In this document: in pieces, positions 1 through 64,000 of the stretch | Position numbering within the stretch: the stretch's first letter is position 1 | How the letters are laid out: every line of letters starts with the position of its first letter | Source: an uncultured Anaerolineales bacterium | Lineage (GTDB): Bacteria > Chloroflexota > Anaerolineae > B4-G1 | Length of the DNA: 64,000 nucleotides | Assembly (NCBI GenBank): GCA_964575455.1 | Contig: CAZNRX010000016.1 | Location: 445 to 64,444 of the forward strand | Direction: 5' to 3' | Made by a program: the position numbers and the translations under genes | Notes under the pieces: model-generated | What the model saw: the letters and a program-made list of their open reading frames with translations, nothing else | The model's database searches: none | What the model was told of the DNA's origin: nothing

Positions 1-8
1 TCGAGAAG

Positions 9-620
9 GTGCGGGAGGGTGGTTGGGAGACGTGGGAGCCGATGGGCCTGCTGGGCGCTCAGGTGTGGGGAGCGACGCTCGGCATCGTCGGACTGGGTCG
101 CATTGGGACCGCCGTGGCGCGCCGCGGGCGTGGCTTCCAGATGCGGGTCCTCTACAATGATCCACACCGGAAGACGGATCTGGAGAAGGAGCTGGGGCTG
201 GCGTACGCCTCGCTCGATGAGTTGCTGGGTACAGCGGACTTCGTCAGCGTCCACACGCCCCTGGTGCCGGAGACCCATCACCTGATCGATGCGGCGGCGC
301 TGCGGCGCATGAAGCCGGAGGCCATCTTGATCAACGCCGCGCGCGGTGAGATCGTCGACACGGAGGCGTTGGTGCAGGCGCTGAAGGAGGGCTGGATCGC
401 CAGAGCGGCTTTGGACGTGACGGATCCCGAACCCATGCCGGCCGATCATCCCCTGGTCGGCCTGCCGAACTGCATCATCGTGCCGCACATCGGCAGCGCC
501 ACAATCCATGCCCGCGAGCGCATGGCGGAGATGGCGGCGGAGAACCTGCTGGCCGGGCTGCGCGGTGAGCGTCTTCCCTATTGCGCCAATCCGGAGGTCT
601 ACGGGGAGATGGGCCGATGA
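9..620 (+). CDS. D-isomer-specific 2-hydroxyacid dehydrogenase (glyoxylate/hydroxypyruvate reductase-like), C-terminal part; 5' end lies outside the window
   Basis: ORF runs from the window edge. It has the NAD-binding Rossmann motif [12 protein letters not shown], the catalytic-region motif IVPHIG and a typical GhrA/2-HADH C-terminus. Its stop overlaps the next start (ATGA). Confidence 0.8.
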
Positions 621-1030
621 GTCGCGTCATCTACACGGAGACGCCCGGAAAGACGCGCCATCACTATCGGCGCTCGATTGCCGAGATGTTGCGTCGGCTG
701 AGTCAGAAGGATCGGGTTGACGGCGAGGCGAAGGATCAGGCTGCGCTCATCGTCCTCTGCCTGCAGGGCATGGCAGAGACTGTTGATCAGACCATCCGTG
801 CCTGGGAGAAGCGAGACTACTGGATGAAGGCGGAGCGCTTCCAGCGGGAGTGGACCTGGTTGGATCCTATGGCCGATCAGCTAGGTGCGTTGATCTACGA
901 GGAGCGGTGGCACGAGCTTCCGTTCCTGCTGGCGAAGCTGGCGCCACATTTCGCCGACGTGACGGTGAAGCGGATGACACGCAAGCCGAGTTTCTGGCAG
1001 GGGGCCTATCAGAAGCTTATGAAGGGGTGA
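617..1030 (+). CDS. hypothetical protein
   Basis: ORF 581..1030 with an internal ATG at 617 that overlaps the upstream stop (ATGA). No recognisable motifs. Confidence 0.45.
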
Positions 1031-1041
1031 GCATCTTGTGA

Positions 1042-1139
1042 GACTTCCGAAGTCTTCGTTGCAGCGCTTCAGTGTGTCGGGCGCTCCTATGGGCAGGCCC
1101 AACTGGGTCTCATAGGCCACATACTAGACTTCGGAAGTC
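1042..1139. terminator. convergent intergenic region with nested inverted repeats; probable bidirectional terminator
   Basis: GACTTCCGAAGTC (1042-1054) and its exact reverse complement GACTTCGGAAGTC (1127-1139) flank an inner CCTATGGG...CTCATAGG repeat. The region lies between convergent genes. Confidence 0.35.
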
Positions 1140-1167
1140 CTTGAATGCCGAAACTGACGTTGTATTA

Positions 1168-2490
1168 CTAGAGCCGTTCATCCATGCCGATGGGCATCAT
1201 GACCATGCCGCTGATGACTTTGGGATAGAAGTCGGTCGACTTCTGCGGCATCTTCTCCCCGGCGGCGGTGCAGGCACGAACCTGCTCCATGCGAGTCGGG
1301 TTCAGGACGAAGAGGAACTCCGCCTCACCCTCGTCGACGGCGGCGTACCCCATCTGCGGGTCGCGCAGGTACTCGATGTTCTCCTTGCGCTCCACGGCTT
1401 CCTTGCTGATGTCCATCACGCGCTCGATGAGGAGTTCGTGTAGTACGCTGACGTCGAGCATGCGCCAGGCGGGGTCGCGGCCCGGCAGCAGTCGATCCAT
1501 CACGCCCGGGTCCTTGAGCTCCAGAACGGTGTGTCCGCCGTTGTAGAACCCGAAACGAGGATGGGCCGGCGTGGCCTCGTCCAGGGCCGCCTCAAGGTCC
1601 TCCCGGCTGTCGACAGGGATCAGACTGAAGGTCTCCTTGGCCTCCTCCAGGATCTCGGCCGCGCTCATCTTGCCGTAGGAGTGGATCAGGCGGTGGGTGG
1701 GCAGGATCACCAGGCCGGGGTCCTGCATGCTGACCATCGTCACCATGCGGAAGTTGAACCCAGCGTTGTCCGGAGCGTCGGGATGCTGCTCCCGCATCTC
1801 GTCGCGGTAGTTGAGGGCTGTCTCGTAGCGGTGATGGCCGTCGGCGATGATCAGGTTTCGCCTGGGCGCCATTTCCTCCAGGACGGCCTCGACGATCTCC
1901 GCGTCGGTCACGGGCCAGAACTGCTGTAGAACGTCCTTCTCAAAGAGCTCGCGGGCCTCAAGGCCCTCCGTCCTCTCGACGACTTCGTTCAACAGCTCGT
2001 TGATGCGATCGCCGGGGTAGAGCATGAAGATGTGCCCGAAATTGACCTCCGTCGCCCGCATAAGATTGAGGCGGTCGACCTTCGGCCCGGAATGCGTGCG
2101 CTCGTGGGGAAGGACGATGCCCTCGTCGAACGTGCTCAGCTGGAACGCGGTGACCAGGCCCTGGCGGCTCTTCTCCGTGCCGTCTGGCAGGGTGAAGCTC
2201 TGGCGCAGCACGTAGAGCGCCGGCTGATCCTCGCGCATCAGCACGCCCTGGTTCAGCCAGGTGGCGTAGTAGTCTCGGGCGCGGGTGTAGACGTTGTCGT
2301 CGTCGCTGTCCTCCGGCGTCTCCTTGCCCTTGATGATGCGCACGACGTTGTGGGGGCTCTGGTCGTAGTACTTATCCTGGAGCCCGTGGCGCACGCGGTC
2401 GTAGGGCTGGCTGATGACGCGAGAGAGGTCCTCGACCCTGTCCGGGTCGTATCGAGTGCCTCGGAAAGGTTTGATGGTTGCCATACTCAC
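1168..2490 (-). CDS. DUF1015 family protein (conserved hypothetical, COG4198-like)
   Basis: About 440 aa with N-terminus MATIKPFRGTRYDP, characteristic of DUF1015. Its start overlaps the upstream dehydrogenase stop (ATGA), indicating co-transcription. Confidence 0.65.
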   Translation of the reverse strand: MSMATIKPFRGTRYDPDRVEDLSRVISQPYDRVRHGLQDKYYDQSPHNVVRIIKGKETPEDSDDDNVYTRARDYYATWLNQGVLMREDQPALYVLRQSFTLPDGTEKSRQGLVTAFQLSTFDEGIVLPHERTHSGPKVDRLNLMRATEVNFGHIFMLYPGDRINELLNEVVERTEGLEARELFEKDVLQQFWPVTDAEIVEAVLEEMAPRRNLIIADGHHRYETALNYRDEMREQHPDAPDNAGFNFRMVTMVSMQDPGLVILPTHRLIHSYGKMSAAEILEEAKETFSLIPVDSREDLEAALDEATPAHPRFGFYNGGHTVLELKDPGVMDRLLPGRDPAWRMLDVSVLHELLIERVMDISKEAVERKENIEYLRDPQMGYAAVDEGEAEFLFVLNPTRMEQVRACTAAGEKMPQKSTDFYPKVISGMVMMPIGMDERL

Positions 2491-3392
2491 CCCCTGTTGG
2501 CGATCTCGATGGCGATGCTGGCCGTCTCCTCGCCGACGCGCGCCTTGGCCTCGACGGTGCCGGCGCCGATGTGGGGCGAGCCGATCACCTCAGGCCGCTC
2601 CATCAGCTTCTGACCACGCTCCTCGGCCTCGTCCTCGTAGACGTCTAGCGCGGCGCCGGCGACCTTGCCGCTCTCGATGGCCGCCAGCAGGGCGTCCTCG
2701 TCCAATGTGCCGCCGCGCCCGCAGTTGACGATCTTGACGCCATCCTGCATCTTGGCGAACTCCTCCTCGCCGATGAGGTAGTGCGTGGCGGGCGTGTGTG
2801 GGACGTGGAGCGAGATGTAGTCTGAGCGCTCCAGGAGCTCATCCATCGGCACCTGGGTGGCGAAGTCGCACTCGACGTCCGTGCGGCGGTGGAAGAGCAC
2901 CTCCATGCCGAGGGCGTTCGCCTTCTCGCCCACCAGGCTGCCGATCCGGCCGAAGCCGACCAAGCCCAGGGTCTTGCCGGCCAGCTCGGTGCCCTTGAGC
3001 TTCTTCTTCTCCCACTTCCCCTCTTTCATGGATACCGTGGCCTGAACGATGGGGCGGGCGAGGGCGAAAAGATAGCCAAGGGTCAGCTCGGCGACGGCGT
3101 TTGACGAGGCCGCCGGGGTGTTGCGCACCTCGATGCCGTGCTCCTCGGCGTAGTCGACGTCGATGCTGTCGAGGCCGACGCCAGCACGAATGATGGCCTT
3201 CAGGTTGGTCGCCTTGTCGATGAGGGGCTCGCGGACCTTGGTTCGGCTGCGGACGACCATCGCCTCATATTCGGGAATGATCTCCCCCAGCTCGTCCAGG
3301 GTGACGTCGTCGTTCACGTCGACGTCAACGCCACCCTCGCGCATCGCAGCAACAGCTTCCGGGTCTACCGGGTCGCAGACGATTAGTTTCAT
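2487..3392 (-). CDS. D-isomer 2-hydroxyacid dehydrogenase (short SerA-like D-3-phosphoglycerate dehydrogenase / hydroxypyruvate reductase)
   Basis: Carries GFGRIGSLVGEKANALGMEV (NAD binding) and a catalytic His/Glu region. Start taken at the internal ATG (MKLIVCD), which has an AAGGAG RBS; the annotated ORF extends to 3431 through an AT-rich stretch. Confidence 0.8.
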   Translation of the reverse strand: MKLIVCDPVDPEAVAAMREGGVDVDVNDDVTLDELGEIIPEYEAMVVRSRTKVREPLIDKATNLKAIIRAGVGLDSIDVDYAEEHGIEVRNTPAASSNAVAELTLGYLFALARPIVQATVSMKEGKWEKKKLKGTELAGKTLGLVGFGRIGSLVGEKANALGMEVLFHRRTDVECDFATQVPMDELLERSDYISLHVPHTPATHYLIGEEEFAKMQDGVKIVNCGRGGTLDEDALLAAIESGKVAGAALDVYEDEAEERGQKLMERPEVIGSPHIGAGTVEAKARVGEETASIAIEIANRG

Positions 3393-3451
3393 GGTCTGTC
3401 TCCTTATGTTGAAGATCAAGTTGATATTCATCTTGTGCTCCTGGTACCCAT

Positions 3452-3491
3452 GATCCGCGATCTTGAGCGCGAAGCCGCCGGATCGCGGATC
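3452..3491. other. intercistronic perfect inverted repeat (11 bp arms)
   Basis: GATCCGCGATC ... 18 nt ... GATCGCGGATC lies between the aminotransferase stop and the dehydrogenase start. Confidence 0.4.
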
Positions 3492-3524
3492 CGGCTAGAG
3501 CTTGGGGAGCCACAAGGTGAGTGG

Positions 3525-4592
3525 TTACAGATCCAGGATGTCCTCGATCTGGTCGGTCAGCCACTGCAGGTCGGTGAGCGTCAGGTCGCCCATGTGCGCG
3601 ATGCGGAAGCAATTCTCCTTCAAGGGGCCGTAGCCGTTGGAGATCTGAGCGCCGCGCAGTGCCAGCTCGGCGTTGAGGTCGGCGACGCTGATGCCGCGGG
3701 TGTTCTTCACGTTGGTCACCGTGGGCGACAGGTAGCGCTCGTTGGAGAAGAGGTCGAAGTACTCGCGCGCCCAGTCCTGGACGTACGCTGCCATCTCCTG
3801 GTGGCGCTTCCAGCGGTTCTCCAGCCCCAGCACCATGATGTCGTCCAGCTGGGCATCAAGGGCCTCGATCAAGCTGATGCACGGCGTGGCGCGGGTCTGG
3901 TGTTTCGGGTACTTCTTGTCCATCTGCTCGTAGGAGAAGTAGTAGCCGCCATTGGCGACCTCCAGGGCGCGCTCCCGTGCCCGATCGCTGACGGCGCAGA
4001 CGGTCAGTCCGGGGGGCAGGGCGAAGCATTTCTGGGTGCCGGCCAGGCAGACGTCCAGGCCCCAGGCGTCGAACTCGATCTTGGCCCCGGCCATGCCGCT
4101 GACGGCGTCGACCAGGATCAGCACGTCCGGGTATTTCTCGTGGACAAGGTCAGCGATCTCGTCGACGGGGTTCAGCATACCGGTTGAGGTCTCGTTGAAG
4201 ACCACGGTCAGGGCGTCGTACTCGCCGCTGGAGAGCGCCTCGTCGACGATCTCGGGGGTGATGGGCTGACCCCACTCCGCCTCGACGGTGCCCGTGGGCA
4301 CGCCGTTCGCCTCGCAGACGGTGTGCCAGCGATCTGAGAAAGCGCCGTTGATGGTGTTGAGTATCTTGGTTTTCGTGGCTTGACGGATGGTCCCCTCCAT
4401 CACGCCGGTGGACGATGAGGTGAAGAGGTAGACGCGCTGCTCCGTGTAGAGGAGCTTCTGGAGCTTCTCCGTCACGCCTTTGTGCAGCGTGGAGTACTCC
4501 GGAGCGCGGTGGTGGATGATGGGCGCTGCCTGCGCTTCCAGGATCTCATCGCGAACGTGCGTTGGCCCTGGGGTGAAGAGCTTTCTGTACAT
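3525..4592 (-). CDS. class V (AGXT-family) aminotransferase, either serine-glyoxylate/serine-pyruvate aminotransferase or AGXT-type phosphoserine aminotransferase
   Basis: 355 aa with N-terminus FTPGPT, typical of AGXT/SerC class V enzymes. Strong RBS (CAGGAGG) sits 7 nt upstream of the ATG. Confidence 0.8.
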   Translation of the reverse strand: MYRKLFTPGPTHVRDEILEAQAAPIIHHRAPEYSTLHKGVTEKLQKLLYTEQRVYLFTSSSTGVMEGTIRQATKTKILNTINGAFSDRWHTVCEANGVPTGTVEAEWGQPITPEIVDEALSSGEYDALTVVFNETSTGMLNPVDEIADLVHEKYPDVLILVDAVSGMAGAKIEFDAWGLDVCLAGTQKCFALPPGLTVCAVSDRARERALEVANGGYYFSYEQMDKKYPKHQTRATPCISLIEALDAQLDDIMVLGLENRWKRHQEMAAYVQDWAREYFDLFSNERYLSPTVTNVKNTRGISVADLNAELALRGAQISNGYGPLKENCFRIAHMGDLTLTDLQWLTDQIEDILDL

Positions 4593-4739
4593 CGTGTACC
4601 TCCTGTTCAGTGAATCGAATGTGAAGCTATCGTACCAACTGATAGATCGGCATAGCCTGGCTTGAGGGTTGTGAACACCCTGTCCAGTTGGCCTGAATCG
4701 GTCGCTCTGATCCCTGCGTCACCAGGAGCCCACCTATCG

Positions 4740-4776
4740 AAAAAAGGACGCACAAGCCTATCTGGCTGTGCGTCCT
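4740..4776 (-). terminator. intrinsic terminator serving as the expression platform of the glycine riboswitch
   Basis: On the minus strand, GGACGCACAGCCAGAUAGGCUUGUGCGUCC is followed by a U6 run. Its 5' arm abuts the P1 3' strand (ACAGAG) of aptamer 2. Confidence 0.7.
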
Positions 4777-5000
4777 CTGTCTCCCACCTGAGAGATTCCT
4801 CCCGAGTGATATTTGGGATTGCCCCTTCGGTATCCTTAGCGCGGCCCCAGGTGCTCTTGGAGCTGCTCTCCGGATTTTCCAGAGTGCCGAGGTAAGGGGT
4901 CCGGTGACCTGAGAGTTTCGTCGCCGTAGTCAGCCGGCCACGGCGAGTTGCCCCTTCGGTGTCCGCTTGGAGGCGGCCTCTCCCCCATACCCCAGGGCGG
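4777..5000 (-). promoter_or_regulatory. tandem-aptamer glycine riboswitch
   Basis: Minus-strand RNA contains GGAGAG...CACCGAAGGGGCAA...AAACUCUCAGGUCACCGGAC (aptamer 1) and CUGGA..GGAGAG...UACCGAAGGGGCAA...AAUCUCUCAGGUGGGAGACAGAG (aptamer 2). These match the conserved GGAGAG / CGCCGAAGGAGCAA / CUCUCAGGCAAAAGGACAGAG blocks of the gcvT riboswitch. Confidence 0.7.
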
Positions 5001-5020
5001 TCAGACTATGGTTTGAGCTT

Positions 5021-5049
5021 ATTTTACAGTATCCCTTCTCAAAAGTCAA
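5021..5049 (-). promoter_or_regulatory. sigma70-type promoter for the riboswitch-controlled operon
   Basis: Minus strand reads TTGACT - 17 bp - TAAAAT, about 15 nt upstream of the first aptamer. Confidence 0.45.
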
Positions 5050-5162
5050 TCTCGGCGAACTCGCGCTCCAGGTGACCGGCACTTCAAACGACTTCCTCCG
5101 GGACGACAGAGGGCTCTTCTGACACACGACGCGCGGCTTACAGGCTTGGTTGCAAATGCCGG

Positions 5163-7913
5163 TCACCTCAACGACGAAAACGATAAGGCGCGGGCGGAGC
5201 CGATGGTGGGATGATTCCTGAAGATGATGGGCAGGAACAGGCGCACCGGGGGGTAGTGAACCAGTACGCCTTCGAGGTCGTATGTCTCCTCGTCCCAGCT
5301 GTCCGTCCGCACCCGGTCGGCCATCTCGGCCACCGAGGCCAACCAGACATCCGGCCGGACGCTGGGCAGGGGTGCGTGAGAGAACCCCCAGGACTCGATG
5401 TGCCACCAGTCATCCGGTTCGGCGTTGGCCGGGTTGTCCGGGAAGCCGCTCTGATAGGTGGCGTTGATGGCCTGGACGTAGGCCAGATCGGGGTTCATGC
5501 GCACCCACAGGCCCGCTGTGTGTCGGAAGCCGTCCCAGGCCTGATGGATGTGGGGCTTCGTGCGCGGCGCCTGGACGTGGTCGGAGCTGGCGAAGACGAG
5601 CATGACCTTCAGGTCGGGCGCCTGGGTGATGAACTTGGGGTAGTTGTGCACGGTGATGCGATAGGGCCACGCCTGCTTTGTCTCGGTGTAGGTCGCCACG
5701 TCCGCGGGCCAAGTCTGGGGCGTCAAAGCGCCGTTGTCCAACAGAGCCTTGGTGAGGGCGCGTGAGTAGTAGCGCTTGTTGTTCCATAACCTAGGTCCCT
5801 TCTGCCCGACGATATACTGAGGGTGCCCATGGCCCGCCGCGAAGTAGGGACGGTCCATGCCACTTGGATCTTCGTACCACCCGACGGTGGAGTAGTCGAC
5901 GGTGACCGTGACAGGGCTGTAGGCCTGTTCCTCGAAGAAGGGGTTGGGAACTGGGTGGTGTTGGTCGTCGAAGTGACCCAGCTCGCAGGCGTACATCTCG
6001 TCACGGGTAGGGTTCTCCCGCCCGATCAGGTACTTGACTCGGGGCAGTTCAGAGCCGTGCTGGGCCAGGACGTTGGTTGCCACTACGCCGGCGTGAGACG
6101 AAGCGAAAAGCCCCACGTTGTCGGTGAGAACGTTCGTCGTGGCGATCAAGTTCTGGATGGTGTTTCCGTCGATGTCGGTCGTCATGCCCGAGGCGAACTT
6201 GATCACGTCGCGCAGGGCTTCCAGGGAACGAGGTCCGCCGTAGTCGTAGACACCCTGGCTGCGCGCGCCCGATGCAAGATCAGTGCGCTCCGGCCAGAGG
6301 TAGGAGACGGTGACAGCGCCGATCTCGGTGGTGTTGTTGACGCGGTGGAAGTCGCTGCCCGGGACGAACCAGGTGGAGGCCTCCACGACGACAGGGGCGC
6401 CCTCGGGGTAGCGCGGTAGCTCGGGGGCCTCGACCCGCACGGCGATGTCGTCTCCTTCGGAGTCGACGTAGGTGATGCGCTCGGCGCCGGGTGGCGCTGG
6501 CACGTTGACGCCCTGGGCCCGATCCGCCATCTGATAGACCGCGGCCAGCTGATAGATCGCCTTGGGGACGTCCGGGGGCAAGCAGTAGAGCTCTGCTCCT
6601 GACCAATCATCGGGCGGTTGGTTGGGGACGCGATTGGGCAGGTCGTCACGGCCAGCTAAGTCGGGATCGCCCTCGATCAGATAGGCGGGGCTGGGGTTGA
6701 TCTGCACCCAGGCACCGTTCTCGCGCCAACCGTCGAAGGCTTGGTGGATGTGCGGTTTGTCGCGTGGCGCTTGGACGTGGTCCCGCACGCCGCAGAGGAC
6801 CATCGCCTCCAGACCTGGCAGATGGGTCAGCGCCTGGTCGTAGAGCCAGACGGATTCCCGGAGGTACCAGTAGACGTTGGCTTGTGCTGGGTTGGCGATG
6901 TCCGAAGGCCAGGTGTCTGTGAAGACGTGTCTGTCGGCCAGGGCCTGAGTGACAGCTCGGGAGTAGACCTCTAATGCGCCGCTGGGATGGGGGAAGGGAT
7001 CGAGGGGGAAGTCCTCATCGAGCTGCAGGACGCCATCTAGGTCGAGGTCAGGCGTTTGCAGGCCCGTGAACGGGTCTGCAACCGTCGTGTACTCGTCATC
7101 GCCGTTACCGTCGTGGAAGATGCGACGCGTGGTGGCGTCTGGATCGTAGGTCAGGTCGTCGTAGGTCACATCCAGGATGCGCCGTCCGTAGTCCACGTAG
7201 CGTGGGTTCATGAAATCGCCTTGGTGGGGATGGCCCGGTTCCAGCACGATGCGGCCCAGGTCGCGCGTGGCTGCCTGGCTGGAGACGGGGGTCTCCCACT
7301 GGATGACGTAACGCAGATGTCCGGCAAGGTCCTGCCCGTGCTGGGCGGCCACGGCGACGACGATGTTGCCGCCGTTGGAGACGCCCTCCAGGCCGATGTT
7401 GTCGTGCAGCACGGGTACGGGCACGATCTCATCAATGGAGCGTCCTTGGCTGTCGGACAGCTCGCCGGCGGCGTAGAGGATGACGTCTCGCATGGCAGCG
7501 ATGGAACGAACACCGCGGTAGTCGTAGGTCCCGTCGGAACTGAGTCCAGCCGCCGTATCTTCCCCACCGGGGAATAGGAAGCTGATGATGATCACGCCAT
7601 CCGTCTCGGGCGGCAGGCCGTGGCTAATGCCTTTGGCTTCGTAGCCCCCGGCTCCCCAGATGAGCACAGGCGCCCCCTGTGGATATCTGGCGTGGCCAGC
7701 CCTGGGGGTATGGACTCGGACAGCCAGCGTGCCAGTGGGGCTGCCCGTGCTTGGCGATGGGAGTCTCACGTCTAGGGGCGTGGCAGGAGCGGGGGAGGCG
7801 CGAGGGGGCGGTGCTGCGGCCAGGCTAAGGCTGAGCAGCAGAGCCGAGCCGAGCATGGCGACGCCAAATGAGAGCGCCCGTCTGCAGGAGACGGAACGGT
7901 GCATTGGGGACAT
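5163..7913 (-). CDS. secreted protein with two tandem alpha/beta-hydrolase-like domains (putative esterase/peptidase; function unknown)
   Basis: N-terminal signal peptide. Internal duplication of about 400 aa (RYPQGAPVLIWGAGG.../RYPEGAPVVV...; HVQAPRDKPHIHQAFDGW/HVQAPRTKPHIHQAWDGF). GVSNGG nucleophile elbow (GxSxG) in repeat 1, degenerate ASSHAG in repeat 2. Confidence 0.65.
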   Translation of the reverse strand: MSPMHRSVSCRRALSFGVAMLGSALLLSLSLAAAPPPRASPAPATPLDVRLPSPSTGSPTGTLAVRVHTPRAGHARYPQGAPVLIWGAGGYEAKGISHGLPPETDGVIIISFLFPGGEDTAAGLSSDGTYDYRGVRSIAAMRDVILYAAGELSDSQGRSIDEIVPVPVLHDNIGLEGVSNGGNIVVAVAAQHGQDLAGHLRYVIQWETPVSSQAATRDLGRIVLEPGHPHQGDFMNPRYVDYGRRILDVTYDDLTYDPDATTRRIFHDGNGDDEYTTVADPFTGLQTPDLDLDGVLQLDEDFPLDPFPHPSGALEVYSRAVTQALADRHVFTDTWPSDIANPAQANVYWYLRESVWLYDQALTHLPGLEAMVLCGVRDHVQAPRDKPHIHQAFDGWRENGAWVQINPSPAYLIEGDPDLAGRDDLPNRVPNQPPDDWSGAELYCLPPDVPKAIYQLAAVYQMADRAQGVNVPAPPGAERITYVDSEGDDIAVRVEAPELPRYPEGAPVVVEASTWFVPGSDFHRVNNTTEIGAVTVSYLWPERTDLASGARSQGVYDYGGPRSLEALRDVIKFASGMTTDIDGNTIQNLIATTNVLTDNVGLFASSHAGVVATNVLAQHGSELPRVKYLIGRENPTRDEMYACELGHFDDQHHPVPNPFFEEQAYSPVTVTVDYSTVGWYEDPSGMDRPYFAAGHGHPQYIVGQKGPRLWNNKRYYSRALTKALLDNGALTPQTWPADVATYTETKQAWPYRITVHNYPKFITQAPDLKVMLVFASSDHVQAPRTKPHIHQAWDGFRHTAGLWVRMNPDLAYVQAINATYQSGFPDNPANAEPDDWWHIESWGFSHAPLPSVRPDVWLASVAEMADRVRTDSWDEETYDLEGVLVHYPPVRLFLPIIFRNHPTIGSARALSFSSLR

Positions 7914-7951
7914 GGCGCGATGATCCTCCTGTCACTAGACTGGTTCAGGCT

Positions 7952-10087
7952 TTATTCCGAGGCGCGATAGGTCTCGATCAGCTCTGGCATGGTCTGCCAG
8001 ACGATGTCTCCTCGGTCGACGTACTCTTGCAGGCCTTCGAAGAAACCGTGCAGCAGTTGTTCGTCGATGGCCTGTCCGAAGCTCCACACGAAGAAGAAGG
8101 CGTTGATTTGGCCTGGTGCACGGGCTGCCAGGGCATCCTCAATGAGCTCGAGCGCGACATCCACATCCTCTTCGGTCATATCGTTGTGAGTGTGGGAACC
8201 GGACGCGAGCTTGGCCTCGTGGAGGCCGTGGATGGTGCCCACCGTGGGGACGATCAGCAGCCCGTTGTCGGCCGGCGTGGTCCAACTGCTGCCATCCGCG
8301 GCTCGCCAGGGATGGAGGGCCGCCGGGAAATCCCCTGGGTACGGGTCGTGACACATCCCATCACCGGGGCCCTCACAGGCCTGGATTTCCGGCGGCTGCT
8401 GCTCACCTGGGAGGGAGCGGAGGCAGTAGTTGACGATGCCAGACGTGGCCTGGATACCCACCTGACGGGCGGCGGTGACCCAGTCCAACTCGGAGCAGAT
8501 GCCGGACGCATGAACAACAGGGATGCCCATCGCTTCCATGTCGGCGCGCAGCTGGCGCAGCTGGGAGGTGAATGCCTCCTGGCCTCCGGATAGCCGGGGG
8601 TTGCCACCCAGATCGGCGTGGATGCCGACACCGTCCCCGCGCTTGTACAGCTCCTTCAGCACGTTCGGCTCGAAGGTGGCGCTGGGACCAATCAGGTTGG
8701 AGGTCTCCCAGGTGATGGGCATGTCGTACGCATTGGCCAGATTGGAGTAGGCCAAGATGCGCTCGCTGTATCGCTCGTATACCTCCTGGTTGTACCCGGT
8801 CAGGCTGTTCCCGAGCGGATAGCCCTCCAGGTGGACGGACAAGCCCACGTAGAGAGGGGGCATCTCGCTCGGCTTCGAAACCGGTGGTTGATCCTGCGCG
8901 GCGTAGGGCGGCTCGACGCCCTCGAGGAAGAAGATGTTGGGGCGAGCGTCGAAGTCCCGACGCCAGATGTCGACGGCCTCTGAGTAGGTGACGTAGGTTG
9001 CTCGGCCGGATTCAATCAAGGGCTTCAGCTGATCCAGCAGAGCCAGCAACTCCTGATGGCGCTGGAGGTCGAAGATGATGCTCTGCGGCACCGCGATCGA
9101 GGCGGTGTACATCTTGTCTCGGTCGATGGTCCCTTCCTCGAGTTGGTCCGCCGCCGTTTGCACGAACTCCGGGGTGGATCGCCAGCCTCTCTCGGCGCTC
9201 CAGTTGCCGTGCTCACCTGGGCCCACGTAGATCAAGGAGCCCTCGGCGTCGTGGCTCCAGAAGCTCTGGCCGGCTCCCTTGGGCCTCCAGATGCCGCTGG
9301 CGAGGTCATCCTTGCTGAAGTCCCCCAGGTGATGGTCGTGGCTGACGGCCAGGGTCAGGATCTTGGGATGCCAGGTGAAGTCGGGGTAGATCCATCCCGC
9401 CTCGCCCTGTGAGAGTCGGGCGAACTGGTCGGGCGCGTCCCAGACGAAGCCGCCGACGTTCTCACTGATGGACGGCGTGACCTGCTCGCCCAGGAAGCGG
9501 ATGTCGGCGTAGTTGTCCTGACCCTCCTCCCATCCTCCCTCCTGGTGAGGGTCGATTTCGAAGCCGTAGTGGGTGGATAGGTAGTCGATCACGTTCTGAC
9601 CGGCGGTGGCTGCCCGCATGGCGTCCGTCTCGCACGCCGATACCCCCTGGAAGAACTCGTACTCGACCTGCAGGTTGACGGCCGCTCCATGATTCGACAC
9701 GGCCTCTGCGAACTGGAGCAGCTTCTGCCGGAAACCAGGGTAGGCATCGCAGTTGGTGTAGACGGGCACGTCCTCGATGTGGCCGGCAACCGTCACGTAG
9801 ACGGGTGGGAGAGGCGCAGCCTCGCCCGCGGGTGTGGCAGCTTCGGCGGGCGCGCCGCAATCCTCGGGACAGGTCTCGGCATTCTCCGGCCCGTCGCACA
9901 CACCATCGCCGCAGCGCCTCTCGCTTTCCTCTTCTGTCTCCTTGGGCGGCGGCTGAGAGGGCGTGGATGTGGGCGCAATGACGGGCGTAGGGCTCGGCTC
10001 CGGGATAGGGAGCACGGACGCGACCTGGCACGCTGTGAGGGCGCACAAGGCCAGCAGGGCGACGGTCATCTTGGAAACACGGTACAT
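7952..10087 (-). CDS. secreted lipoprotein with Cys-rich CGDGVCDGPENAETCPEDCG module; function unknown
   Basis: Lipobox LTAC, then Pro/Thr/Ser linker, then a compact Cys-rich module followed by about 600 aa of unrecognised domains. Start may be the internal ATG (MTVALL). Confidence 0.6.
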   Translation of the reverse strand: MYRVSKMTVALLALCALTACQVASVLPIPEPSPTPVIAPTSTPSQPPPKETEEESERRCGDGVCDGPENAETCPEDCGAPAEAATPAGEAAPLPPVYVTVAGHIEDVPVYTNCDAYPGFRQKLLQFAEAVSNHGAAVNLQVEYEFFQGVSACETDAMRAATAGQNVIDYLSTHYGFEIDPHQEGGWEEGQDNYADIRFLGEQVTPSISENVGGFVWDAPDQFARLSQGEAGWIYPDFTWHPKILTLAVSHDHHLGDFSKDDLASGIWRPKGAGQSFWSHDAEGSLIYVGPGEHGNWSAERGWRSTPEFVQTAADQLEEGTIDRDKMYTASIAVPQSIIFDLQRHQELLALLDQLKPLIESGRATYVTYSEAVDIWRRDFDARPNIFFLEGVEPPYAAQDQPPVSKPSEMPPLYVGLSVHLEGYPLGNSLTGYNQEVYERYSERILAYSNLANAYDMPITWETSNLIGPSATFEPNVLKELYKRGDGVGIHADLGGNPRLSGGQEAFTSQLRQLRADMEAMGIPVVHASGICSELDWVTAARQVGIQATSGIVNYCLRSLPGEQQPPEIQACEGPGDGMCHDPYPGDFPAALHPWRAADGSSWTTPADNGLLIVPTVGTIHGLHEAKLASGSHTHNDMTEEDVDVALELIEDALAARAPGQINAFFFVWSFGQAIDEQLLHGFFEGLQEYVDRGDIVWQTMPELIETYRASE

Positions 10088-10096
10088 TGATCGACC

Positions 10097-10468
10097 TCAA
10101 CTTTGTCTTGATTCTCCGGGACGGCTGCTTTCAAGGCCGTCGAAGATGAGCCTGGTCAACAGCTCGGGCAGATCCTTCCATCCCGCCAGCGTCTCATCGT
10201 CCTCGAGAAAGCGGAGGATGATCAGGCCGATGAAGGTGCTGTGGAGCACCCGGCCAGTCAGGGATACGTCGACGGGCTCGATGGTCCCTCGTGCGATCTC
10301 GGCCTCGAGGTACTGCTCAAGAAGGGTGATCGTCGGCTGGAAGAACTCCTCATAGAAACGCTCCTGCAGCTCAGGGTTGACGAGCATCTCCGGGAGAGTG
10401 GCCTGGAAGATGCGGTGGTTTTGCTCAATCAAGTCGAGGTAGCGGGAAAAGGCTACTCGTGGCCGCAC
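10097..10468 (-). pseudogene. TetR-family regulator C-terminal (ligand-binding) domain fragment without HTH; likely truncated paralog
   Basis: The 123 aa product aligns with the C-terminal half of the full TetR at 55487..56230 (NHRIFQATLPEMLV.. versus NEPMLRAVISEILI..; LLTRLIFDGLE versus LSSFLLDGL). No HTH-encoding sequence is possible upstream because the kinase stop is at 10470. Confidence 0.5.
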
Positions 10469-10469
10469 C

Positions 10470-13061
10470 TTATGCCTGCCGCAGCGTGAAGAAGAACGTA
10501 CTTCCTTCGCCGACCTTGCTGTCTACGCCGACCTTTCCACCAAGCTTGTCCATGATGCGCTGGACGATGGAGAGTCCCAGCCCGTGCCCCTCAGCCTTGA
10601 CTTGGTGGAGACGCGTGAACGGCGTGAATAGGCGGGCCTGTTCCTTTGGGGTCAGCCCCTGACCATTGTCGCGCACCCAGAAGCGCACAGTGCCGTCGGG
10701 CTGGGGGGTGGCGCCCAGCTCCACGCGGGGAGGGCGGCCGCCGTACTTGATGGCGTTGCTCAAGTAGTTGGCCCATACCTCCTCGATCCAGGCGGCGTGG
10801 CCCATGGCTGTGGGCCATTTATCCGGCATGACGATCTCGGCGCGGTGCTGTTCAATCAGATACGCGAGGCGGTCCTGGGCGGCGGCCACGATCGGTGCCA
10901 TGTCCAAGGGTTTCGTGGCGACCTCTCCACGCCGCACTTCCGAGAGTAGGAGGAGCTCTCCGATGATGTTGTTCATCCGGTCGGCCGTGGCCACAATAGT
11001 TGCTAGCGCTTCCTGCCGGACGTCGCCCGGCAGGCTCTCATAGTCGTCGCCCAGGAGCTCGGCATAGCCGACGAGGTGCTGCAAGGGATTCTTCAGATCG
11101 TGGGCCACTGTGTGCGCGAAGGCGTCCAGTTCCTCATTGCGCGCCTCCAGTTGAGTGGTGTATTGGCGCAGAGCCTCTTGCGCCTCCTTGAGCTCGCTGA
11201 TGTCGGTGTAGACGGCGACCGCGCCGGCAAAGTCTCCCTCAATGAGGATGGGGGAGCCGGCCACGAGGACATCGACCGGTGAACTGTTCTTCCGGTAGCG
11301 GGTGGTCTCCACGGGCGCTAGCCTCTCGCCGCTCATGACGGCTTGGGTGAAGCCGGTTGCCTGCTCCAGTGCGGCTGGCGTGGTGATCAGGGGATCGAGA
11401 TGCTGACCGACGACCTCGTCGCTGGTGTAGCCAAACAGCCTCTCTGCGCCGGCGTTCCACTCCACGATACGATGGTGCGCGTCGAGGGTGACGATGGCGT
11501 CGGGGGCGGCCGACAGCAGGCCCTCCAGGTAGAGGCGGCGCTTCCTCGACTGGTTGAAGAGACGAGCGTTCTCGACAGCCACCCCAATTTGCTGGCCGAT
11601 GATGGTCAGCAGGGCGTGGTCGGCTTCCGACATAGAGCGGGGTTCACGGTCGAAAAGGCAGAAGGTGCCGAGGACCTGGTCCCTATGGACGATGGGGGCG
11701 CCGGCGTAGGCCTGGAGACCCAAGCGAAGCAGGCCCTCGACATCCGCAGGTCCTCCCTGGCGCAGGTCTTCGAGGTCCAGAGGCTCGCCTTTCCGGTAGA
11801 CGACGTCGCACAGGGTGCCCTCCAGCCCGCGGGTTTCGAGTGACTGGGTGAGCGACGTTGGAAGGCCAGCGTGGCTGAACAGCGCCAGCCTATCCGTCCC
11901 TTCATCGGCCAGGGTGATCAAGCCACCTGTGAAGCCGAGGGCGTCCATGGTGCTCGAGAGTGCCTCATCAAGGCGTTCGTGGAGATCCATCGAGCTGGCC
12001 AGCGCCCGAGCCACCGCGTTGCGAGCCATAAGATCGCGGTTCTGACGCTGCAGCGCTTGCTCTGCCTGCACACGTTCGGTGACGTCTCGGAAGATCCCGC
12101 GCGTGGCGACGGGGGTGCCGTCCTCGAAGCGGCAGTTGATGTTGCCCTCGACGATGATCTGCTCGCCATCCTTGGCGACAAACGTCGCCTCCACGCGTTG
12201 CGAGCACTCCTCCTCGGTGAGGCGCTGCAGGATGGCCCGGCAGTGAGCCTGGCTATCGGGGTGGATGACATTGAAGATGGAGAGCTCGTCGAGCTCCTCC
12301 TCGCTGTAGCCCAGCGTCTCGTGCCAGGCGCGGTTAGCGTAGAGGATCGATCCATCGGGGGCCACGCTCTGCACCAGATCGTTGGCGCTGTGCAGCAGGT
12401 CGCGATAGCGTCGCTCGCTCTCCTGCGCAGCCTCTAGTGTGGCTTCCAGCTCCTTCTTACGCTTCTCGTCGCGGCTGCGCAGGCGCTGCATCCGCCGGAG
12501 ATTGCGAAGCCGCGCGGCGTGGATCAGCGCGGAGAGCACCGTGGAGGAGAGCAGAGCGATGCCGAAGTGGAGCGAAGTGGGTGAGGGAGCAGCGGCGAGC
12601 GAAGGATGCGCCAGTACCGCCGCGCCCCAACCGGTAAGGGTGGTGGAGATGAGAGCGACAAGCCACGCGGTGGATAGGAAGAGGGATCCCGCTCCGACGA
12701 TCAGCAGCAGGAGGTTGGTCGTCTGCTCAAGATCAGCCGTCAGAATGAGGTGGAGCAGGCTGTTGACCAGCACCAGCCCGGCGATGCCGGCCCCGATGGC
12801 GTGGGCCCAGCGAGGAGCGATTGAGCCGCGCCTCAGCAGGACGGTCAGGCCAAACAGGATGAGGGACGTGCCAGCTGCCACAGGGCTCATCACGGCGGCC
12901 GTGGCCTGCGGCAGCACGAGCAGATGGCTGATGGTGAACGCCAGGTACAGACCACCCAGTCCGACCGAGACCGAGGGCAGGCTTCTTAGAACGACGTGCT
13001 TGGGTCTGAAAACGGTATCCGAGTCGGCGGTTCCAGGCTGTGGCGGCTGTCTCCGTGCCAT
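10470..13061 (-). CDS. multi-domain sensor histidine kinase (N-terminal multi-TM domain, PAS, GAF, PAS, HisKA, HATPase_c)
   Basis: Hydrophobic N-terminus, PAS/GAF-like central regions, H-box (VAHDLKNPL) and C-terminal ATPase with G-boxes (DNGQGL, GHGLGLSIV). Confidence 0.85.
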   Translation of the reverse strand: MARRQPPQPGTADSDTVFRPKHVVLRSLPSVSVGLGGLYLAFTISHLLVLPQATAAVMSPVAAGTSLILFGLTVLLRRGSIAPRWAHAIGAGIAGLVLVNSLLHLILTADLEQTTNLLLLIVGAGSLFLSTAWLVALISTTLTGWGAAVLAHPSLAAAPSPTSLHFGIALLSSTVLSALIHAARLRNLRRMQRLRSRDEKRKKELEATLEAAQESERRYRDLLHSANDLVQSVAPDGSILYANRAWHETLGYSEEELDELSIFNVIHPDSQAHCRAILQRLTEEECSQRVEATFVAKDGEQIIVEGNINCRFEDGTPVATRGIFRDVTERVQAEQALQRQNRDLMARNAVARALASSMDLHERLDEALSSTMDALGFTGGLITLADEGTDRLALFSHAGLPTSLTQSLETRGLEGTLCDVVYRKGEPLDLEDLRQGGPADVEGLLRLGLQAYAGAPIVHRDQVLGTFCLFDREPRSMSEADHALLTIIGQQIGVAVENARLFNQSRKRRLYLEGLLSAAPDAIVTLDAHHRIVEWNAGAERLFGYTSDEVVGQHLDPLITTPAALEQATGFTQAVMSGERLAPVETTRYRKNSSPVDVLVAGSPILIEGDFAGAVAVYTDISELKEAQEALRQYTTQLEARNEELDAFAHTVAHDLKNPLQHLVGYAELLGDDYESLPGDVRQEALATIVATADRMNNIIGELLLLSEVRRGEVATKPLDMAPIVAAAQDRLAYLIEQHRAEIVMPDKWPTAMGHAAWIEEVWANYLSNAIKYGGRPPRVELGATPQPDGTVRFWVRDNGQGLTPKEQARLFTPFTRLHQVKAEGHGLGLSIVQRIMDKLGGKVGVDSKVGEGSTFFFTLRQA

Positions 13062-13138
13062 CGTTCCTCCTAATCAAGGTAGAAGTCATATGCCGGTCTG
13101 CACTACACAGAGTATACCACAAAGAGGTGCCGCTGTCT

Positions 13139-13177
13139 GTAGGAGACATCCTACGTTTGTGTAGGACTCATCCTACA
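13139..13177. promoter_or_regulatory. two adjacent palindromes of the form GTAGGA-N4-TCCTAC, upstream of the histidine kinase
   Basis: GTAGGAGACATCCTAC and TGTAGGACTCATCCTACA lie 6 bp apart in the kinase 5' region. Confidence 0.3.
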
Positions 13178-13236
13178 AAGGAGCCGAGCGGGGTCGACCG
13201 CCGGCCGGTGACTACGTCGACCCGGAGGGCCTGGCG

Positions 13237-14073
13237 CTATCTCCGGTCGGGGGCCAGCCTCTTCAGCACATCTCTCAAGGCCTGAAGGGTCGGTCCACGC
13301 CCGGCCATGACGACGTCGTTGCCTGGTCCCCCTTTGACCATAGGAGCGTAGTCAATGGGGCTGCCGCTTAGGTGTCGCAGGTCCTGCCCCTGGGCTCGGT
13401 TGATGGCGTGAGCCGCTGCGATGTCCCAGATGTGGACGCCCGGGCCTTCTAGGGCGCCGATGACGGCGGGGTAGATCAGATGGAAGCAGAGATGGAGAGC
13501 GGCGCTGCCGATCCCTCTGATCTTCCCGATGTAGCCGCTCAGGTCGAGCTGCTTGTGGATCCGGGAGGTGACCATCAGGTTGGAGCGGGTGGAGATGGAC
13601 CGGGCTGGTCGCGGCGGCGGAAGCGCAGATCCGTTCAGCGTGGCTCCACGATTACCATTGGCGACGATGAGCAGGTCGAGTCGGGGGGCGAAGATGACAC
13701 CTGCGATGGGGGTCAGGTCACCGTCAAGCAGACCCACGGAGACACACCAGCCAGGCATACCTTGACTGAAGACGTCCGTGCCGTCGATGGGGTCGACGGC
13801 GAAGGTGAGCGCCTTCTCCGGATCGAAGGGATGCCGCGATTCCTCGGTGACGATGTTGGCCTGCGGGTGAAGGGGGCTGATGCGCTCGACCAGGAAGTCC
13901 TCAACCCTGCGGTCGGCCTCGGTGACGACAGAGTTGTCGGCCTTGTAGGTGCGGTCCGAGAAGGCCATGGCGCGCTGTTCCTGCAGGGCTATCTGGCCCG
14001 CCGCTTGGACGTGCGCTATGATATCTGCTACAATGCTGGTTACCTTGTGTCCCTTGGGCACGACTGCCTCCAA
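13237..14073 (-). CDS. inositol monophosphatase family protein (IMPase/CysQ/HisN-type phosphatase)
   Basis: Metal-binding motifs EESRHPFDP, VDPIDGT, WDIAAAH. Confidence 0.8.
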   Translation of the reverse strand: MEAVVPKGHKVTSIVADIIAHVQAAGQIALQEQRAMAFSDRTYKADNSVVTEADRRVEDFLVERISPLHPQANIVTEESRHPFDPEKALTFAVDPIDGTDVFSQGMPGWCVSVGLLDGDLTPIAGVIFAPRLDLLIVANGNRGATLNGSALPPPRPARSISTRSNLMVTSRIHKQLDLSGYIGKIRGIGSAALHLCFHLIYPAVIGALEGPGVHIWDIAAAHAINRAQGQDLRHLSGSPIDYAPMVKGGPGNDVVMAGRGPTLQALRDVLKRLAPDRR

Positions 14074-14164
14074 TCTACGCCTGACGATCGCCAGTGGATT
14101 GTATCACTGAAATCGGTTTCTCGCGAGGTAGCTGTTCACCGTGGGTGTCCATTCGGCGGGGCGC

Positions 14165-14192
14165 TTGACGTCGGCCTTTTATGTGATAGCAT
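14165..14192 (+). promoter_or_regulatory. candidate sigma70 promoter
   Basis: TTGACG - 16 bp - TAGCAT, followed by an AAGGAG RBS before the ATG at 14240. Confidence 0.3.
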
Positions 14193-14239
14193 AGACGTGA
14201 ATATGGTTAATCATCAGAGGGACGTGTAAGGAGTGGTCC

Positions 14240-14752
14240 ATGCCCAGAAGAATCTACCTGCTCATTGTTTTCGTGCTGGCGACAACTGTTCTGGCTCAAG
14301 GATGTGGGCCGGCTGCGACCGAGGTCAGCACTGCCGCACCTGTTGCCACGGAACGTCCGGAGCCAACGGCTACGGCGGAAGCGACGGAGGCCACCGAGGT
14401 TCCCGCGACGGAGGAGCCCACGGCCGAGCCGACGGAGCCGGAGCCCTCGCCGACGGAGCCGGAGCCTTCACCGATGGTCACGCCGGAGCCGGAGGCACCG
14501 ACGGCCACAGCGGAGCCGGAGGAGCCGGCCGCGACGCCCGAACCGACCGCTGAGCCCGCTGAGCCGGAGGGCCAGGTGCTGCTTGAGGCGCGCTGCACGG
14601 CGTGCCACGGTCTGGATCGGGTGGAGAGTGCGCAGAAGTCCCGCGAGGAGTGGGTGGCCACGGTGGATCGCATGGTGGACTACGGGGCGCAGCTTTCTGA
14701 GTCCGAACAAGGGGTCCTTCTAGACTATCTGGTGGATACGTACGGTCCGTAG
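14240..14752 (+). CDS. lipoprotein with Pro/Glu/Thr/Ala-rich low-complexity linker and C-terminal CxxCH (c-type heme-binding) module
   Basis: Signal peptide with lipobox LAQGC, then a long PEPT/ATAE-rich spacer, then a C-terminal 60 aa with CTACHG and a downstream Met (DRMVDYG). Confidence 0.65.
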   Translation: MPRRIYLLIVFVLATTVLAQGCGPAATEVSTAAPVATERPEPTATAEATEATEVPATEEPTAEPTEPEPSPTEPEPSPMVTPEPEAPTATAEPEEPAATPEPTAEPAEPEGQVLLEARCTACHGLDRVESAQKSREEWVATVDRMVDYGAQLSESEQGVLLDYLVDTYGP

Positions 14753-14837
14753 ATTCGGGTTGGCTTCAACTGTCCGGTAGGCGGGGATCTGGCGATCCCC
14801 TGGGAGCGGAGGGGCTGTGGCGCTGGGGGCACGTCGG

Positions 14838-15668
14838 CTAAGACGCTCTCCGGAGCACCAGCGCGACGTGGTCACCCCAGAGCCGCCAGGGCCAGCAGTG
14901 GCGCAGCTGACGCTCCAGACGGCCCAGGGTGCGGAAGAGACCCCTATACCTTCGGAAGATGGCGTCCAGATAGGGCGGCGGCAAGAGCAGGGGAAGCGAG
15001 AGCGTCCGCTCGATGGCGAAGGCGGGGAAGAAAGCCTGCCTCACGTCTCGAACAGAGATGTAGCGCGTGGCCACGGAGACCTCGACGTCCTCGGTGCCGG
15101 CGACGGGCGCGGCCCGCCAACCCGGGTGGAGGCGGCGGAAGGCCACGCGTGGGCGGCCGTGGAGGAGGAACCAGGCCATCTCGAAGGGGCAGCAGCGTCC
15201 CATCACCGAGCAGACGAAGGCACCGCCCGGCCTGATCAGGCGGGCCAGCACCGCGCCGAGTTGCTCAAGATGGGGTTCACAGTTCAGGGCCCCGAAGCTA
15301 GCGTAGGCGCCGTCGAAGGGGGTTGGTGGTTGCAGCGCACCCATGCCGGCGGCTGGCGCGGCCAGCGCTGCCACGCGGTCGTCCAGGTCGGCGGCCCGCG
15401 CTTTGGCCAGCGCCAATGATGCCATCTTCGGGGAGATGTCCGTGGCCAGCACGCGTCGCCCAGATCTCGCCAGTGCAAGGGCTTCTTCTCCAGTGCCGCA
15501 GCCGATCTCCAAGAGGTAGCTGACAGGGGGGAACGTCGCCTTCAGCAGCGTCAGGCTCTCCTGGCGCATCCACGTCATCACCGCGTTCCCCTGCGGGCCG
15601 TAGACTGCGTCGTAGTGCGACGCGACGGCATCGAAGGCGCGCGCTGTGTCCAGGTAGTCTGGCTTCAT
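14838..15668 (-). CDS. class I SAM-dependent methyltransferase
   Basis: Motif I LEIGCGTGE. True start is the internal ATG at 15668, which overlaps the flippase stop; the 5' extension of the tracked ORF is a high-GC artefact. Confidence 0.8.
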   Translation of the reverse strand: MKPDYLDTARAFDAVASHYDAVYGPQGNAVMTWMRQESLTLLKATFPPVSYLLEIGCGTGEEALALARSGRRVLATDISPKMASLALAKARAADLDDRVAALAAPAAGMGALQPPTPFDGAYASFGALNCEPHLEQLGAVLARLIRPGGAFVCSVMGRCCPFEMAWFLLHGRPRVAFRRLHPGWRAAPVAGTEDVEVSVATRYISVRDVRQAFFPAFAIERTLSLPLLLPPPYLDAIFRRYRGLFRTLGRLERQLRHCWPWRLWGDHVALVLRRAS

Positions 15669-16951
15669 CGACACTCCTCCTCCTTCCACAGTGCCCGTCG
15701 GGCGAGCACGGAGAGCAGCGTCCAGAGCAGCCAGGCTGAGAGTAGAGCGACCGCGCTGACGCCGAGCGTACTCCAGCGAGGGATGACGAGCAGGTTGAGC
15801 CCCACGTTCACGAGCCCCACGATTGCCATAGCCCCCGTCACCGAGCGCTGACGCCCCAGGGCATAGAGGGTGTGGCCGTTGAGGAGGTAGAGAAACATGG
15901 CGGGGATGGCCCAAACCTGGATGCGAAAGGCCGTCACGGCGCTCCCGTACGCCTGCGTGCGCCCGTAGACGAGGGGCACGAGCGTCCCGGCCAGGGCGGT
16001 GCCCACAGCGGAGAGCAGCAGGCCACCGGCCAGGAGGAACGGTCCGGTGCGACGGACCAACCGGCGCAGCCGTCTGTGGCCCACGCCTTCCTGCGCCAGG
16101 CGCGCCATCTCGGGGAACGTGGCATCCAGTAGGCTGGCGGGGATCAAGCCCACCGCCTCCCACAGCCTGTAGGCGGCACCGTATTGGCCCGCGGCCACGT
16201 CCCCCTGCCAGGCGCTGAGCAGCACGACGTCCAGGCGTCGATAGGCCATGGCGATGATGCCCGTCACGGCGAAGGGATAGGCATCCGACAGAGCGTCCCC
16301 CCATTGGGCAGCAGCAAGGCGTAGACGAGGCAGCAGATGCCAGGATCGGAGGACGGCGCCGTAGATGAGGACGCCCACGGCATCTGCAGCCGCCGTGCAG
16401 ACCAGCACGCCAGGGACGCCGAAACCACCCTTGAGAGCCGGCACCGCCCCCGCCAAGGTGAGCAAGCGGGCGGCGACGTCGATGGCGCTGGCGATGTCCA
16501 TCCGCTGGCGGCCGTTGAAGAAGCCGTTCAGGATCCCTGAGGCTGCTTTCGGCAGCAGGGACAACGCGCCCAAGTATAGGAGGGGCTGGGTCTCGGCGGG
16601 GAGCAGCGGGACCCAGGCTAGACCGACCAGTACGCCCGCACCCAGAGTGGCCAGCGCCATGCGAAGGGGAAGCAGATCCCCCAGCAGCCGCTGTCGGCGG
16701 GAGGACAAGCGCTGGCGGGCCACTTCGCGCGTCAGGAGCATGCTCAGGCCTAAGTCGGTGATAGCTACAGCGAGCCCCACGACAGTGGTGATGAGGACGT
16801 AACGTCCCAGCCCCGCTGATCCCTCATGGCGGGTGACCAGCGCCAACAGGATTAAGGAGAGCAGCTTGGCCACTACCTGAGCGGCGAGCCGCGCGGTGGC
16901 ATTCCTGCCGACTCGGACGATGGTCTGGCGGGTCTCGACAGCCTGATCCAT
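15665..16951 (-). CDS. polysaccharide biosynthesis protein / Wzx-like oligosaccharide flippase
   Basis: 428 aa with 12 or more predicted TM segments and a PF01943/PF13440-like profile. Overlaps the neighbouring genes at both ends. Confidence 0.75.
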   Translation of the reverse strand: MDQAVETRQTIVRVGRNATARLAAQVVAKLLSLILLALVTRHEGSAGLGRYVLITTVVGLAVAITDLGLSMLLTREVARQRLSSRRQRLLGDLLPLRMALATLGAGVLVGLAWVPLLPAETQPLLYLGALSLLPKAASGILNGFFNGRQRMDIASAIDVAARLLTLAGAVPALKGGFGVPGVLVCTAAADAVGVLIYGAVLRSWHLLPRLRLAAAQWGDALSDAYPFAVTGIIAMAYRRLDVVLLSAWQGDVAAGQYGAAYRLWEAVGLIPASLLDATFPEMARLAQEGVGHRRLRRLVRRTGPFLLAGGLLLSAVGTALAGTLVPLVYGRTQAYGSAVTAFRIQVWAIPAMFLYLLNGHTLYALGRQRSVTGAMAIVGLVNVGLNLLVIPRWSTLGVSAVALLSAWLLWTLLSVLARRALWKEEECR

Positions 16952-18450
16952 CAGCCTTCTTCCTCGAGCATCGTCAGGAAGTCGAAACGTCGCAGGAAGG
17001 TCTGCTGATCCCAGCGCAGATCACGGGCCTGCCAGATGTGGACCACCTTGGTGGCCCCTGACTCCGTGAAGGTGAGCCGGTCCGGTCCCTCGACGTGCTG
17101 GAACGCCTCCTGGAGACGCTGTGTCACCAACTCGGGATCCAGGTAGTCCAAGGCCACGACCGTCGCGTCCTGGAGAGGAGGGATGCCCCAGATGCGGTAC
17201 TGGCCCCAGGCGGTGAAGGCGGGCCGCCTGGCGTGGTAACGGATCTGAGCTGCGATGCTGTAGTCGAGGGCGAAGATGGGGGCTGATTCCCGCTCGAGGA
17301 TCGCTCCCAGCGCCGGCCAACCTGCAGCGTCGCGTCGAATGGCGGGGACGATGCTGCTTCCAGGGAGGGGCGATGGCCCGCCCAGGCTGACGACCGTGCC
17401 GACGCCGAAGAGGGCCACCCCAAGGAGGAGGGGGGCGAACGCAACGGCTGCGACTCGGTGGAGCCCGGTCGCTGTCGCACGCGGCTTAGCTTCGCACGCT
17501 AGGCGGGTGCCGGCCAGCAGGAGCAGCGGCACGAGGCCTGTGCTCAGGTTACGGGGGCTGTTGATTGGGCTTACGGCGATGGGGATCAGCAGGAACAGGG
17601 CCAGAAGCGTCAGCAGGCGCTCCGCAGCGGTGCGCACCCGCCACAGACCCGCGGCGCCCAGCAGGATCAGCGGCCCGGTCAGGTAGACCCAGGCGTGACG
17701 CACATTCCCGAGCAGGCTCGCATGGTGTACAGCGGCCCGGGTCAGGTGGGAGAGCTGCCAGCGGAAGGATACCCAGTCGTGCCCCACGTTCCAGGCGACG
17801 ACGGGTGCCAAGCCCAGCGCCCCGACGCCAGCCCCGACCCAGAGCCTCGGCGTGCGAAGGAGGTGCCGGTGGTCAAGGAGCAGCGCCGCCGCGAGGGCCG
17901 TGGCGTAGACGTAGGCGCTGTACTTGGTGTTGAACAACAGCGCCAGGGTGAACCCAAACGCGAGCCCGTCGGCCACGCCGGCGTCCTCCCTCGCCATTCG
18001 CCAGAAGGCGAGGACGTTCAGCAGCATGAGGAACAGGGTCAGGGTATTGGTGTAGACGAAGCGGGAGGTGACGAGAAACGGCGCGCCCACCGCGACGGCG
18101 GCTGCCGCGAAGAGCCCTGCTCGGCGCGACAGTAGGCACTCCCCCACCAGCCAGGTGAGCACCACGCACACCACACCCGTCAGGGCGTTGAGCCAGCGTA
18201 TGCCAAATGGCGTGGAGCCGCCCAGCGCGGTGCTGGCTCGTATCAGGAGGGCGACGCCAGCCGGGTGGTCGTAGTAGGCCCAGGCAGGATGGAGGGACCA
18301 CAGCCAGTAGTAGCTCTCGTCGCCGATCATGGACATGGTGCTGAGGCCCAGGAGGCGCAGGGCCGAAGCAGCAGCCACGATCAGCAAGAGAGCCGGGATG
18401 GCGGTGGGGATTCTGCCCTGCTGGTCCCGTCGATCGGTTGGCTGAGTCAC
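16951..18450 (-). CDS. GT-C fold membrane glycosyltransferase (ArnT/PMT GT39/GT83-like)
   Basis: N-terminal multi-TM domain with the DE motif (IGDESYYW) typical of PMT_2/ArnT, followed by a C-terminal soluble domain. Confidence 0.75.
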   Translation of the reverse strand: MTQPTDRRDQQGRIPTAIPALLLIVAAASALRLLGLSTMSMIGDESYYWLWSLHPAWAYYDHPAGVALLIRASTALGGSTPFGIRWLNALTGVVCVVLTWLVGECLLSRRAGLFAAAAVAVGAPFLVTSRFVYTNTLTLFLMLLNVLAFWRMAREDAGVADGLAFGFTLALLFNTKYSAYVYATALAAALLLDHRHLLRTPRLWVGAGVGALGLAPVVAWNVGHDWVSFRWQLSHLTRAAVHHASLLGNVRHAWVYLTGPLILLGAAGLWRVRTAAERLLTLLALFLLIPIAVSPINSPRNLSTGLVPLLLLAGTRLACEAKPRATATGLHRVAAVAFAPLLLGVALFGVGTVVSLGGPSPLPGSSIVPAIRRDAAGWPALGAILERESAPIFALDYSIAAQIRYHARRPAFTAWGQYRIWGIPPLQDATVVALDYLDPELVTQRLQEAFQHVEGPDRLTFTESGATKVVHIWQARDLRWDQQTFLRRFDFLTMLEEEG

Positions 18451-19298
18451 GGCTTGACGCCCTCCTGCACGCGGATGGTGTACGTATAGGTGTCCCGCGG
18501 TGCGTCGACCGCGATGTCGATGCCCGACCAGGAGAGCGTGTAGAAGCCGAGCCAGTTGTACTGTCGATAGCGCTCCCGCCCCACGAAGCCCTGCTGCCCG
18601 GGCGGTGCCTCAACACAGAAGCGGATCCCGTGCGCGGGCGCCTCCCAGCAGCCGAAGGGCGCTGCCGTCTCCTCCCAGATGCCGACCTCGGCGGCGTTTG
18701 ACGCTTCGCCATCGGGGTTCACGTACCGGGTGAAGGCGCGAGCCCCTTGCTCGTTCATCAGGTAGGCCCGCTCCCAGTTGGCCTCAAGCCCGCTGAAGTC
18801 GACGGTGACGTCGATCGCGTCGGGCGGGCGGATCGTGTAGCTGAAGACCACCGTGCCCAAGGGGGCGACATCGGCATACTTCACGCGAAGCGGGCGCGTG
18901 GGACGGTCGACGACGTCAACGCGGTAGACCTTGACCATGGTGAGCCGTCCCCCGTGCCGGGCCACGGAGGTCGTGGCGTGCCGGGAGATGTGGGCAGCGC
19001 CATCAGCCTCGATGATGGGCAGGCCGAACCCGTAGCCTTCCTCGATCAGCTCCTGGCCCTCGTGGACGAGCACGAGGCCTTTCTGCAGCACGGCGATCTT
19101 GCCCACGTGGGGGCGGGTGGTGGTGTAGAGCCGGAGGTTCAGGGAGTCGGTCAGCCTTCCGTCAAGGGGGGCTGGCGACCGGACCACGAGGTCTTTGAGG
19201 TGGAGGGTGAGTCGCGGCGCGTATCGCTCCCGGACAGCGACCAGGAGCAGGAGAACGAGGACTAGAATGATCAGTGCGTAAGCCAGCCAGCGCCTCAT
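18447..19298 (-). CDS. membrane-anchored hypothetical protein
   Basis: Single N-terminal TM helix then a 250 aa extracytoplasmic domain. Its stop overlaps the downstream GT-C gene start in an ATGA junction. Confidence 0.55.
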   Translation of the reverse strand: MRRWLAYALIILVLVLLLLVAVRERYAPRLTLHLKDLVVRSPAPLDGRLTDSLNLRLYTTTRPHVGKIAVLQKGLVLVHEGQELIEEGYGFGLPIIEADGAAHISRHATTSVARHGGRLTMVKVYRVDVVDRPTRPLRVKYADVAPLGTVVFSYTIRPPDAIDVTVDFSGLEANWERAYLMNEQGARAFTRYVNPDGEASNAAEVGIWEETAAPFGCWEAPAHGIRFCVEAPPGQQGFVGRERYRQYNWLGFYTLSWSGIDIAVDAPRDTYTYTIRVQEGVKP

Positions 19299-19397
19299 AC
19301 CTCAGTCCCTCGTGTCAGCGATGTGCACGGGACGGCCACCTGTCTCGCTCCCAGGGCCGGTCGGATGACGGTGCCCTCACGCTGCGTGCATGAGGCA

Positions 19398-20738
19398 CTA
19401 TGGGACGGCTCCCGTGTGCCGAGGGTCGCGGTGGAACATCGGCCAAGCGCGACGGCCCAGCGGCCCAACGTTGCGCAGGAGATGGATGCCATTGTCCGCA
19501 CCCACCACGATGTCGGCACGTCCGTCTCCCTCCAGATCCCCAACCCAGGGTGAGGAGAAGACGTGCGCCCCCAGATTGTGCGGAAAGCCGGGAAGGAGCT
19601 CGGCCTGGGCTGTCCAACCATACAGGTTCCCATCCTTTGAGCCGACGACGATGTCGAGCGCGTCGTCTCCGTTCAGGTCGACGAGCGCGGCGGAGGAGAT
19701 GATCTGATCGTCGACCTGGATAGGCCATCCGGGAAGGGGGCGTCCGGCGTCGTCCCAGACGTAGATCCGCCCGTCCCAGCTGCCGACGACGATCTCGAAG
19801 GCGCCGTCCCCGTCGAGATCGGCCACGGCGGGCGAGGCCTCGATGGAGTGAACGTCGCCGCCCGGCGGATGCGGCGTCGGGGTCGGCCCTGAGATGACGC
19901 CTATGGTGCGCACCGGGAATCCCTCCCGGTCTCGCCCTCGTGCATCGACGACGTGGAGGTACCCGTCGTCGTCGCCGAGGATGATCCATCTCTCGCCGTT
20001 CTGGTCGAGGTCGGCCAGGGCAGGGGATGAATCGGAGTCTCGCGCCAGCATCATCGGGAACCCGGGAATCCGCTCCCCACGGGCACTCCCCCCGACCAGG
20101 GTCCAGGCTGTGAGCCAACCTTCTGACGGGTCGCCTCTCGTGAGGGAGGTGATGGCGAGCAGGTCCCCGTCGCTGGCGGCGGTGGCATCGGCCCATCCGT
20201 TCATCGGCTTGGGCCAGCCTGCGACGTTCTCTCCGCCGGCGTTGAGGAGAAACATGTGTTCGTCTCCACCGATGGCGAGCAGCGGGCCCTCCAGTACCGT
20301 GGGCGATGACCATATCTCTTCACCGCCCAGGTCGACAGGGAATCCAGTGACGGACGAGCCGTCGTGGTTCCAGCCGTATAGAAGGCCGCGGTCCGAACCG
20401 ACGATGATCTCCATCGCGCCGTCGAAATCCAGGTCCGCCAGAGCCGGGGAGGAGAAAAAGCCACGGCGGCTCCACTTGGGCCATCCCGGCAGATCGTGCA
20501 GGTCGGTGTCGAGGAGATAGAAGTGTCCATCCCAGGAGCCGACGGCAATCTCCATTCTCCCGTCTCCGTCGACGTCCCAGGCCACGGGCGAGGAGATGAC
20601 AGGGTCGCTGGTTGGCTTGAAGCGGTGGTCAGCTGCCAGGTTGCGCGGCGATCTGACCGGCGCGCGGCAGCTGACCAGGAGCATCGAGAGACCGATCAGC
20701 GCGGCTGCACGCAGAGGCCTAAGGCTCACGGTCTCCAT
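19398..20738 (-). CDS. FG-GAP/VCBS repeat beta-propeller lipoprotein
   Basis: Lipobox LVSC. Repeated A(D)LDGDG..E(I)(V)VGS motifs across at least 7 blades. Confidence 0.8.
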   Translation of the reverse strand: METVSLRPLRAAALIGLSMLLVSCRAPVRSPRNLAADHRFKPTSDPVISSPVAWDVDGDGRMEIAVGSWDGHFYLLDTDLHDLPGWPKWSRRGFFSSPALADLDFDGAMEIIVGSDRGLLYGWNHDGSSVTGFPVDLGGEEIWSSPTVLEGPLLAIGGDEHMFLLNAGGENVAGWPKPMNGWADATAASDGDLLAITSLTRGDPSEGWLTAWTLVGGSARGERIPGFPMMLARDSDSSPALADLDQNGERWIILGDDDGYLHVVDARGRDREGFPVRTIGVISGPTPTPHPPGGDVHSIEASPAVADLDGDGAFEIVVGSWDGRIYVWDDAGRPLPGWPIQVDDQIISSAALVDLNGDDALDIVVGSKDGNLYGWTAQAELLPGFPHNLGAHVFSSPWVGDLEGDGRADIVVGADNGIHLLRNVGPLGRRAWPMFHRDPRHTGAVP

Positions 20739-20773
20739 CGCTCCTGAACGATATGACGGTCATCATGGGTGGG

Positions 20774-22246
20774 TCATCCTTTCCCACCACCCGGTTCCGG
20801 CGCCGCGATGAATGGAAGAGAGGTATGAGCGGCGAGGAGACCGAAGACGGTGGCGGCATACCAGCTGTTGGTCGGGAAGAGGGCAACGTCGAAGAGGCCG
20901 GCGATCAGCATAGCGATCCACGGTGCCCAGGCCGGGGACTGCGGGCGGCTGAGGCCGCTCAGAACCAGCCAGATCCAGAGGGCGGCCCCTGGCAGGCCGA
21001 GCTCGGCCGCGGTCAGGAGGGGGACGTTGTGCACGGTGCGTGAATCGGTCTCGATGGCGCGCACAGCGACCAGGTAGTTGTTCACCCCCACGCCTCGCCA
21101 GGGATGCTGCCTGATCAGCCGCAGGGCCAGGTTCGCATCCACCTGTCGGTCTGAGACCGAGCGCGCCTCGATGGGCGTCTCCAGGTGCAGGAAGCGGCTG
21201 GCGACCAGGTCGTGGTAGAGCAATAGGAAGAGCAAGGCGAGCACGACGGGCACGACAAACTGGACGGGTTGTCTCAGCGTCTCGACGAGGCCGCGGAGGG
21301 ATCTCTTCCCCTCGGGGCCGCATGGGGTGCGACGGTGAAGGGACCTGTGCAGCAACCACGCCAACAGGCCAACGCCGAAGGCGAGCCAGGCGCTGCGCGA
21401 GAACGTGACCAGTAGGCCAAGGAGCCCAGCGCTGGCGACCAGTGCAAACCAGGCCTGTGCCCAACCGCGCGCTTTGGCGATGTCGCTTCGCTTACTCTTC
21501 TTATGGCGGATGTCGCTTTGCTTACCCTCTTTATGGCGGATGTCGCTTCGCTTCCCTTTCATCGTGGCGTCGTCGATTATGATAAGCAGCGAGATCGAAA
21601 GCACCGCGCCGAGGAGATTGGGGTGACCGCTGAGGCCATAGGCACGAAGCCAACGTTGGCCGCGGGCGAAGAGCACACAAACGCCAGAGCGCTCCGGGTC
21701 CAGCGTGGGCTCCCCCAGCGCGCTGAGCCCCAGGTCTCCCTGGAACGCAAACTGGCCCAGTGCGACGCTGCTCTGGATTGCGATCACAAGTGTAAGCGGA
21801 ATCGTCAGGCTTGGGGCCTCGTTGACGATGAACAGATAGACCCACCAGAGCAGGCCGAGCGAGAGGATGACGACCACGGTGCGCTGGTTGAGGGCAGGTT
21901 CGAGGCTGAGCAGCATCAGCAAGGTGAGCCCGGCCAGGGGAAGCGTGATGCCGGGCCTGCCCCAGCGCCAGGGTCGCGAGGGACGTTCGCAGACGCGAGC
22001 GACGAACCATGCGATGAGGGCCAGCCCGGGCACCAGGACAAGCGGCCCCAAGGCCACCGGTGCCTCATCGATGCCGGGGACCTGGACGATGGGCAGCCAG
22101 TTGAGTGGGCCCCTGGTGGGCGAGGGAAAGATGAGGGTCAGTGTGATGAAGGTGAGGAAGAGACCCTGCTTGGCTCTGTTGAAAAGCGCCGTGCGGCGGG
22201 CCTGGTTGGGCGGCCTGGGGGACGCGTCAGCCTGGATTGTTCTCAC
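20774..22246 (-). CDS. O-antigen ligase/polymerase family (Wzy_C) membrane protein
   Basis: Multi-TM protein with the Wzy_C signature region (RSAWLAFGVGLLAWLL). Contains an in-frame 30 bp x3 tandem repeat. Confidence 0.75.
   Translation of the reverse strand: MRTIQADASPRPPNQARRTALFNRAKQGLFLTFITLTLIFPSPTRGPLNWLPIVQVPGIDEAPVALGPLVLVPGLALIAWFVARVCERPSRPWRWGRPGITLPLAGLTLLMLLSLEPALNQRTVVVILSLGLLWWVYLFIVNEAPSLTIPLTLVIAIQSSVALGQFAFQGDLGLSALGEPTLDPERSGVCVLFARGQRWLRAYGLSGHPNLLGAVLSISLLIIIDDATMKGKRSDIRHKEGKQSDIRHKKSKRSDIAKARGWAQAWFALVASAGLLGLLVTFSRSAWLAFGVGLLAWLLHRSLHRRTPCGPEGKRSLRGLVETLRQPVQFVVPVVLALLFLLLYHDLVASRFLHLETPIEARSVSDRQVDANLALRLIRQHPWRGVGVNNYLVAVRAIETDSRTVHNVPLLTAAELGLPGAALWIWLVLSGLSRPQSPAWAPWIAMLIAGLFDVALFPTNSWYAATVFGLLAAHTSLPFIAAPEPGGGKG
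21478..21568. repeat. 30 bp imperfect tandem repeat x3 inside the ligase CDS
   Basis: GATGTCGCTTCGCTTACTCTTCTTATGGCG / GATGTCGCTTTGCTTACCCTCTTTATGGCG / GATGTCGCTTCGCTTCCCTTTCATCGTGGCG, encoding K/R-rich decapeptides (KRSDIRHKEG...). Confidence 0.8.
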
Positions 22247-22247
22247 C

Positions 22248-23735
22248 TCATCCTTTCACCGTGGGCTGAAAACGGGATGTGACGGCGCCAGGGAGTCGCG
22301 CGATGGCGTTCACCAGGAGGCGGTCGCGCCACAGTCCCAGCCTAGCCTTCATCCGGTCCAGGTGCGAGGCCTGTTCGCCATCCTTCAGGCGCGCGTCGCG
22401 CCACTCACTGTGGAGCCAGCGGATGACGCGGCGGTAGAACAGCGTGCTGAAGCGTCCACGCTCAAACAGCACACGATTTTCGGCGGTGTGCGTCCAATCT
22501 GGCGCGTGCTGGCCCTCGAACGTGAGACGGTCGCGCACCTCCTCATAGAACGGCGTGCCCGGCAGGGGGTAGGCGATGGTGGTGCTGAATTCGTCGGGGC
22601 GCGTGCGCCGCAGCAGGCTCACGGAGCGCTCCAGGTCTGACCACGTCTCGCCTGGATAGCCGACCATCATGTAGAAGTAGGTCTGGATGCCGAGCCGCCG
22701 GCAGAGCTCGGCGGCTTGATCGATCTGCTCGACCGTGATGCCCTTGTTCATGGCGTCGAGCACGGCCTGCGATCCGGACTCCGCGCCGAAGTGGATGCGA
22801 CGACAGCCGACGTCCTTCAGCAGGCGGGCCATCTCCTCGTCCATGAGGTCGACGCGGCTGAGGCATTCGAAAGGGATCACGGCTGTAGGGACAGCCGCAT
22901 CCCTCTCGAGCAGGGCGTCGTGCCAGGCGTACACCCAGTCGCGATCGATGCCCATGACGTCGTCGACGATGCGGATCTGGTCGGGCTGGTGGTCTCGCTT
23001 GATGAGCGCCATCTCGTCGGCCACAGACTGCGGCGAGCGCGGGCGGAAACTGCGCCCGAAGACGCTCTTCTGACACCAACTGCAGCTGTAGGGGCAGCCG
23101 CGGGTGGCGATGATCGAAAGGGAGAAGTAGCCGTGTGCACTCCGCCACGCCTGACGGTATCGCTCGATGTCAAGGAGATCCCGGGCGGGGAAAGGCAGGC
23201 GGTCGACGTCCTGGATCAGGAGGCGTCTCGGAGTTTGGACCATCTGCCCCGTCTGGTCGCGGTAGGCCACGCCCTGCACCTCGCCCAGCGCAGCGGGGAT
23301 ATCGTCCCCGTCAAGCAAGGGGGGCAGAAGCTCCAGGATGGTCTCCTCTCCCTCTCCCACGACGACGACATCGACCGAAAAACGACCTTGGGCCTGGTGC
23401 TGCAGGTAGAGATCGGGGCGAGCGGTGGGATCAGCCCCGCCCACAATCACGGTAGCTCCCCATCCCTTGGCCAGAGCTGCCAGACGAAGCGCCGCCTCTC
23501 GGACGGTGGCCAGGATCGCCAGACCCACGATCTGAGGGCGCTCTCGGTCCAGGGCCTTGAGGAAGGCGTCGTCGTCCTCGGCAAACATGGCGTCGAAGAT
23601 GGTCACGTCGTATCCGGCCTCGCGGGCGGTTCCCGCGAGATAGAGCAGCCCTAGCGGAAAATAGGGCGTCATGAGGCGTGACTCCACCGGGTCGCTGTGC
23701 AGAAAGAGCGGGTTCACCAGCATTAGGTCAGACAT
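22248..23735 (-). CDS. B12-binding domain radical SAM enzyme (class B)
   Basis: N-terminal cobalamin-binding Rossmann region (VGLAILATV..VIVGG) followed by a radical SAM core with CPYSCSWC. Start taken at the internal ATG (MSDLMLVNP). Confidence 0.8.
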   Translation of the reverse strand: MSDLMLVNPLFLHSDPVESRLMTPYFPLGLLYLAGTAREAGYDVTIFDAMFAEDDDAFLKALDRERPQIVGLAILATVREAALRLAALAKGWGATVIVGGADPTARPDLYLQHQAQGRFSVDVVVVGEGEETILELLPPLLDGDDIPAALGEVQGVAYRDQTGQMVQTPRRLLIQDVDRLPFPARDLLDIERYRQAWRSAHGYFSLSIIATRGCPYSCSWCQKSVFGRSFRPRSPQSVADEMALIKRDHQPDQIRIVDDVMGIDRDWVYAWHDALLERDAAVPTAVIPFECLSRVDLMDEEMARLLKDVGCRRIHFGAESGSQAVLDAMNKGITVEQIDQAAELCRRLGIQTYFYMMVGYPGETWSDLERSVSLLRRTRPDEFSTTIAYPLPGTPFYEEVRDRLTFEGQHAPDWTHTAENRVLFERGRFSTLFYRRVIRWLHSEWRDARLKDGEQASHLDRMKARLGLWRDRLLVNAIARLPGAVTSRFQPTVKG

Positions 23736-24708
23736 AGGCTCCCATTCCAGGCAGTGTCTTGTCGTCGTTGGTCGACGGATCCGCCAGGGCGCGCAGGCGC
23801 TCGTCGAAGGACGCCAGAATGACCTGCTCATTGCTCTCGAAATGGCCCTTGCAGCGGTCGACACTGAAGCAGGCCGTGTCCGTGCCCCCTCCCTGCTTGG
23901 CGAAGCGGCGGATCTTGCGTCTTCGCTCGAAGCGCTCCAGCTGACCGCCCACAAACGTGCCCAGCGCGATCTCGGCCAGCGAGCGTGCGGAGGAGCGCGA
24001 GGCCGCGAATGGCTCGAACGGTCGAGGCAGTCCGGTCGCGTTTGGGAGGAAACGCGTCGTCCAACGGTTGGCCGCTCGTATGCGGTGATAGATGTCCAGG
24101 CCTGCCAGCGGCACCATCTGTGCCAGCTCGTGAGCGACGTACAGGTTCTGCTCTGCGAAGTCGAACGCGTGCTCGGAGAGCAGGTAGTTGGGGCACACCT
24201 CGTGACCGCGTCGTGCGGCGGGCTTGACCACCAAGCCAATGACCATGGCCCGGGTGAGCCAGAGCCGACCGGGTGCTGTGACGATCAGGAAATCGACGTC
24301 ATCGCCAGGGAGCACGTTGCCCACGGCCAGGGCTCCGGTGAGCATGACGGCTCGCACGAACGGCAGGGCGGCGATCGCCTGTCCGTAGCGCAAAGCAAGG
24401 GGCCACATCTGAGCTGCGACCTCTGCCCGGCGTCGACGCAGGTTCACCACCTCCCTACGGTGGGGGAGCGTGACATAGGCGCCGTGCCGCTCCAATCTCC
24501 CGCTCGCCCAGGACTCATTGTCCAGCGCACGAAGAACACGGTCGCGATCCGTCTCCAGACCGAGGAGGTATCGGTGGATCTGAGAGGGCGTTAGAGGGTA
24601 GTCAAAGACGTCAGCGTAGGCCAGCGTGCACAGGATCGCCAGATCAAGCTGATCGAGCGTTGGGTCCGTCCAGATTGACTCGGCGTCAGGAATGCCTCGT
24701 GATTCCAT
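23728..24708 (-). CDS. hypothetical protein with nucleotidyltransferase (Pol-beta superfamily) fold signature
   Basis: hG[GS]-x9-DhD-like motif TGALAVGNVLPGDDVDFLIV. Overlaps the radical SAM start by 8 nt. Confidence 0.5.
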   Translation of the reverse strand: MESRGIPDAESIWTDPTLDQLDLAILCTLAYADVFDYPLTPSQIHRYLLGLETDRDRVLRALDNESWASGRLERHGAYVTLPHRREVVNLRRRRAEVAAQMWPLALRYGQAIAALPFVRAVMLTGALAVGNVLPGDDVDFLIVTAPGRLWLTRAMVIGLVVKPAARRGHEVCPNYLLSEHAFDFAEQNLYVAHELAQMVPLAGLDIYHRIRAANRWTTRFLPNATGLPRPFEPFAASRSSARSLAEIALGTFVGGQLERFERRRKIRRFAKQGGGTDTACFSVDRCKGHFESNEQVILASFDERLRALADPSTNDDKTLPGMGAYV

Positions 24709-24804
24709 GGATCCAATTCCTGGCTATGACTAGAAGCCCAGACTGACGGTGATGGGAGTATAGCACCGATCTATCGTTTGAAAAAGGGATGGCGCTTCTC
24801 CTAA

Positions 24805-25698
24805 CTACGCCAAGAACAAGCCCACGGCCATAAGGACCGGAGTCACAATGCAGATGAGGACGTTGAGCTTCAGGTAGGGCACCAGCTTATCCGTGTGCTC
24901 TGCCTGGCGGTATGCCCCGATGGCGGTGGGCACCGCCGCGAGCAGCATGACCAAGGCCACGAGAGTGGCGAGTGGCAGCAGTCCGAGTGAGACGCCCGCG
25001 ACGATAGCCAGGAAAGCGAGCAGCATGAAGGATCCATATATCAGGCTGCTGGGCCGGCGACCGATGACGATGGGATAGTGCCTTCTGGCGACGATCCTGT
25101 CCGCGTCCACGTCGGGGAACTGGTTCAACAACAGAAGGTTGTTCACGAGAAGGAAGGGGACGAGCGATGCTGTGAAGGCCGTCCAGGAATAGGACCCTGT
25201 CAGCACGAAGTCCGTACCCATCACCATCAGGAGCCCGAACCCGAGACCAGGGGCAATCAGGCAGAGGATAGGGAGCTTGGCCAGCCAGGGGGTGTAGGTC
25301 ACCACGATCAGCAGGCCAAGAAGACCCAGCGGCAGGAGCTCCCAGCCCCTGATCCAGACGAAGAGCAGGCCGATGCCAGCGGTCACCACCAAGGTTATCA
25401 GGCCCAGGGCCAGCACCTGGCGGGCCAGATCGGGTTGGGCGGGCAGCGTTCCGCTCCCGCCGCTGAAAGGCGTTCGGTTGGTGTGGAAATCCAATTCGCT
25501 CTTGAAGTCGAAGTACTCGTTGAGGGTGTCGACGCTGATGTGGGCGCATAGCGCGCCGACGAGCGCCAGGACCACGTAGAGCGCGTTTACGTGCCCAGAT
25601 GTCCAGACAGCGGTGCCGATCCCCAGAAGCGCGCAGGCCGGCGTCAGAATCAGGAACGGCGGCCGCGTTGTAGCTAGGAGATGCTTGAATCTGCTCAT
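24805..25698 (-). CDS. UbiA-family prenyltransferase
   Basis: Nine TM helices with Asp-rich motifs NEYFDFKSELD and DVDADR. Confidence 0.8.
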   Translation of the reverse strand: MSRFKHLLATTRPPFLILTPACALLGIGTAVWTSGHVNALYVVLALVGALCAHISVDTLNEYFDFKSELDFHTNRTPFSGGSGTLPAQPDLARQVLALGLITLVVTAGIGLLFVWIRGWELLPLGLLGLLIVVTYTPWLAKLPILCLIAPGLGFGLLMVMGTDFVLTGSYSWTAFTASLVPFLLVNNLLLLNQFPDVDADRIVARRHYPIVIGRRPSSLIYGSFMLLAFLAIVAGVSLGLLPLATLVALVMLLAAVPTAIGAYRQAEHTDKLVPYLKLNVLICIVTPVLMAVGLFLA

Positions 25699-25835
25699 AT
25701 CGAGTCCTATCCATAAGTGACGCAGCGAGCGTCAGATCGTGAGGCGGCTGGGCTAGATTGTATCACGTCTGAGAGATTATGCCCAAAGGTATAGGCCTAC
25801 CCGTGCACTTGCTCTGTCTCTTTGACGGGTCATGC

Positions 25836-25864
25836 TTGGCAGGAAGTGGACAGTGTTGTACAAT
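25836..25864 (+). promoter_or_regulatory. candidate sigma70 promoter of the response regulator gene
   Basis: TTGGCA - 17 bp - TACAAT, about 50 bp upstream of the ATG. Confidence 0.4.
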
Positions 25865-25916
25865 GGACTGACAAGCTAGGGGGCCGAACAGAGGTGATTG
25901 AGGGGAGCAAGCTTGC

Positions 25917-26669
25917 ATGGCTGAGACCTTAAAGACGTTGGTAGTGGATGACGAGCAAGGGATTCGTTTCTTTCTGGAGAAGACGCTGACGAAGGCGGGT
26001 CACACTGTGACCACCGCTGCCAGCGGCGAGCAGGCTCTCGGAGCGCTGCGCGACAGGAGATTCGACCTGATGCTGCTGGATCTCAGGCTGGGAGGGCGGG
26101 TCGATGGATTGCGGGTTTTGAAGGCTGTGCGATGGCGTTGGCCGTCGACCATCGTCATTATGCTGACCGCTCACGGGTCGCTTGAGTCAGCTCAGGCGGC
26201 GATTGAGGAGGGCGTGGATGGCTATCTGCTGAAGCCAGTCGAGCCCAGCCAGGTCCGCGAAGCGGTCGAGGAGGCGCTTGAGAGACGCGAGCGCGTGGTG
26301 GAGTCTCACGTCGAGACGAAGGCCCAAGAGAAGCACATGCAGGTGGGGCCTTTCTTTGTCGACCGCGAGAAGTACGTCGCCATGTTCAAGGGAGAATCCC
26401 TGGATCTGACGCGTCGTGAGTTCAGGCTTCTGGTCCATTTGATGGACAACACGCAGCGGGTCGTTCCCCCTCCGGAGCTGGTGCGCGTGACGCGTGACTA
26501 TGACCCCGAGGATATACAGGAGGCGCGCGACATCATCAAGTGGTACATCCACCGACTGCGCCAGAAGGTGGAGCCGGATCCGTCCAACCCGCGCTACATC
26601 GTGAACGTGCGGGGCGTCGGGTATCGGTTCGTGGATAGCGGTTCACCGGCGTCCTCGTCGACCTCGTAG
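25917..26669 (+). CDS. OmpR/PhoB-family response regulator
   Basis: Receiver domain (DDEQ...D54-like LDLRL...K) followed by a winged-helix trans_reg_C domain (RVGYRF-like GVGYRF). Confidence 0.9.
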   Translation: MAETLKTLVVDDEQGIRFFLEKTLTKAGHTVTTAASGEQALGALRDRRFDLMLLDLRLGGRVDGLRVLKAVRWRWPSTIVIMLTAHGSLESAQAAIEEGVDGYLLKPVEPSQVREAVEEALERRERVVESHVETKAQEKHMQVGPFFVDREKYVAMFKGESLDLTRREFRLLVHLMDNTQRVVPPPELVRVTRDYDPEDIQEARDIIKWYIHRLRQKVEPDPSNPRYIVNVRGVGYRFVDSGSPASSSTS

Positions 26670-26809
26670 GTCGCTCGCTCGTTGCGGGGTGACGTCCGGT
26701 TTCGACCTAGAGGCGGGGGTGACACACCCTCTTTGAGCTTGTTTGCGGGTGGCTCAGGCCGTTTGAGCCTAGATGCGGGGGTGGGTTGGGCACCGGGTCG
26801 ACACAGTCA

Positions 26810-26857
26810 CCAACGAAACTCCAACTGTTTCCAACCTGATCCAACCCGAGCCCCAAC
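26810..26857 (+). promoter_or_regulatory. helically phased CCAAC direct repeats
   Basis: CCAAC at about 26810, 26821, 26831, 26841 and 26853, spaced 10-11 bp, between the response regulator and the MgtC-like gene. Confidence 0.35.
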
Positions 26858-26890
26858 TGAGCCCATCAGTTGGGGGTCTCTTTCTGTGCT
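26851..26890 (+). terminator. intrinsic terminator or attenuator hairpin
   Basis: CCCCAACUGA-GCCCA-UCAGUUGGGG (10 bp perfect stem) followed by UCUCUUUCUGUG. Confidence 0.5.
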
Positions 26891-27018
26891 ACACTCATCT
26901 TGAGTGGCGAGTGGTTGACGGGTGCGACTGCTTGGTGGCTTGGGCGATATCGCCAAGGCGGTCTCCGCCCATCGACCCCTGGCCAGACGCATAGCGAGTA
27001 ACAGTCTGGAGGCTTGCG

Positions 27019-28296
27019 GTGGCGCAAACGACCCTTTTCTACCGTTTTGGTGCGGCGCTGGCCATCGGCGTGCTGATTGGGCTGCAGCGAGAGTATGCCT
27101 ACGGGGGCTCCGATGAGGAGCTGTTCGCGGGCGTACGCACGTTTCCCTTGATCAGCTTGCTGGGCTGTACGGGCGCGTTGATGGCGGATGAGCTGTCGAA
27201 TCCCTGGGGGCTGATTGGGCTCCTTCTGCCGATGGGGGCCTTGATCCTTGCCGCTCACTTCGTTGGGGCGTGGCGAGGTGGGGATATGGGTCTGACGACC
27301 GAGATGGCGACGCTACTGGCGTTCGCCGCTGGTGCGCTCTGCTACTGGAGCTACCTTCCATTGGCGGCGGCGGTTGGCGTGGCGGCGACGGTGCTTCTGT
27401 CGCTGAAGCCGGAGATGCACGCTTTCGCGCAACGGATCACGCGAGAGGACATCTACGCGACGCTGAAGTTCGCCGTGATCACGGTGATTGTCCTGCCATT
27501 GCTGCCGGACCGCGGTTTCGGGCCGCCGCCGCTGGATGTGGTCAACCCCCACGAGATCTGGCTGATGGTGGTTCTCATCTCCGGCATCAGCTTCCTGGGT
27601 TACGTGCTGATCAAGCTCGTCGGGCCGCGGCAGGGTATCAGCCTGACCGGGCTCCTGGGTGGTCTCGTATCGAGCACGCCAGTGACCCTGAGTTTCTCGG
27701 AGCGTAGTCAAAAGGAGAAGGAGCTGGGAAAGCCGTTTGCCCTGGCCATCGTTGTGGCCTGGTCCATGACCTATCTGCGCGTGCTCGTGGAGGTGGCGAC
27801 GCTGAACGGCCAGCTGCTCCGAAAGCTCTGGCCGCCCATGATCGCCGCGTCCCTGGTGGGTCTGGCGTACGGGGCCTATCTCTACCTCTCACAGCCTACG
27901 AGGGAGGAGGGAGAGGTTCCGTTCTCCAACCCATTTGAGCTCGGGACAGCGCTCAAGTTTGGACTGCTCTACGCGGTCGTCCTGGTGGTCTCTAAGGCCG
28001 CCGGCGTCTACACAGGGGACGCTGGGGTCTATCTTTCTAGCTTTATCGCCGGCCTTCCCGACGCAGACGCCGTCACGCTATCCATAGCGCAGTTGACGGG
28101 CCGAGCCGGTGGCCAGGCAGAAGCGGGACTAACGGTCACTACAGGCGCTCGTGCTATCGTGATTGGGGCGATGGCGAACACGTTGGCAAAGGGGGGGATC
28201 GTCCTTGGGACGGGCGCGGCCGAACTGAAGCGAGCGATACTGCCGGGTATGGTGCTCATGCTGATCACCGGCGCGGGCGTTGCCTTCCTTATGTAG
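27019..28296 (+). CDS. MgtC/SapB family membrane protein with DUF4010 domain
   Basis: N-terminal MgtC-like TM region (LIGLQREY) plus a C-terminal DUF4010-type multi-TM region. Confidence 0.75.
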   Translation: MAQTTLFYRFGAALAIGVLIGLQREYAYGGSDEELFAGVRTFPLISLLGCTGALMADELSNPWGLIGLLLPMGALILAAHFVGAWRGGDMGLTTEMATLLAFAAGALCYWSYLPLAAAVGVAATVLLSLKPEMHAFAQRITREDIYATLKFAVITVIVLPLLPDRGFGPPPLDVVNPHEIWLMVVLISGISFLGYVLIKLVGPRQGISLTGLLGGLVSSTPVTLSFSERSQKEKELGKPFALAIVVAWSMTYLRVLVEVATLNGQLLRKLWPPMIAASLVGLAYGAYLYLSQPTREEGEVPFSNPFELGTALKFGLLYAVVLVVSKAAGVYTGDAGVYLSSFIAGLPDADAVTLSIAQLTGRAGGQAEAGLTVTTGARAIVIGAMANTLAKGGIVLGTGAAELKRAILPGMVLMLITGAGVAFLM

Positions 28297-28321
28297 CTGA
28301 TTCGTCGAAAGGAGATGAGCC

Positions 28322-29578
28322 ATGGAGAACAGACGTTTTGTACTATTTGCCGGACTGGGCTGCGCGGCGGCGATTCTAATCGGAGCCGCGGTTGTCGTAG
28401 CCCTTCTATTCGTCCCCGTGCAGGTGGGCCGGTTGGTTGGAGGGGAGAGTGAAGAGGCCACTCTATCCGTGTCGGAGGTGACGCGGGAGGTGGCGGAAGC
28501 GGTCCCCACCCTGACGCCAGTGCCTGAGGCGTCGGAGAGCGATGAAGGCTCCGCGGGGGAGGCGGAGCCCCCGCTGGATGGACCCCCATCCATTGCCCCG
28601 CGCGCTCTGTCGTCCTTGTATGAGGAGACGATTCCGGGTGTGGTCAACATCCGCGTCTACGTCGAGCAGGGAGGCATGACGGGGCAGGGCGCTGGATCGG
28701 GATTCGTCATCGACGATGCAGGGCATATTGTGACCAACAACCACGTGGTGGCACGGGCCGCGGTGGTCACCGTGATCTTCTACGATGGGTACGAGGCGAA
28801 GGCGGAGATCGTCGGTACCGATGCAGACAGCGATCTGGCCGTCGTCAAAGCAGACGAGGTGCCGGAGGGGGTGCGCCCTCTGCGGCTGGCCGAGTCGGAT
28901 ACCGTGAGGCCGGGCGACTGGGTGGTTGCGATCGGCAACCCGTTCAGCCTGGGCGGCAGCATGTCTCTGGGCATCGTGAGCGCCGTGGGGCGGGCGATCC
29001 CCACCGCCGAGACGCCATTCAGCATCCCCCAGGCGATCCAGACCGACGCGGCCATCAACCCGGGGAACTCGGGAGGCCCCCTGCTCAACCTGGAAGGTCA
29101 GGTGGTTGGGGTCAACGCGCAGATTGCGTCGAGCTCGGGCACGAACAGCGGCGTAGGATTTGCGATTCCCTCTGACGTTGTGCGCCGGGTGACGCCGGCC
29201 TTGATCGAAGAGGGCGCCTACACCTGGCCGTGGGTCGGCGTGCAGGGAGGGCCGGTCAACCTGCTGGTGAAGGAGGCGAATGACCTTGGCACACAGGAGG
29301 GCGCCTACATCGCCGTGGTCGTGGAGAACAGCCCTGCTGCTGAAGCCGGTCTACAGGGCGCCACCGGCGAGCGATCCGTCCTGGGTCAAGACGTCCCCGT
29401 CGGTGGTGACGTCATTGTGGAAGCGGACGGGCAACGTATCCGGGACTTCACGGATCTGCTGGCCTACGTGGCGTTCAAGCGGCCTGGCGACGCTATCGAG
29501 TTGACGATCCTGCGGGATGGGGAGCGTCAGCAGCTGACCCTGGAGTTGGCCGCGCGGCCGGAGGAACTGAGCCCGTGA
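28322..29578 (+). CDS. HtrA/DegP-family trypsin-like serine protease with PDZ domain
   Basis: N-terminal TM anchor; catalytic triad context (TNNHVV, DSDLAV, GNSGGPL); C-terminal PDZ. Confidence 0.9.
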   Translation: MENRRFVLFAGLGCAAAILIGAAVVVALLFVPVQVGRLVGGESEEATLSVSEVTREVAEAVPTLTPVPEASESDEGSAGEAEPPLDGPPSIAPRALSSLYEETIPGVVNIRVYVEQGGMTGQGAGSGFVIDDAGHIVTNNHVVARAAVVTVIFYDGYEAKAEIVGTDADSDLAVVKADEVPEGVRPLRLAESDTVRPGDWVVAIGNPFSLGGSMSLGIVSAVGRAIPTAETPFSIPQAIQTDAAINPGNSGGPLLNLEGQVVGVNAQIASSSGTNSGVGFAIPSDVVRRVTPALIEEGAYTWPWVGVQGGPVNLLVKEANDLGTQEGAYIAVVVENSPAAEAGLQGATGERSVLGQDVPVGGDVIVEADGQRIRDFTDLLAYVAFKRPGDAIELTILRDGERQQLTLELAARPEELSP

Positions 29579-29603
29579 TGTAAGGGTGAGGGGAGAATGG
29601 GCG

Positions 29604-30590
29604 ATGATTGATCAAATACTCGTCCCGCTGGATGGATCGTCTCTGGCGGAGTGTGTCCTCCCGCACGTGGTGGCCGTCGGGCGAGCCATGGAGGCGCAGG
29701 TGACGCTGCTGCGGGCTGTGGTGCGGGAACCGAGCCCGCAGTCTAGCGCTGTCGATCCGCTGAGATGGCACATGCGGAAGTCAGAGGCGGATTCCTACCT
29801 GCGCGAGGTGGCGGCGCGGCTGCGAGACACAGGGCTGGAGACCAAGTCCGTGCTGGCGGAGGGAAGGGCGCCCGAGCGCATCCTGGGGTACGCACGGGAA
29901 GAGGACGTTGGGCTCATCATCGTCAGCAGCCACGGCGAGAGCGGCCTGAGTCAGTGGAACATCAACAGCGTGGTGCAGAAGGTGATCCTGCAGGCCTATG
30001 CGCCGATCATGATCGTGAGAGCCTATGAGTGGACTGTAAGCGCAGCGACGTCACCCCAGCCGTCCACCGAGGAGCTGACCGAAACACGTTATGAGAGGGT
30101 GCTTCTGCCACTCGACGGCTCTCAGCGGGCCGAATGCACGCTGCCGTGGGCGAGCAGCCTGGCTGACTTCCACGGGTGCAAGCTGCTGCTGGCTCACGCA
30201 GTAAGGAGGCCGGAGGTTCCGCGTCGTGCCCCGTTGACGGAGGAGGAGAGCGAACTGGCGGAGCGGCTCACAGCCCTCAACCGAGAGCAAGGGGAGGCGT
30301 ACCTTCAGGATCTGAAGGCGCGTCTCGGCTCGGCTGCGGCGGAGTCGCGTCTGCTGGTGAGCGATGACCCGGCCAGAGCGCTACACGACGTGGTCGACGA
30401 GGATGACGTCGATCTGGTGGTGATGGCGGCCCATGGCTACTCCGGTGAGACGAGATGGCCCTACGGAAGCATAGCGTTGAACTTCATCGCTTACGGCTCC
30501 AAGCCACTGTTGATGATCCAAGACATACCCCCCGAAGAGGCGGAGACAACGGCAGCTGAGAGGGCGGCCAGTGAATACGCGGGACACTGA
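29604..30590 (+). CDS. tandem universal stress protein (2x UspA domains)
   Basis: Two USP domains (ILVPLDGS... and VLLPLDGS...), each with a G-x2-G-x9-GS ATP-binding-like motif. Confidence 0.8.
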   Translation: MIDQILVPLDGSSLAECVLPHVVAVGRAMEAQVTLLRAVVREPSPQSSAVDPLRWHMRKSEADSYLREVAARLRDTGLETKSVLAEGRAPERILGYAREEDVGLIIVSSHGESGLSQWNINSVVQKVILQAYAPIMIVRAYEWTVSAATSPQPSTEELTETRYERVLLPLDGSQRAECTLPWASSLADFHGCKLLLAHAVRRPEVPRRAPLTEEESELAERLTALNREQGEAYLQDLKARLGSAAAESRLLVSDDPARALHDVVDEDDVDLVVMAAHGYSGETRWPYGSIALNFIAYGSKPLLMIQDIPPEEAETTAAERAASEYAGH

Positions 30591-33500
30591 TCCGCGCGTG
30601 GAGGATCGGGCACGTCAACTGGCCGAGAGGCATAAAGCCACGCGCGGTTCTGGCGTCTCGACCCGAGGGCCCGGGCTAGACCGCCTGTCGACCGATTTGC
30701 TGAAGCGTCTCCCCGTGATCGAGCGGGTGCTCCGCGAGGCCTACACGGGCTTTGCCAGCGATGCCTTTGGCAGCGCGGTGCCCGAGGAACGGGGTACCCT
30801 GTCGGGCGTGGCCGAATGGGTCCTGGACAACTACTATGTGATCCAGAAGGCGATCCGGCAGATTGGGGAGAACATGCCGCGGGGCTACTACCGCCGGCTC
30901 CCCAAGCTCGTCGGCACAGACGACCGCTCACCCTTGAGCGGTTACCCTCGGGTGTACGCTGTGGCCCGAGAGATCATCCGCATCGCAGAAGGCCAGGTCG
31001 ACGTCGACCGCGTGCGGCGCTTCATCCGCGCATATCAGGAGGTCCGGCCCCTGACCATGGGGGAAATCTGGGCCCTGCCGACGATGCTGCGCCTGAGCCT
31101 GGTGGAGCTTCTGGCGTGGACCGTTGGTGGCGCAGCAGGGCTTGAGATCCCCATCAATGAGGAGCCGTTTCCCGGGCCAGTGGAGCTCGAGAACAAAGGC
31201 GACGAGGCCATCGTGGCCGGCGTCATCAACAGCTTGCGCGCCATTGACGACCACGAATGGGATGACTTCTTCGAGGCCACGAGCCTGGTGGAGGAGACGC
31301 TTCGCCTGGACCCTGCAGACGTCTACCCAGAGATGGACTTCGACAGCCGCGATCGCTACCGCGGCGTGGTCGAGAAGCTGGCGCGGGAGACGGATCAGTC
31401 CGAGCAGGAGGTGGCGCGAGCGGCGCTCCGCCTAGCCCGGAGACGGGCCGCCCGTCCTCGGGCCGCCCGCCCTCGGGCCGAGCACGTCGGTTTCTATCTG
31501 GTGGGCCGCGGGCGGGCGCAGCTTGAGGAGGCTGTCGGCTTTCGACCGGGGCTGTTGGAGCAGGCGCGCCGCTGGGTGTTCGGGCACCCCACACCGGTCT
31601 ATCTCGGCAGCATCGCCGTCATAACCGGGCTCGTCTTGGCCGGGGTACTGCTGTACGCGCACGGTGCTGCCGGGGGTGGGCAGCCCGCGGTCGGGCTGGG
31701 GGCTCTGGCGGCCGTCGCGCTGCTGACCCTTCTGCCGGCGTCGATTGTGGGCGTCAACCTCACAAACATGGTCATCACGCGCGCGGTGCCGCCGCGGGTG
31801 TTGCCCAAGCTCGATTTCAGCGACGGGATACCTGCTGACTATCGTACGATGGTCGTGATCCCGGCCCTGTTGAGCAGCGACGACGAGGTGGACTTCCTGC
31901 TGCGGCAGCTGGAGCTGCACTACCAGGGGAACGCTGACCCTCAGCTGGGGTTTGCGCTTCTGAGTGACTTCGCTGACGCGCCACAGAAACAGATGCCAGA
32001 GGATGAGCACCTGCTGCAGCGGGCCAGGGAGGGCATTCGACGCCTCAATCGCACGTACGGCAAGGGGGGGCGTGCTGAGGGTGCTGAGGGGCCGTTTCCA
32101 CCGCGAGAGACTCTGGAATCCCAAGGAGTCGTGCTGGATGGGGTGGGAGCGGAAGCGCGGCAAGCTGGTCGAGTTCAACCGCCTGCTGCGAGGCGAGCAT
32201 GAGACGTCGTACGTGGTGAAGATGGGCAATCTCGATTTCCTCCCCGAGGTGACGTACGTGATCACCCTGGATGCGGACACGGTCTTCCCACTGGACAGCG
32301 GGCATCGGTTGGTTGGCACCATGGCCCATCCACTGAATCAGGCTGAGTTCGACGCAGATGGAGCGGGCGGCCCGACAACGGGCGGCCCGACAACGGGCGG
32401 CCCGTATTCGGGCTATACGGTCCTCCAGCCGCGGACGGAGGTCAAGCCCACGGCAGTCACCCGCACCTGGTTCAGCAGGATCTTCGCGGGCGATGCAGGT
32501 CTGGATCTCTACACGCGCGCTGTCTCCGACGTCTATCAGGACTTCTTCGGTGAGGGGATCTACATCGGTAAGGGCATCTACGATGTGGATGCCTTTGAGC
32601 GCAGCCTGCGTGGGCGGGTGCCTGAGAACGCCCTGCTGAGTCACGACCTCTTCGAGGGCATCCACGGTCGGGCTGCCCTGGTGACGGACGTGGTGCTCTT
32701 TGAGGACTACCCCCCGACCTATCTGAGCTATGCACACCGAAAGCACCGTTGGGTGCGGGGTGACTGGCAGATTCTGCCCTGGCTCTTCCCGAGGGTGCCT
32801 CACGCCGGTGAAGGGACGATTCCCAACCCGCTCTCGGTTCTCGATCGCTGGAAGAGCTTCGACAACCTGCGGCGCAGCTTGCGCGCGCCCGCGCTCTTCG
32901 CCTTGCTCGTGGCCGGCTGGGTCTGCCTGCCTGGGTCGCCGCTGGTCTGGACGCTGATCGCGGTGGTGGCGTCTGGGCTGCCACTGGTCACGGGTGCGGT
33001 CACGGAGATGGCACGCCGTCTGGGAGGCGGACAGTCAGCTCCGGCCTCGTCGACGTTCTGGGAGCGGATGGGAAAGGAGGCTGCGCGCTGGCTGCTGAGC
33101 ATCGTATTCTTGCCCTACGAGTCGATTCTGATGGGCGACGCCGTTGTGACCACGCTGGTGCGTCTAACGATCAGCCGCAAGCGACTGCTGCAGTGGACGA
33201 CGGCCGCTCACACTGTGCGTCTCTTTGGGCGTGAGTCGAAGATAAAGTTGCTCTGGCAGGAGATGAGCGGTGGGCCGGTCCTGGGGCTCATGGTCGCGGT
33301 CGCGCTGGCCTTGTTCCGGCCCATGGTACTGCCCCTCGCTGCGCCGTTCCTTCTGTGCTGGCTGGTCTCCCCTCTGGTGGCGGCCCGCATCAGCCAGCCG
33401 GTGGAGGAAGAGGAGGCGTCGCTTTCCGGCGCTGAGCGTCGACGGCTGCGGCTTCTGGCCCGCCGCACGTGGCTGTATTTTGAGCGCTTCGTCGGCCCGG

Positions 33501-36500
33501 ACGATCATTGGCTGCCCCCCGATCATTTCCAGGAGGAGCCGCAGGGGAGGGTGGCGCACCGCACGTCCCCAACCAACATCGGACTGATGCTCCTCTCCTC
33601 TCTCGCTGCCTATGATCTGGGCTACATCGGGCTGATGGAGCTGTCGCTCCGCACGAGCGATGCCTTTGACAGCATGGATGAGCTTGAGAGGTACCGGGGC
33701 CACCTGCTGAACTGGTACGACACCAGAACCCTGGATTCGCTGGCCCCGCGCTACGTCTCCACGGTGGACAGCGGGAACCTGGCGGCGTGTCTGATTGCGC
33801 TTGGGCAGGGGCTGGAGCAGCTGGAGCAGGAGCGCATCCTGCGCTGGCAGCGTTGGCGAGGGCTGTGCGATGCGTTGGATGTGTTGAAGCAGATCATCAG
33901 GGCCGCGGAGCAGGGGGTGGACGCTGCTGCTCAGGAGGAGATTGAGCGTGCAGCCGCGGATCTGAGTCAATGGATCGACCGGATGCGCGAGAGGGTGCTC
34001 GCTGTGAGGGAGGAGCAGGAGCGTTGGATCCCTCTGCTCGCGGAGCTTGAAGAGGAGGTCGCCGAAGGCCTCAACCGACGGCTCCAGGCGCTGCTCGATG
34101 CAGGCTCAGGGATCCTGGGCACTGCGACCCTGCGCGATCTCCGGCTCTGGTCGGAGAGGCTTCACCTGCATCTGCGTGACTTGCGCAAGGGTATAGAGAG
34201 AGCTCTGCCCTGGGTCTTCCTGCTGAACGATCCCCCGCAGGTTCTCGTCAGTGAGCGATCCGAGGAGCTGACCCCAGCTATCGCTGAGGCGTGGCGAGGG
34301 ATTGAGGAGGCGCTGCCGCTCGATCCGCGCCTGGGGGAGATAAGCGCCGTCTGTCGCAGGGCTCGAGAGGAGCTGGAGGAGCTCCGGCAGCTGCTGAAGG
34401 AGGAGCTTGCGTCGCTGGACAGGGAGCAAGAGCCCGATCTCGTCGGTCAGCTGAAGGACGCCCTTGATTGGTCCGAGGAGCTGGATCAAGCCCTGGCGTC
34501 GGCCCGGATGACGGCTGGCGGCATGATGATCGGCCTTGACGATCTGATACAGCGGGCTGAGGCCTACGTTGACGACATGGCTTTCGGCTTCCTGTACGAT
34601 GATCGCCGGGACGTGTTCCACATTGGCTACCAGGTGGACAGCGAACAGCTGGATCGCAATCACTACGACCTGCTTGCTTCGGAGGCGCGCATTGCGAGCA
34701 TCGTGGCCATCAGCAAGCGGGAGGTCCCACAGGGCCACTGGCTGCACCTGAACCGTCCTCTTTCTCGCGTCGACGGGCTGCGCACGCTGCTCTCGTGGGG
34801 CGGGTCGATGTTCGAGTACCTGATGCCGGACCTGATGATGCGCAGGTATGAGGAGACGCTGCTCAACCAGGCGAACCGGGCCGCCGTGCGTCGCCAGATC
34901 GCCTATGGAGATGAGAAGGGCGTCCCCTGGGGGGTCTCCGAGTCGGGTTACTATCGTTTTGATGCGCAGCTGAACTACCAGTACCGGGGATTTGGCGTGC
35001 CCGGCCTGGGGCGGAAGCGAGGGCTGGGCGACGATCTGGTGATCGCCCCGTACGCCTCGCTGCTGGCCGTGGACGTGGCGCCGGAGGAGGTGTTGGAGAA
35101 CATCGACCTGCTGATTGAGCAGGGAATGCAGGGCCACTATGGTTTGTACGAAGCGCTGGACTACACAGCGTCGCGCCTGCCGATGGGGCAGAGGCGGGCC
35201 ATTGTGCGCTCCTACATGGCCCACCATCAAGGAATGATCATGGTGGCTCTATCTAACTACCTCAACGACCACGACATTGTGAATCGATTCCATCACGATC
35301 CCCGCATTCAGAGCGTGGAGTTCTTGCTTCAGGAACAGGTCCCCGGCCAGGCTCCGCTTGAGGAGGTGCCGGAGGAAAGCGTGGGCATCGAGCGGCTGCA
35401 GCGCGAGCGGGTGGAGCTTGAGCCCTGGTCCGTGCCAACCGACGCTCCCATGCCTCAGGTTCACTTCCTGTCCAACGGTCGCTACGGCTCGCTGATCACA
35501 GAGGCTGGCGCTGGCTACAGCACCTACTCTCCCAGGCGATCGGGCGCGGGGGAGACGGTGGCCCTGACCCGTTGGCGGGCGGACACCACGCGCGACTGCT
35601 GGGGGACGTGGATCTACGTGCAGGACCTGCACATGCAGGATCTGCACATGCAGGATCTGCACATGCAGGATCTGCACATGCAGGATCTGGAGGGCGGTCG
35701 CCCCGGTGAATCAGGCCTGTGGTCCGTGACCGAGCAGCCGACCCATGCGCGTGCGGACGACCAGCTGGCCCGGTTCTATCCCCATCGGGCCGAGTTCCGG
35801 CGGCGGTATGGCGATATCACCCTGCACACGGAGATCGTCGTGGCGCCGGAGGAGGACGTCGAGATTCGGCGCGTCAGCCTGATGAATCACGGCGATGAGG
35901 CTCGGCGTCTGCGGGTCAGCAGCTACGCGGAGGTGGCGCTCGCGGCTCAAGACAGAGACCGGCGACATCCGGCGTTCAACAAGATGTTCATCGAGAGCGA
36001 GCGTCTGTCGGAGGTCAACGCGCTTCTGTTCAAGCGGCGTCCTCGCTCAGCGAGCGACTCGCGTGGATCCGCCATAAGAAGAGTAAGCGAAGCGGCAGCT
36101 GGAGAGCCGTTGTGCATGGCTCATATGCTCGTCACGGCGCCCGGCATGGAGGACACAGGCGCCCACGAGAGCGACCGGGCGCAGTTCATCGGGCGCGGGC
36201 GCACGGCGCGCGAGCCAGCGGCCTTTCGCCGGAGGTACGACGGGCCGCCTGAGGCCGAGTGGTTGTCCGGAACAACGGGAGCTACCCTGGATCCGGTCAT
36301 GGCCTTGGGCCAAGACGTCGAGGTAGAGCCTCACGCGACGGTCGAGCTCGCCTATCTGACGCTGGCTGCGGAGTCGCGGGAGGATGCGATTGCCTTGGCT
36401 CGCCGGTATCAGTCCTGGACGCGCATCGACCGGGCGTTCGATCAGGCCCACGCGCAGAGTGAGTTGGAGCTGCGTAACCTGGATCTCGAGGTCTCTGACG

Positions 36501-39500
36501 TACGGGACATCATGCGGTTGCTCTCGGTGCTGCTGTATCCCCATCGGTCGCTGCGAGCCGATCCACAGACGCTGGCAGCTAACCGGCTGGGCCAGCCTGG
36601 CCTGTGGCGCCATGGCATCTCGGGCGACTACCCGATTCTTCTGGTCCGTATCGCGGATGAGGAGAGGGTGCCCCTGGTGCGCAAGCTGCTGAAGGCTCAC
36701 GCCTATTGGCGCGACCGTCAGCTCAAGGTGGACCTGGTGATCCTCAACGAGAAGGACGTGGGCTACGCCCAGGAGCTGAATGAGCAACTCAACCGCGTCA
36801 TCACTCAGATGGACAGCGACGCCTGGCTCAACCGGCGGGGCGGCATCTTTCTGCTTCGCGGTCATCAGATGGAGGAGGCCGAGAGGGATCTGTTGCTGAC
36901 GGCTGCGCGGGCCGTTCTCGCCGCCGCCGAGGGTTCGCTGCACGATCAACTGCGAGGCCTGTTGCAGGGGCCCAGCCCCTTGCCCGCCTTCCAGCCTACG
37001 GGGATGGTGGGGGAGCGAGAGCCGACGCCGGCCCTGCAGCGGCCAGATGACCTGCAGTTCGACAACGGATTCGGGGGCTTCAGCGCCGACGGGCGCGAGT
37101 ACGTCATCTATCTCGAGTCCGGCTCCGAGGCCAAGGGGCCCGATGCGTGGACGCCGGCCCCGTGGATCAACGTGATAGCGAACCCGGGCTTTGGGTTCCT
37201 GGTCTCCGACACCGGCCTGGGCTACAGCTGGGCTGGCAACAGTGGCGAGAATCGGCTGACGCCCTGGCGGAACGATCCCGTGTCGGACACCCCGGCGGAG
37301 GCGCTGTACCTGCGGGATGAGGAGACGGCGGAGGTCTGGTCGCCGACGCCCCTGCCTGCGGGAGAGGATGCGCCGTACATCGCCCGCCACGGCGCCGGCA
37401 ACTCCGTCTTCGAGCACAACAGCCACGGGTTGGAGCAGCGGCTGCGTCTGTTCGCCGTTCAGGACGCGCCGGTCAAAGTGATTCAGTTGCGCCTGGAGAA
37501 CACGTGGAGTCGAGCGCGGCGGCTGACGGCGACCTTCTTCGCCGAGTGGGTGCTGGGGGTCAGCCGAGACAAGGCGCAGCACTACGTGGTGTCGGAGTAC
37601 GATCCGGAGGCGAGCGGGTTGCTGGCGCGGAACACGTACCATTCGGCGCTCAACGGGCGCGAGGGAAGCGAGGCCGCCGTGGCTTTCCTGGTGACCAGCG
37701 AAGACCTGCACGGCCTGACCGCTGACCGGACGGAGTTCCTGGGGCGGAACGGGGAGATGGGTCACCCAGCGGCGCTGGATCGGGTCGGGTTAGCGAGCCG
37801 TGTGGAGCCGGGGCTCGATCCGTGCGCAGCGGTGCAGATGCACGTGGAGCTGGAGCCCGGCGAGGCGAAGGAGGTCTTCTTCCTGCTGGGGCAGGGTGAG
37901 GATCGCGACCATGCACTCGAGCTCATCGAGCGGTATCGGGATTGTGACGAGGTGGCCGCGGCGTGGGAGGAGGTACGCAGTTGGTGGGACGATCTGCTGA
38001 GCACGGTGACCGTCGATACCCCCGACCCGGCGATGGATGTGCTGCTCAACCGTTGGCTGCTCTACCAGGCGCTGTCCTGCCGCCTGTGGGGACGCTCGGC
38101 CCTCTACCAATCGAGCGGCGCGTTTGGGTTCCGCGACCAGCTGCAGGACGTGATGTCGCTGCTGCACGCTGCCCCAGAGCTCGCTCGGGAGCACATCCTC
38201 CGCGCGGCGCGTCACCAGTTCGAGGAGGGGGACGTCCTTCACTGGTGGCATCCTCCCTCGGGCCGCGGTGTCCGCACGCGTATCAGCGACGACCTGCTCT
38301 GGCTGCCCTACGTCACCGCCGAGTACGTGGAGGCGACGGGCGACGAGGAGATCCTGGATGAGGCGGTGCCCTTCCGTAGGGGCGAGCCCTTGGACGCAGA
38401 GGAGGAGGAGCGGTACGGGCGCTACGAGGTCACGGAGGAGAAGGCCACTCTCTATGAGCACTGCCTGCGCGCTCTGGACAAGGGCTCAACGTCGGGACGT
38501 CACGGCCTGCCGCTCATAGGCGCCGGGGACTGGAACGATGGGCTGAACCGTGTGGGGCTCGAGGGCGAGGGAGAGAGCGTCTGGCTGGGGTGGTTCCTCT
38601 ATGCCACGCTGTCCCGCTTCGCCCAGCAGAGCCGGGATGCCAATCAGGCCGAGACGCTCCGCAAGCGGGCAAAGGGGCTGCAGGAGGCGCTGCGGGAGAG
38701 CGCCTGGGATGGAAACTGGTACATTCGGGCCTTCTACGACGACGGGACGCCCCTCGGCTCCTCACAGAGCGACGAGTGCCAGATCGCCTCGATGGCGCAG
38801 TCCTGGGCTGTCCTCTCCGGGGCGGGGGACGAGGAGCGCCCTGAGCAGGCGATGGCATCCGTCGCCGACCGGCTGGTGCGGAAGGACGACCGGCTTCCGG
38901 TTGGCTTGATGCTCCTCTTCACACCGCCGTTCGATGAGACCCCCCGTGACCCGGGGTACATCAAGGGCTATCCCCCGGGCATCCGAGAGAACGGCGGGCA
39001 GTACACGCACGCAGCGCTCTGGGCTGTGTGGGCCTACGCCGAGCTGGGGCAGGGCGACCGCGCGGGCGAGCTCTTCCAGATGCTCAATCCCATCCGTCAC
39101 AGCGACACGCGCGAGAAGGCGCGACGGTATCGCGTGGAGCCCTACGTCGTCGCAGCCGACGTCTACAGCGCCGACCAGCACCTCGGGCAGGGAGGGTGGA
39201 CCTGGTATACGGGCTCGTCGGGGTGGATGTACCGCCTGGGCCTTGAGGCGATTCTGGGGTTCAGGAGGGAGGGGGATGCGCTGCGCATCGAGCCGTGTAT
39301 TCCAAAGGACTGGTCGGGATATGGGATGACCTACCGACATGGTGAGACGTTGTACCGGATCGAGGTCGAGAATCCCAAGCACGTCAACGAGGGCGTCGAG
39401 AGGATCACTCTGGACGGCGAGGATATCTCGACCAGGCATGGACATGGTCGGGTTCCCCTGCTTGATGATGGGGACCAGCACCAGGTGCGCGTGACGATGG

Positions 39501-39505
39501 GCTAG
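30571..39505 (+). CDS. cyclic beta-1,2-glucan synthase (Cgs/NdvB-like: N-terminal domain, TM region, GT84 glycosyltransferase, GH94 phosphorylase-like domain), with frameshift at a G7 tract (32064-32070)
   Basis: ORF 30571..32202 and ORF 31964..39505 are consecutive parts of one Cgs homolog (GT84 signatures YVITLDADT, LSHDLFEG, RWVRGDWQ; GH94-like C-terminal two-thirds). The frames switch at the GGGGGGG homopolymer; one fewer G gives the continuous reading ..RLNRTYGKGGVLRVLRGRFHRERLWNPKESCWMGWERKRGKL. Confidence 0.75.
35621..35690 (+). repeat. 15 bp in-frame microsatellite (CAGGAYCTGCACATG)x4.6 encoding (QDLHM)n
   Basis: Perfect tandem copies inside the glucan synthase CDS. Confidence 0.85.
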
Positions 39506-39690
39506 CTTGGATCCTGGGGCTACACAGTATCCCGGGGCCTGAAGGTTGCCATCTCGACCGACGCCCACGGCACGGAGGAGTTGAGGTTTATGCAGTACGG
39601 CGTCTACCAGGCCCGTCGGGGCTGGCTGGAGCCCCAGGACGTGCTGAACACGAGAAGCTGGGACGAACTCAGGGAGCTTCTGGCGAGGTA
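39506..39690 (+). pseudogene. remnant of a PolX/PHP-domain protein C-terminus
   Basis: The same frame that ends the glucan synthase continues as ..VAISTDAHGTEELRFMQYGVYQARRGWLEPQDVLNTRSWDELRELLAR*. This matches the conserved C-terminal motifs of PHP-domain DNA polymerase X (TDAH...ARRGWL..VLNT). No N-terminal part is present. Confidence 0.5.
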
Positions 39691-39728
39691 ATGGCGCGAA
39701 ACGCGTAGGCGAAAAGGAGATTATCACG

Positions 39729-42240
<2,512 letters not shown>

Positions 42241-42281
42241 CGCGCAGCGGCGCGAGGGGAGGAGCTACAAAGCGCACACCG

Positions 42282-42578
42282 ATGACAGATTGGCAACGCA
42301 GGATCGCTCCTTTGGTGAGAGCGGTTGAAAAGCGGTATGACGCGCTTATGAGGATGATTCGCACTGTGCTGTTCAGCAACGCGCGGACGCGCCTGCCTTT
42401 GCCGGGCGTGGCGGCCTTCTACCGCGCGCTGGCCAATCAGGTCGTCCAGGCCGGCAGCGAGCTGGTCCTGGCTGACGACAGCCTGACGATGGCGCGGCAT
42501 GCGGCCAGGCGAGGCTGGATCTCGGAGGCGACGCTTCCGGAGATCAAGGCCGAGCAGGCGAGAGACGAGGCGAGGTGA
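42282..42578 (+). CDS. hypothetical small protein
   Basis: 98 aa ORF with no recognisable motif. Confidence 0.35.
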   Translation: MTDWQRRIAPLVRAVEKRYDALMRMIRTVLFSNARTRLPLPGVAAFYRALANQVVQAGSELVLADDSLTMARHAARRGWISEATLPEIKAEQARDEAR

Positions 42579-42780
42579 TCCTCTCTAACAGGGGAGGAGA
42601 GGCCTACGAAATTCTAACTTTCCACAACCCAATCCAAAGGGAATCCCAACCCACTCCGTACGCAGGATGAGGTTTTTTCTGTTAGACTAAGGGCAGTGAC
42701 GAGTGTTGTGGATGAGGACGCGAGGGATCCTCAGCAACGCTCGCAGAGCCGCTATACTGTTGTGGAGGGAGGCAGGGACT

Positions 42781-43131
42781 ATGCTGCAAAGAGCAGAGGA
42801 CGTCTATGGATTGACGGTTGAGGCGGTCGACGGTGATGCGGGGCGCGTGCATAACCTGTTCTTTGACGATCAGCAATGGGTGGTTCGCTACGTCGTCGTG
42901 GACACGGGGGGCTGGCTTGGTGGAAGACGCGTCTTGCTCTCCCCCGTTGCGATCAAAGGGGTGCTTCGGGACGACGGTGAGATGGAGGTTGCGCTCACCA
43001 AGTCGCAAGTGGAGCACAGTCCGGACATCGATCTGGATAAGCCGGTCTCCAGGCAACAGATCGTCGAGCTGCATGGGCCGAGACGCCCGAGTACTATGGT
43101 TGGCCCGCCTACTGGGGCGGCAGCGCGATGA
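42781..43131 (+). CDS. PRC-barrel domain protein, probably frameshifted relative to the next gene
   Basis: PRC-barrel signature (VHNLFFDDQQWVVRYVVVDTGGWL..RRVLLSP). The conserved C-terminal tail (ETPEYYGWPAYWGG) is encoded in the frame of the next ORF rather than this one. Confidence 0.6.
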   Translation: MLQRAEDVYGLTVEAVDGDAGRVHNLFFDDQQWVVRYVVVDTGGWLGGRRVLLSPVAIKGVLRDDGEMEVALTKSQVEHSPDIDLDKPVSRQQIVELHGPRRPSTMVGPPTGAAAR

Positions 43132-43565
43132 TGGGTACGGCGACCCCGGGCGTCTATCCGATGATTATGGCCGGCGTGGATCAGGTCGAGGCGGAGATGA
43201 AAGAGCAGGGTCCCAGCGAAAAGCATCGCGGTGACCCTCATCTGCGCAGCGCCAGGGCGGTGGATGGCTATGACATCCACGCCCTCGACGGCGAGATCGG
43301 GCACGTGGAGGACTACTTCGTTGACGACAAGGACTGGGTGATCCGCTATTTGCTGGTGGATACCCGGGACTGGCTGCCCGGCCGCGAGGTCCTGATCTCG
43401 CCGAGCTGGATCGAGCGCGTGGACTGGGCCGAGACGGCGGTGCACGTAGCGTTGACAAAAGCTCAGATTGAGGCCAGTCCGGCGTACGACCCCGAGGAGC
43501 CGCCTGGTCGTGACTACGAGGCGCTGCTTCATAGGTACTATGGCTATCCCGGCTACTGGTCGTAG
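43128..43565 (+). CDS. PRC-barrel domain protein
   Basis: VEDYFVDDKDWVIRYLLVDTRDWLPGREVLISP and the C-terminal RYYGYPGYWS motif. Confidence 0.7.
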   Translation: MMGTATPGVYPMIMAGVDQVEAEMKEQGPSEKHRGDPHLRSARAVDGYDIHALDGEIGHVEDYFVDDKDWVIRYLLVDTRDWLPGREVLISPSWIERVDWAETAVHVALTKAQIEASPAYDPEEPPGRDYEALLHRYYGYPGYWS

Positions 43566-43613
43566 GGTAGAGCGAGTGGCGAATCGTCTGCAGCGCAGCG
43601 AGGTGGATCGCTC

Positions 43614-44354
43614 ATGAATGATAGGGGATCGGTCCATATCGGGACCTCTGGCTGGCATTATGATCACTGGGAAGGCCCGTTCTACCCCCAGGGGATGTCG
43701 AACAGCGATTGGCTCGCGTTCTACGCTAGCCGACTGCAGACGGTGGAGGTCAACAACACCTTCTACCAGCTGCCGGAGGAGAGCACGCTGCGGACGTGGC
43801 GAGAGACGGTCCCAGAGGGGTTTGTCTTCGCGGTGAAGGCCAGCCAGTACATCACGCATATGAAGAAGCTCAAGGAGCCAGAGGGACCGGTCGATACGTT
43901 CTTGAGCCGCGTGGAGGCCCTGGGACCCCGCTTGGGCCCGATCCTCTTCCAACTTCCTCCGAATTGGCACTTCAACGGTCGGCGACTGCGCTCTTTCCTG
44001 GAGGTGCTGCCTCCTGATCAGCGGTACGCCTTCGAGCTGCGCGACCCTGACTGGCTCAACGAGGAGGCTTACGGGATTCTGGAGGAGCACGGCCGGGGCC
44101 ATGCTGCGTTCTGCATCTACGACTTCCATGGTCGGCAGTCCCCGAAGAGGATCACGGCTGATTTCGTCTACGTCCGGCTGCACGGCCCGTACGGGCCGTA
44201 TCGGGGCACGTACGACACCGAGACCCTGGCTGGATGGGCCGGCGCTTTCTCCACGTGGCGCGAGCAGGGAAGGGACGTGTACTGTTACTTCGATAACGAT
44301 GAGGCGGGCTACGCGGTTCAGAATGCGATGGAGCTTCGGGGGATGCTCAGGTAG
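43614..44354 (+). CDS. DUF72 (YecE-like, UPF0759) family protein
   Basis: IGTSGWHYDHWEGPFYP start and overall DUF72 architecture. Confidence 0.85.
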   Translation: MNDRGSVHIGTSGWHYDHWEGPFYPQGMSNSDWLAFYASRLQTVEVNNTFYQLPEESTLRTWRETVPEGFVFAVKASQYITHMKKLKEPEGPVDTFLSRVEALGPRLGPILFQLPPNWHFNGRRLRSFLEVLPPDQRYAFELRDPDWLNEEAYGILEEHGRGHAAFCIYDFHGRQSPKRITADFVYVRLHGPYGPYRGTYDTETLAGWAGAFSTWREQGRDVYCYFDNDEAGYAVQNAMELRGMLR

Positions 44355-44370
44355 GGGAACCCTGTGACAT

Positions 44371-44395
44371 CGCCCTGGGCTGAAGGCCCAGGGCG
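44371..44395 (+). terminator. GC-rich hairpin downstream of the DUF72 gene
   Basis: CGCCCTGGGC-TGAA-GGCCCAGGGCG (10 bp stem) with no U-tract; a second hairpin (AGCCCTTCGGGCT) follows. Confidence 0.3.
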
Positions 44396-44486
44396 CAGGG
44401 GCGAAGCCCTTCGGGCTGGGAATTGGGAGATAGAAGACGTAAGTGAGGTTGTCTAGCAGGACGGTTGTTTGAGGGAGGAGAGAGGT

Positions 44487-44840
44487 ATGCCAGACATCAA
44501 GACTGATCTCGACTTTGAGTTCTACAGCGAGGATCTGCCTAATCCGGATCTGGAGGACGACCTGTGGGCGGAGGCGTGGAACCGCGTTCAAGCGCTGGCC
44601 AAAGGCCACGACGATATGATCGGTGCCTCGGCCGCTGTCGAACGGGTCGAGCATCGCGAGACGCCGCACGTCTACAGGGCTCGCATCGTCGGCTACGTCC
44701 GCCCGGATAACGTTGTCACGGTGGAGAAGGCGGATAAGCCTATGGCCGCGCTGCAGCAGGCGCTCGATGCCCTGGAGCGGCAGGTGCGCAAGAAGAGGGG
44801 GAGAAGCGTGGCCCAACTGGGCGGCCCACTTGGGCCGTGA
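44487..44840 (+). CDS. ribosome hibernation factor (HPF/RaiA, S30AE)-like protein
   Basis: The C-terminal half (HVYRARIVGYVRPDNVVTVEKADKPMAALQQALDALERQVRKKRG) resembles the HPF beta-alpha-beta-beta-beta-alpha core. The N-terminus is divergent. Confidence 0.5.
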   Translation: MPDIKTDLDFEFYSEDLPNPDLEDDLWAEAWNRVQALAKGHDDMIGASAAVERVEHRETPHVYRARIVGYVRPDNVVTVEKADKPMAALQQALDALERQVRKKRGRSVAQLGGPLGP

Positions 44841-44849
44841 GCCCTGGGA

Positions 44850-45175
44850 GAAACCCTAGTGCTCTTTCACACAACAGACCTTGGCTTTTCCCTGCTCCCA
44901 GCCCTCGTCCTCGAGGGCGGTCTGGCCCAGGACAAGGCTCGATAGCACGCGTAAGCCGCCCCGAGACGGGGCTCAGAGCGACTGAAAAGTCCAAGTTAGA
45001 CGTGTGAAATTCCACTAGTGCTCTTTCACACAACAGACCTTGGCTTTTCCCTGCTCCCAGCCCTCGTCCTCGAGGGCGGTCTGGCCCAAGACAAGGCTCG
45101 ATAGCACGCGTAAACCGCCCCGAGACGGGGCTCAGAGCAACTGAAAAGTCCAAGTTAGACGTGTGAAATGGCACT
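44850..45175. repeat. tandem duplication (2 copies, 159 bp unit, about 97% identical) of a highly structured element
   Basis: Unit CTAGTGCTCTTTCACACAACAGACC...GCCCTCGTCCTCGAGGGCG...CCCCGAGACGGGG...GTTAGACGTGTGAAAT. It has 8 bp terminal inverted repeats TTTCACAC/GTGTGAAA and two internal perfect hairpins. A third copy begins at 45174 and diverges. Confidence 0.85.
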
Positions 45176-45281
45176 AGCAAGGTGATCGCCACGGTGCGGC
45201 GAATTTCCCACGGGCGCTGTGTGGTGCGTGGCACCTCACGATGGTAAGTAGGTTAGCATGCAGAGAGAGTGGAGGGCTAAG

Positions 45282-45839
45282 ATGACGAAGACCTATACGT
45301 ATACGGCAAGAAGCGCCGAGAATCCGGAGCGGGTCGTGACGTTCACGCTGCGCGATTCTCGTATGTCCGTTGGGGTGGGGGCGCCGCTGGAGCAGATGGA
45401 GCGTGCGATCCAGCTGGGCCGCGGCGAGGAAGCGCCCGAAGAGAAAGAGATCGAGGAAGCAGCCGAGGTTGAGGTGCGGGAGACGGAGAAACCGAAGCTC
45501 TGGCTGCGGCCGGTGGCTGTCTCGCTGGCTGAGCGGGGCACGCGCCCGGTTCACGTGGATGACGTGGTCGCCAACGTGAGGGACGACTGGCTGCAGGTCA
45601 GGGCGTGGATCCGCACCGGTGGGCTGCGCCTGATCCCGATTACGCTGATCGACGGCCGGGTCGACAATCCGGTAGCGGCTCAGGACTTCGTGGAGGAGGT
45701 TCAGGAGCGCAAGACGGTCAGTGGGTGGGACGTGTTCGACCTGTTCGATTACTGGGCAACGTGGGTCGTGGCCGGGATCCTTGCCCTGGTCATGTTCCAG
45801 CAGTGGCGGCGCAAGGGCAGTGATAAGGGCGAGGCGTAG
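45282..45839 (+). CDS. hypothetical protein with C-terminal TM helix
   Basis: 186 aa with an acidic central region and a C-terminal hydrophobic segment (WATWVVAGILALVMF). Confidence 0.5.
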   Translation: MTKTYTYTARSAENPERVVTFTLRDSRMSVGVGAPLEQMERAIQLGRGEEAPEEKEIEEAAEVEVRETEKPKLWLRPVAVSLAERGTRPVHVDDVVANVRDDWLQVRAWIRTGGLRLIPITLIDGRVDNPVAAQDFVEEVQERKTVSGWDVFDLFDYWATWVVAGILALVMFQQWRRKGSDKGEA

Positions 45840-45877
45840 CGAGATGGGAGTAAGGCGTATGGGCGTGTGGGAGCAAG

Positions 45878-48763
45878 ATGAGATCTGAAGACGGCGATCG
45901 AACTCAGGCCGACGAAGGTCTGGACCTGGACAATCCAGCCGAAGGGGCGTCGTCAACGGGCGATAAGTCGCCTAGGGGCGATGTCGAAGACGAGGCCGGG
46001 AAGGGCGTGACGAAACCCTGGATCCGCCCCGTCGACGAGGTCGTCGAGGCGTTGAACGTCTCTCTCACTCAGGGGCTGGACCCGCAGGAGGTGCGGCGGA
46101 GGCGACGGCGTTATGGACGAAACCGGCTGCGGTCCGCGGAGACGAGAAGCGCGTGGGATATCCTGGTTGAGCAGTTCAAGAGCGTGATCGTTGCGCTGCT
46201 TGCCTCGGCGGCGATCGTCTCCTTCGCCTTCGGCGAGGTGGTGGAGGGCATCGCCATCGGTGTGGTGATTCTGATCAACGCGGCCATCGGCTTCGTCACC
46301 GAGCTCCGGGCCGTGCGCTCGATGGAGGCGCTGCAAGAACTGAGCCAGGTCAGCGCCAAGGTCCGCCGTGACGGCCAGGCGAAGGAGGTCCCCGCCGAGG
46401 AGATCGTCCCGGGCGACGTTGTGCTCGTGGACGGCGGGGACATGGTGACGGCTGACCTGCGCCTGTTTGAGGCCTCCAAGCTGCAGGCGAACGAATCGGC
46501 GCTGACGGGCGAGTCGGTGCCGGTCGGCAAACAGACCGAGCCCGTTGGCGAGGAGACGCCGCTGGCCGAGCGCTCCAGTATGCTCTTCAAGGGGACCGCT
46601 GTGACCCGAGGGTCGGGCGCGGGCGTCGTGGTGGCCACCGGCATGGACACGGAGCTGGGTCACATCTCGTCCCTCGTGGAGGAGGCGGAGGAGGAGATCA
46701 CGCCTCTGGAGAGGCGGCTGAGCCAGCTGGGGCACCGTCTGATCTGGATCACGCTGGGCATCGCGGCCTTGGTGACCGTCTCGGGGGCCCTCAGCGGGAG
46801 AGATGTCTTCCTGATGATTCGATCCGGCATCGCCCTGGCGGTGGCGAGCGTTCCTGAGGGCTTGCCCATCGTGGCCACCGTGGCTCTGGCGCGAGGTATG
46901 TGGCGCATGGCACGCCGAAACGCCGTCGTCAATCAGCTCTCGGCCGTGGAGACGCTGGGCTCTACCAACGTGATTCTGACCGACAAGACCGGGACGTTGA
47001 CCGAGAACCGCATGACGGTCACCCGGGTGGTGCTGCCCTCTGACGGGAAAGCGCCGTCAGGAGAGACACGCACTCGGATCGAGGTCAGCGGAGAGGGGCT
47101 CGATATTGAGGGCACATTCAGTCGGGATGGGCGTTCTGTGGAACCCCAGGAGCACGAGCTGCTGCGGCGCTTGCTGGAGGTCGGCGTGCTGTGCAACAAT
47201 GCCGTGCTGAACGAGGATGCCTCCGATGACGGGGTCTCATCCGTTGGGGAGCCTACGGAGGTCGCGCTCCTGGTGGCTGGGGCCAAGGCGGGCATCAGGT
47301 ACGATGAGCTCACGGGCGGATCGCCCGAGCGAATGCCCGAGGTGCGAGAGGTGGCCTTTGACCCCGAGATCAAGATGATGGCCACGTTCCACCAGCGGCA
47401 AGAGGATGATGGCGACTACCTCGTGGCCGTCAAGGGGGCTCTGGAGGCGGTCATCGACTCCTCGACGCACGTTCTGACGGAGGAGGGGAGGCGAGAGCTG
47501 ACGGATGAGGCGCGGCAGAGGTGGATCGAGGAGAACCGCCAGATGGCCGGGCAGGGGCTGCGCGTCATCGCCATGGCGAGCAGGACTGCTGAGGGGCCGC
47601 TCTCGCCCCCGTCGTCCGACGAGGATCCGTACCACCAGCTGACGTTTCTGGGTCTCCAGGCGCTGCTTGATCCGCCGCGCAGTGACGTGCGGGACTCGAT
47701 CAAAGGGGCGCAGCATGCCGGGGTGCGGGTGGTGATGGTCACAGGTGACCAGCCGGCCACAGCCCGCAACGTCGCGCACGCCGTCGGACTGGTGGACGAT
47801 AGCGACGCGCCGGTGATCCACGGCGGGGACGTTGATGACCTCCGCAGTCTGAGCGAAGAGGAGCGAGGGCGCGTCTTGCGAGCGCCGATCTTCGCGCGCG
47901 TGAGCCCGGAGCAGAAGCTGGACCTGATCGCGCTCCACCAGGAGAGCAACGCGATTGTGGCGATGACGGGTGACGGGGTGAACGATGCACCAGCGCTGAA
48001 GAAGGCGGACATCGGCGTGGCGATGGGGCAGCGGGGCACGCAGGTGGCGAAGGAGGCAGCCGACATGGTGCTGAAGGATGACCGCCTCTCGACCATCGTC
48101 GCCGCCATTCAGCAGGGGCGCACAATCTTCAACAACATCCGCAAGTTCGTCCTCTACCTGCTATCCTGTAACGTAGCCGAGATCATGATCGTCGGGCTGG
48201 CCTCTCTGGTGAATGCTCCCTTGCCGATTCTGCCGCTCCAGATTCTGTTCCTCAATCTGGTCACCGACGTCTTCCCGGCGCTCGCTCTGGGGGTGGGCCG
48301 GGGCGATCCGCACGTCATGGAGCGCCCGCCGCGCGATCCCGACGAGCGGGTGCTGATGCGCCAACACTGGATGGGCATCTTGGGCTACAGCTCGGTGATC
48401 AGCGTCGCGGTGCTGGGGGCGCTGGCGGTCTCGGTGCTCTGGCTGGGCGTGAGCGAGGCCCGCGCGGTCACGATCTCATTTCTCACGCTGGCCTTCGCGC
48501 AGCTGTGGCACGTGTTCAACATGCGCGACCACGACACTGGCGTGATTGACAATGACATCGTTCAGAATCGTTGGATCTGGGGGGCTCTGGCCCTTTGCAC
48601 GGCGCTGCTGCTTCTGGCGGTCTACGTGCCGGGTTTCGCGAATCTGCTTAGGGTGGAGAAGCCTGGCCTCGAGGGATGGACGCTGATTATTGGCGCGAGC
48701 CTGATTCCCTGGTTCGTTGGCTTGATCGTCAAAGCAGTCGATGGTATGCGAATCACGACGTGA
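45878..48763 (+). CDS. cation-transporting P-type ATPase (type II, Ca2+/Mg2+-like)
   Basis: DKTGTLT phosphorylation motif, TGES-like region (LTGES), MVTGD, GDGVNDAPAL and 10 TM helices. Confidence 0.9.
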   Translation: MRSEDGDRTQADEGLDLDNPAEGASSTGDKSPRGDVEDEAGKGVTKPWIRPVDEVVEALNVSLTQGLDPQEVRRRRRRYGRNRLRSAETRSAWDILVEQFKSVIVALLASAAIVSFAFGEVVEGIAIGVVILINAAIGFVTELRAVRSMEALQELSQVSAKVRRDGQAKEVPAEEIVPGDVVLVDGGDMVTADLRLFEASKLQANESALTGESVPVGKQTEPVGEETPLAERSSMLFKGTAVTRGSGAGVVVATGMDTELGHISSLVEEAEEEITPLERRLSQLGHRLIWITLGIAALVTVSGALSGRDVFLMIRSGIALAVASVPEGLPIVATVALARGMWRMARRNAVVNQLSAVETLGSTNVILTDKTGTLTENRMTVTRVVLPSDGKAPSGETRTRIEVSGEGLDIEGTFSRDGRSVEPQEHELLRRLLEVGVLCNNAVLNEDASDDGVSSVGEPTEVALLVAGAKAGIRYDELTGGSPERMPEVREVAFDPEIKMMATFHQRQEDDGDYLVAVKGALEAVIDSSTHVLTEEGRRELTDEARQRWIEENRQMAGQGLRVIAMASRTAEGPLSPPSSDEDPYHQLTFLGLQALLDPPRSDVRDSIKGAQHAGVRVVMVTGDQPATARNVAHAVGLVDDSDAPVIHGGDVDDLRSLSEEERGRVLRAPIFARVSPEQKLDLIALHQESNAIVAMTGDGVNDAPALKKADIGVAMGQRGTQVAKEAADMVLKDDRLSTIVAAIQQGRTIFNNIRKFVLYLLSCNVAEIMIVGLASLVNAPLPILPLQILFLNLVTDVFPALALGVGRGDPHVMERPPRDPDERVLMRQHWMGILGYSSVISVAVLGALAVSVLWLGVSEARAVTISFLTLAFAQLWHVFNMRDHDTGVIDNDIVQNRWIWGALALCTALLLLAVYVPGFANLLRVEKPGLEGWTLIIGASLIPWFVGLIVKAVDGMRITT

Positions 48764-48786
48764 CACAGTAAAGGAGGCGAGGCACG

Positions 48787-49986
48787 TTGCTACTCTCTCG
48801 ATCTGAGCTTGAGGATCTGACGCAGACGTACGACCAATGGCACGTCTCGATCTACATGCCCACCTATAGAGCGGGGGATGAGATTCGGCAGAACGCGATA
48901 CGCTTCAAGAACCTGCTCAATCAGGCGGAGGAGCAGCTGGTCGAGGGGGGCATGCGGCGGCCGGAGGCGCAGGAGCTGCTCTCTCCGGGGCGGGCGCTGG
49001 CCGAGGATGAGATATTCTGGCAGCGGCGGAGCGATGGGCTGGCTGTGTTCCTCGCGGAGGATATGACGCGCAAGTACCGGCTGCCCTTGGACTTCGAGGA
49101 CTTGTTGGTGGTCGGCGGCCGCTTCCACGTCAAGCCGCTGCTATCGGTGCTGAGCAACAACGGCCGGTTCTACGTCCTGGCCTTGAGCCAGCACGAGACC
49201 CGGCTGCTTCAAGGAACGCGTCACCGCATTGGCGAGATCGATCTGGACGACGAAGAGCGGGTGCCGGAATCGATCGTCGAGATCCTGAAGTGGGAGGATC
49301 CGGAGAAGCGGCTGCAGGCTCACACAGGTACCGAGGCGGTTATCGACGGGGGCGTGGTGGTCATTTTCCACGGCCACGGGGTGGCAAGCCAGGACGACCC
49401 TGACGATAAGATTCTGCGCTACTTCCAACGTTTGGACCTGGGGGTCGCTGACCTGCTGGCGGACGACGATGCCCCCCTGGTCCTGGCGGGGGATGGTTTC
49501 CTGCTGCCGCTCTACCGTGAGGCGAACAGCTATCCGCACCTGGCGCAGGAGGGCATCGCCAAACAGCCGGACGAATTGAGCGCCGAAGAGCTGCACCGGG
49601 AGGCCTGGTCCATCGTCCGTTCGACCTTCTCCCAGGCCCAGGAGCGGGCCGAGGAGACGTACCACCATCTTTCTGGCACGGAGAGCGAGCGGGTGGCGCG
49701 CGACGTTGAGGAGGTTGTGCGAGCGGCCGCCTTCGGGCGCGTAGAGGGGCTCTTCGTCGCCAGGGACGAGCAGCGGTGGGGGGCTTTCGACGAGGAGACG
49801 AGCGCGGTCGAGCTGCACGAGGAGCAGCAGCCGGGCGATCAGGACCTTCTCGACGTCGCGGCTGTTCAGACGATGCTTCATGAGGGTTGGCTCTTCGTGG
49901 TCGACGGCCAGGATGTGCCGCGGGACGACGAGCAAAGCGGCCTGGGCGCCCGCGAGCATTCACTGGCCGCTGTGCTTCGGTGGTGA
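48787..49986 (+). CDS. hypothetical protein
   Basis: 399 aa soluble acidic protein with no motif I can name. Confidence 0.55.
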   Translation: MLLSRSELEDLTQTYDQWHVSIYMPTYRAGDEIRQNAIRFKNLLNQAEEQLVEGGMRRPEAQELLSPGRALAEDEIFWQRRSDGLAVFLAEDMTRKYRLPLDFEDLLVVGGRFHVKPLLSVLSNNGRFYVLALSQHETRLLQGTRHRIGEIDLDDEERVPESIVEILKWEDPEKRLQAHTGTEAVIDGGVVVIFHGHGVASQDDPDDKILRYFQRLDLGVADLLADDDAPLVLAGDGFLLPLYREANSYPHLAQEGIAKQPDELSAEELHREAWSIVRSTFSQAQERAEETYHHLSGTESERVARDVEEVVRAAAFGRVEGLFVARDEQRWGAFDEETSAVELHEEQQPGDQDLLDVAAVQTMLHEGWLFVVDGQDVPRDDEQSGLGAREHSLAAVLRW

Positions 49987-50029
49987 ACACGCCCGGGGTT
50001 GATTCCTGATGCCCAGCGGTTCGCGCTCG

Positions 50030-51055
50030 ATGGGACACGCGTTCATCGTCCTCAATCCGGTGGCGGGACAGAGCAGTGACGAGATGCGGCGTCATCTGGA
50101 GCGGCACTTCGCCGCCACGGGCTGGACGTGCGAGCTATACGCTACCACTGGCGAGGAACGCGTCGCGGATGTGGTGCGGGCCGCTTTGCCTCGGGCGCCG
50201 GAGCGGGTCGACGACCAAGTGGATCTTGTCGTCGCGGCCGGGGGCGACGGGACCGTATCCGGTGTAGCGGGGGGGATCGCACAGACCGAGATCCCATTGG
50301 GCGTCATCCCTCTTGGCACGGGGAACACGTTTGCGCGTGAGCTAGGTATTCCCCTGGCTCTTGAGCCGGCGCTGAACCTGTTGACGGGCGATCACACCCT
50401 GCTGAACGTCGACGGCATGGCAGTTGGCGAGCGGTTCTTCGTGCTGAGCGTAAGCATCGGGATCAGCGGTTTGATTATGCGCGACACCGAGCGGGCGGAC
50501 AAGCGTCGTTTTGGACGCGTGGCCTACGTTTGGACCGGGCTGAGGAAGCTATTTGGCTACCAGCCTCACCGGTTCGGCGTGACGATCGACCACGAGCAGA
50601 CCCGATTGATCCGAGCGTCGGAGATCGCCATCGCCAACAGCGGAGCCCTGGGTGATCCATCGCTGCGCTGGAGTCCGCACGTCGAGCTGGACGATGGCCG
50701 CATCGATGTCTGTATCCTGCGTGCCAGATCCGTCCTGGACTACATCGGCTTGGCCGTAGCTGTGGTGCTCAGACGGCACGCCGAGGAGCCAGGGATACGT
50801 CACTACATCGCAGAGCGCCGGGTTGAGGTGGATACCCGCTCTGATCTACCCGTGCAGGGTGACGGGGAGTTCATCGGGAAGCCCCCCGTTGAGGTGACCG
50901 TGTTGCCTGGCGCTTTCCGGGTGGTCGTACCTCTCTCACTCTCCCATGATCTGAAGCACGAGCCGCCGGGAACGGGGACGGGTGTCGAAGTCGAGGAAGA
51001 CGATCTGCTGCCACGTGCCCAACGTGAGGTCACCGTCGACGAAGGGGACGGTTAG
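50030..51055 (+). CDS. diacylglycerol kinase catalytic domain (LCB5/YegS-like) lipid kinase
   Basis: DAGK_cat motifs (VVAAGGDGTVS..GVIPLGTGN). Confidence 0.8.
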   Translation: MGHAFIVLNPVAGQSSDEMRRHLERHFAATGWTCELYATTGEERVADVVRAALPRAPERVDDQVDLVVAAGGDGTVSGVAGGIAQTEIPLGVIPLGTGNTFARELGIPLALEPALNLLTGDHTLLNVDGMAVGERFFVLSVSIGISGLIMRDTERADKRRFGRVAYVWTGLRKLFGYQPHRFGVTIDHEQTRLIRASEIAIANSGALGDPSLRWSPHVELDDGRIDVCILRARSVLDYIGLAVAVVLRRHAEEPGIRHYIAERRVEVDTRSDLPVQGDGEFIGKPPVEVTVLPGAFRVVVPLSLSHDLKHEPPGTGTGVEVEEDDLLPRAQREVTVDEGDG

Positions 51056-51352
51056 AGAGGGTCCGATCATAGCGCCTCGGACGTGAGAACGGCCGTTATC
51101 ATCTCCCCAGCGGAGGTGGTGGCGGTAGTCTCGGTCGGGCGGCGCGATCTCATCCAGAACCTGCTCGAGGTCATGGAGAGCGCCGCTTTCATATTCGATG
51201 GTGGACAACCCGCCGGTCGAGCCGGGGCAGAAGACGGTCACGGTTCCATTCTCCACCTCACTCTCCTTCACGGCCTGACCGACGCGTGACGTGATGTCGA
51301 GGATGTCGCAGTTTCCTTCTGTTTGCAGGTTAAGCTCACGGGTGATGACCAT
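50936..51352 (-). CDS. YjbQ/UPF0047 family protein
   Basis: Typical YjbQ sequence (..DITSRV...HHLRWGDDNG..SHVRGAMIGPSLTVP..). Convergently overlaps the kinase gene by about 120 bp. Confidence 0.8.
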   Translation of the reverse strand: MVITRELNLQTEGNCDILDITSRVGQAVKESEVENGTVTVFCPGSTGGLSTIEYESGALHDLEQVLDEIAPPDRDYRHHLRWGDDNGRSHVRGAMIGPSLTVPFVDGDLTLGTWQQIVFLDFDTRPRSRRLVLQIMGE

Positions 51353-51384
51353 GGGACCTCTCTTTCAGTCTTGTCTCTGCTTTC

Positions 51385-51427
51385 AGGTGCCTGGCACTGA
51401 ACGGCGCCTTCGGCAAGTGCCAGGCAC
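51385..51427. terminator. long inverted repeat (13 bp arms) downstream of the GT2 gene
   Basis: GGTGCCTGGCACT - 17 nt - AGTGCCAGGCACC. Shares the GGTGC-N3-GCAC core with the repeats around the PPC gene. Confidence 0.4.
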
Positions 51428-51446
51428 CGGGTCGACGGGGGAGATG

Positions 51447-52349
51447 CTACTTGGTCGACTCGACGCGTTTCCACAGCGTGTCGAAAGGGCGCCGCAGCAA
51501 GCGTACCCTGATCAACACAAGCACCCAGAGGTGCAGTCGAGCGAGGAAAAGCAGCAGCGTCCAGAGAAACTCGCGGGTGCTTCTCGGATACGCCAGGGCC
51601 ATTCGCGCCCCGGTCTTGAGCTCCAGCCAGGCGGAGCGCATACGGACAGGGGATTCGCGCACGTATTCCTGCGCGTAGCCGCCCGCTGAGCGGACCTTCT
51701 GCCGCAGCCAGTCGCTGTAAGTGGTCGGATAGCGGACGTAGACGCGCGCGTCGGGGGCGTAGCGAATGCGGTAGCCCTGTTGTGCGATGTGGTGCGAGAT
51801 GACGGCGTCCTCGGCCAATGCGTCCTCCGGCACGCGGTCGACGAGCGAGTGTCGAACGGCGAGGAGGTAGCCGGAGCATAGGAGGAAGCGCCCCTGCCGG
51901 TCGCGCTTGAGACGCATGCGGTGGATGGTGTCCGTCAGCAGGTGCGACCAGTAGCCCATCTGGGTCTCTCTGGGGTTGACGCTGATGGGGTGACCGCTGA
52001 CGGCGCCAACCTGAGGGTCTGCGAAGGGGGCCAGGAGCGGCTCCAGGGCCCCGTTGTCGATCACCACGTCTCCATCGCTGAGCGCCACGATCTCGCCCTG
52101 CGCTGCCTCCAGGCCAGCGTTCACGGCGGTTGGCTTACCCCGTTGGGGATCGGCGACGTGGCGCACGGGCGCACGCGCTGCTTCGTGGCTTACGGCGTAG
52201 CTATCCACCACGGCTGTGGTCTCCGGATCGGGACAGACGACGATGAGCTCGGCCTGTTCGGGCATCTGGGCCAGGAAGGCCTCAATGGCCTGGCCGACGG
52301 TCTCAGCCTCGCGGAAGGCCGTGATGATCACGCTGAGTCTGGGCGTCAT
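51447..52349 (-). CDS. family 2 glycosyltransferase
   Basis: LSVIITAFRE, a DGD-type DxD (ALSDGDVV) and C-terminal TM helices. Confidence 0.85.
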   Translation of the reverse strand: MTPRLSVIITAFREAETVGQAIEAFLAQMPEQAELIVVCPDPETTAVVDSYAVSHEAARAPVRHVADPQRGKPTAVNAGLEAAQGEIVALSDGDVVIDNGALEPLLAPFADPQVGAVSGHPISVNPRETQMGYWSHLLTDTIHRMRLKRDRQGRFLLCSGYLLAVRHSLVDRVPEDALAEDAVISHHIAQQGYRIRYAPDARVYVRYPTTYSDWLRQKVRSAGGYAQEYVRESPVRMRSAWLELKTGARMALAYPRSTREFLWTLLLFLARLHLWVLVLIRVRLLRRPFDTLWKRVESTK

Positions 52350-52371
52350 AGGTGGCGTCTCATGGGGGTCA

Positions 52372-52402
52372 GGTGCAACGCACCGGGGAGGTGCGTCGCA
52401 CC
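52372..52402. promoter_or_regulatory. paired 13 bp palindromes GGTGCAACGCACC / GGTGCGTCGCACC (copy 1 of 3)
   Basis: Same 31 bp module as at 52895-52925 and 52938-52968. Confidence 0.45.
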
Positions 52403-52416
52403 GGAGCCGGTGTGGC

Positions 52417-52860
52417 TCACGCAGACAGGGTCTCGGTGGCGCCCAGGTTCCAGAGGTCGAGGCCGGTGTCTGGATCGTGCTGGCGGCGGATCACGGTCGG
52501 CGCCGTCTCAACGACGACCTCCACGGTGGGCCCGACCGTGGCTTCCACGACGTGGCCGCCCCAGGCGCTGTAGTCGGAGCGGCCCACGGTGACGTGAGCG
52601 TGGATCATCCGCTCACCATCCTCGCCCTGGGTGATGTTGCCGCTCATGTTCAGCACCTCGACCTTCTCCAGCTCCTGATGCTGGTACGTCCTCGTATCCA
52701 CGTCGTAGTAGCCGAGGGTGACGCGCCGGAAGGTGCCAATGGCGAGGATGGTGCCGAAGCCAATCCGGTAGGCGTCGGCGAACTGCTTGAGGCTGTTGAT
52801 GACCTCCTCGCCTGTCTCCAGGCGAACGAGATAGGTGTCTTCCACACGCTTAACCTGCAC
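52417..52860 (-). CDS. PPC (DUF296) domain DNA-binding protein
   Basis: PPC/PCC-domain-like profile (about 140 aa with HAHVTVG and GGHVVEATV). Confidence 0.7.
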   Translation of the reverse strand: MQVKRVEDTYLVRLETGEEVINSLKQFADAYRIGFGTILAIGTFRRVTLGYYDVDTRTYQHQELEKVEVLNMSGNITQGEDGERMIHAHVTVGRSDYSAWGGHVVEATVGPTVEVVVETAPTVIRRQHDPDTGLDLWNLGATETLSA

Positions 52861-52894
52861 CGCTGTCCTCCTTCTTTATGGATCGACTACTGCA

Positions 52895-52968
52895 GGTGCA
52901 ACGCACCGTGGAGGTGCATCGCACCAGGTCTGTCGAAGGTGCAACGCACGGTGGAGGTGCATCGCACC
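52895..52968. promoter_or_regulatory. two further copies of the GGTGCAACGCACC-N5-GGTGCATCGCACC module, upstream of the PPC gene
   Basis: Direct duplication of a 31 bp module, each module made of two 13 bp palindromes. Confidence 0.5.
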
Positions 52969-53058
52969 ATTTGGATCTATGACATCTTAGCATGATCTGG
53001 ATGTTCTGGCAATTGTATTTGTGCCGCGAAACTTGCAGAGGTTGCACAGCCCGGATGT

Positions 53059-54282
53059 CTATTCCAGCCTTTTCCTCAGTCTTCGGGTGGCGGCGGCGTA
53101 GAGGAGCGTGCCAAGCCCTGCCAGGGCCAGCAATTGCGGGCCTAAATCTGCGATCCTGTTCCCCTTGAGCATGATACCGCGCACGATGGCGGTGAAGTGG
53201 GTGAGGGGAGCCAGCTGGGCCGCTACCTGGGCGGCCCGCGGCATGTTCTCCACCGGCAGTATCTGTCCCGAGAGGATTCTCTCCAGGAGCGACCAGAAGA
53301 AGGCGGCCAGAAGCGCTTGGCCTTGTGTGTGGGCGATGACGGAGATGATCAACCCCAAGCCCATCTCGACGAAGATGTAGAAGGCCGTCACTCCCATCAG
53401 GAGCGTCACTGAACCGCGCAGCGGCACGTCATAGTGGAAGACGCATAGTGCCAGCATCTCCAGAAAGGTGATGTAGGTAATGACCATCGCCAGGGATCCC
53501 TTGCTCAGGATCACCTCAAACGGCTGTATGGGGGTCACGAAAAGCTGCTCCAGGGTGCCGGTCTCCCGCTCCTTGACGATCACGGCGGCGGTGAGGAAGA
53601 TAGCCAGCATCGCCACGCTGCTGGCCATTGCGCCTGGAAGCCGAAAGGCCTCCTCTCTCATGTCCTCGTTGAACCAGATCCGGGAGCGCGGCTCGACCCG
53701 CGTGATCAGAATGGCCAGAGCCGCGTCGCTTCTGGAAGCTGCGTCGCCTCCTCCGCCTGGGGGATGAACGCGAGCGCCATGGCCACCGGACAGCCGCTGA
53801 GCGTATCGGGGCGCCACGCTTGCCAGGTAGGCGGCTGCTTTGGAGGCCGCCGCCGGCTCGGATGCGTCCAGGAGCATCTGCACGGCGGCCTCCTGGCCGC
53901 GTGTCAGACTGCTCTCGAAATCCGCTGGTATGGTCAGCCCCGCCTTGGCGCTACCCTGCTCCAGCAGACGCTCCATGTCCGACAGGCTGTGGACGTGATA
54001 CGCTGTGGTGAAGAGGTCCGAAGCCGCCAGCATCTCGACCAGCTGGCGGCTGCTCGAGCTGCGATCCTGATCATAGACGGCCATGGGGAGCTCCATGGTC
54101 CGGGTCGAGCTTGATCGAGCGACGCCCTGGAGCTGGATGACCGGAAGCAGGATTGCGAATATGAGCAACGTCTTGTAGCGCCAGAACTGGAGGACCTCCT
54201 TCCACACCATGTTCCACAGTCGAAGAAGCATTGTCACCATCCTCGGGCACAGGCGCCGGGCGTGTTCGCCTGGGCGATCCAT
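53059..54282 (-). CDS. ABC-2 type transporter permease
   Basis: N-terminal TM anchor, large extracytoplasmic domain and a C-terminal 5-6 TM ABC2_membrane_3-like region. Confidence 0.8.
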   Translation of the reverse strand: MDRPGEHARRLCPRMVTMLLRLWNMVWKEVLQFWRYKTLLIFAILLPVIQLQGVARSSSTRTMELPMAVYDQDRSSSSRQLVEMLAASDLFTTAYHVHSLSDMERLLEQGSAKAGLTIPADFESSLTRGQEAAVQMLLDASEPAAASKAAAYLASVAPRYAQRLSGGHGARVHPPGGGGDAASRSDAALAILITRVEPRSRIWFNEDMREEAFRLPGAMASSVAMLAIFLTAAVIVKERETGTLEQLFVTPIQPFEVILSKGSLAMVITYITFLEMLALCVFHYDVPLRGSVTLLMGVTAFYIFVEMGLGLIISVIAHTQGQALLAAFFWSLLERILSGQILPVENMPRAAQVAAQLAPLTHFTAIVRGIMLKGNRIADLGPQLLALAGLGTLLYAAATRRLRKRLE

Positions 54283-54289
54283 CGCCTTG

Positions 54290-55441
54290 TCACGCCAGTT
54301 TCTTCTTGAGGCGCCAGAGCGTCAGGCCGTTCAGCATCGTGCCGGCGATGAGCAGATAGAGGCCATGGGTCGTAAGATCGTGCAGGTGCAGTCCTTTCAG
54401 GAAGATCCCGCGCGTGATGATGATGTAGTGGGTGGCAGGCCACACGAGCGCCCGGATCTGGGCGTCGTGCGGCATGGCGAAGAGCGGCCTGGTGAGACCG
54501 GACTGCGTGATGGGGAAGATGAAGAGCAGACTGCCGACAATCAAAGCCGCCATCTGATTGCGCAGCACGCTGGAGAGCAACATACTTATCCCGAGGTTGG
54601 CGATGAGGAAGAGGGTGGACAGCAGCATGAGATCCACCAGCCGGCCTCTGAACGGCACGCCGAAGAGGACAACGCCGATCAGGGTGAGGAAGAGAACGTC
54701 CAACAGGCCGATCAGCAAGTAGGGCGCGGTCTTTCCGATCAGGAGTTGATGACGCCGAATGGGGGTGGTCATCAACTGCTCCATGCTGCCCTGCTCCTTC
54801 TCCCGCACCAGCGAGAGGATGGCGAAAAGGGGAGGGAAGATCAGGACAAAGGCCATCAGCCCGGGGAGGATGGTGTTCAGCTCCTTCAGATCCGCGTTGT
54901 AGAGCGGTCGGATGCGGAACGCGAAGGATGATGTCTCACCCGATCGCCGGCCCGACGCGATGACCTGTTCCCGCTGTAGACGCACCGAGACGTCAGTCGA
55001 CAGCGCCTCGGCGTTGCTCTGGATCTTCCGCGCGATGGTGGGGTCGGTGCCATCGACGATGATCTGGACGGGCACGCTTCTGCCCTCCAGCATGGTTCTG
55101 GCGAAGCCGGACGGCACGATGACCGCGCCGCGCGTCTGACCCGATGCAACGGATTGTCGAGCCTCGTCGGCGCTCGACACGCGGCGCTCGATGTGGAAGA
55201 AGTCGCTGACATCGAAGCGCTGTAGATAGGCTCGTGATGCGGGACTGTGGTCGCCGTCCATGACCGCGATAGGGATGTGCTCAATGTCGGCGGAGATGGC
55301 GTAGGAGAGCAGCGCCATCAGCAGGACCGTGCCCAGCGTGGCCCCGACCAGAGCGTATGGGTCGCGCAGGACGTGCCAAAACTCCTTGCGCATCACGGCG
55401 AGTAGCTTACGCATGGGAGTGTGCACGTGTGCAAGTGGCAA
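54290..55441 (-). CDS. ABC-2 type transporter permease (paralog of the previous gene)
   Basis: Same architecture as the adjacent permease. Confidence 0.8.
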   Translation of the reverse strand: MPLAHVHTPMRKLLAVMRKEFWHVLRDPYALVGATLGTVLLMALLSYAISADIEHIPIAVMDGDHSPASRAYLQRFDVSDFFHIERRVSSADEARQSVASGQTRGAVIVPSGFARTMLEGRSVPVQIIVDGTDPTIARKIQSNAEALSTDVSVRLQREQVIASGRRSGETSSFAFRIRPLYNADLKELNTILPGLMAFVLIFPPLFAILSLVREKEQGSMEQLMTTPIRRHQLLIGKTAPYLLIGLLDVLFLTLIGVVLFGVPFRGRLVDLMLLSTLFLIANLGISMLLSSVLRNQMAALIVGSLLFIFPITQSGLTRPLFAMPHDAQIRALVWPATHYIIITRGIFLKGLHLHDLTTHGLYLLIAGTMLNGLTLWRLKKKLA

Positions 55442-55486
55442 GTATGCAAGTGGTGAGTTTGTGCATTGGTATGTTGGTCTGGCGGC

Positions 55487-56230
55487 TTACGCTGGTTTGG
55501 AATTGGGCTGCGCCGGCTGACTGCACGGCCTGAGGCCGTCGAGCAGGAAGCTGCTGAGCTCCTCTATCAGCTCATCGCTACCCCAGGTCGATTTCAGTAT
55601 CGGGTCATCCAGGAGGAGGAGTTCGAGCAGCCCGAAGTTGGCGGCGAGGAAGTAGCGTGCGAAAAGCGGCACGTTGACGGGTCGTATCTCTCCTTGCTCG
55701 ATCCGCGCCTGTAGGTGTCGCTCCAGAAGCTCCAGCGTAGGTGCCAGAAGTTGTTGGTGGTAGCGATCTGCGAAGGCCCGATCGATGAGGATCTCGGAGA
55801 TGACGGCGCGAAGCATCGGCTCGTTCTGGGCGACGAAGGCCTGGCGGGCGTGAAGCACGTCCTCCAGGAACTCGCGGATGTCGATTGAGAGCGTCTGCTC
55901 GACTGCTTTGGGGGCTGCTGTGGGCGCAGCGCCGGTGGCTGCATCGACACCGGTGACCGGGCGACCACGCCCGGGCTCCCCTGTGGTCAGCCGAGCCATG
56001 ATGTGGATCAGCAGGTCATCTTTGCTGTCGAAGTAGTTGTAGATCGTGCCTTCGGAGACGCCGGCGGCCTCGGCGATCTCCCTCGTTGTGGCGGCGTGGA
56101 AGCCTTTGCGGGCGAAGACGTGGGCGGCGCCATTGAGGATCTGAGCCTTGCGGCTGGCGGCTGATGCCTGGTGCTTGGTGGCCGGTGCTGATCGGCCTTC
56201 GCGGCGCGCGGGTCTCCCTTCGTCAGACAT
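55487..56230 (-). CDS. TetR-family transcriptional regulator
   Basis: N-terminal HTH (AATTREIAEAAGVSEGTIYNYF) plus a C-terminal ligand-binding domain. Confidence 0.9.
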   Translation of the reverse strand: MSDEGRPARREGRSAPATKHQASAASRKAQILNGAAHVFARKGFHAATTREIAEAAGVSEGTIYNYFDSKDDLLIHIMARLTTGEPGRGRPVTGVDAATGAAPTAAPKAVEQTLSIDIREFLEDVLHARQAFVAQNEPMLRAVISEILIDRAFADRYHQQLLAPTLELLERHLQARIEQGEIRPVNVPLFARYFLAANFGLLELLLLDDPILKSTWGSDELIEELSSFLLDGLRPCSQPAQPNSKPA

Positions 56231-56262
56231 GGTGTCTCTCCCCTGGCAATCAGGATTGTGGT

Positions 56263-56284
56263 GTTGAGTGAGCGCTCACTCAAC
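56263..56284. promoter_or_regulatory. perfect 22 bp palindrome; candidate TetR operator
   Basis: GTTGAGTGAGCGCTCACTCAAC lies 33 bp upstream of the TetR start. Confidence 0.6.
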
Positions 56285-56332
56285 AGGTCGTTGCGGGTAT
56301 ATTAGCTCAATCTCCCGTTGTTGTCAAGACGC

Positions 56333-59300
56333 TCAGTCGATCTGCAAAGCGATCACCTTTCGCGCCAACACGCTGATCGCCTCATTGCGTCTCTGTAGCT
56401 GGCCCTTGATCACCACAAAGGGCGAACGGAGGGCCTTCCGGCTCTCCTCATAGACTTTGGGACGGATGACGACGTTGATGAGCCCTCCCTCATCCTCCAG
56501 CGTCAGGAAGGCTACGCCCTTGGCCGTTGGAGGACGCTGGCGCGAGACGACGATGCCGCCCACCCGTACCTGGCATCCATCCTCCAATTCCGACAGCGCC
56601 TCGCTCGGCGTCGCGTGCACTGCCTTTAGCTTGTCGCTGATCAGAGCTGTGGGATGTTCCCGGGCGCTCATCCCGGTGTGTGCCATCTCGGTCCATAACC
56701 TCCCTCGCGGCGAGAGAAAGGCGAAGCGGGGCCGGCCTTCCGGCGGTGGGATGGCCAGCTCCTGGGTGACCGCCCTTGACCCGGAGCCTGCGGCTGCTTC
56801 CAGGGCCGTCTTCAACTCCCAGATCAGTTGTCGTCGTGGGACGCCCCATTCGTCGAAGGCGCCGGCCCAGATCATGCCCTCTACAGCTCTTCTTCCCAGC
56901 TTCGTGCGCCGGCAGAAGTCGGCCAGGGAGCGGAAGGGGCCGAAGCGCCGCGCCTCCACCACGCTCTGGCCGCCGACCTCCCCCAGCTCTTTGATCACCG
57001 CTAGCCCCAGCCGCAGCGCCTGGCCCTCCACAGTGGCCTGCAGCTCGGAGGCCTCCACATCTGCCGGACGGACCTCCAAGCCGCGGCGACGAGCCTCGGA
57101 GACGACCACGTGCGCTGGATAGAACCCCATGGGCTGATGGCGCAGCAGGGCGGCGAAGAAGGCCAAGGGGTGGTAGCGCCGCAGCCAAGCGGACTGGTAC
57201 GTCAGCACGGCGAAGGCCGCTGCGTGGCTCTTGGGGAACGAGTAGCTGCCGAAGGCCTGGAGCTGCTCGAAGATCCGCTCCGCTGCTCTCGCCTCGACGC
57301 CTCGCTCTGCCGCGCCGTCGAGGAAGCGTCTCCTGAAGCGCGCGATCCTCCGTCCGGCGCGCTTGTGCGAAAGGGCGCGCCGCAGGAGCTCTGCCTCACC
57401 CGGGGTGAACCCGGCCAGATCTCGCGCCACCTTCAAAACCTGCTCCTGGAAGATGATCACGCCCAGCGTCTCCCTGAGCGCGTCCTCCAGGAGGGGGTGT
57501 GGATAGCTGATCGGCTCGCGGCCCTCGCGGCGGCGCAGGTAGGGGCGGACCATCTGGGCCTGAAGCGGCCCGGGACGGATGAGGGAGATTTGGATGACCA
57601 GGTCGTCGAACGAACGCGGCTGAAAGCGCGGGATCAGGTTGGCCTGGGCTCTCGATTCCACCTGGAAGACGCCGATCGTCTTGCCTTGGCAGAGCATGTC
57701 GTAGACCTCGGGGTCATCTTGTGAGAGCGACGTCAGGTCCGGGCGCTGCTCGGTCTGGCCTTCGACGATGGTCACGGCGTCCTCGATGAGAGAGAGCATC
57801 CTCAGCCCCAACAGGTCGATCTTGACCAATCCCGCGCCCTCCAGGCCATCCTTGTCCCATTGGGTGACCACGGGGGTAGAGGACACCCCTAGGCCCTCCA
57901 TGGTCGCCGGCTCCAGCGGCACCAGCTCGCACAGCGGTGGGCCGGAGAGCACCACACCCCCGTTGTGGATCCCCAGATGGCGTGGGATGCCCTCCAGTTG
58001 GGGCACCAGCCGCAGGAGGTGTTGGAACAGCCTGGGTGACTGTGTCGACCCGGGTGACTGTGTCGACCCGGGTGAGTTGGCGCCCTTGCACGCCGCCCCG
58101 CCTGTCAGTTGCTCGGCATCGAACGCCTGCAGCATCCCGCGTGACTCTCTCACGCTTTTCGCGTCTCGGACGTCGAGCGACTTAGCCAGTCGCTCCACCA
58201 GCGCCGGCGGGAACCCGAGCACGCGCGCCACGTCCCGCACCGCCGATCGGGCGCGGAAGGTGACGAAGGTGCAGGCCATAGCTGCGTGCTCCCGGCCGTA
58301 GCACTGGTAGACGTATTGGATCACCTCCTCGCGCCGGTCGGCGGCGATGTCGATGTCGATGTCGGGCGGTGAGCCGCGCTCCTGTGAGAGGAAGCGCTCA
58401 AAGACCAGATCGCACGCCACCGGATCGATAGGGCTGATATCCAGAAGGTAGGCCACTAGCGAGTTGGCCGCGCTTCCCCGGCCCTGGTAGCGAATGCCCG
58501 CCTGTTGGGCGAAGCGCACGATATCCCAGACGACGAGGAAGTAGTTGGACAGCCCCATCTGTTGGATCACCGAGAGCTCCTGCTCCAGCAGCGCGGTCGG
58601 CGGATTGACAGGGTAGCGGCGATGAAGCGCCCGCTGGCACAGTTGCCGCAGTCTGTGGTGAGCGTCGCTGGGTGCCCCCCCTCTTATCCCCCCCAGAGGG
58701 GGGGAAGCGGGCTTTGGGGTTCCCCTCCCAGAGGGGGAGCGGGCCTTGGGGACCTCCCCCAGAGAGGGGGAAGCGGGCTTTGGGGTTCCCCCCCAGAGGG
58801 GGAGCGGGCTTTGGGGTTCCCCCCCAGAGGGGGGGAAGCTAGGGCCTTGGGGACCTCCCCCAGAGTGGGGGAGGCTAGGGCCTCGGGGCCCCTCCCAGAG
58901 GAGAGAGGTTGGGGCCTTGAAGAGTCCCCCCGGAGGGGAGGAGGTTGGGGTCTCGGGGAGTGTCTGCATCCCGGCGGGCAGGTAGTCGCACGCTGGTGCA
59001 CAGCGTTGGGCGATGCGCAGGGCGTTCTCCAGGGCGATAGGCACGTCGCTGAAGAGCCTCGCCATCTCCCCCGGCGAGCGCAGGATATACTCGTCGTTGG
59101 AGCGCAGCAGATCGTCGGCGTCCTCCAGGACGGTCTGATGGTGGATGCAGCGCAGGACGTCGTGAACCTCCCGCTGGTGTGGATGGAGGTAGTGGACGTT
59201 TCCGGTCGCCACCACGTCGAGGCCGGCCCGATCGGCCAGCGTCGTCAGCTGCGCCAGAAGCCGGTTATCGTCCCTCACGTAGTGGCGCTGCAGCTCGATG

Positions 59301-59788
59301 AAGAAGCGATGAGGGCCGAAGACGCGGGCGTAGCCCTGAGCCGCGCTCAACGCTTGCTCACGTTTCTTGGCCATCAACAAGCGCGGTATCTCGCCCCGGC
59401 GACAGCCCGAGAGCGCAATCAAGCCCTCGGCGTGGGCGGCGAGGTCACGCTTGTCAAGCCGAGCTACTCCCTTGTCCTGATGCTGACGCGCCAGCGTGAT
59501 CAGGCGGCACAGGTTGGCGTATCCCTCCGCGGTCTCTATCAGAAGGATGAGGTGGGAACCTTCTTCGTGTGCCGGGTCGCGGAGCGTCATCTCGCTGCCC
59601 AGGATGGGCTTGACCCCTGCCTCCCGCGCAGCCTTCACGAAGCGCACCGCGCCGTAGAGCGCGTCGTGGTCGGTCAGGGCCAACGCAGGGATCCCTAGAT
59701 CGGCCGCTCGGACCGCCAGCGCCTCCGGCGAGGGGACGCCGTCGAGCAAGCTATGGCTAGAGTGGGTGTGAAGCTCGGCGTATTTCAT
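56333..59788 (-). CDS. dnaE2: error-prone DNA polymerase III alpha-like subunit (DnaE2/ImuC) carrying an in-frame Pro/Gly-rich repeat insertion
   Basis: PHP N-terminus (YAELHTHSSHSLLDG), polymerase core and a C-terminal OB fold. Preceded by imuB and a LexA box. Start taken at MKYAELH; the tracked ORF extends to 59860 across direct repeats. Confidence 0.8.
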   Translation of the reverse strand: MKYAELHTHSSHSLLDGVPSPEALAVRAADLGIPALALTDHDALYGAVRFVKAAREAGVKPILGSEMTLRDPAHEEGSHLILLIETAEGYANLCRLITLARQHQDKGVARLDKRDLAAHAEGLIALSGCRRGEIPRLLMAKKREQALSAAQGYARVFGPHRFFIELQRHYVRDDNRLLAQLTTLADRAGLDVVATGNVHYLHPHQREVHDVLRCIHHQTVLEDADDLLRSNDEYILRSPGEMARLFSDVPIALENALRIAQRCAPACDYLPAGMQTLPETPTSSPPGGLFKAPTSLLWEGPRGPSLPHSGGGPQGPSFPPSGGEPQSPLPLWGGTPKPASPSLGEVPKARSPSGRGTPKPASPPLGGIRGGAPSDAHHRLRQLCQRALHRRYPVNPPTALLEQELSVIQQMGLSNYFLVVWDIVRFAQQAGIRYQGRGSAANSLVAYLLDISPIDPVACDLVFERFLSQERGSPPDIDIDIAADRREEVIQYVYQCYGREHAAMACTFVTFRARSAVRDVARVLGFPPALVERLAKSLDVRDAKSVRESRGMLQAFDAEQLTGGAACKGANSPGSTQSPGSTQSPRLFQHLLRLVPQLEGIPRHLGIHNGGVVLSGPPLCELVPLEPATMEGLGVSSTPVVTQWDKDGLEGAGLVKIDLLGLRMLSLIEDAVTIVEGQTEQRPDLTSLSQDDPEVYDMLCQGKTIGVFQVESRAQANLIPRFQPRSFDDLVIQISLIRPGPLQAQMVRPYLRRREGREPISYPHPLLEDALRETLGVIIFQEQVLKVARDLAGFTPGEAELLRRALSHKRAGRRIARFRRRFLDGAAERGVEARAAERIFEQLQAFGSYSFPKSHAAAFAVLTYQSAWLRRYHPLAFFAALLRHQPMGFYPAHVVVSEARRRGLEVRPADVEASELQATVEGQALRLGLAVIKELGEVGGQSVVEARRFGPFRSLADFCRRTKLGRRAVEGMIWAGAFDEWGVPRRQLIWELKTALEAAAGSGSRAVTQELAIPPPEGRPRFAFLSPRGRLWTEMAHTGMSAREHPTALISDKLKAVHATPSEALSELEDGCQVRVGGIVVSRQRPPTAKGVAFLTLEDEGGLINVVIRPKVYEESRKALRSPFVVIKGQLQRRNEAISVLARKVIALQID
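58681..58975. repeat. about 8 tandem copies of a 33-36 bp GC-palindromic unit (CCCCCCCAGAGGGGGGG-AAGCGGGCTTTGGGGTT) inside the dnaE2 coding frame
   Basis: Seen directly in the sequence. It encodes the peptide ..GGLFKAPTSLLWEGPRGPSLPHSGGGPQGPSFPPSGGEPQSPLPLWGGTPKPASPSLGEVPKARSPSGRGTPKPASPPLGG.. without stop codons. Confidence 0.85.
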
Positions 59789-59860
59789 GAACGCGAAAGG
59801 CACGAAAGATGAACACGAAAGGCACGGAATACGAACACGAAGGGCGCGAAAGGCGGGCAC
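59789..59860. repeat. three direct repeats of about 22 bp (ATGAACRCGAAAGGCACGRAAK) in the imuB-dnaE2 junction
   Basis: Seen in the sequence immediately upstream of the proposed dnaE2 start. Confidence 0.7.
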
Positions 59861-59887
59861 GAAGAGCTCGAAAGGGTCGTCATTGGC

Positions 59888-61369
59888 TTAGATGTGGCGA
59901 CGTTCTATGTACCATCGGTCGGCCTGCACGTCGCGAAAGATGACCTTCATCCGCCCAGGTGACTGCGTCGACGGGCGGGATCCCCGCCACGCCTCAATTT
60001 CCAGCCGGAAGTAGTCGCGTTCGATGGGGCGGGGTCCCCACCAGCGCCGCCGTTCACGCCAGTGTTCGTAGATGGACTGCACCTCCCAGATGCGCTCGCG
60101 CCACAGGATGCCTCTGGGCAGGCCCTCGTGGTCAGTCGTGACTTGTGTGGGGGATGGTGAGGGGGCGACGACTAGGGAGGCGACGAGAATCACAAGCTCT
60201 CCAAAGCGGTCCCGCAAGCGCCGCAGCGTCTCGCGCAGCTTGTGACCAACACGAAGAGCACCACGAAAGGTGGCGGGGGAGGCAAGGGGTGAGGCCGCCG
60301 CCGCTGGGTCGGCGGAGCCAAAGAAGGCAAGTTGGGTGGCGCCTCGGTGGAAGGGCCGCAGGGGGAAGAGGGTCAAGGTGAGTCCGGTCACTGGCCCGCC
60401 GATGGTCAAACCACCGAGCATGCGAGCCCCCAGGCGAGAGATTTGGTCGGCGCTGGAGGAGGGGGGCTTGACCGGCTTACCGGCTGTGTGCTTGTCACTA
60501 TGTAGATCCTCGATCTCCAACAGCAGACCTTCAGCCTGATAGCCACGACGGTCGATTTCCTTGGCCAACTCGTCCGCCATGTGTTCCATATGGGCCAGCA
60601 GGGGCCATCGATCGCTCACCGGGTCGAGGAAGGTATGCGACTGTGTGAGCCGGAGGGGAGGGGCGTCGGCATGCACAGGTCGAGCGTCCATTCCACAGGC
60701 CAGATCATAGGCGGTGCCGGCGGAGCTGCCGAACTGGCGGAGCACGGCCGGGCGGGGCAGCTTGGCAAGGGCGCCTAGGGTGCGCACCCCCAACAGGCGC
60801 AGACGGCATTCCATCTCCGGATCAAGGGGGAGGACTGAGATATCCAATGGCGAGAGAAAGGCCCGTTCCTCACCGGATGACACGACGCTCATCTCCCCGG
60901 GCCTGGCAGCTCGCGCGGCTTGCCGGGCCACGAACTTGCCGCTGGCCGCGCCGATCTGAACGTCCAATGCCGCAGTGTTGAAGGTCTCTTTGATGAGTCG
61001 CCGCGTCGCCTCACTGGCGTCGTCGAACCGTCGCTTGAGGCCCGAGATGTCGGCGTACACGAGCCCGAGCTCGGCGGCCTCCACGGTCGGGGTGAAGCGC
61101 CTGGCACTGTCGATCAGGGCGTGGTGAACGGCGCTATACGCCTCCTCATCAGCGGGCAGGAAGCGGGCCTCGGGACACAGCGTCTCCGCCTGGGTAAGGC
61201 GCATGCCCGGCTCCACCCCGGCGCTCGTGGCCTGGGGACAGCAGTCGAGCACCGCCCCCTCATCCCAGCGCCGCCCGCCGACGATCAAAGGCGCATTGGC
61301 CAGGGTCGGGTCACGTCGCCACTCCACGCGCACCGGAAGTTGCGGGATCAATAGACAAGCTACCCACAT
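59888..61369 (-). CDS. imuB: ImuB-like Y-family polymerase homolog of the mutagenesis cassette
   Basis: N-terminus MWVACLLIPQLPV.. typical of ImuB. About 490 aa. Sits immediately upstream of dnaE2 on the same strand, behind an SOS box. Confidence 0.65.
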   Translation of the reverse strand: MWVACLLIPQLPVRVEWRRDPTLANAPLIVGGRRWDEGAVLDCCPQATSAGVEPGMRLTQAETLCPEARFLPADEEAYSAVHHALIDSARRFTPTVEAAELGLVYADISGLKRRFDDASEATRRLIKETFNTAALDVQIGAASGKFVARQAARAARPGEMSVVSSGEERAFLSPLDISVLPLDPEMECRLRLLGVRTLGALAKLPRPAVLRQFGSSAGTAYDLACGMDARPVHADAPPLRLTQSHTFLDPVSDRWPLLAHMEHMADELAKEIDRRGYQAEGLLLEIEDLHSDKHTAGKPVKPPSSSADQISRLGARMLGGLTIGGPVTGLTLTLFPLRPFHRGATQLAFFGSADPAAAASPLASPATFRGALRVGHKLRETLRRLRDRFGELVILVASLVVAPSPSPTQVTTDHEGLPRGILWRERIWEVQSIYEHWRERRRWWGPRPIERDYFRLEIEAWRGSRPSTQSPGRMKVIFRDVQADRWYIERRHI

Positions 61370-61390
61370 CGTGCCCCCTTGCCGTCTTGT

Positions 61391-61406
61391 TAGAACATAT
61401 GTTCTA
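61391..61406. promoter_or_regulatory. LexA (SOS) box of Cheo type
   Basis: TAGAACATATGTTCTA is a perfect GAAC-N4-GTTC palindrome, 22 bp upstream of the imuB start. Confidence 0.6.
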
Positions 61407-61645
61407 TTTTAGGGGCAAACGACGCGATTGTCAATCGGAGAGCGTGATGTGAATTGGGAGTATGGGGGCATGAGACCGGCAGATGGATCGTATCAGGTCC
61501 TTATGCCTGTCTTGCGTTGAATTCCTGGGAGGTTATGGTAAAGTAGGGGGCGTGGGACTGTCTTTCCGTCGTGATGAACCTATCGCTCTCCTTCCAACCA
61601 GGGTGGGGACGCCATCCAGATCGACTACCGGGCCAGGAGGCACCT

Positions 61646-62137
61646 ATGAGCGTTCGAAGCATCAGCCGCTGGGCAGCCTTGTTTCTACTACTCGTCGCCG
61701 TGGGATGCTCCCCTCCAGCCGGGGAAGGACCAGAGGCCGACTCCGGGCTGGAGCCCCTGACGTTCTTCAGCCCGATTGCGCACGCCGTGGCCAAGGGCAT
61801 CGAGATCGTAGGGATCTGCATCATCGTGGTGGGGGCCGCCCTGGCGAGCGCTGCCTTCCTCTGGGAGTGGAGCCGGGGGCAAGCTTTCCCCGAGGCGTAC
61901 CGACGCTACCGCGAGCGGTTGGGACAGGCGATCCTTCTGGGCCTGGAGTTTCTAGTGGCCGCCGATATCATCGGCACCGTGGCGGTCGACCCAACGTTTC
62001 GCAACGTTAGCATTCTAGGTGCCATCGTGGCCATACGGACGTTCCTGAGCTTTGCGCTGGAGGTCGAGATTCAGGGCCGCTGGCCCTGGCAGTCCGACGG
62101 CAAAGCCGCACTTGATCGTGAGAGGCGCGCAGCTTGA
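61646..62137 (+). CDS. DUF1622 family membrane protein
   Basis: Internal ATG preceded by a CCAGGAGG RBS. Two to three TM helices. Confidence 0.6.
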   Translation: MSVRSISRWAALFLLLVAVGCSPPAGEGPEADSGLEPLTFFSPIAHAVAKGIEIVGICIIVVGAALASAAFLWEWSRGQAFPEAYRRYRERLGQAILLGLEFLVAADIIGTVAVDPTFRNVSILGAIVAIRTFLSFALEVEIQGRWPWQSDGKAALDRERRAA

Positions 62138-62209
62138 CAGGAATGGGGAATTGGCCCAAGCGGGTCGTGGCTCTGCTCAGGTCCCCCAGCCTGTCTCTGT
62201 CGGAGCTGC

Positions 62210-63022
62210 CTATTCGCGTCTATCGGCCCGCGGAGCGCGCCGCTGCCAGAGCCCGACGCCCCAGCGCACGATGGCCAGCTGGGAGAGGCCGATCCAGATC
62301 AGGAGCAGGGTAGCTCCCCAGGCGACTGTCTGAATCGGGCGGCCCACGTTTTGGCGGGCGGTTCCCACGCGCGTCTGGAGCTGCTCCAGATTGCTGCGGT
62401 GACTGCTGAGCGCCGCGTCGGCGTCGACCACGTTCTGGCGGATGCCCAACATATGGTCTCCCATGAGCGCGATGCCGCTTTGGACGTCGTCGAGGCTGGC
62501 GCTGGTCTCAAGCAGTCCGGCTCCCATAGCGCGCAAGCTCTCGGGCACCGGCGCCAGGCCCGCCCCGGCCTCCGCCACGGCTTGATCGAGCGGGATATTC
62601 GGATCGTAGCCTCCAACGCCGAGCTGCTGAAGGCTGCGGAGCAGCTGATCGATCACCGCAGCTGTCTCCTCCAGCGCATCCAGGGCCAGCAGCGAGGCCT
62701 CAATGCTCTGTGGCAGATCATCTTCGGCCAGTCCAGCTATCTCGTCGACCGTCACCCGGGTGCTGCTCAACGTTTGACTCACGTCGAGCGTTGTGGTGTA
62801 GAGGCCATTGATGGCGATGGCGGCGCCGTCCAGCGTGGTAGACGCTACGTCCAGCGAGCGGTCGACATCCTTCAGTGTGTCTGAGAGCAGGAGCAGGCTA
62901 TCGTCGGCCGCGACTGCGACATCCTCGGCCGCGCGCCAGACGTAGATCACGCCCAGGGCGCTGAGCGCGATCCCCAGGGCGCCAAGTAGGATGAGCAACG
63001 TGCCTAGGATACGTCGAGTCAT
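62210..63022 (-). CDS. membrane-anchored hypothetical protein (N- and C-terminal TM helices, coiled-coil ectodomain)
   Basis: 270 aa with TM segments at both ends and a central Ala/Leu-rich helical region. Confidence 0.55.
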   Translation of the reverse strand: MTRRILGTLLILLGALGIALSALGVIYVWRAAEDVAVAADDSLLLLSDTLKDVDRSLDVASTTLDGAAIAINGLYTTTLDVSQTLSSTRVTVDEIAGLAEDDLPQSIEASLLALDALEETAAVIDQLLRSLQQLGVGGYDPNIPLDQAVAEAGAGLAPVPESLRAMGAGLLETSASLDDVQSGIALMGDHMLGIRQNVVDADAALSSHRSNLEQLQTRVGTARQNVGRPIQTVAWGATLLLIWIGLSQLAIVRWGVGLWQRRAPRADRRE

Positions 63023-63990
63023 GAGGGCACCTCCTCTTGTTCGGTCACGCGCTTGCGTGCTTCCTGGTAGAGCGCGGTCAGGTCGTTCTGGACCCGCTGC
63101 ACGGTCATAGCTCGACGGGCGTCGCCGTCGAACGAGATCTTCCCCGACATGGCCGCCCGAGCGGGGTTGATTCGGCCGGTGAACATCGCATCCATCACAT
63201 CGGCGTCCATCTCCAGCCGGACCTCCGCCGGAGCTGGTGGCTGGCCCAGACCGCCAATGACCGTGCCGTCCTGGAAGCCCAGGTAGACCTCCAGGCTTGG
63301 ATCTTGCAGCACGTAGTGCGTGGTCAACTGGCGTCCCTTGGCAAACTCTTTTAAGGCCGGGTCGTCTGCGGCGAGCTCGACGAAGGCGTCTAAGACGCGC
63401 TTCATCTCTCCCTCGCTCAGTGGCTGGAGTGGGGTTGAGACGTCTTGTTGCCGCTCTTCACGCCCAGTCGAGCTGCGACCGCTTCCCAGACCACGCAGTG
63501 CGGCCAAGACCCGCCTGACAAGCCCCTGACGCGTCGCGTCCCCCGCTCTTGTCCCCACCGGGGTGGGGGAGGCCCCCCCTCTCGTCCCCCCCAGAGGGGG
63601 GGAGGCCCCCGCTCTTGTCCCCACCGGGGTGGGGGAGGCCCCCCCTCTCGTCCCCCCCAGAGGGGGGGAGGTTGGATGCGGTCCCCCGACATCGTGGAGG
63701 GCCTCACGAAGCTCCGTCTCCAACTCGTAGAGCGGAATGGAGCGAGCTGACTCCTTGAGCATCTCCAAGGTGGGGTACCCCTCCTCCTGCTCGGCCGTCC
63801 ACTCCTCTGCGAACTGTCCGCTCCGGATCTCATCCAGGCCATCCCGCATTCTATCGCGCAGTCCAGGGAGCTGGAAGCGCATGCCGCGCGACATGGAGCC
63901 ATACTGGCTGGTGCGGCTGTGAAGCTGGCTCTGTTCCACCATGCCCAACTCGGCAATCTTCCCCAGCGTGTAGGAAAACTCACCGGACAT
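63019..63990 (-). CDS. partial CDS (N-terminus beyond the window): ketol-acid reductoisomerase-like C-terminal domain fused through a Pro/Gly-rich repeat insertion to an SCP2 sterol-carrier domain
   Basis: ..YMSGEFSYTLGKIAELGMVEQSQLHSRTSQYGSMSRGMR..DEIRSGQFAEEW.. resembles the KARI C-terminal knotted domain. The C-terminal 110 aa (..MSGKISFDGDARRAM..) resembles SCP2. Confidence 0.55.
   Translation of the reverse strand: MSGEFSYTLGKIAELGMVEQSQLHSRTSQYGSMSRGMRFQLPGLRDRMRDGLDEIRSGQFAEEWTAEQEEGYPTLEMLKESARSIPLYELETELREALHDVGGPHPTSPPLGGTRGGASPTPVGTRAGASPPLGGTRGGASPTPVGTRAGDATRQGLVRRVLAALRGLGSGRSSTGREERQQDVSTPLQPLSEGEMKRVLDAFVELAADDPALKEFAKGRQLTTHYVLQDPSLEVYLGFQDGTVIGGLGQPPAPAEVRLEMDADVMDAMFTGRINPARAAMSGKISFDGDARRAMTVQRVQNDLTALYQEARKRVTEQEEVPS
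63540..63670. repeat. two tandem 67 bp GC-palindromic units (..CCCCACCGGGGTGGGGG..CCCCCCCAGAGGGGGGG..) in frame within the KARI-SCP2 gene
   Basis: Seen directly. Shares the C7-AGA-G7 core with the dnaE2 insertion. Encodes ..PPLGGTRGGASPTPVGTRAGASPPLGGTRGGASPTPVGTRAG... Confidence 0.85.
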
Positions 63991-64000
63991 GTACAGCTCC

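Follow-up and report, generated by a model that had tools for sequence, protein, structure and literature searches.

Elements of the IS630 family are cut-and-paste DDE transposons, which insert at TA and duplicate this dinucleotide (PMC2170065). IS630 was reported to prefer, in vivo, a TA located within CTAG (Tenzen et al. 1990, 1991, as cited in PMC2170065), and duplication of TA was shown in vitro for ISY100 (PMC2170065). RUP (Repeat Unit of Pneumococcus), a 107-bp MITE of Streptococcus pneumoniae, has ends like those of IS630-Spn1 and is thought to be mobilized in trans (PMC3049150).

We analyzed a 64-kb stretch of DNA (hereafter, the window) from an uncultured Anaerolineales bacterium. A tandem repeat found in it is most probably a pair of neighboring copies of one non-autonomous MITE, 157 bp long and originating from an insertion sequence of the IS630 family (Tc1/mariner type); we hold this assignment with high confidence because of the ends common to an IS630-family insertion sequence, the CTAG/TA flanks, the dispersed copies, and the orthologous sites found empty in relatives. 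The following features of an IS630-derived MITE were observed: shared ends, insertion at TA within CTAG, a small non-coding body, dispersed copies, and presence or absence at orthologous sites. The element adds one more member to a kind already well known and has no name in the resources queried, ISfinder not being among them.

RUP is the closest known analogue: the principle is common to both elements, the sequence is not. Both are small and non-coding, with IS630-like ends, a target-site duplication, many dispersed copies, and a strong fold; however, they share no sequence similarity and belong to hosts from Firmicutes and Chloroflexota, respectively. RUP is AT-rich and 107 bp long, whereas the element of the window is GC-rich, 157 bp long, carries two G/C hairpins and, unlike RUP, forms an exact head-to-tail pair with one shared TA. 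The insertion sequence sharing its ends (described below) resembles IS630 and ISY100 in its DDE_3 transposase, N-terminal helix-turn-helix, length of about 1.2 kb, inverted repeats, and CTAG-flanked insertions with a presumably duplicated TA. It differs from them in a transposase split over two frames in both copies found, and the window contains only a non-autonomous derivative. MITEPsy1 of Pseudomonas syringae is similar in size (about 100 bp), inverted repeats, and insertion at CTAG (PMC3189936), but it duplicates all 4 bp and originates from the IS5 family, whereas the insertion sequence matching the element of the window belongs to the IS630 family. REP/BIME, ERIC, and other palindromic repeats likewise occur between genes in multiple copies, fold strongly, and often share a transcript with their neighbors; they are without the combination of inverted repeats shared with an insertion sequence, fixed target, and target duplication which characterizes the element of the window.

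Tandem Repeats Finder reported an array with a 159-bp period at 44856–45177 (2.0 copies, 96% matches, 0 indels, score 609), by far the strongest tandem array in the 64-kb window. An alignment of the units with 10-nt flanks revealed exactly five differences between them: three G/A transitions and TC versus GG in the right end. An earlier sequence-only reading had described two head-to-tail 159-bp copies with about five differences, placed between the HPF-like gene and the gene preceding a P-type ATPase; both the array and its location, a gap of 441 bp, were recovered as described. At the single-base level, the layout is C-TA-[157]-TA-[157]-TA-G, the unit consisting of the 157-bp element plus TA, and CTAG is present at all three junctions of the pair (44856–44859, 45015–45018, and 45174–45177). 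The features of the locus, with the MITE designation carrying the confidence given above, are as follows:

44487–44840, plus strand: upstream gene of 117 aa, matching Ribosomal_S30AE/HPF only weakly; 16 nt separate its stop codon from CTAG
44740–45234, minus strand: 164-aa ORF running through both MITE copies, judged spurious; no Pfam match
44856–44859, no strand: left target site CTAG, in which TA (44857–44858) is the presumed duplicated dinucleotide
44859–45015, plus strand: MITE copy 1, 157 bp; four of the five differences are private to it in comparison with the closest copies elsewhere (L008, L028)
44859–44872, plus strand: left terminal inverted repeat of copy 1, GTGCTCTTTCACAC
44901–44918, plus strand: internal hairpin 1 of copy 1, GCCCTCG-TCCT-CGAGGGC; present again 159 bp further
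44959–44971, plus strand: internal hairpin 2 of copy 1, CCCCG-AGA-CGGGG; conserved across the family and present again 159 bp further
45002–45015, plus strand: right terminal inverted repeat of copy 1, GTGTGAAATTCCAC, with TC where the family has GG
45016–45017, no strand: TA common to both copies, the center of the regenerated CTAG (45015–45018)
45018–45174, plus strand: MITE copy 2, 157 bp, nearer to the family consensus than copy 1
45018–45031 and 45161–45174: inverted repeats of copy 2
45060–45077 and 45118–45130: hairpins of copy 2
45174–45177, no strand: right target site CTAG, with TA at 45175–45176
45282–45839, plus strand: downstream conserved hypothetical gene, in the 185-aa form found in relatives
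45878–48763: P-type ATPase, following the 185-aa gene

The 157-bp element starts with GTGCTCTTTCACAC and ends with GTGTGAAATGGCAC in copy 2 and with ...TTCCAC in copy 1. The octamer TTTCACAC/GTGTGAAA, which had been taken for 8-bp terminal inverted repeats, was found four times in the 64-kb window, always at unit ends, against a chance expectation of 0.54. The true inverted repeats, however, are 14 bp long (GTGCnnTTTCACAC, with 11 of 14 matching positions in copy 1 and 12 of 14 in copy 2), and inward of them only patchy subterminal matches (TTGG, CTTTTC) were observed. Both internal hairpins proposed earlier are present in the sequence. A single unit folds into one long imperfect hairpin whichever strand is taken: the energy is −66.5 kcal/mol (z about −4.1) for one strand and −75 kcal/mol (z about −4.2) for the other. 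The only ORF across the element is the 164-aa one on the minus strand, which is built from the repeat itself and had been suspected of being spurious; we judge it so as well. A truncated third copy, suggested to begin at 45174, was rejected: 3′ of the second unit only the target tetranucleotide CTAG is common, and unique flanking sequence follows.

Further copies were searched for in metagenome contigs using the 18-mer TTTCACACAACAGACCTT, which yielded 40 loci; whole-unit blastn separated true relatives from chance matches, and about 30 of the 40 loci were discarded because outside the seed they resembled the unit barely or not at all. Among GTDB species representatives, 38 loci were obtained with this 18-mer; the hits in Flavobacterium, Calothrix, and others were discarded, as no similarity extended past the seed. 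A scan of genome contigs with the 20-mer TTTCACACAACAGACCTTGG returned nothing, because most family members carry A, not G, at its last position; nor did blastn of the unit against PLSDB plasmids give a match. In the 64-kb window, to which the copy count within the source genome refers, there was no further copy of the MITE.

Copies were extracted as everything bounded by TTTCACA[C/G]...[C/G]TGTGAAA. In addition to the window pair, ten further complete small copies were found in metagenome contigs and a related MAG: nine of them entered the family alignment and one (L034) was divergent. Two full copies (L008, L028) were 94–95% identical to those of the window; a longer variant (L010) and a copy with 81% identity (L041) were also found. 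Three copies were located on three contigs of metagenome Ga0207797. The matches at L006, L014, and L034 were limited to the terminal 29–35 nt of the unit and occurred as an inverted pair in L006 and L034. The scan of GTDB representatives retained nine hits on eight contigs of the uncultured Anaerolineales bacterium binchicken_co15_218 (GCA_964421785.1). This MAG contains six complete copies (L062, L068, L072, L082, L083, L084) and three fragments at contig ends (L054, L080, L081), the latter position being expected of a repeat that breaks assemblies. One further hit belonged to a second Anaerolineales MAG.

The copies occur in unrelated contexts and in both orientations. Seven of them (L008, L010, L028, L062, L068, L083, L084) have CTAG on both sides and flanks that are all different, while one or both flanks of L072, L082, L034, and L041 are degenerate. 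A check for target-site duplications had been proposed together with the original description; as reported above, CTAG was found on both sides of both window copies, and it flanks most of their relatives. At the empty sites of related genomes, CTAG or TTAG is present just once. The alignment resolved two subfamilies, 66–70% identical to each other: the window type (window copies 1 and 2, L008, L028) and the MAG type (L010, L062, L068, L072, L083, L084). L083 does not differ from L084 (100% identity), L062 shares 99% identity with both, and yet their flanks differ; judging from these sequences, this points to recent movement in GCA_964421785.1. In L008 (880–1080), the MITE is located at the center of a pre-existing palindrome, gaattcggaagt-CTAG-acttccggattc, the CTAG target being the center of the inverted repeat. 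The element in L034 (211–373) is 150–160 bp long and has the ends of the family and an unrelated interior, the alignment with the window unit being confined to these ends; this suggests a second, independent MITE from the same IS lineage.

A full-length insertion sequence with the same ends as the MITE was found on metagenome contig L006 (115–1322, 1,208 bp), with CTAG on both sides. Its left end is GTGCCTTTTCACACAACAGATCCTGG... and its right end, given as the reverse complement, is GTGCTCTTTCACACAACAGACCTTGA... Compared with the first 34 nt of the unit (44856–44889), the right end of this insertion sequence shows 94% identity and the left one 89%. The 34-nt similarity is restricted to the left end of the MITE; at its right end the likeness is limited to the 14 terminal bases, and the interior of the MITE is unrelated to the insertion sequence.

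Two ORFs in different frames were encoded in the insertion sequence of L006: one of 88 aa, matching HTH_23, HTH_29, and HTH_28, and one of 289 aa, matching DDE_3. They span positions 1–51 and 67–297 of the NCBIfam model NF033545 (IS630 family transposase), and the larger ORF scored 128.1 bits with a cut-off of 100; the only other NCBIfam match listed for this transposase was IS3, with 17.4 bits versus a cut-off of 160. A second copy, on contig L014, encodes a protein 87–88% identical to that of L006 in the same two-frame arrangement. The parent insertion sequence was seen only on these two short metagenome contigs, and a transposase gene was absent from the 64-kb window (tblastn). The split HTH and DDE ORFs occupy 155–1314 in L006 and 1–1103 in L014, with the junction near a G run at about 410–421 of L006. 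As the split is kept in both copies though these are only 87–88% identical, it suggests programmed frameshifting rather than decay.

Gene order around the repeat is conserved in the closest relatives: LigA, a PRC-barrel protein, DUF72, the HPF-like gene, the 185-aa protein, the P-type ATPase, and baeRF. The downstream protein (185/193 aa) has 288 homologues, the named ones being from Anaerolineae or Chloroflexota MAGs. Exact-sequence matches were found neither to the HPF-like protein nor to either start variant of the downstream protein; the DUF72 protein had an exact match on a single 2.2-kb contig, which ends before the repeat.

Three relatives contain the orthologous gap between the HPF-like gene and the gene of the 185-aa protein without the element:

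L043 (in GCA_964421785.1, with two MITEs on the same contig): 185-aa protein 84% identical to that of the window; gap of 124 bp
L047: 185-aa protein 88% identical; gap of 141 bp
L046: 185-aa protein 82% identical; gap of 157 bp

None of these gaps has similarity to the MITE unit. The gap of the window, 441 bp, is reduced to 123 bp when 318 bp are subtracted. In the relatives, the left flank reads ...TGGGAGAAACC[C/T]TAG, but GCCGTAG in L046, and the insertion place reads ...GGGAGAAACCCTAG in L043, ...CCTTAG in L047, and ...CCGTAG in L046. The HPF-like gene uses this TAG as its stop codon: in L043, the called gene terminates there (3876), and the alignment points to the same stop codon in L047 and L046. 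The target of the insertion was therefore the TA of the CTAG which held the ancestral stop codon of the HPF-like gene.

The HPF-like gene of the window lineage now ends 16 nt earlier. Both the window and L042 (Ga0374083_0024798, 3540–4000), whose neighboring protein is 98% identical to that of the window strain, carry about 28 extra nt near the 3′ end of this gene in comparison with the three relatives (window 44812–44840; cf. L047 890–1115 and L043 3815–3876). The extra stretch includes the palindrome GGCCCAA...TTGGGCC, the frame is shifted, and a new stop codon is located at 44838–44840. The ancestral C-terminus (...EPWEKP*) survives out of frame in the window, ending at the TAG of the MITE target. 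L042 retains the first 50 bp of the MITE with 100% identity, joined to sequence located 20 bp past the second copy in the window, and the HPF-like gene of this strain lacks part of the N-terminus (95 aa vs. 117). The remnant is a deletion derivative or possibly an assembly artefact, and the same two readings apply to the shortened gene; in either case, the insertion of the MITE predates the split of the window and L042 strains.

[quoted passage not shown] A transposase supplied by a full-length insertion sequence of the same family would bind the 14-bp inverted repeats, excise the element, and paste it into the TA of 5′-CTAG-3′, with TA being duplicated; we infer that a cognate transposase is present in the source genome. 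With an element of the form G...C, each insertion would rebuild CTAG on both sides. The first insertion would have used the ancestral CTAG holding the stop codon of the HPF-like gene; a second one, into the regenerated CTAG, would give the arrangement C-TA-[157]-TA-[157]-TA-G.

Such a re-insertion, into one of the CTAG sites regenerated by the first, is our preferred reading of the doubling, although with only modest confidence. It is also quite possible, if less probable, that a single insertion was doubled in place by unequal crossing-over or slippage between the flanking CTAG/TA sites. Both routes yield exactly the observed layout, and the five differences fit either of them; at 3%, these differences indicate that the doubling was not recent under either origin. 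The window copies are mutually closest (97% identity, vs. 93–95% to L008 and L028) and have in common a derived A at alignment column 185 which no other copy carries, as expected of in-place doubling; however, copies descending from the master element of one genome would also be mutually closest, so the similarity is not diagnostic. The period of exactly one element plus TA is consistent with an exchange as well, and the deletion in L042, running from inside the MITE into the flank, is a rearrangement at the same spot which does not involve transposase. On the other hand, an element that seeks CTAG and regenerates this target at both ends would naturally re-insert next to itself. We lean towards re-insertion because an exchange would have no more than 4 bp of homology (CTAG) to act on.

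The hairpins may also matter at the RNA level. They are kept across the two subfamilies, and the element is repeatedly located just after or between genes; for these reasons, we considered that the element acts as a portable RNA-level module (transcript stabilizer, attenuator, or terminator) and that arrays built through CTAG tune expression of the HPF-like gene and of the downstream ATPase operon, and find this unlikely. If the three flanking genes are co-transcribed, the hairpins of the MITE would be inside the mRNA and could affect it; an effect on mRNA was proposed for the pneumococcal elements RUP and BOX (PMC3049150).

Still less probable, in our opinion, is that the unit is a duplicated small RNA gene or a cis-regulatory structured RNA (leader or 3′UTR) in which the hairpins are functional. 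The strong fold (z about −4.1) speaks for such a role, but it is present on both strands, and equal folding of this kind is typical of inverted-repeat DNA. The position between genes of the same orientation would suit an RNA of this sort; against it, copies occur in unrelated contexts, in both orientations and flanked by CTAG, and the orthologous site in relatives is without the element. Both hairpins are retained in subfamilies only 66–70% identical, and hairpin 1 shows a compensatory change (GCCCTCG/CGAGGGC in the window type, GCCCCCG-TCT-CGGGGGC in the second subfamily); the transposon model by itself would not call for such a change. However, the covariation term calculated by RNAalifold for 11 copies was small (−1.3 kcal/mol), 3 of 39 pairs were changed on both sides, one of them (in hairpin 1) convincingly by eye, and the signal is confounded by the subfamily structure; with two subfamilies only, the covariation of hairpin 1 is therefore a single event, a hint rather than evidence.

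An Rfam scan, which had been proposed as a check, revealed nothing relevant at gathering or permissive thresholds: in 44700–45400, the best hits (E = 0.8–5) were chance-level miRNA models, far below the thresholds. A consensus scan restricted to sigma-70 found no sigma-70-like promoter, and no terminator was found within the unit; one weak terminator-like site straddles the left CTAG, outside the unit. Of the two identities originally offered for the repeat, small RNA or MITE, the second is strongly supported by IS630-type ends, CTAG flanks, dispersed copies, and empty orthologous sites, while the small RNA or leader is not supported, with neither an Rfam match nor a sigma-70-like promoter found. 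The only match at gathering level in the 64-kb window was a glycine riboswitch, whose aptamer is located at 4887–4995 on the minus strand (52 bits vs. a gathering score of 32).

It is likewise very improbable that the unit is a MITE of the IS5 type, duplicating the 4-bp CTAG, with an element proper of 155 bp (TGCTC...TGGCA). Such an origin would agree with the intact CTAG on both sides of nearly every copy, and IS5-related MITEs such as MITEPsy1 duplicate CTAG or YTAA (PMC3189936). From sequence alone, duplication of TA by a G...C element looks the same as duplication of 4-bp CTAG. However, IS630 itself prefers TA inside CTAG, and the transposase of the full-length element with shared ends matched the NCBIfam IS630 model above its cut-off as well as Pfam DDE_3, whereas no IS5-type match (DDE_Tnp_1) was obtained at the thresholds used. 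A CRISPR, a REP sequence, or a simple local duplication of unique DNA was rejected in view of the dispersal of the unit, its inverted repeats, and the existence of a parent insertion sequence.

Assignment of the repeat to an IS630-derived MITE removes the spurious 164-aa ORF and a false small RNA candidate from the annotation. It also explains breaks in short-read assemblies: Logan contig L001 stops 72 bp short of the repeat, and the ends of three MAG contigs fall inside copies. For uncultured Anaerolineales genomes, it provides a definition for masking (157 bp, ends GTGCnnTTTCACAC, target CTAG). The understanding of how such elements work is unchanged; the locus is a clean case from nature in which an IS630-type element has restored the CTAG that it targets, leaving an exact head-to-tail pair on the former stop codon of a gene.

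Several other repeats were observed in the window. Arrays of G/C-rich hairpins with a period of about 33 bp are located at 58686–58945 (5–6 units) and 63540–63671 (4 units); they have cores such as CCCCCCCAGAGGGGGGG and no unique spacers, and may represent a REP-like palindromic repeat family. Short tandem arrays were found at 35619–35689 (15-bp unit TGCAGGATCTGCACA, 4.7 copies, 98% identity) and 21475–21557 (30-bp unit, 2.8 copies). Six diverged 56-nt direct repeats, with a spacing of 141 nt or greater (192, 423), are present at 19500–20593 and are probably repeated domains within one coding sequence.

Follow-up and report, generated by a model that had tools for sequence, protein, structure and literature searches.

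Short palindromic repeats lying within bacterial genes have been described in several groups. Rickettsia palindromic elements (RPEs), located in frame in genes, are already published (Ogata et al., 2000, as summarised in PMC10969869). They measure ~100-150 bp, are AT-richer than the element considered here and are limited to Rickettsia; each family uses one frame and encodes a conserved peptide, and no associated transposase is known (PMC10969869). Intragenic GTAG/CGTC REPs of 20-40 bp reside wholly within ORFs as single copies, dimers or clusters encoding 43-82 aa, and are over-represented in replication and repair genes, DnaE2 being named explicitly (PMC3733652; Di Nocera et al., 2013). REPINs are inverted REP doublets mobilised by RAYT transposases (PMC3116915, PMC3337134). 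The first-pass annotation took the repeats described below for an element class not yet described, which is contradicted by these reports of RPEs (PMC10969869) and intragenic REPs (PMC3733652). Selfish DNA inside genes is thus a known kind of element, while the particular C7/G7 family discussed here seems to be undescribed. A description of it was not found in literature searched by the core, by the peptides PPLGG/PPLWGG/PPSGG and by REP/Anaerolineae; coverage of this search was incomplete, which makes it weak evidence for novelty.

The repeats are located in dnaE2, coding for an error-prone DNA polymerase, within the window (the whole 64-kb stretch of Anaerolineae DNA that was analysed). The listed ORF (56333..59860, minus strand) opens with GTG at 59860, but the ATG at 59788 (MKYAELHTHS...) is the likely start, so the CDS is placed at 56333..59788 on the minus strand. 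The product scores 1034.8 bits with the NCBIfam model NF004225 "error-prone DNA polymerase" (cut-off 939), while DnaE equivalog models score under their cut-offs. Pfam domains include PHP (aa 29-193), DNA_pol3_alpha (aa 403-685), finger, HHH_6 and OB, and the palm motifs PDIDID and KIDLLGL align with PDFDVD and KFDFLGL of E. coli Pol III alpha. Directly upstream lies an imuB-like Y-family polymerase gene (59888..61369, minus strand; Pfam IMS, IMS_C and DUF6504), which is the context of a mutasome cassette; the same imuB-dnaE2 order is found at six other loci (L001, L002, L136, L137, L138 and L139). Family score, domain set and the adjacent imuB all fit, and the host gene is DnaE2 of an ImuB-DnaE2 cassette. 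With its full domain set, a score above the cut-off and catalytic palm motifs kept, the gene looks functional, and its sequence gives no sign that the repeats alter DnaE2 function.

Hand dissection and TRF delimit an array of eight tandem hairpin units, u1-u8, at 58673..58950 on the minus strand. Eight units had been claimed at first pass, each of 33-36 bp and each with the hairpin-forming C7-AGA-G7 core. The number stands, but the lengths of u1 to u8 on the coding strand are 36, 26, 36, 36, 31, 34, 32 and 47 nt (most 31-36). The units are built on a hairpin of C5-7/AGA/G5-7 architecture, and the core is perfect in two only, at 58688-58704 and, in u4, at 58819-58835 (plus strand); the others have C5-7/G5-7 or interrupted runs. 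The best-preserved module is u8 (58673..58719, minus strand; C7-TCT-G7-ATAAGA-G7 on the coding strand), and u1-u2 are strongly decayed. Pairwise identity of the units is 36-94% (57-94% among u3-u8), with u5-u7 94% identical. Within 58687-58870, TRF reports both period 32 (5.5 copies, 80% match) and period 65 (2.8 copies, 86% match), the better fit of the latter reflecting a higher-order periodicity. The core CCCCCCAGAGGGGGG with at most two mismatches occurs 9 times in the window against 0.68 expected, a number reached in none of 100 shuffles, and every occurrence belongs either to dnaE2 or to the KARI-SCP2 locus described below. The array encodes approximately aa 301-398 of the listed ORF (LPETPTSSPPGG...SPPLGGIRGGAP), and its hairpin is read as PPLGG, PLWGG or PPSGG, i.e., in three different frames from unit to unit. 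The array preserves the frame and, as had been stated, introduces no stop; the lack of stops follows from base composition, three of the six frames across the array being stop-free anyway.

To compare the site among orthologs, we used an alignment of 61 DnaE2 sequences including the 60 closest orthologs. The segment is missing from 58 of these 60, which bears out the proposed in-frame insertion. Its location between the PHP domain and the polymerase core, as well as its lack of relationship to DnaE sequence, also hold: residues 2-283 align to E. coli alpha 6-285, alignment resumes at residue 400 (E. coli 325), and both NCBIfam and PDB alignments break exactly at the array. The two closest orthologs, P0001 (91% identical, on the syntenic contig L001) and P0002 (80% identical, L002), have one unit each at the corresponding codons, with the peptides PTSHPLGGRRGGAP and PTSPPLGGTRGEA, respectively. 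The DNA matches too (CCCACCC TCT G7 AGAAGA G7 in L001 and C7 TCT G7 ACACGAGGAGAGG in L002), and comparison over the same codons identifies the 3' part of u8 as the counterpart of this single unit. P0018-21 carry what looks like a decayed version of it (APLAGTRAQEARGA), and in a different dnaE2 clade (P0034/38/40/46/47) the element is found at a second site ~25 codons downstream. Comparison of empty and filled sequences at the two dnaE2 sites revealed no clear target-site duplication, the flanks being too diverged, and yielded no clean pair of an empty and a filled site.

Units u3-u8 have a common spacer, CCCCAA(A/G)GCCC(G/TA)GC(T), which is absent from the consensus of the dispersed family described below. 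When 241 million metagenome records were scanned for exact occurrences of GCGGGCTTTGGGGTTCCCC from this spacer, one unrelated match was obtained, beside a tRNA gene. Such a private spacer of the extra units indicates local tandem amplification. As the two closest relatives have one unit at the same site, the eight copies should not be regarded as eight colonisation events; the array probably goes back to one old insertion, which was later amplified in tandem in this lineage.

A related element in another gene, also recorded at first pass, was confirmed at 63540..63671 (minus strand). It resides in a KARI_C + SCP2 fusion gene (63019..64000, minus strand, by Pfam; its 5' end is beyond the window), in frame within the inter-domain linker. 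TRF and codon layout show two 66-nt blocks that are 100% identical, i.e., four 33-nt units arranged as a duplicated 66-nt block, encoding SPPLGGTRGGASPTPVGTRAGA twice. The full-length L001 ortholog (521 aa, KARI_N+KARI_C+SCP2; 80% identity across the part in common) contains one unit at this position and lacks the 66-nt duplication. In the L140 ortholog the unit is present too, its inner part being inverted relative to the window, and the linkers of all other KARI orthologs are unrelated to the element. A search of the 54-aa KARI loop against 1.84 billion representative proteins returned three irrelevant low-complexity proteins, so the element is untraceable at the protein level. The window and 46 kb of two relatives (110 kb altogether) contain the element only at the dnaE2 and KARI-SCP2 loci and hold no intergenic copy; the element is therefore low-copy in this lineage and perhaps inactive now.

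By its sequence, the single dnaE2 unit belongs to a palindromic family with dispersed copies, C7-TCT-G7-N5/6-G7. An exact C7TCTG7 followed by N4-7 and G5+ was present in 23 of the 116 loci fetched, and a further 19 have a longer linker of 14-26 nt ahead of the G run. Chloroflexota account for 46 of the 116; the family is found in many MAGs of this phylum, and also in Prochloron and a spirochaete. Complete Dehalococcoidia chromosomes, e.g., OZ241375.1, OZ242281.1 and OZ247431.1, were among the sources of matches. Single MAGs (e.g., K_2_bin.73 and D_2_bin.38) contain several copies matching one another over 70-175 nt in both orientations, with 3-6 copies sampled per related Anaerolineae MAG. The family is often seen as inverted doublets of ~72 nt, the doublet form with its inverted arms extending over ~72-120 nt. 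The ~72-nt consensus (alignment A1) is made up of a pair of inverted modules with a short spacer between them, and its fold has a z-score of -4.7; u8 can be aligned to its left arm in Anaerolineae. The minimum free energy of a C7-TCT-G7 module as DNA is -12 to -14 kcal/mol. For the window copies, fold energies are no different from those of dinucleotide shuffles (z from -0.25 to -1.5, not significant), since C/G runs fold just as well after shuffling. These dispersed, multi-copy, palindromic relatives in other Chloroflexota genomes agree with the REP/MITE-like reading first given to the repeats. It is from this distribution that we infer a mobile parent element. Among viral contigs, 15 core matches were found, nearly all of them plain terminator-type hairpins, and a link to phages was not found.

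Roughly half of the copies sampled are located well within ORFs: 17 of 34 Chloroflexota modules are bordered on both sides by 100 or more open codons. Pfam domains flanking the element or split by it include Mo-hydroxylase, HypE-like, ATP synthase alpha and Prochloron RpoC2, as well as those of GMC oxidoreductase, CoA-transferase III and topoisomerase I genes. At related loci the element is in frame in seven protein families besides dnaE2 and KARI-SCP2, and in-frame tandem arrays exist elsewhere (L041 with period 42, L110 with period 45). Judging from these sequences, in-frame residence within genes appears to be typical of the C7/G7 family.

The C7/G7 element resembles RPEs as short in-frame palindromes in unrelated conserved functional genes, where the added peptide is tolerated (PMC10969869). 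In contrast to RPEs, its module is ~30 nt long, is read in any frame, occurs in Chloroflexota and other phyla and has formed a locally amplified array. Length, composition and the host, Anaerolineae according to best protein matches, set it apart from RPE families 1-10. It shares with REPs a short (20-40 bp) imperfect stem-loop palindrome; however, GTAG/CGTC REPs carry a terminal tag, and no GTAG or CGTC tetranucleotide was found at the module ends of the window copies or the family consensus. Classical REPs are also mostly extragenic, in contrast to the half-intragenic C7/G7 copies sampled. Similarly to REPINs, the element of Anaerolineae MAGs is a multi-copy ~72-nt doublet of inverted ~30-nt modules forming a long hairpin, while those in the window are few in number and are arranged as direct tandems of single modules. 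MITEs making in-frame fusions (Coxiella QMITE, ERIC, Nezha) are likewise small non-autonomous palindromes contributing coding sequence to ORFs (PMC10969869, PMC5896051). MITEs, however, are 70-300 bp long with terminal inverted repeats and target-site duplications, and the C7/G7 unit is much shorter. The in-frame tandem growth, with eight units versus one and four versus approximately one or two between close relatives, recalls coding-region minisatellites (VNTRs). Unlike VNTRs, the unit length is inconstant (26-47 nt) and not a multiple of three, and the array was seeded by a member of a dispersed palindromic family instead of native gene sequence.

We consider the array segment to be selfish or neutral repeat DNA tolerated within the gene and not polymerase sequence, with a probability of roughly 0.7. 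In an ancestor of this Anaerolineae lineage, one ~30-40 nt C7/G7 palindromic module would have entered the variable PHP-palm linker of DnaE2 in frame, its coding strand C7-TCT-G7-N6-G7 giving P-T-S-P-P-L-G-G-T/I-R-G-G-A, and another would have entered the KARI-SCP2 inter-domain linker. In the window lineage, a unit of spacer plus hairpin would then have been amplified in situ to eight copies in dnaE2, most likely through hairpin-promoted replication slippage or unequal recombination, and the two-unit 66-nt block of the KARI gene would have been duplicated very recently. Subsequently, the units would have diverged, with gains or losses of one to a few bases in the C and G runs moving the local frame, and only versions whose total length left the downstream 775 codons in frame would have survived. 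The insertion step is deduced from presence and absence among orthologs, and the amplification step is read directly from the array anatomy.

It is unlikely that the array was built up by a mobile element inserting repeatedly beside or into earlier copies, as in REP clusters or BIMEs. REPs do cluster and attract further insertions, clustered blocks being reported for T. roseum, a Chloroflexi species (PMC3733652), and doublets are common for the C7/G7 family in related MAGs. Yet all units of the array have the same orientation, their private spacer with its CCCCAA flank was not found elsewhere, the KARI locus has expanded by a perfect tandem duplication of 66 nt and the 110 kb examined for this lineage have no further copies.

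Selfish or neutral repeat DNA of this kind would be translated into a ~100-residue Pro/Gly/Ser-rich surface loop. AlphaFold2 gives pLDDT of 25-30 and no secondary structure for residues 283-373 (M25 numbering). The loop is modelled between the last PHP helix (250-262) and the first palm helix (375-391), in the gap between E. coli alpha residues 285 and 325, and is accordingly predicted to be disordered, on the surface and off the active site, where it could be tolerated. Its position at a domain junction, the predicted disorder and the intact gene would also suit a selected linker, e.g., a flexible tether or interaction site in the ImuB-DnaE2 mutasome for which the DNA repeat was merely the route of growth, and such loops can be co-opted. 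We find this improbable, as three reading frames leave no peptide motif conserved along the array, the closest relative, 91% identical, does with 79 fewer residues, and the same DNA module occurs in unrelated proteins in every frame and orientation. Since the units are read in three frames and the loop is predicted to be disordered, the conserved entity is the DNA and not the peptide.

There is very little likelihood that the C7/G7 tracts act as nucleic acid, i.e., as a slippage-prone, phase-variable on/off switch of the polymerase or as an expression-modulating hairpin or G-quadruplex. The dnaE2 gene does contain sixteen C or G runs of 5-7 nt, and the frame shifts between units prove past ±1 indels in such runs, but seven-nucleotide runs are short for phase variation to be efficient. 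In formal terms, a three-layer G4 could arise from G7-N5/6-G7 (G7 read as GGG-G-GGG), but ViennaRNA with G4 terms still prefers the C7:G7 hairpin. Scanning for terminators and promoters found no such sites, and Rfam gave only sub-threshold chance matches (6C, whalefall-1, miRNAs), with none at gathering score at either locus.

An assembly artefact of low-complexity GC-rich reads, whether in the array itself or in its copy number, is equally improbable: the array is present in this assembly only, on which its exact copy number therefore rests, and about ten database matches to the core are evident poly-G/poly-C junk at contig ends, but the units differ enough to be resolvable by assembly, the ORF continues without interruption or loss of frame through 775 conserved codons 3' of the array, and in independent assemblies both genes have one unit at the corresponding site.

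As to the family as a whole, we tentatively propose, while considering it somewhat doubtful, that the C7-N3-G7-N5/6-G7 module and its ~72-nt inverted doublet constitute a previously undescribed cross-phylum family of mobile mini-palindromes with its own mobilisation mechanism. Copies occur in the Chloroflexota classes Anaerolineae and Dehalococcoidia, in Prochloron and in termite-gut spirochaetes. The inverted doublets of related genomes bear a resemblance to RAYT-mobilised REPINs, an analogy that may or may not extend to their mobilisation. Being built of C and G homopolymers may adapt the module to persistence in coding sequence. Most frames in either orientation encode flexible Pro/Gly/Ser/Leu/Arg loops (the linker variants ATTGA, ATTAA and ACTAA carry a stop in one frame), and ±1 slippage in the C/G runs may restore a lost frame. 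The outer arms may also let the core invert in place, as a comparison of L140 with the window at the KARI site suggests.

For genome analysis, C7/G7 tracts matter because short-read assemblies break at them (several matches are at contig ends) and long-read MAGs are prone to homopolymer errors there; they also cause HMM alignments to split and make proteins appear longer. For the biology of these bacteria, the finding adds Chloroflexota and, apparently, cyanobacterial and spirochaete lineages to Rickettsia and the few proteobacteria known to have selfish DNA within protein-coding genes. The element is unusually small, homopolymer-based and resident in essential genes, such as those of ATP synthase alpha, RpoC2, topoisomerase I and DnaE2. 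Insertion of 30 nt followed by local amplification would represent a route to long disordered protein loops.

The ORF at 56333..59860 is a genuine DnaE2. It scores 1034.8 bits against the NCBIfam model NF004225 ("error-prone DNA polymerase", cut-off 939) and falls under the cut-offs of the NCBIfam DnaE equivalog models. The product has Pfam PHP, DNA_pol3_alpha, finger, HHH_6 and OB domains, its top protein matches are Anaerolineae MAG proteins, and its palm motifs PDIDID and KIDLLGL are aligned with PDFDVD and KFDFLGL of E. coli Pol III alpha. An imuB-like gene is located directly upstream of dnaE2, and the same gene order was found in every orthologous locus fetched. Since the alignment with E. 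coli alpha ends at query residue 283 (E. coli 285) and restarts at 400 (E. coli 325), the tandem array is placed just after the PHP domain.

The array occupies 58673-58950 on the coding (-) strand of this ORF. TRF reports periods of 32 (5.5 copies, 80% match) and 65 (2.8 copies, 86%). The core CCCCCCAGAGGGGGG, with up to 2 mismatches, occurs 9 times in the window against 0.68 expected, a count reached in 0 of 100 shuffles; together with the TRF periods this bears out the repeat reported in the first-pass annotation. These occurrences are confined to 58689-58940 and 63587-63667, and all hairpin-paired C7/G7 runs of the window belong either to the dnaE2 array or to a second locus in a KARI_C + SCP2 fusion gene. 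The eight units (u1-u8) dissected by hand are 36, 26, 36, 36, 31, 34, 32, and 47 nt long; the perfect C7-TCT-G7 is present in u4 and u8 only, and u1-u2 are strongly decayed. As the hairpin is translated differently from unit to unit (SPPLGG, LPLWGG or PPSGG), it is the DNA of the units that is conserved, all three frames being used, with constraint on total length only. Three out of six frames are stop-free across the array, so composition accounts for the lack of stop codons.

DnaE2 was aligned with its 60 best orthologs, and 58 of them have nothing comparable at the array position, confirming an insertion. The two closest orthologs, P0001 (91% identical, syntenic contig L001) and P0002 (80%, contig L002), carry PTSHPLGGRRGGAP and PTSPPLGGTRGEA there, respectively. 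Their DNA corresponds to one unit, ACC TCC C(A/C)C CCT CTG GGG GGG A...GA GG. G.G. In the window this ancestral unit is split, its 5′ part being found in u1 and its 3′ part (G7-ATAAGA-G7) in u8, with ~79 extra codons in between. The segment was previously read as eight copies inserted in frame; the in-frame, REP/MITE-like element stands, but eight separate insertions do not, as the two closest orthologs hold a single unit. The segment is an insertion, though not eight of them: the array arose by amplification in place of a single old one. The common spacer of u3-u8, CCCCAA(A/G)GCCC(G/TA)GC(T), is absent from the family consensus found elsewhere, and exact matching of GCGGGCTTTGGGGTTCCCC against the metagenome collection hit one unrelated place only. 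That units were duplicated in blocks of two is suggested by the 65-nt higher-order period and by u5 and u7 being 94% identical; the KARI gene shows the same pattern, with a block of exactly 66 nt (22 codons). Four further orthologs (P0018-21) carry APLAGTRAQEARGA, which looks like a decayed copy. A separate dnaE2 clade (P0034/38/40/46/47) has SSPPLGGKEGGGL ~25 codons farther downstream, encoded by C7-TTCAT/TTCCT-C7-ACT-G7-AAAGA-G7; this is an independent acquisition by the same gene.

The second locus (63540-63671) lies in the linker of the KARI_C + SCP2 fusion gene. This linker is hypervariable across all orthologs, and among those compared the motif is confined to the same two relatives. The L001 linker has a single C7-TC(C/T)-G7-ACGAGA-G7, the same module type as in the window, where four 33-nt units form a duplicated 66-nt block with 100% identity. 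Since a unit is present in the relatives at both sites, both insertions are likely to be older than the split of the three genomes; both expansions are specific to the window's lineage, as the relatives hold the unexpanded unit. In the relative with 80% identical DnaE2 (L140:1001-2584) the site reads C7-TCCCAT-CCCCTCC-AGA-G7, the part enclosed by the outer C7 and G7 arms being apparently inverted, either by an in-place flip or because an independent insertion occurred the other way round.

AlphaFold2, supplied with an alignment of 46 sequences (mean pLDDT 69, numbering from the likely start M25), predicts residues 283-373 without secondary structure at pLDDT 25-30, bounded by the last helix of the PHP domain (250-262) and the first of the palm (375-391). 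This fits a tolerated disordered surface loop. A G-quadruplex was not favoured over the hairpin. Fold energies of the window copies were not separable from shuffles. No Rfam family reached threshold for the elements, no terminator- or promoter-like sites were found, no target-site duplication was definable, and the loop peptide had no relevant matches at the protein level.

Other repeats are present in and around dnaE2. At 58034-58075 a perfect 18-nt tandem (2.3 copies) of the imperfect palindrome GGGTGACTGTGTCGACCC encodes NSPGSTQSPGSTQSP in frame, with pLDDT <50; at this site its GSTQSP motif is patchy among orthologs, being present in P0006, P0015, and P0024 and weak in P0001. A 1-mismatch copy of GGGTGACTGTGTCGACCC is located at 26795-26812 (apparently intergenic) and an exact one in L137:1746-1763. 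It looks like a second mini-palindrome family in protein loops. The imuB-dnaE2 spacer (59787-59852) is filled by a 22-nt repeat (three copies, 11-nt sub-period, CTTTCGTGYY on the coding strand) whose end coincides with the probable start codon of dnaE2 (ATG at 59788). This repeat does not resemble the GAAC-N4-GTTC LexA box and could be a regulatory or translational-coupling feature. In one NCBI MAG (L003:8297-10028) the upstream imuB-like gene is broken up by gene calling into three successive ORFs (176, 328, and 90 aa), possibly due to frameshift errors or a pseudogene. Elsewhere in the window, short near-perfect tandem repeats at 35619-35689, 32364-32404, 31444-31480, 14413-14522, and 21475-21557 have periods divisible by three (15, 21, 27, 30 nt); taken with the three expansions above, they suggest a tendency of this lineage towards duplication of the slippage type. 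A 159-nt unit at 44856-45177 (two tandem copies, 96% identity, each with a CCCCGAGACGGGG hairpin) has no Rfam match at gathering score, and 4887-4995 (-) matches the glycine riboswitch aptamer RF00504 (52 bits, gathering score 32). In metagenome contig WNFL01175382.1 (L120:930-1010), two tandem copies of CGGGGAACCCCAA(A/T)GCC(C/T)GC adjoin a tRNA gene. They have 19 nt in common with the spacer of the dnaE2 array, which may reflect chance or a distant relationship.

An exact scan for CCCCCCCTCTGGGGGGG, with one genome per species, matched at least 116 stretches, at least 46 of them labelled Chloroflexota (Anaerolineae, Dehalococcoidia). Among the matches listed, ~10 are poly-G/C junk at contig ends, and 23 loci have, after the core, a linker of 4-7 nt (ATTGA, ATTAA, ACTAA, ATAGA, ACAAGA) and then another G5+ run, mostly G7; in the listed Dehalococcoidia a mini-hairpin of ~20 nt often takes the place of this linker. 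The Anaerolineae MAGs K_2_bin.73 and D_2_bin.38 have several copies per genome, with matches among them of 70-175 nt in both orientations. Their consensus, CCCCCCCTCTAACTCCCCCCAGAGGGGGGAGAACAGGCTTCCCCCCCTCTGGGGGGGATTGAGGGGGGG, is made up of two inverted modules, and its folding is far stronger than that of shuffled sequences (z = -4.7); the window's module aligns to its left arm. Among the matches listed, the core also occurs five to seven times each in two unrelated MAGs, with a flanking consensus peculiar to each: in Treponema sp. Md513_bin18 (L030, L014, L027, L064, L065, L069, L111), e.g., as a 42-nt tandem CCCTC7TCTG7CAG7TCACGAGAAAAG, and in uncultured bacterium binchicken_co150_225 (L050, L054, L061, L070, L099) as CCCCTC7TCTG7AGGTCGGGTAGGGGGGTGCAGC. 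The two sets look like distinct families of high copy number that share this hairpin as their basis.

Residence in genes is typical of the family. Among the matches listed, a simple rule (100 or more open codons to both sides) puts 17 of the 34 Chloroflexota modules well within ORFs, in either orientation and different frames. In translations of ORFs that have the element in their middle, Pfam domains flank it or are split by it; these are an Ald_Xan_dh_C/MoCoBD hydroxylase subunit, a HypE-like AIRS/AIRS_C protein, an ATP-synt_ab alpha subunit, RNA polymerase Rpb1 domain 5 (Prochloron RpoC2), a GMC oxidoreductase, a CoA-transferase III, and bacterial topoisomerase I of a Spirochaetaceae MAG. 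In-frame tandem arrays are also found in L041 (period 42, 3.5 copies) and L110 (period 45, 3.7 copies).

The class itself, earlier taken for undescribed, is in fact known: palindromic elements are inserted in frame into conserved Rickettsia genes (RPEs; PMC10969869), and intragenic REPs occur in several species, many in replication/repair genes with DnaE2 named among them, their clusters encoding 43-82 aa (Di Nocera et al., 2013, PMC3733652). The doublet (two inverted modules, ~72 nt) of the related MAGs has the REPIN architecture (PMC3116915, PMC3337134). The C7/G7 family lacks the GTAG/CGTC tags of REPs, has another host range and is made of homopolymer runs. No description of it was found in the searchable literature, which is weak evidence of novelty. 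The more interesting possibility, to which we tentatively give about three chances in ten, is that the C7/G7 modules may represent an element not described before, shared across phyla and specialised to persist within coding DNA.

Follow-up and report, generated by a model that had tools for sequence, protein, structure and literature searches.

The described systems closest to the element reported here are REPs and the Rickettsia palindromic elements (RPEs). REPs are short imperfect palindromes of 20–40 nt that are predominantly extragenic and are reported to form head-to-tail tandem arrays only rarely. Dispersed through a genome in many copies, REPs are associated with a RAYT (Y1/HUH) transposase gene that the repeats flank. 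They are G/C-rich hairpin repeats found as singletons, head-to-head dimers, and clusters, with a subset lying in frame within genes (PMC3733652). Those intragenic REPs, which are tagged by GTAG or CGTC, often form dimers or clusters, encode 20–80 residues, and have hosts that include DnaE2, UvrD/Rep, and RecBCD genes; loops and linkers have been argued to accommodate inserts of this kind (Di Nocera et al., 2013; PMC3733652).

The classic in-frame case is provided by the RPEs (reviewed in PMC10969869), which occur in many unrelated housekeeping genes, are thought to be tolerated as surface loops, and count as selfish DNA within coding sequence. They are ~100–150 bp in length, AT-rich, found in Rickettsia only, and encode one conserved peptide per family (PMC10969869). 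Also relevant are MITEs, which have terminal inverted repeats, a target-site duplication, and a length of 70–300 bp, and REPIN/MITE-type composites, in which a pair of units is inverted around a spacer.

This article describes a tandem array of G/C-homopolymer palindromes within a KARI-SCP2 fusion gene in a 64-kb window, by which is meant the whole stretch of DNA that was analysed. The same element occurs in the window at a second, unrelated gene, dnaE2, and the two arrays are members of a single repeat family, both in frame, as an initial annotation of the window had proposed. The KARI-SCP2 array is likely a REP/RPE-like selfish palindromic repeat, accommodated in a disordered linker and later lengthened by slippage.

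The KARI-SCP2 Gene and Its Array

The features of this locus are listed below.

63019..>64000, minus strand: host gene, a KARI_N/KARI_C/SCP2 fusion whose 5′ part lies beyond the window end (Pfam and homologues)
about 63700-63966, minus strand: KARI_C domain, upstream of the array (Pfam, aa 12-100, E 3e-13)
63522..63692, minus strand: interdomain linker of low confidence, aa 103-159 of the partial protein, holding the whole array (AlphaFold2)
63669..63675, no strand assigned: AGGTTGG tail as read on the plus strand, CCAACCT on the gene strand, encoding 'PT' (seen in the sequence and in DNA alignments of the window with contig L063)
63540..63671, no strand assigned: tandem array A-B-A-B, four 33-bp units forming two perfect 66-bp copies (Tandem Repeats Finder, repeat search, translation)
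about 63091-63363, minus strand: SCP2 domain, downstream of the array (Pfam, aa 213-303, E 2e-10)

Tandem Repeats Finder called 63540-63671 both with a period of 66 (2.0 copies, 100% matches) and with a period of 33 (4.0 copies, 81% matches). The repeat unit, initially measured as 67 bp, is thus 66 bp long and consists of two 33-bp sub-units, A (CCCCCGCTCTTGTCCCCACCGGGGTGGGGGAGG) and B (CCCCCCCTCTCGTCCCCCCCAGAGGGGGGGAGG), and the array totals 132 bp. Each unit is laid out as a C-run, a 5-nt spacer, and then a hairpin, which is TC7-AGA-G7A in unit B and TC4ACC-GG-GGTG4GA in unit A. With an 8-bp stem and a 3-nt loop in a unit of 33 nt, the B-type element has the form of the short imperfect palindromes of REPs. 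A unit A string (CCCCACCGGGGTGGGG) had no match among all 146 loci compared, and unit A probably arose locally from unit B.

Matches to C7AGAG7 with up to three mismatches numbered 13 in the window against an expectation of 1.14, a count reached by none of 100 shuffles, and they are confined to 58688-58941 and 63586-63668. An nhmmer profile of the units found no copies in the 64 kb beyond the KARI and dnaE2 arrays, and blastn of the locus against a plasmid collection gave no match. A CRISPR-like array was ruled out, as there are no unique spacers, the units abut, and the array lies within an ORF. The folding energy of the array was not better than that of dinucleotide shuffles (z = -0.75 as DNA, +0.17 as RNA); its structure follows from base composition together with palindromy, and folding energies lend no independent support. 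Rfam assigned the array to no family at the gathering threshold: the 6C RNA (30 bits against a threshold of 47) and the whalefall-1 RNA (18 bits against 37) were set aside as sub-threshold look-alikes, and relatives' copies likewise gave only sub-threshold hairpin look-alikes.

Pfam and translation place KARI_C, the array, and SCP2 in one reading frame on the minus strand, which bears out the fusion with an in-frame insert that had been described, and the array is read as SPPLGGTRGGASPTPVGTRAGA twice, the Pro/Gly-rich peptide already noted. All six frames of the array are free of stop codons, a property shared by only 0.4% of random 132-mers drawn from the window; any copy whose total length is divisible by three therefore keeps the gene open.

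The host is homologous to full-length KARI_N/KARI_C/SCP2 proteins (296 homologues); among the matches listed, most KARI-SCP2 homologues are 500–540 aa long with the same architecture, and the few that are named belong to Chloroflexota or Anaerolineae. An alignment of 20 homologues showed the interval between KARI_C and SCP2 to be unconserved and variable in length. In an AlphaFold2 model built on this alignment, residues 103-159 have pLDDT values below 50 and are modelled as coil, with the repeat at about aa 110-153, and residues 191-320, which cover SCP2, have means of 92–98 over 10-residue blocks. The linker that bears the array is, on this prediction, probably disordered.

The Sister Array in dnaE2 and the Relatives of Both Loci

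The corresponding features at the second locus are as follows.

56333..59788, minus strand: error-prone Pol III alpha gene of the dnaE2 type, in which the sister array lies (Pfam; start placed by homology to L063)
58667..58950, no strand assigned: sister array of about 8 units inside dnaE2 (Tandem Repeats Finder, motif matches, nhmmer profile, L063 comparison)
58667-58702, no strand assigned: unit common to the window and L063, reading PLGGIRGGAPS
58703-58939, no strand assigned: extra stretch absent in L063, 237 bp or 79 codons, in units of 31–36 bp

The open frame of dnaE2 extends to 59860, and the array is located between the PHP (aa 29-193) and DNA_pol3_alpha (aa 403-685) domains recognised by Pfam. 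Consecutive units are read in differing frames; single units measure 31–36 bp, and only the 237-bp sum is divisible by three.

The closest homologue of the KARI-SCP2 protein (P0001, 87% identical) is encoded on metagenome contig L063, which is syntenic with the window over KARI-SCP2, a 264-aa gene, DUF1622, an imuB-like gene, and dnaE2. Its KARI linker holds one B-type unit (TCCCCCCCTCCGGGGGGGACGAGAGGGGGGG), whereas that of the window holds four. The DnaE2 proteins of the two are 94% identical outside indels; L063 reads ...PEAPTSH-PLGGRRGGAPGD..., and the window reads ...PETPTSS, followed by 79 extra residues and then PLGGIRGGAPSD.... In the dnaE2 DNA of L063, a single unit follows CCAACC, a short flank also found ahead of the KARI units. 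The AGGTTGG tail also closes the dnaE2 array and adjoins the single units at both L063 sites, and from these alignments it was probably part of the element originally inserted.

The comparison with orthologues that the initial annotation had called for found sites without the insert: the encoded peptide signature is absent from all of the 120 KARI-SCP2 homologues listed and likewise from 120 DnaE2 fragments. No DnaE2 homologue among the 120 has the insert, and in most of them a site of the LPxFPxPxG...YLxxLC type is uninterrupted. Because L063 carries a single unit at both sites and the signature is missing from both 120-homologue sets, both insertions are derived, and both had taken place before the window and L063 lineages parted. 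Judged from the aligned sequences, both arrays were amplified later, in the window lineage, and the perfect 66-bp duplicate indicates a very recent amplification event. The suggestion of two independent occurrences holds for the insertions and fails for most of the present length, which is the product of local tandem amplification, L063 having one unit per site.

A more distant relative (L064, 70% identity) carries the element in the same KARI-SCP2 linker in opposite orientation, and a second copy lies within the UvrD_C region of its AddA-type helicase. No target-site duplication was definable from filled and empty sites, and no presence/absence polymorphism was found between near-identical genomes.

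Distribution of the Element in Genomes and Metagenomes

The wider census was seeded on the perfect 19-mer core TCCCCCCCAGAGGGGGGGA (TC7AGAG7A). It matched 62 stretches in a collection of species-representative genomes, about 50 of them from Chloroflexota (Anaerolineae and Dehalococcoidia), and 82 stretches in metagenomes. In the protein set searched, the best match to the window is 80–87% identical, and the counts describe the genomes and metagenomes of relatives. Grouping of the matches gave 94 independent sites, 73 of which have enough flank to be judged. Some matches are probably unrelated hairpins, such as those on the AT-rich marine contigs L066 and L085 and similar ones. The core string was not found in the literature searched.

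Over 124 unique contexts the flank is polar, with a C-run at -11 to -5, a T at -4, about three variable bases, the hairpin, and then GG; the consensus is C7-T-C/A-A-N ahead of the stem and GG behind it, and GTAG and CGTC are absent. This polarity defines the unit as C-run, spacer, C-run, AGA loop, and G-run, as in unit B of the window. The sub-type C7TCTNNTC7 is common only to the window, both L063 sites, and the PFOR gene of Anaerolineales genome L053 (also L084); a metagenome scan for the window form C7TCTNNTC7AGAG7 gave 0 matches. The 31-nt core of the PFOR copy is exactly that of KARI unit B save for a flipped hairpin loop (AGA for TCT).

The window has two loci in 64 kb, and relatives have several copies per MAG; hairpin-like C/G-run sites occur in relatives at about 5 per 100 kb, with seed positions excluded. 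Head-to-head dimers flanked by C7...G7 were seen in relatives, for example in L011, L036, L004, and L016. Several longer copies with extended shared flanks recur within single MAGs (L004/L039 and L031/L032), in versions that include intergenic ones. Core copies also recur at orthologous places in independent MAGs and in finished chromosomes.

Placement relative to genes was scored by an ORF-span proxy: a site was classed as 'in a long ORF' when it fell within an open frame of 250 aa or more and had 60 aa or more of that frame to either side. Random positions served as the control.

All judgeable sites: 58% in a long ORF
Sites with the family's flanking run: 62% in a long ORF
Random positions in the same loci: 65% in a long ORF

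A mostly intergenic distribution, which would have made the in-frame state in the window look coincidental, is accordingly not seen in relatives, and many hosts are verified by Pfam. Recognised domains were found in the host ORF at no fewer than 26 of the 62 genome loci (at least 26/62), often with the element within the domain-aligned region. Verified hosts comprise xanthine dehydrogenase, an AIR-synthase-like protein, MTHFR, CoA-transferase III, GMC oxidoreductase, peptidase M1, LarC, CopC-CopD, HypF, AddA, PFOR, DUF885, a DsbH-like protein, a HemN_C/VWA protein, and a BTAD-AAA regulator. Beyond Chloroflexota, the core is read in frame in rpoC2 of Prochloron, in topA of a spirochaete, and in a Bacteroidia gene for a class II aminoacyl-tRNA synthetase.

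Comparison with REPs, RPEs, and MITEs

The element resembles both REPs and RPEs yet lacks defining features of each. Like REPs, it is a short G/C-rich hairpin repeat present as singletons, head-to-head dimers, and clusters with a subset in frame (PMC3733652), and its hosts overlap with theirs in dnaE2 (window) and the AddA-type helicase (L064). Unlike REPs, it has no GTAG or CGTC tag beside the stem, its stems are homopolymeric C7/G7 with an extra C-run upstream, and head-to-tail arrays are present in the window. Whereas REPs lie mostly outside genes, about 60% of the copies counted here are intragenic (58–62% of independent sites in long ORFs). A tblastn search of the window and the 146 loci with approximate queries found no link to RAYT.

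With RPEs the element shares an in-frame position in many unrelated housekeeping genes, and the picture of selfish DNA tolerated in coding sequence is similar. It differs in measuring 33–41 bp, in having about 80% G+C, in occurring mainly in Chloroflexota with a few other phyla, and in being read in several frames where each RPE family has one conserved peptide.

Inverted unit pairs around a spacer with C7...G7 flanks, as in REPIN/MITE-type composites, are seen in L004, L011, L016, L022, and L036; these pairs can fold as one long hairpin and recur at several loci per MAG. The window arrays, in contrast, are direct head-to-tail repeats of single units. Those units are shorter than 70 bp, below the size of MITEs, and neither target-site duplications nor terminal inverted repeats other than the hairpins were definable for the element.

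The Element at the DNA Level, and Alternative Explanations

Across verified hosts the core is translated in five of the six strand and phase combinations, giving SPPLGG, SPPEGG, LPPSGGE, LPPRGGE, and PPLWGG. No conserved module emerged when very large protein sets were searched at the peptide level in two ways: a word-indexed search returned seven candidates, none of which scored, and an exhaustive HMMER search returned three matches, all to unrelated low-complexity repeat proteins. Since five of six frames are used, the upstream flank keeps its polarity, successive dnaE2 units are in differing frames, the KARI frames are all open, and the peptide has no relatives, the conserved object is the DNA. 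The in-frame state is what remains after purifying selection, and the peptide is a passenger, not the object of selection. The initial annotation had offered selection for frame-preserving insertions or, alternatively, flexible-linker cassettes; the former is better read as survivorship, given a KARI array free of stops and a dnaE2 array in which only the 237-bp sum is a multiple of three, and the latter does not agree with a core that is translated differently from host to host.

A protein-level function, in which selection would maintain the Pro/Gly repeat as a flexible-linker or spacer cassette that sets how far apart KARI and SCP2 lie (and likewise the DnaE2 domains), is for these reasons quite improbable. 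It would fit an array placed exactly, and in frame, in an interdomain linker that varies in length among orthologues and is predicted as low-confidence coil. The nearest relative, however, has one unit, none of the 120 listed homologues has the signature, and the frame changes along dnaE2, the reading of the core in other frames within domain-aligned regions of other hosts, and the lack of real relatives in both peptide searches all speak against a selected peptide. Just as small a probability is given to a function of the nucleic acid within genes, whereby C7/C7/G7 hairpins, alternative hairpins, triplexes (H-DNA-like), or slippage-prone homopolymers would pause transcription or translation or act as on/off switches, for example of dnaE2 as a contingency locus. 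Runs of seven G or C are of the slippage-prone kind, the frame changes between dnaE2 units record past +/-1 events, and variants of the form C7TCT...TCTC7-AGA-G7AGA would, from their sequence, allow Watson-Crick and Hoogsteen-compatible registers. Yet the hosts are functionally unrelated housekeeping enzymes, folding does not exceed that of shuffles, no Rfam family reaches threshold, and no length polymorphism was seen among identical metagenome copies.

A purely local origin, by slippage and quasi-palindrome formation from native C/G runs that code for Pro-Gly, would require no movement and would attribute the likeness among copies to convergence under GC-rich codon usage. It draws on the fact that local amplification makes up most of the present length of both arrays, on the empty site of DnaE2 orthologues, which already codes for the Pro/Gly loop FPxPxG, and on the lack of a target-site duplication or of a transposase match in tblastn searches with approximate queries. 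This origin is nevertheless unlikely, although it is the least improbable of the alternatives, because ~31–40 nt are common to unrelated genes, including the TCTYR spacers, the AGA loop, and the AGGTTGG tail; because the polar flank holds over the 124 contexts; because multi-copy intergenic versions with extended shared flanks exist within single MAGs; and because an identical core is found in five of six frames. An artefact of assembly or sequencing (poly-G/poly-C junk or a chimeric join) can be considered highly improbable: GC-extreme, homopolymer-rich sequence is prone to error, but the gene keeps its reading frame with an intact domain on either side of the array, both sites are occupied in the independent assembly L063, and orthologous copies occur in independent MAGs and finished chromosomes.

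Proposed Origin, Persistence, and Significance

The preferred reading remains that of a selfish palindromic repeat. The element is a dispersed G/C-homopolymer palindrome (C7, a 4–5 nt spacer, and the hairpin TC7-AGA-G7A), probably selfish, that is present in many Chloroflexota genomes and often intragenic. In a common ancestor with the L063 lineage, the KARI-SCP2 linker would have received one unit of ~38–40 nt (GC7TCTYSTC7RGAG7AGGTKGG) and dnaE2 another; the derived state of the sites and the common ancestry with L063 are read from the comparisons above, and an act of insertion presumably lies behind them. Local amplification in the window lineage then raised the number of units to four in KARI-SCP2 and about eight in dnaE2. 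The amplification itself is apparent from the comparison with L063, and it may have proceeded by slipped-strand mispairing or unequal recombination aided by the hairpins. The inserts would have persisted by virtue of a length divisible by three, a KARI array without stops, a hydrophilic Pro/Gly/Ser/Arg peptide, and a setting of low-confidence coil in a variable, unconserved linker, and they are presumably neutral.

It is from dispersal that we infer mobility of the element. A search for a Y1/RAYT transposase by tblastn with approximate query sequences, covering the window and the 146 loci (little DNA), gave no match. Tentatively, and with the odds leaning against it, the copies may belong to a so far undescribed family of mobile, coding-compatible palindromes that is still active and has its own machinery, is resident across Chloroflexota and occasionally in co-occurring Cyanobacteria, Spirochaetes, and Bacteroidia, prefers C/G runs coding for Pro-Gly, and by local amplification seeds disordered loops and linkers in housekeeping enzymes. 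Such a family, if real, would be a free-living counterpart of the RPE phenomenon of Rickettsia.

In-frame colonisation of genes by palindromic repeats, known from Rickettsia and a minority of REPs, is here extended to a large and mostly uncultured phylum, by a very short element that has no stops in the KARI array and is intragenic almost as often as chance placement would have it. It also accounts for two odd Pro/Gly-rich stretches of the window without a new protein function. If confirmed, it would offer enzymes a simple route to new disordered loops and linkers, would warn annotators that inserts and C7/G7 frameshifts can split or distort gene calls, and would provide a marker for recent genome dynamics in Chloroflexota populations.

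New sites might be reached through a transposase acting in trans or through microhomology-driven conversion at C/G runs that code for Pro-Gly. The host sites are loops of Pro and Gly in their own right (FPxPxG in DnaE2, for example), and this could reflect either a target preference or such conversion.

The KARI-SCP2 Linker and the Hairpin Loop

The gene that joins KARI_N, KARI_C, and SCP2 domains (window 63019-64000, minus strand), and whose linker carries the palindromic element (core TC7AGAG7A), is named only ketol-acid reductoisomerase in the sources, as are its homologues (P0001-P0120); this three-domain fusion is apparently a large family centred on Chloroflexota. The SCP2 domain, of the lipid-binding type, is thereby placed at the C-terminus of a branched-chain amino-acid enzyme. 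In the KARI-SCP2 linker of a 70%-identical relative (L064:10950-11100), the element is inverted relative to the window. This points either to a single permissive linker having been hit independently or to the quasi-palindrome having been inverted. An AddA-type helicase gene on the same contig holds a further copy, in frame within its UvrD_C region (L064:5600).

The PFOR gene is the third host of the window's sub-type, and the core of its copy (L053:5024-5054 and L084:7397-7427) is an exact match to the 33-bp unit B of the window's KARI linker array except in the hairpin loop, which reads AGA in place of TCT and alters a single residue (SPPEGGTRGGA versus SPPLGGTRGGA). The loop of the element seems to flip inside a perfect stem.

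Dimers, Composite Copies, and Hosts Outside Chloroflexota

In orthologous AIR-synthase-like genes, one site within AIRS_C holds a head-to-head dimer of the element (L011:6128-6178, L036:363-425, L071, L078, L101, and L131), with an inter-hairpin spacer that varies between genomes in both length (about 13, 25, or 37 nt) and sequence. An inverted dimer is also found in a metagenome-assembled genome (MAG) locus, L004, near a tmRNA gene:

L004:1648-1710, composite (inverted dimer) copy of the element, ~210 nt downstream of the tmRNA gene
L004:1921-2273, tmRNA gene (181 bits)

Composite copies of this type have extended flanks in common within the same MAG and in a related MAG, as a larger MITE-like unit likewise would.

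Several Chloroflexota hosts of the element bear names of organisms that are probably sponge-derived. In MAGs outside this phylum, the core lies in frame within rpoC2 of a Prochloron chromosome (L029:983) and topA of a Spirochaetaceae member (L042:2983), each with a C-run immediately upstream, and within a class II aminoacyl-tRNA synthetase gene of a Bacteroidia member (L043:1086), with a C-run nearby. These three copies hint that the element has spread between phyla.

Other Repeats and Length Changes in dnaE2

Two further repeats lie in or beside dnaE2:

58034-58075, perfect tandem repeat GGGTGACTGTGTCGACCC (18 bp x 2.3), in frame within dnaE2
59787-59852, repeat ATGAACACGAAAGGCACGAAAG (22-bp unit x 3, 81% matches), in the gap between the imuB-like gene and dnaE2

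The GGGTGACTGTGTCGACCC repeat encodes GSTQSP twice and is missing from the orthologue in the syntenic relative L063; GLGVSS is another window-specific insert of six residues. Together with the element array, dnaE2 of this lineage has therefore undergone three separate in-frame length changes. The ATGAACACGAAAGGCACGAAAG repeat adjoins the homology-supported dnaE2 start on its upstream side. A regulatory role is possible for it, although it resembled no operator that could be recognised.

The listed DnaE2 homologues (P0121-P0240; 280-aa query) are all shorter than 500 aa, even those encoded on contigs of megabase size, and they do not include the L063 protein of 1050 aa. Both findings are probably effects of a length limit in the search; dnaE2 gene calls split by frameshifts may also lie behind the short lengths.

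Elsewhere in the Window

44856-45177, tandem duplication (159-bp unit, 96% identical), in the gap between two ORFs
4887-4995, minus strand, aptamer of a glycine riboswitch (Rfam RF00504; score 52 bits, threshold 32)

The duplication appears to be intergenic, the minus-strand ORF ending near 44816 and the plus-strand ORF starting at 45258, and no Rfam family reached threshold within it. No tRNA gene was found in the 64-kb window, across which the glycine riboswitch is the sole Rfam family at threshold.
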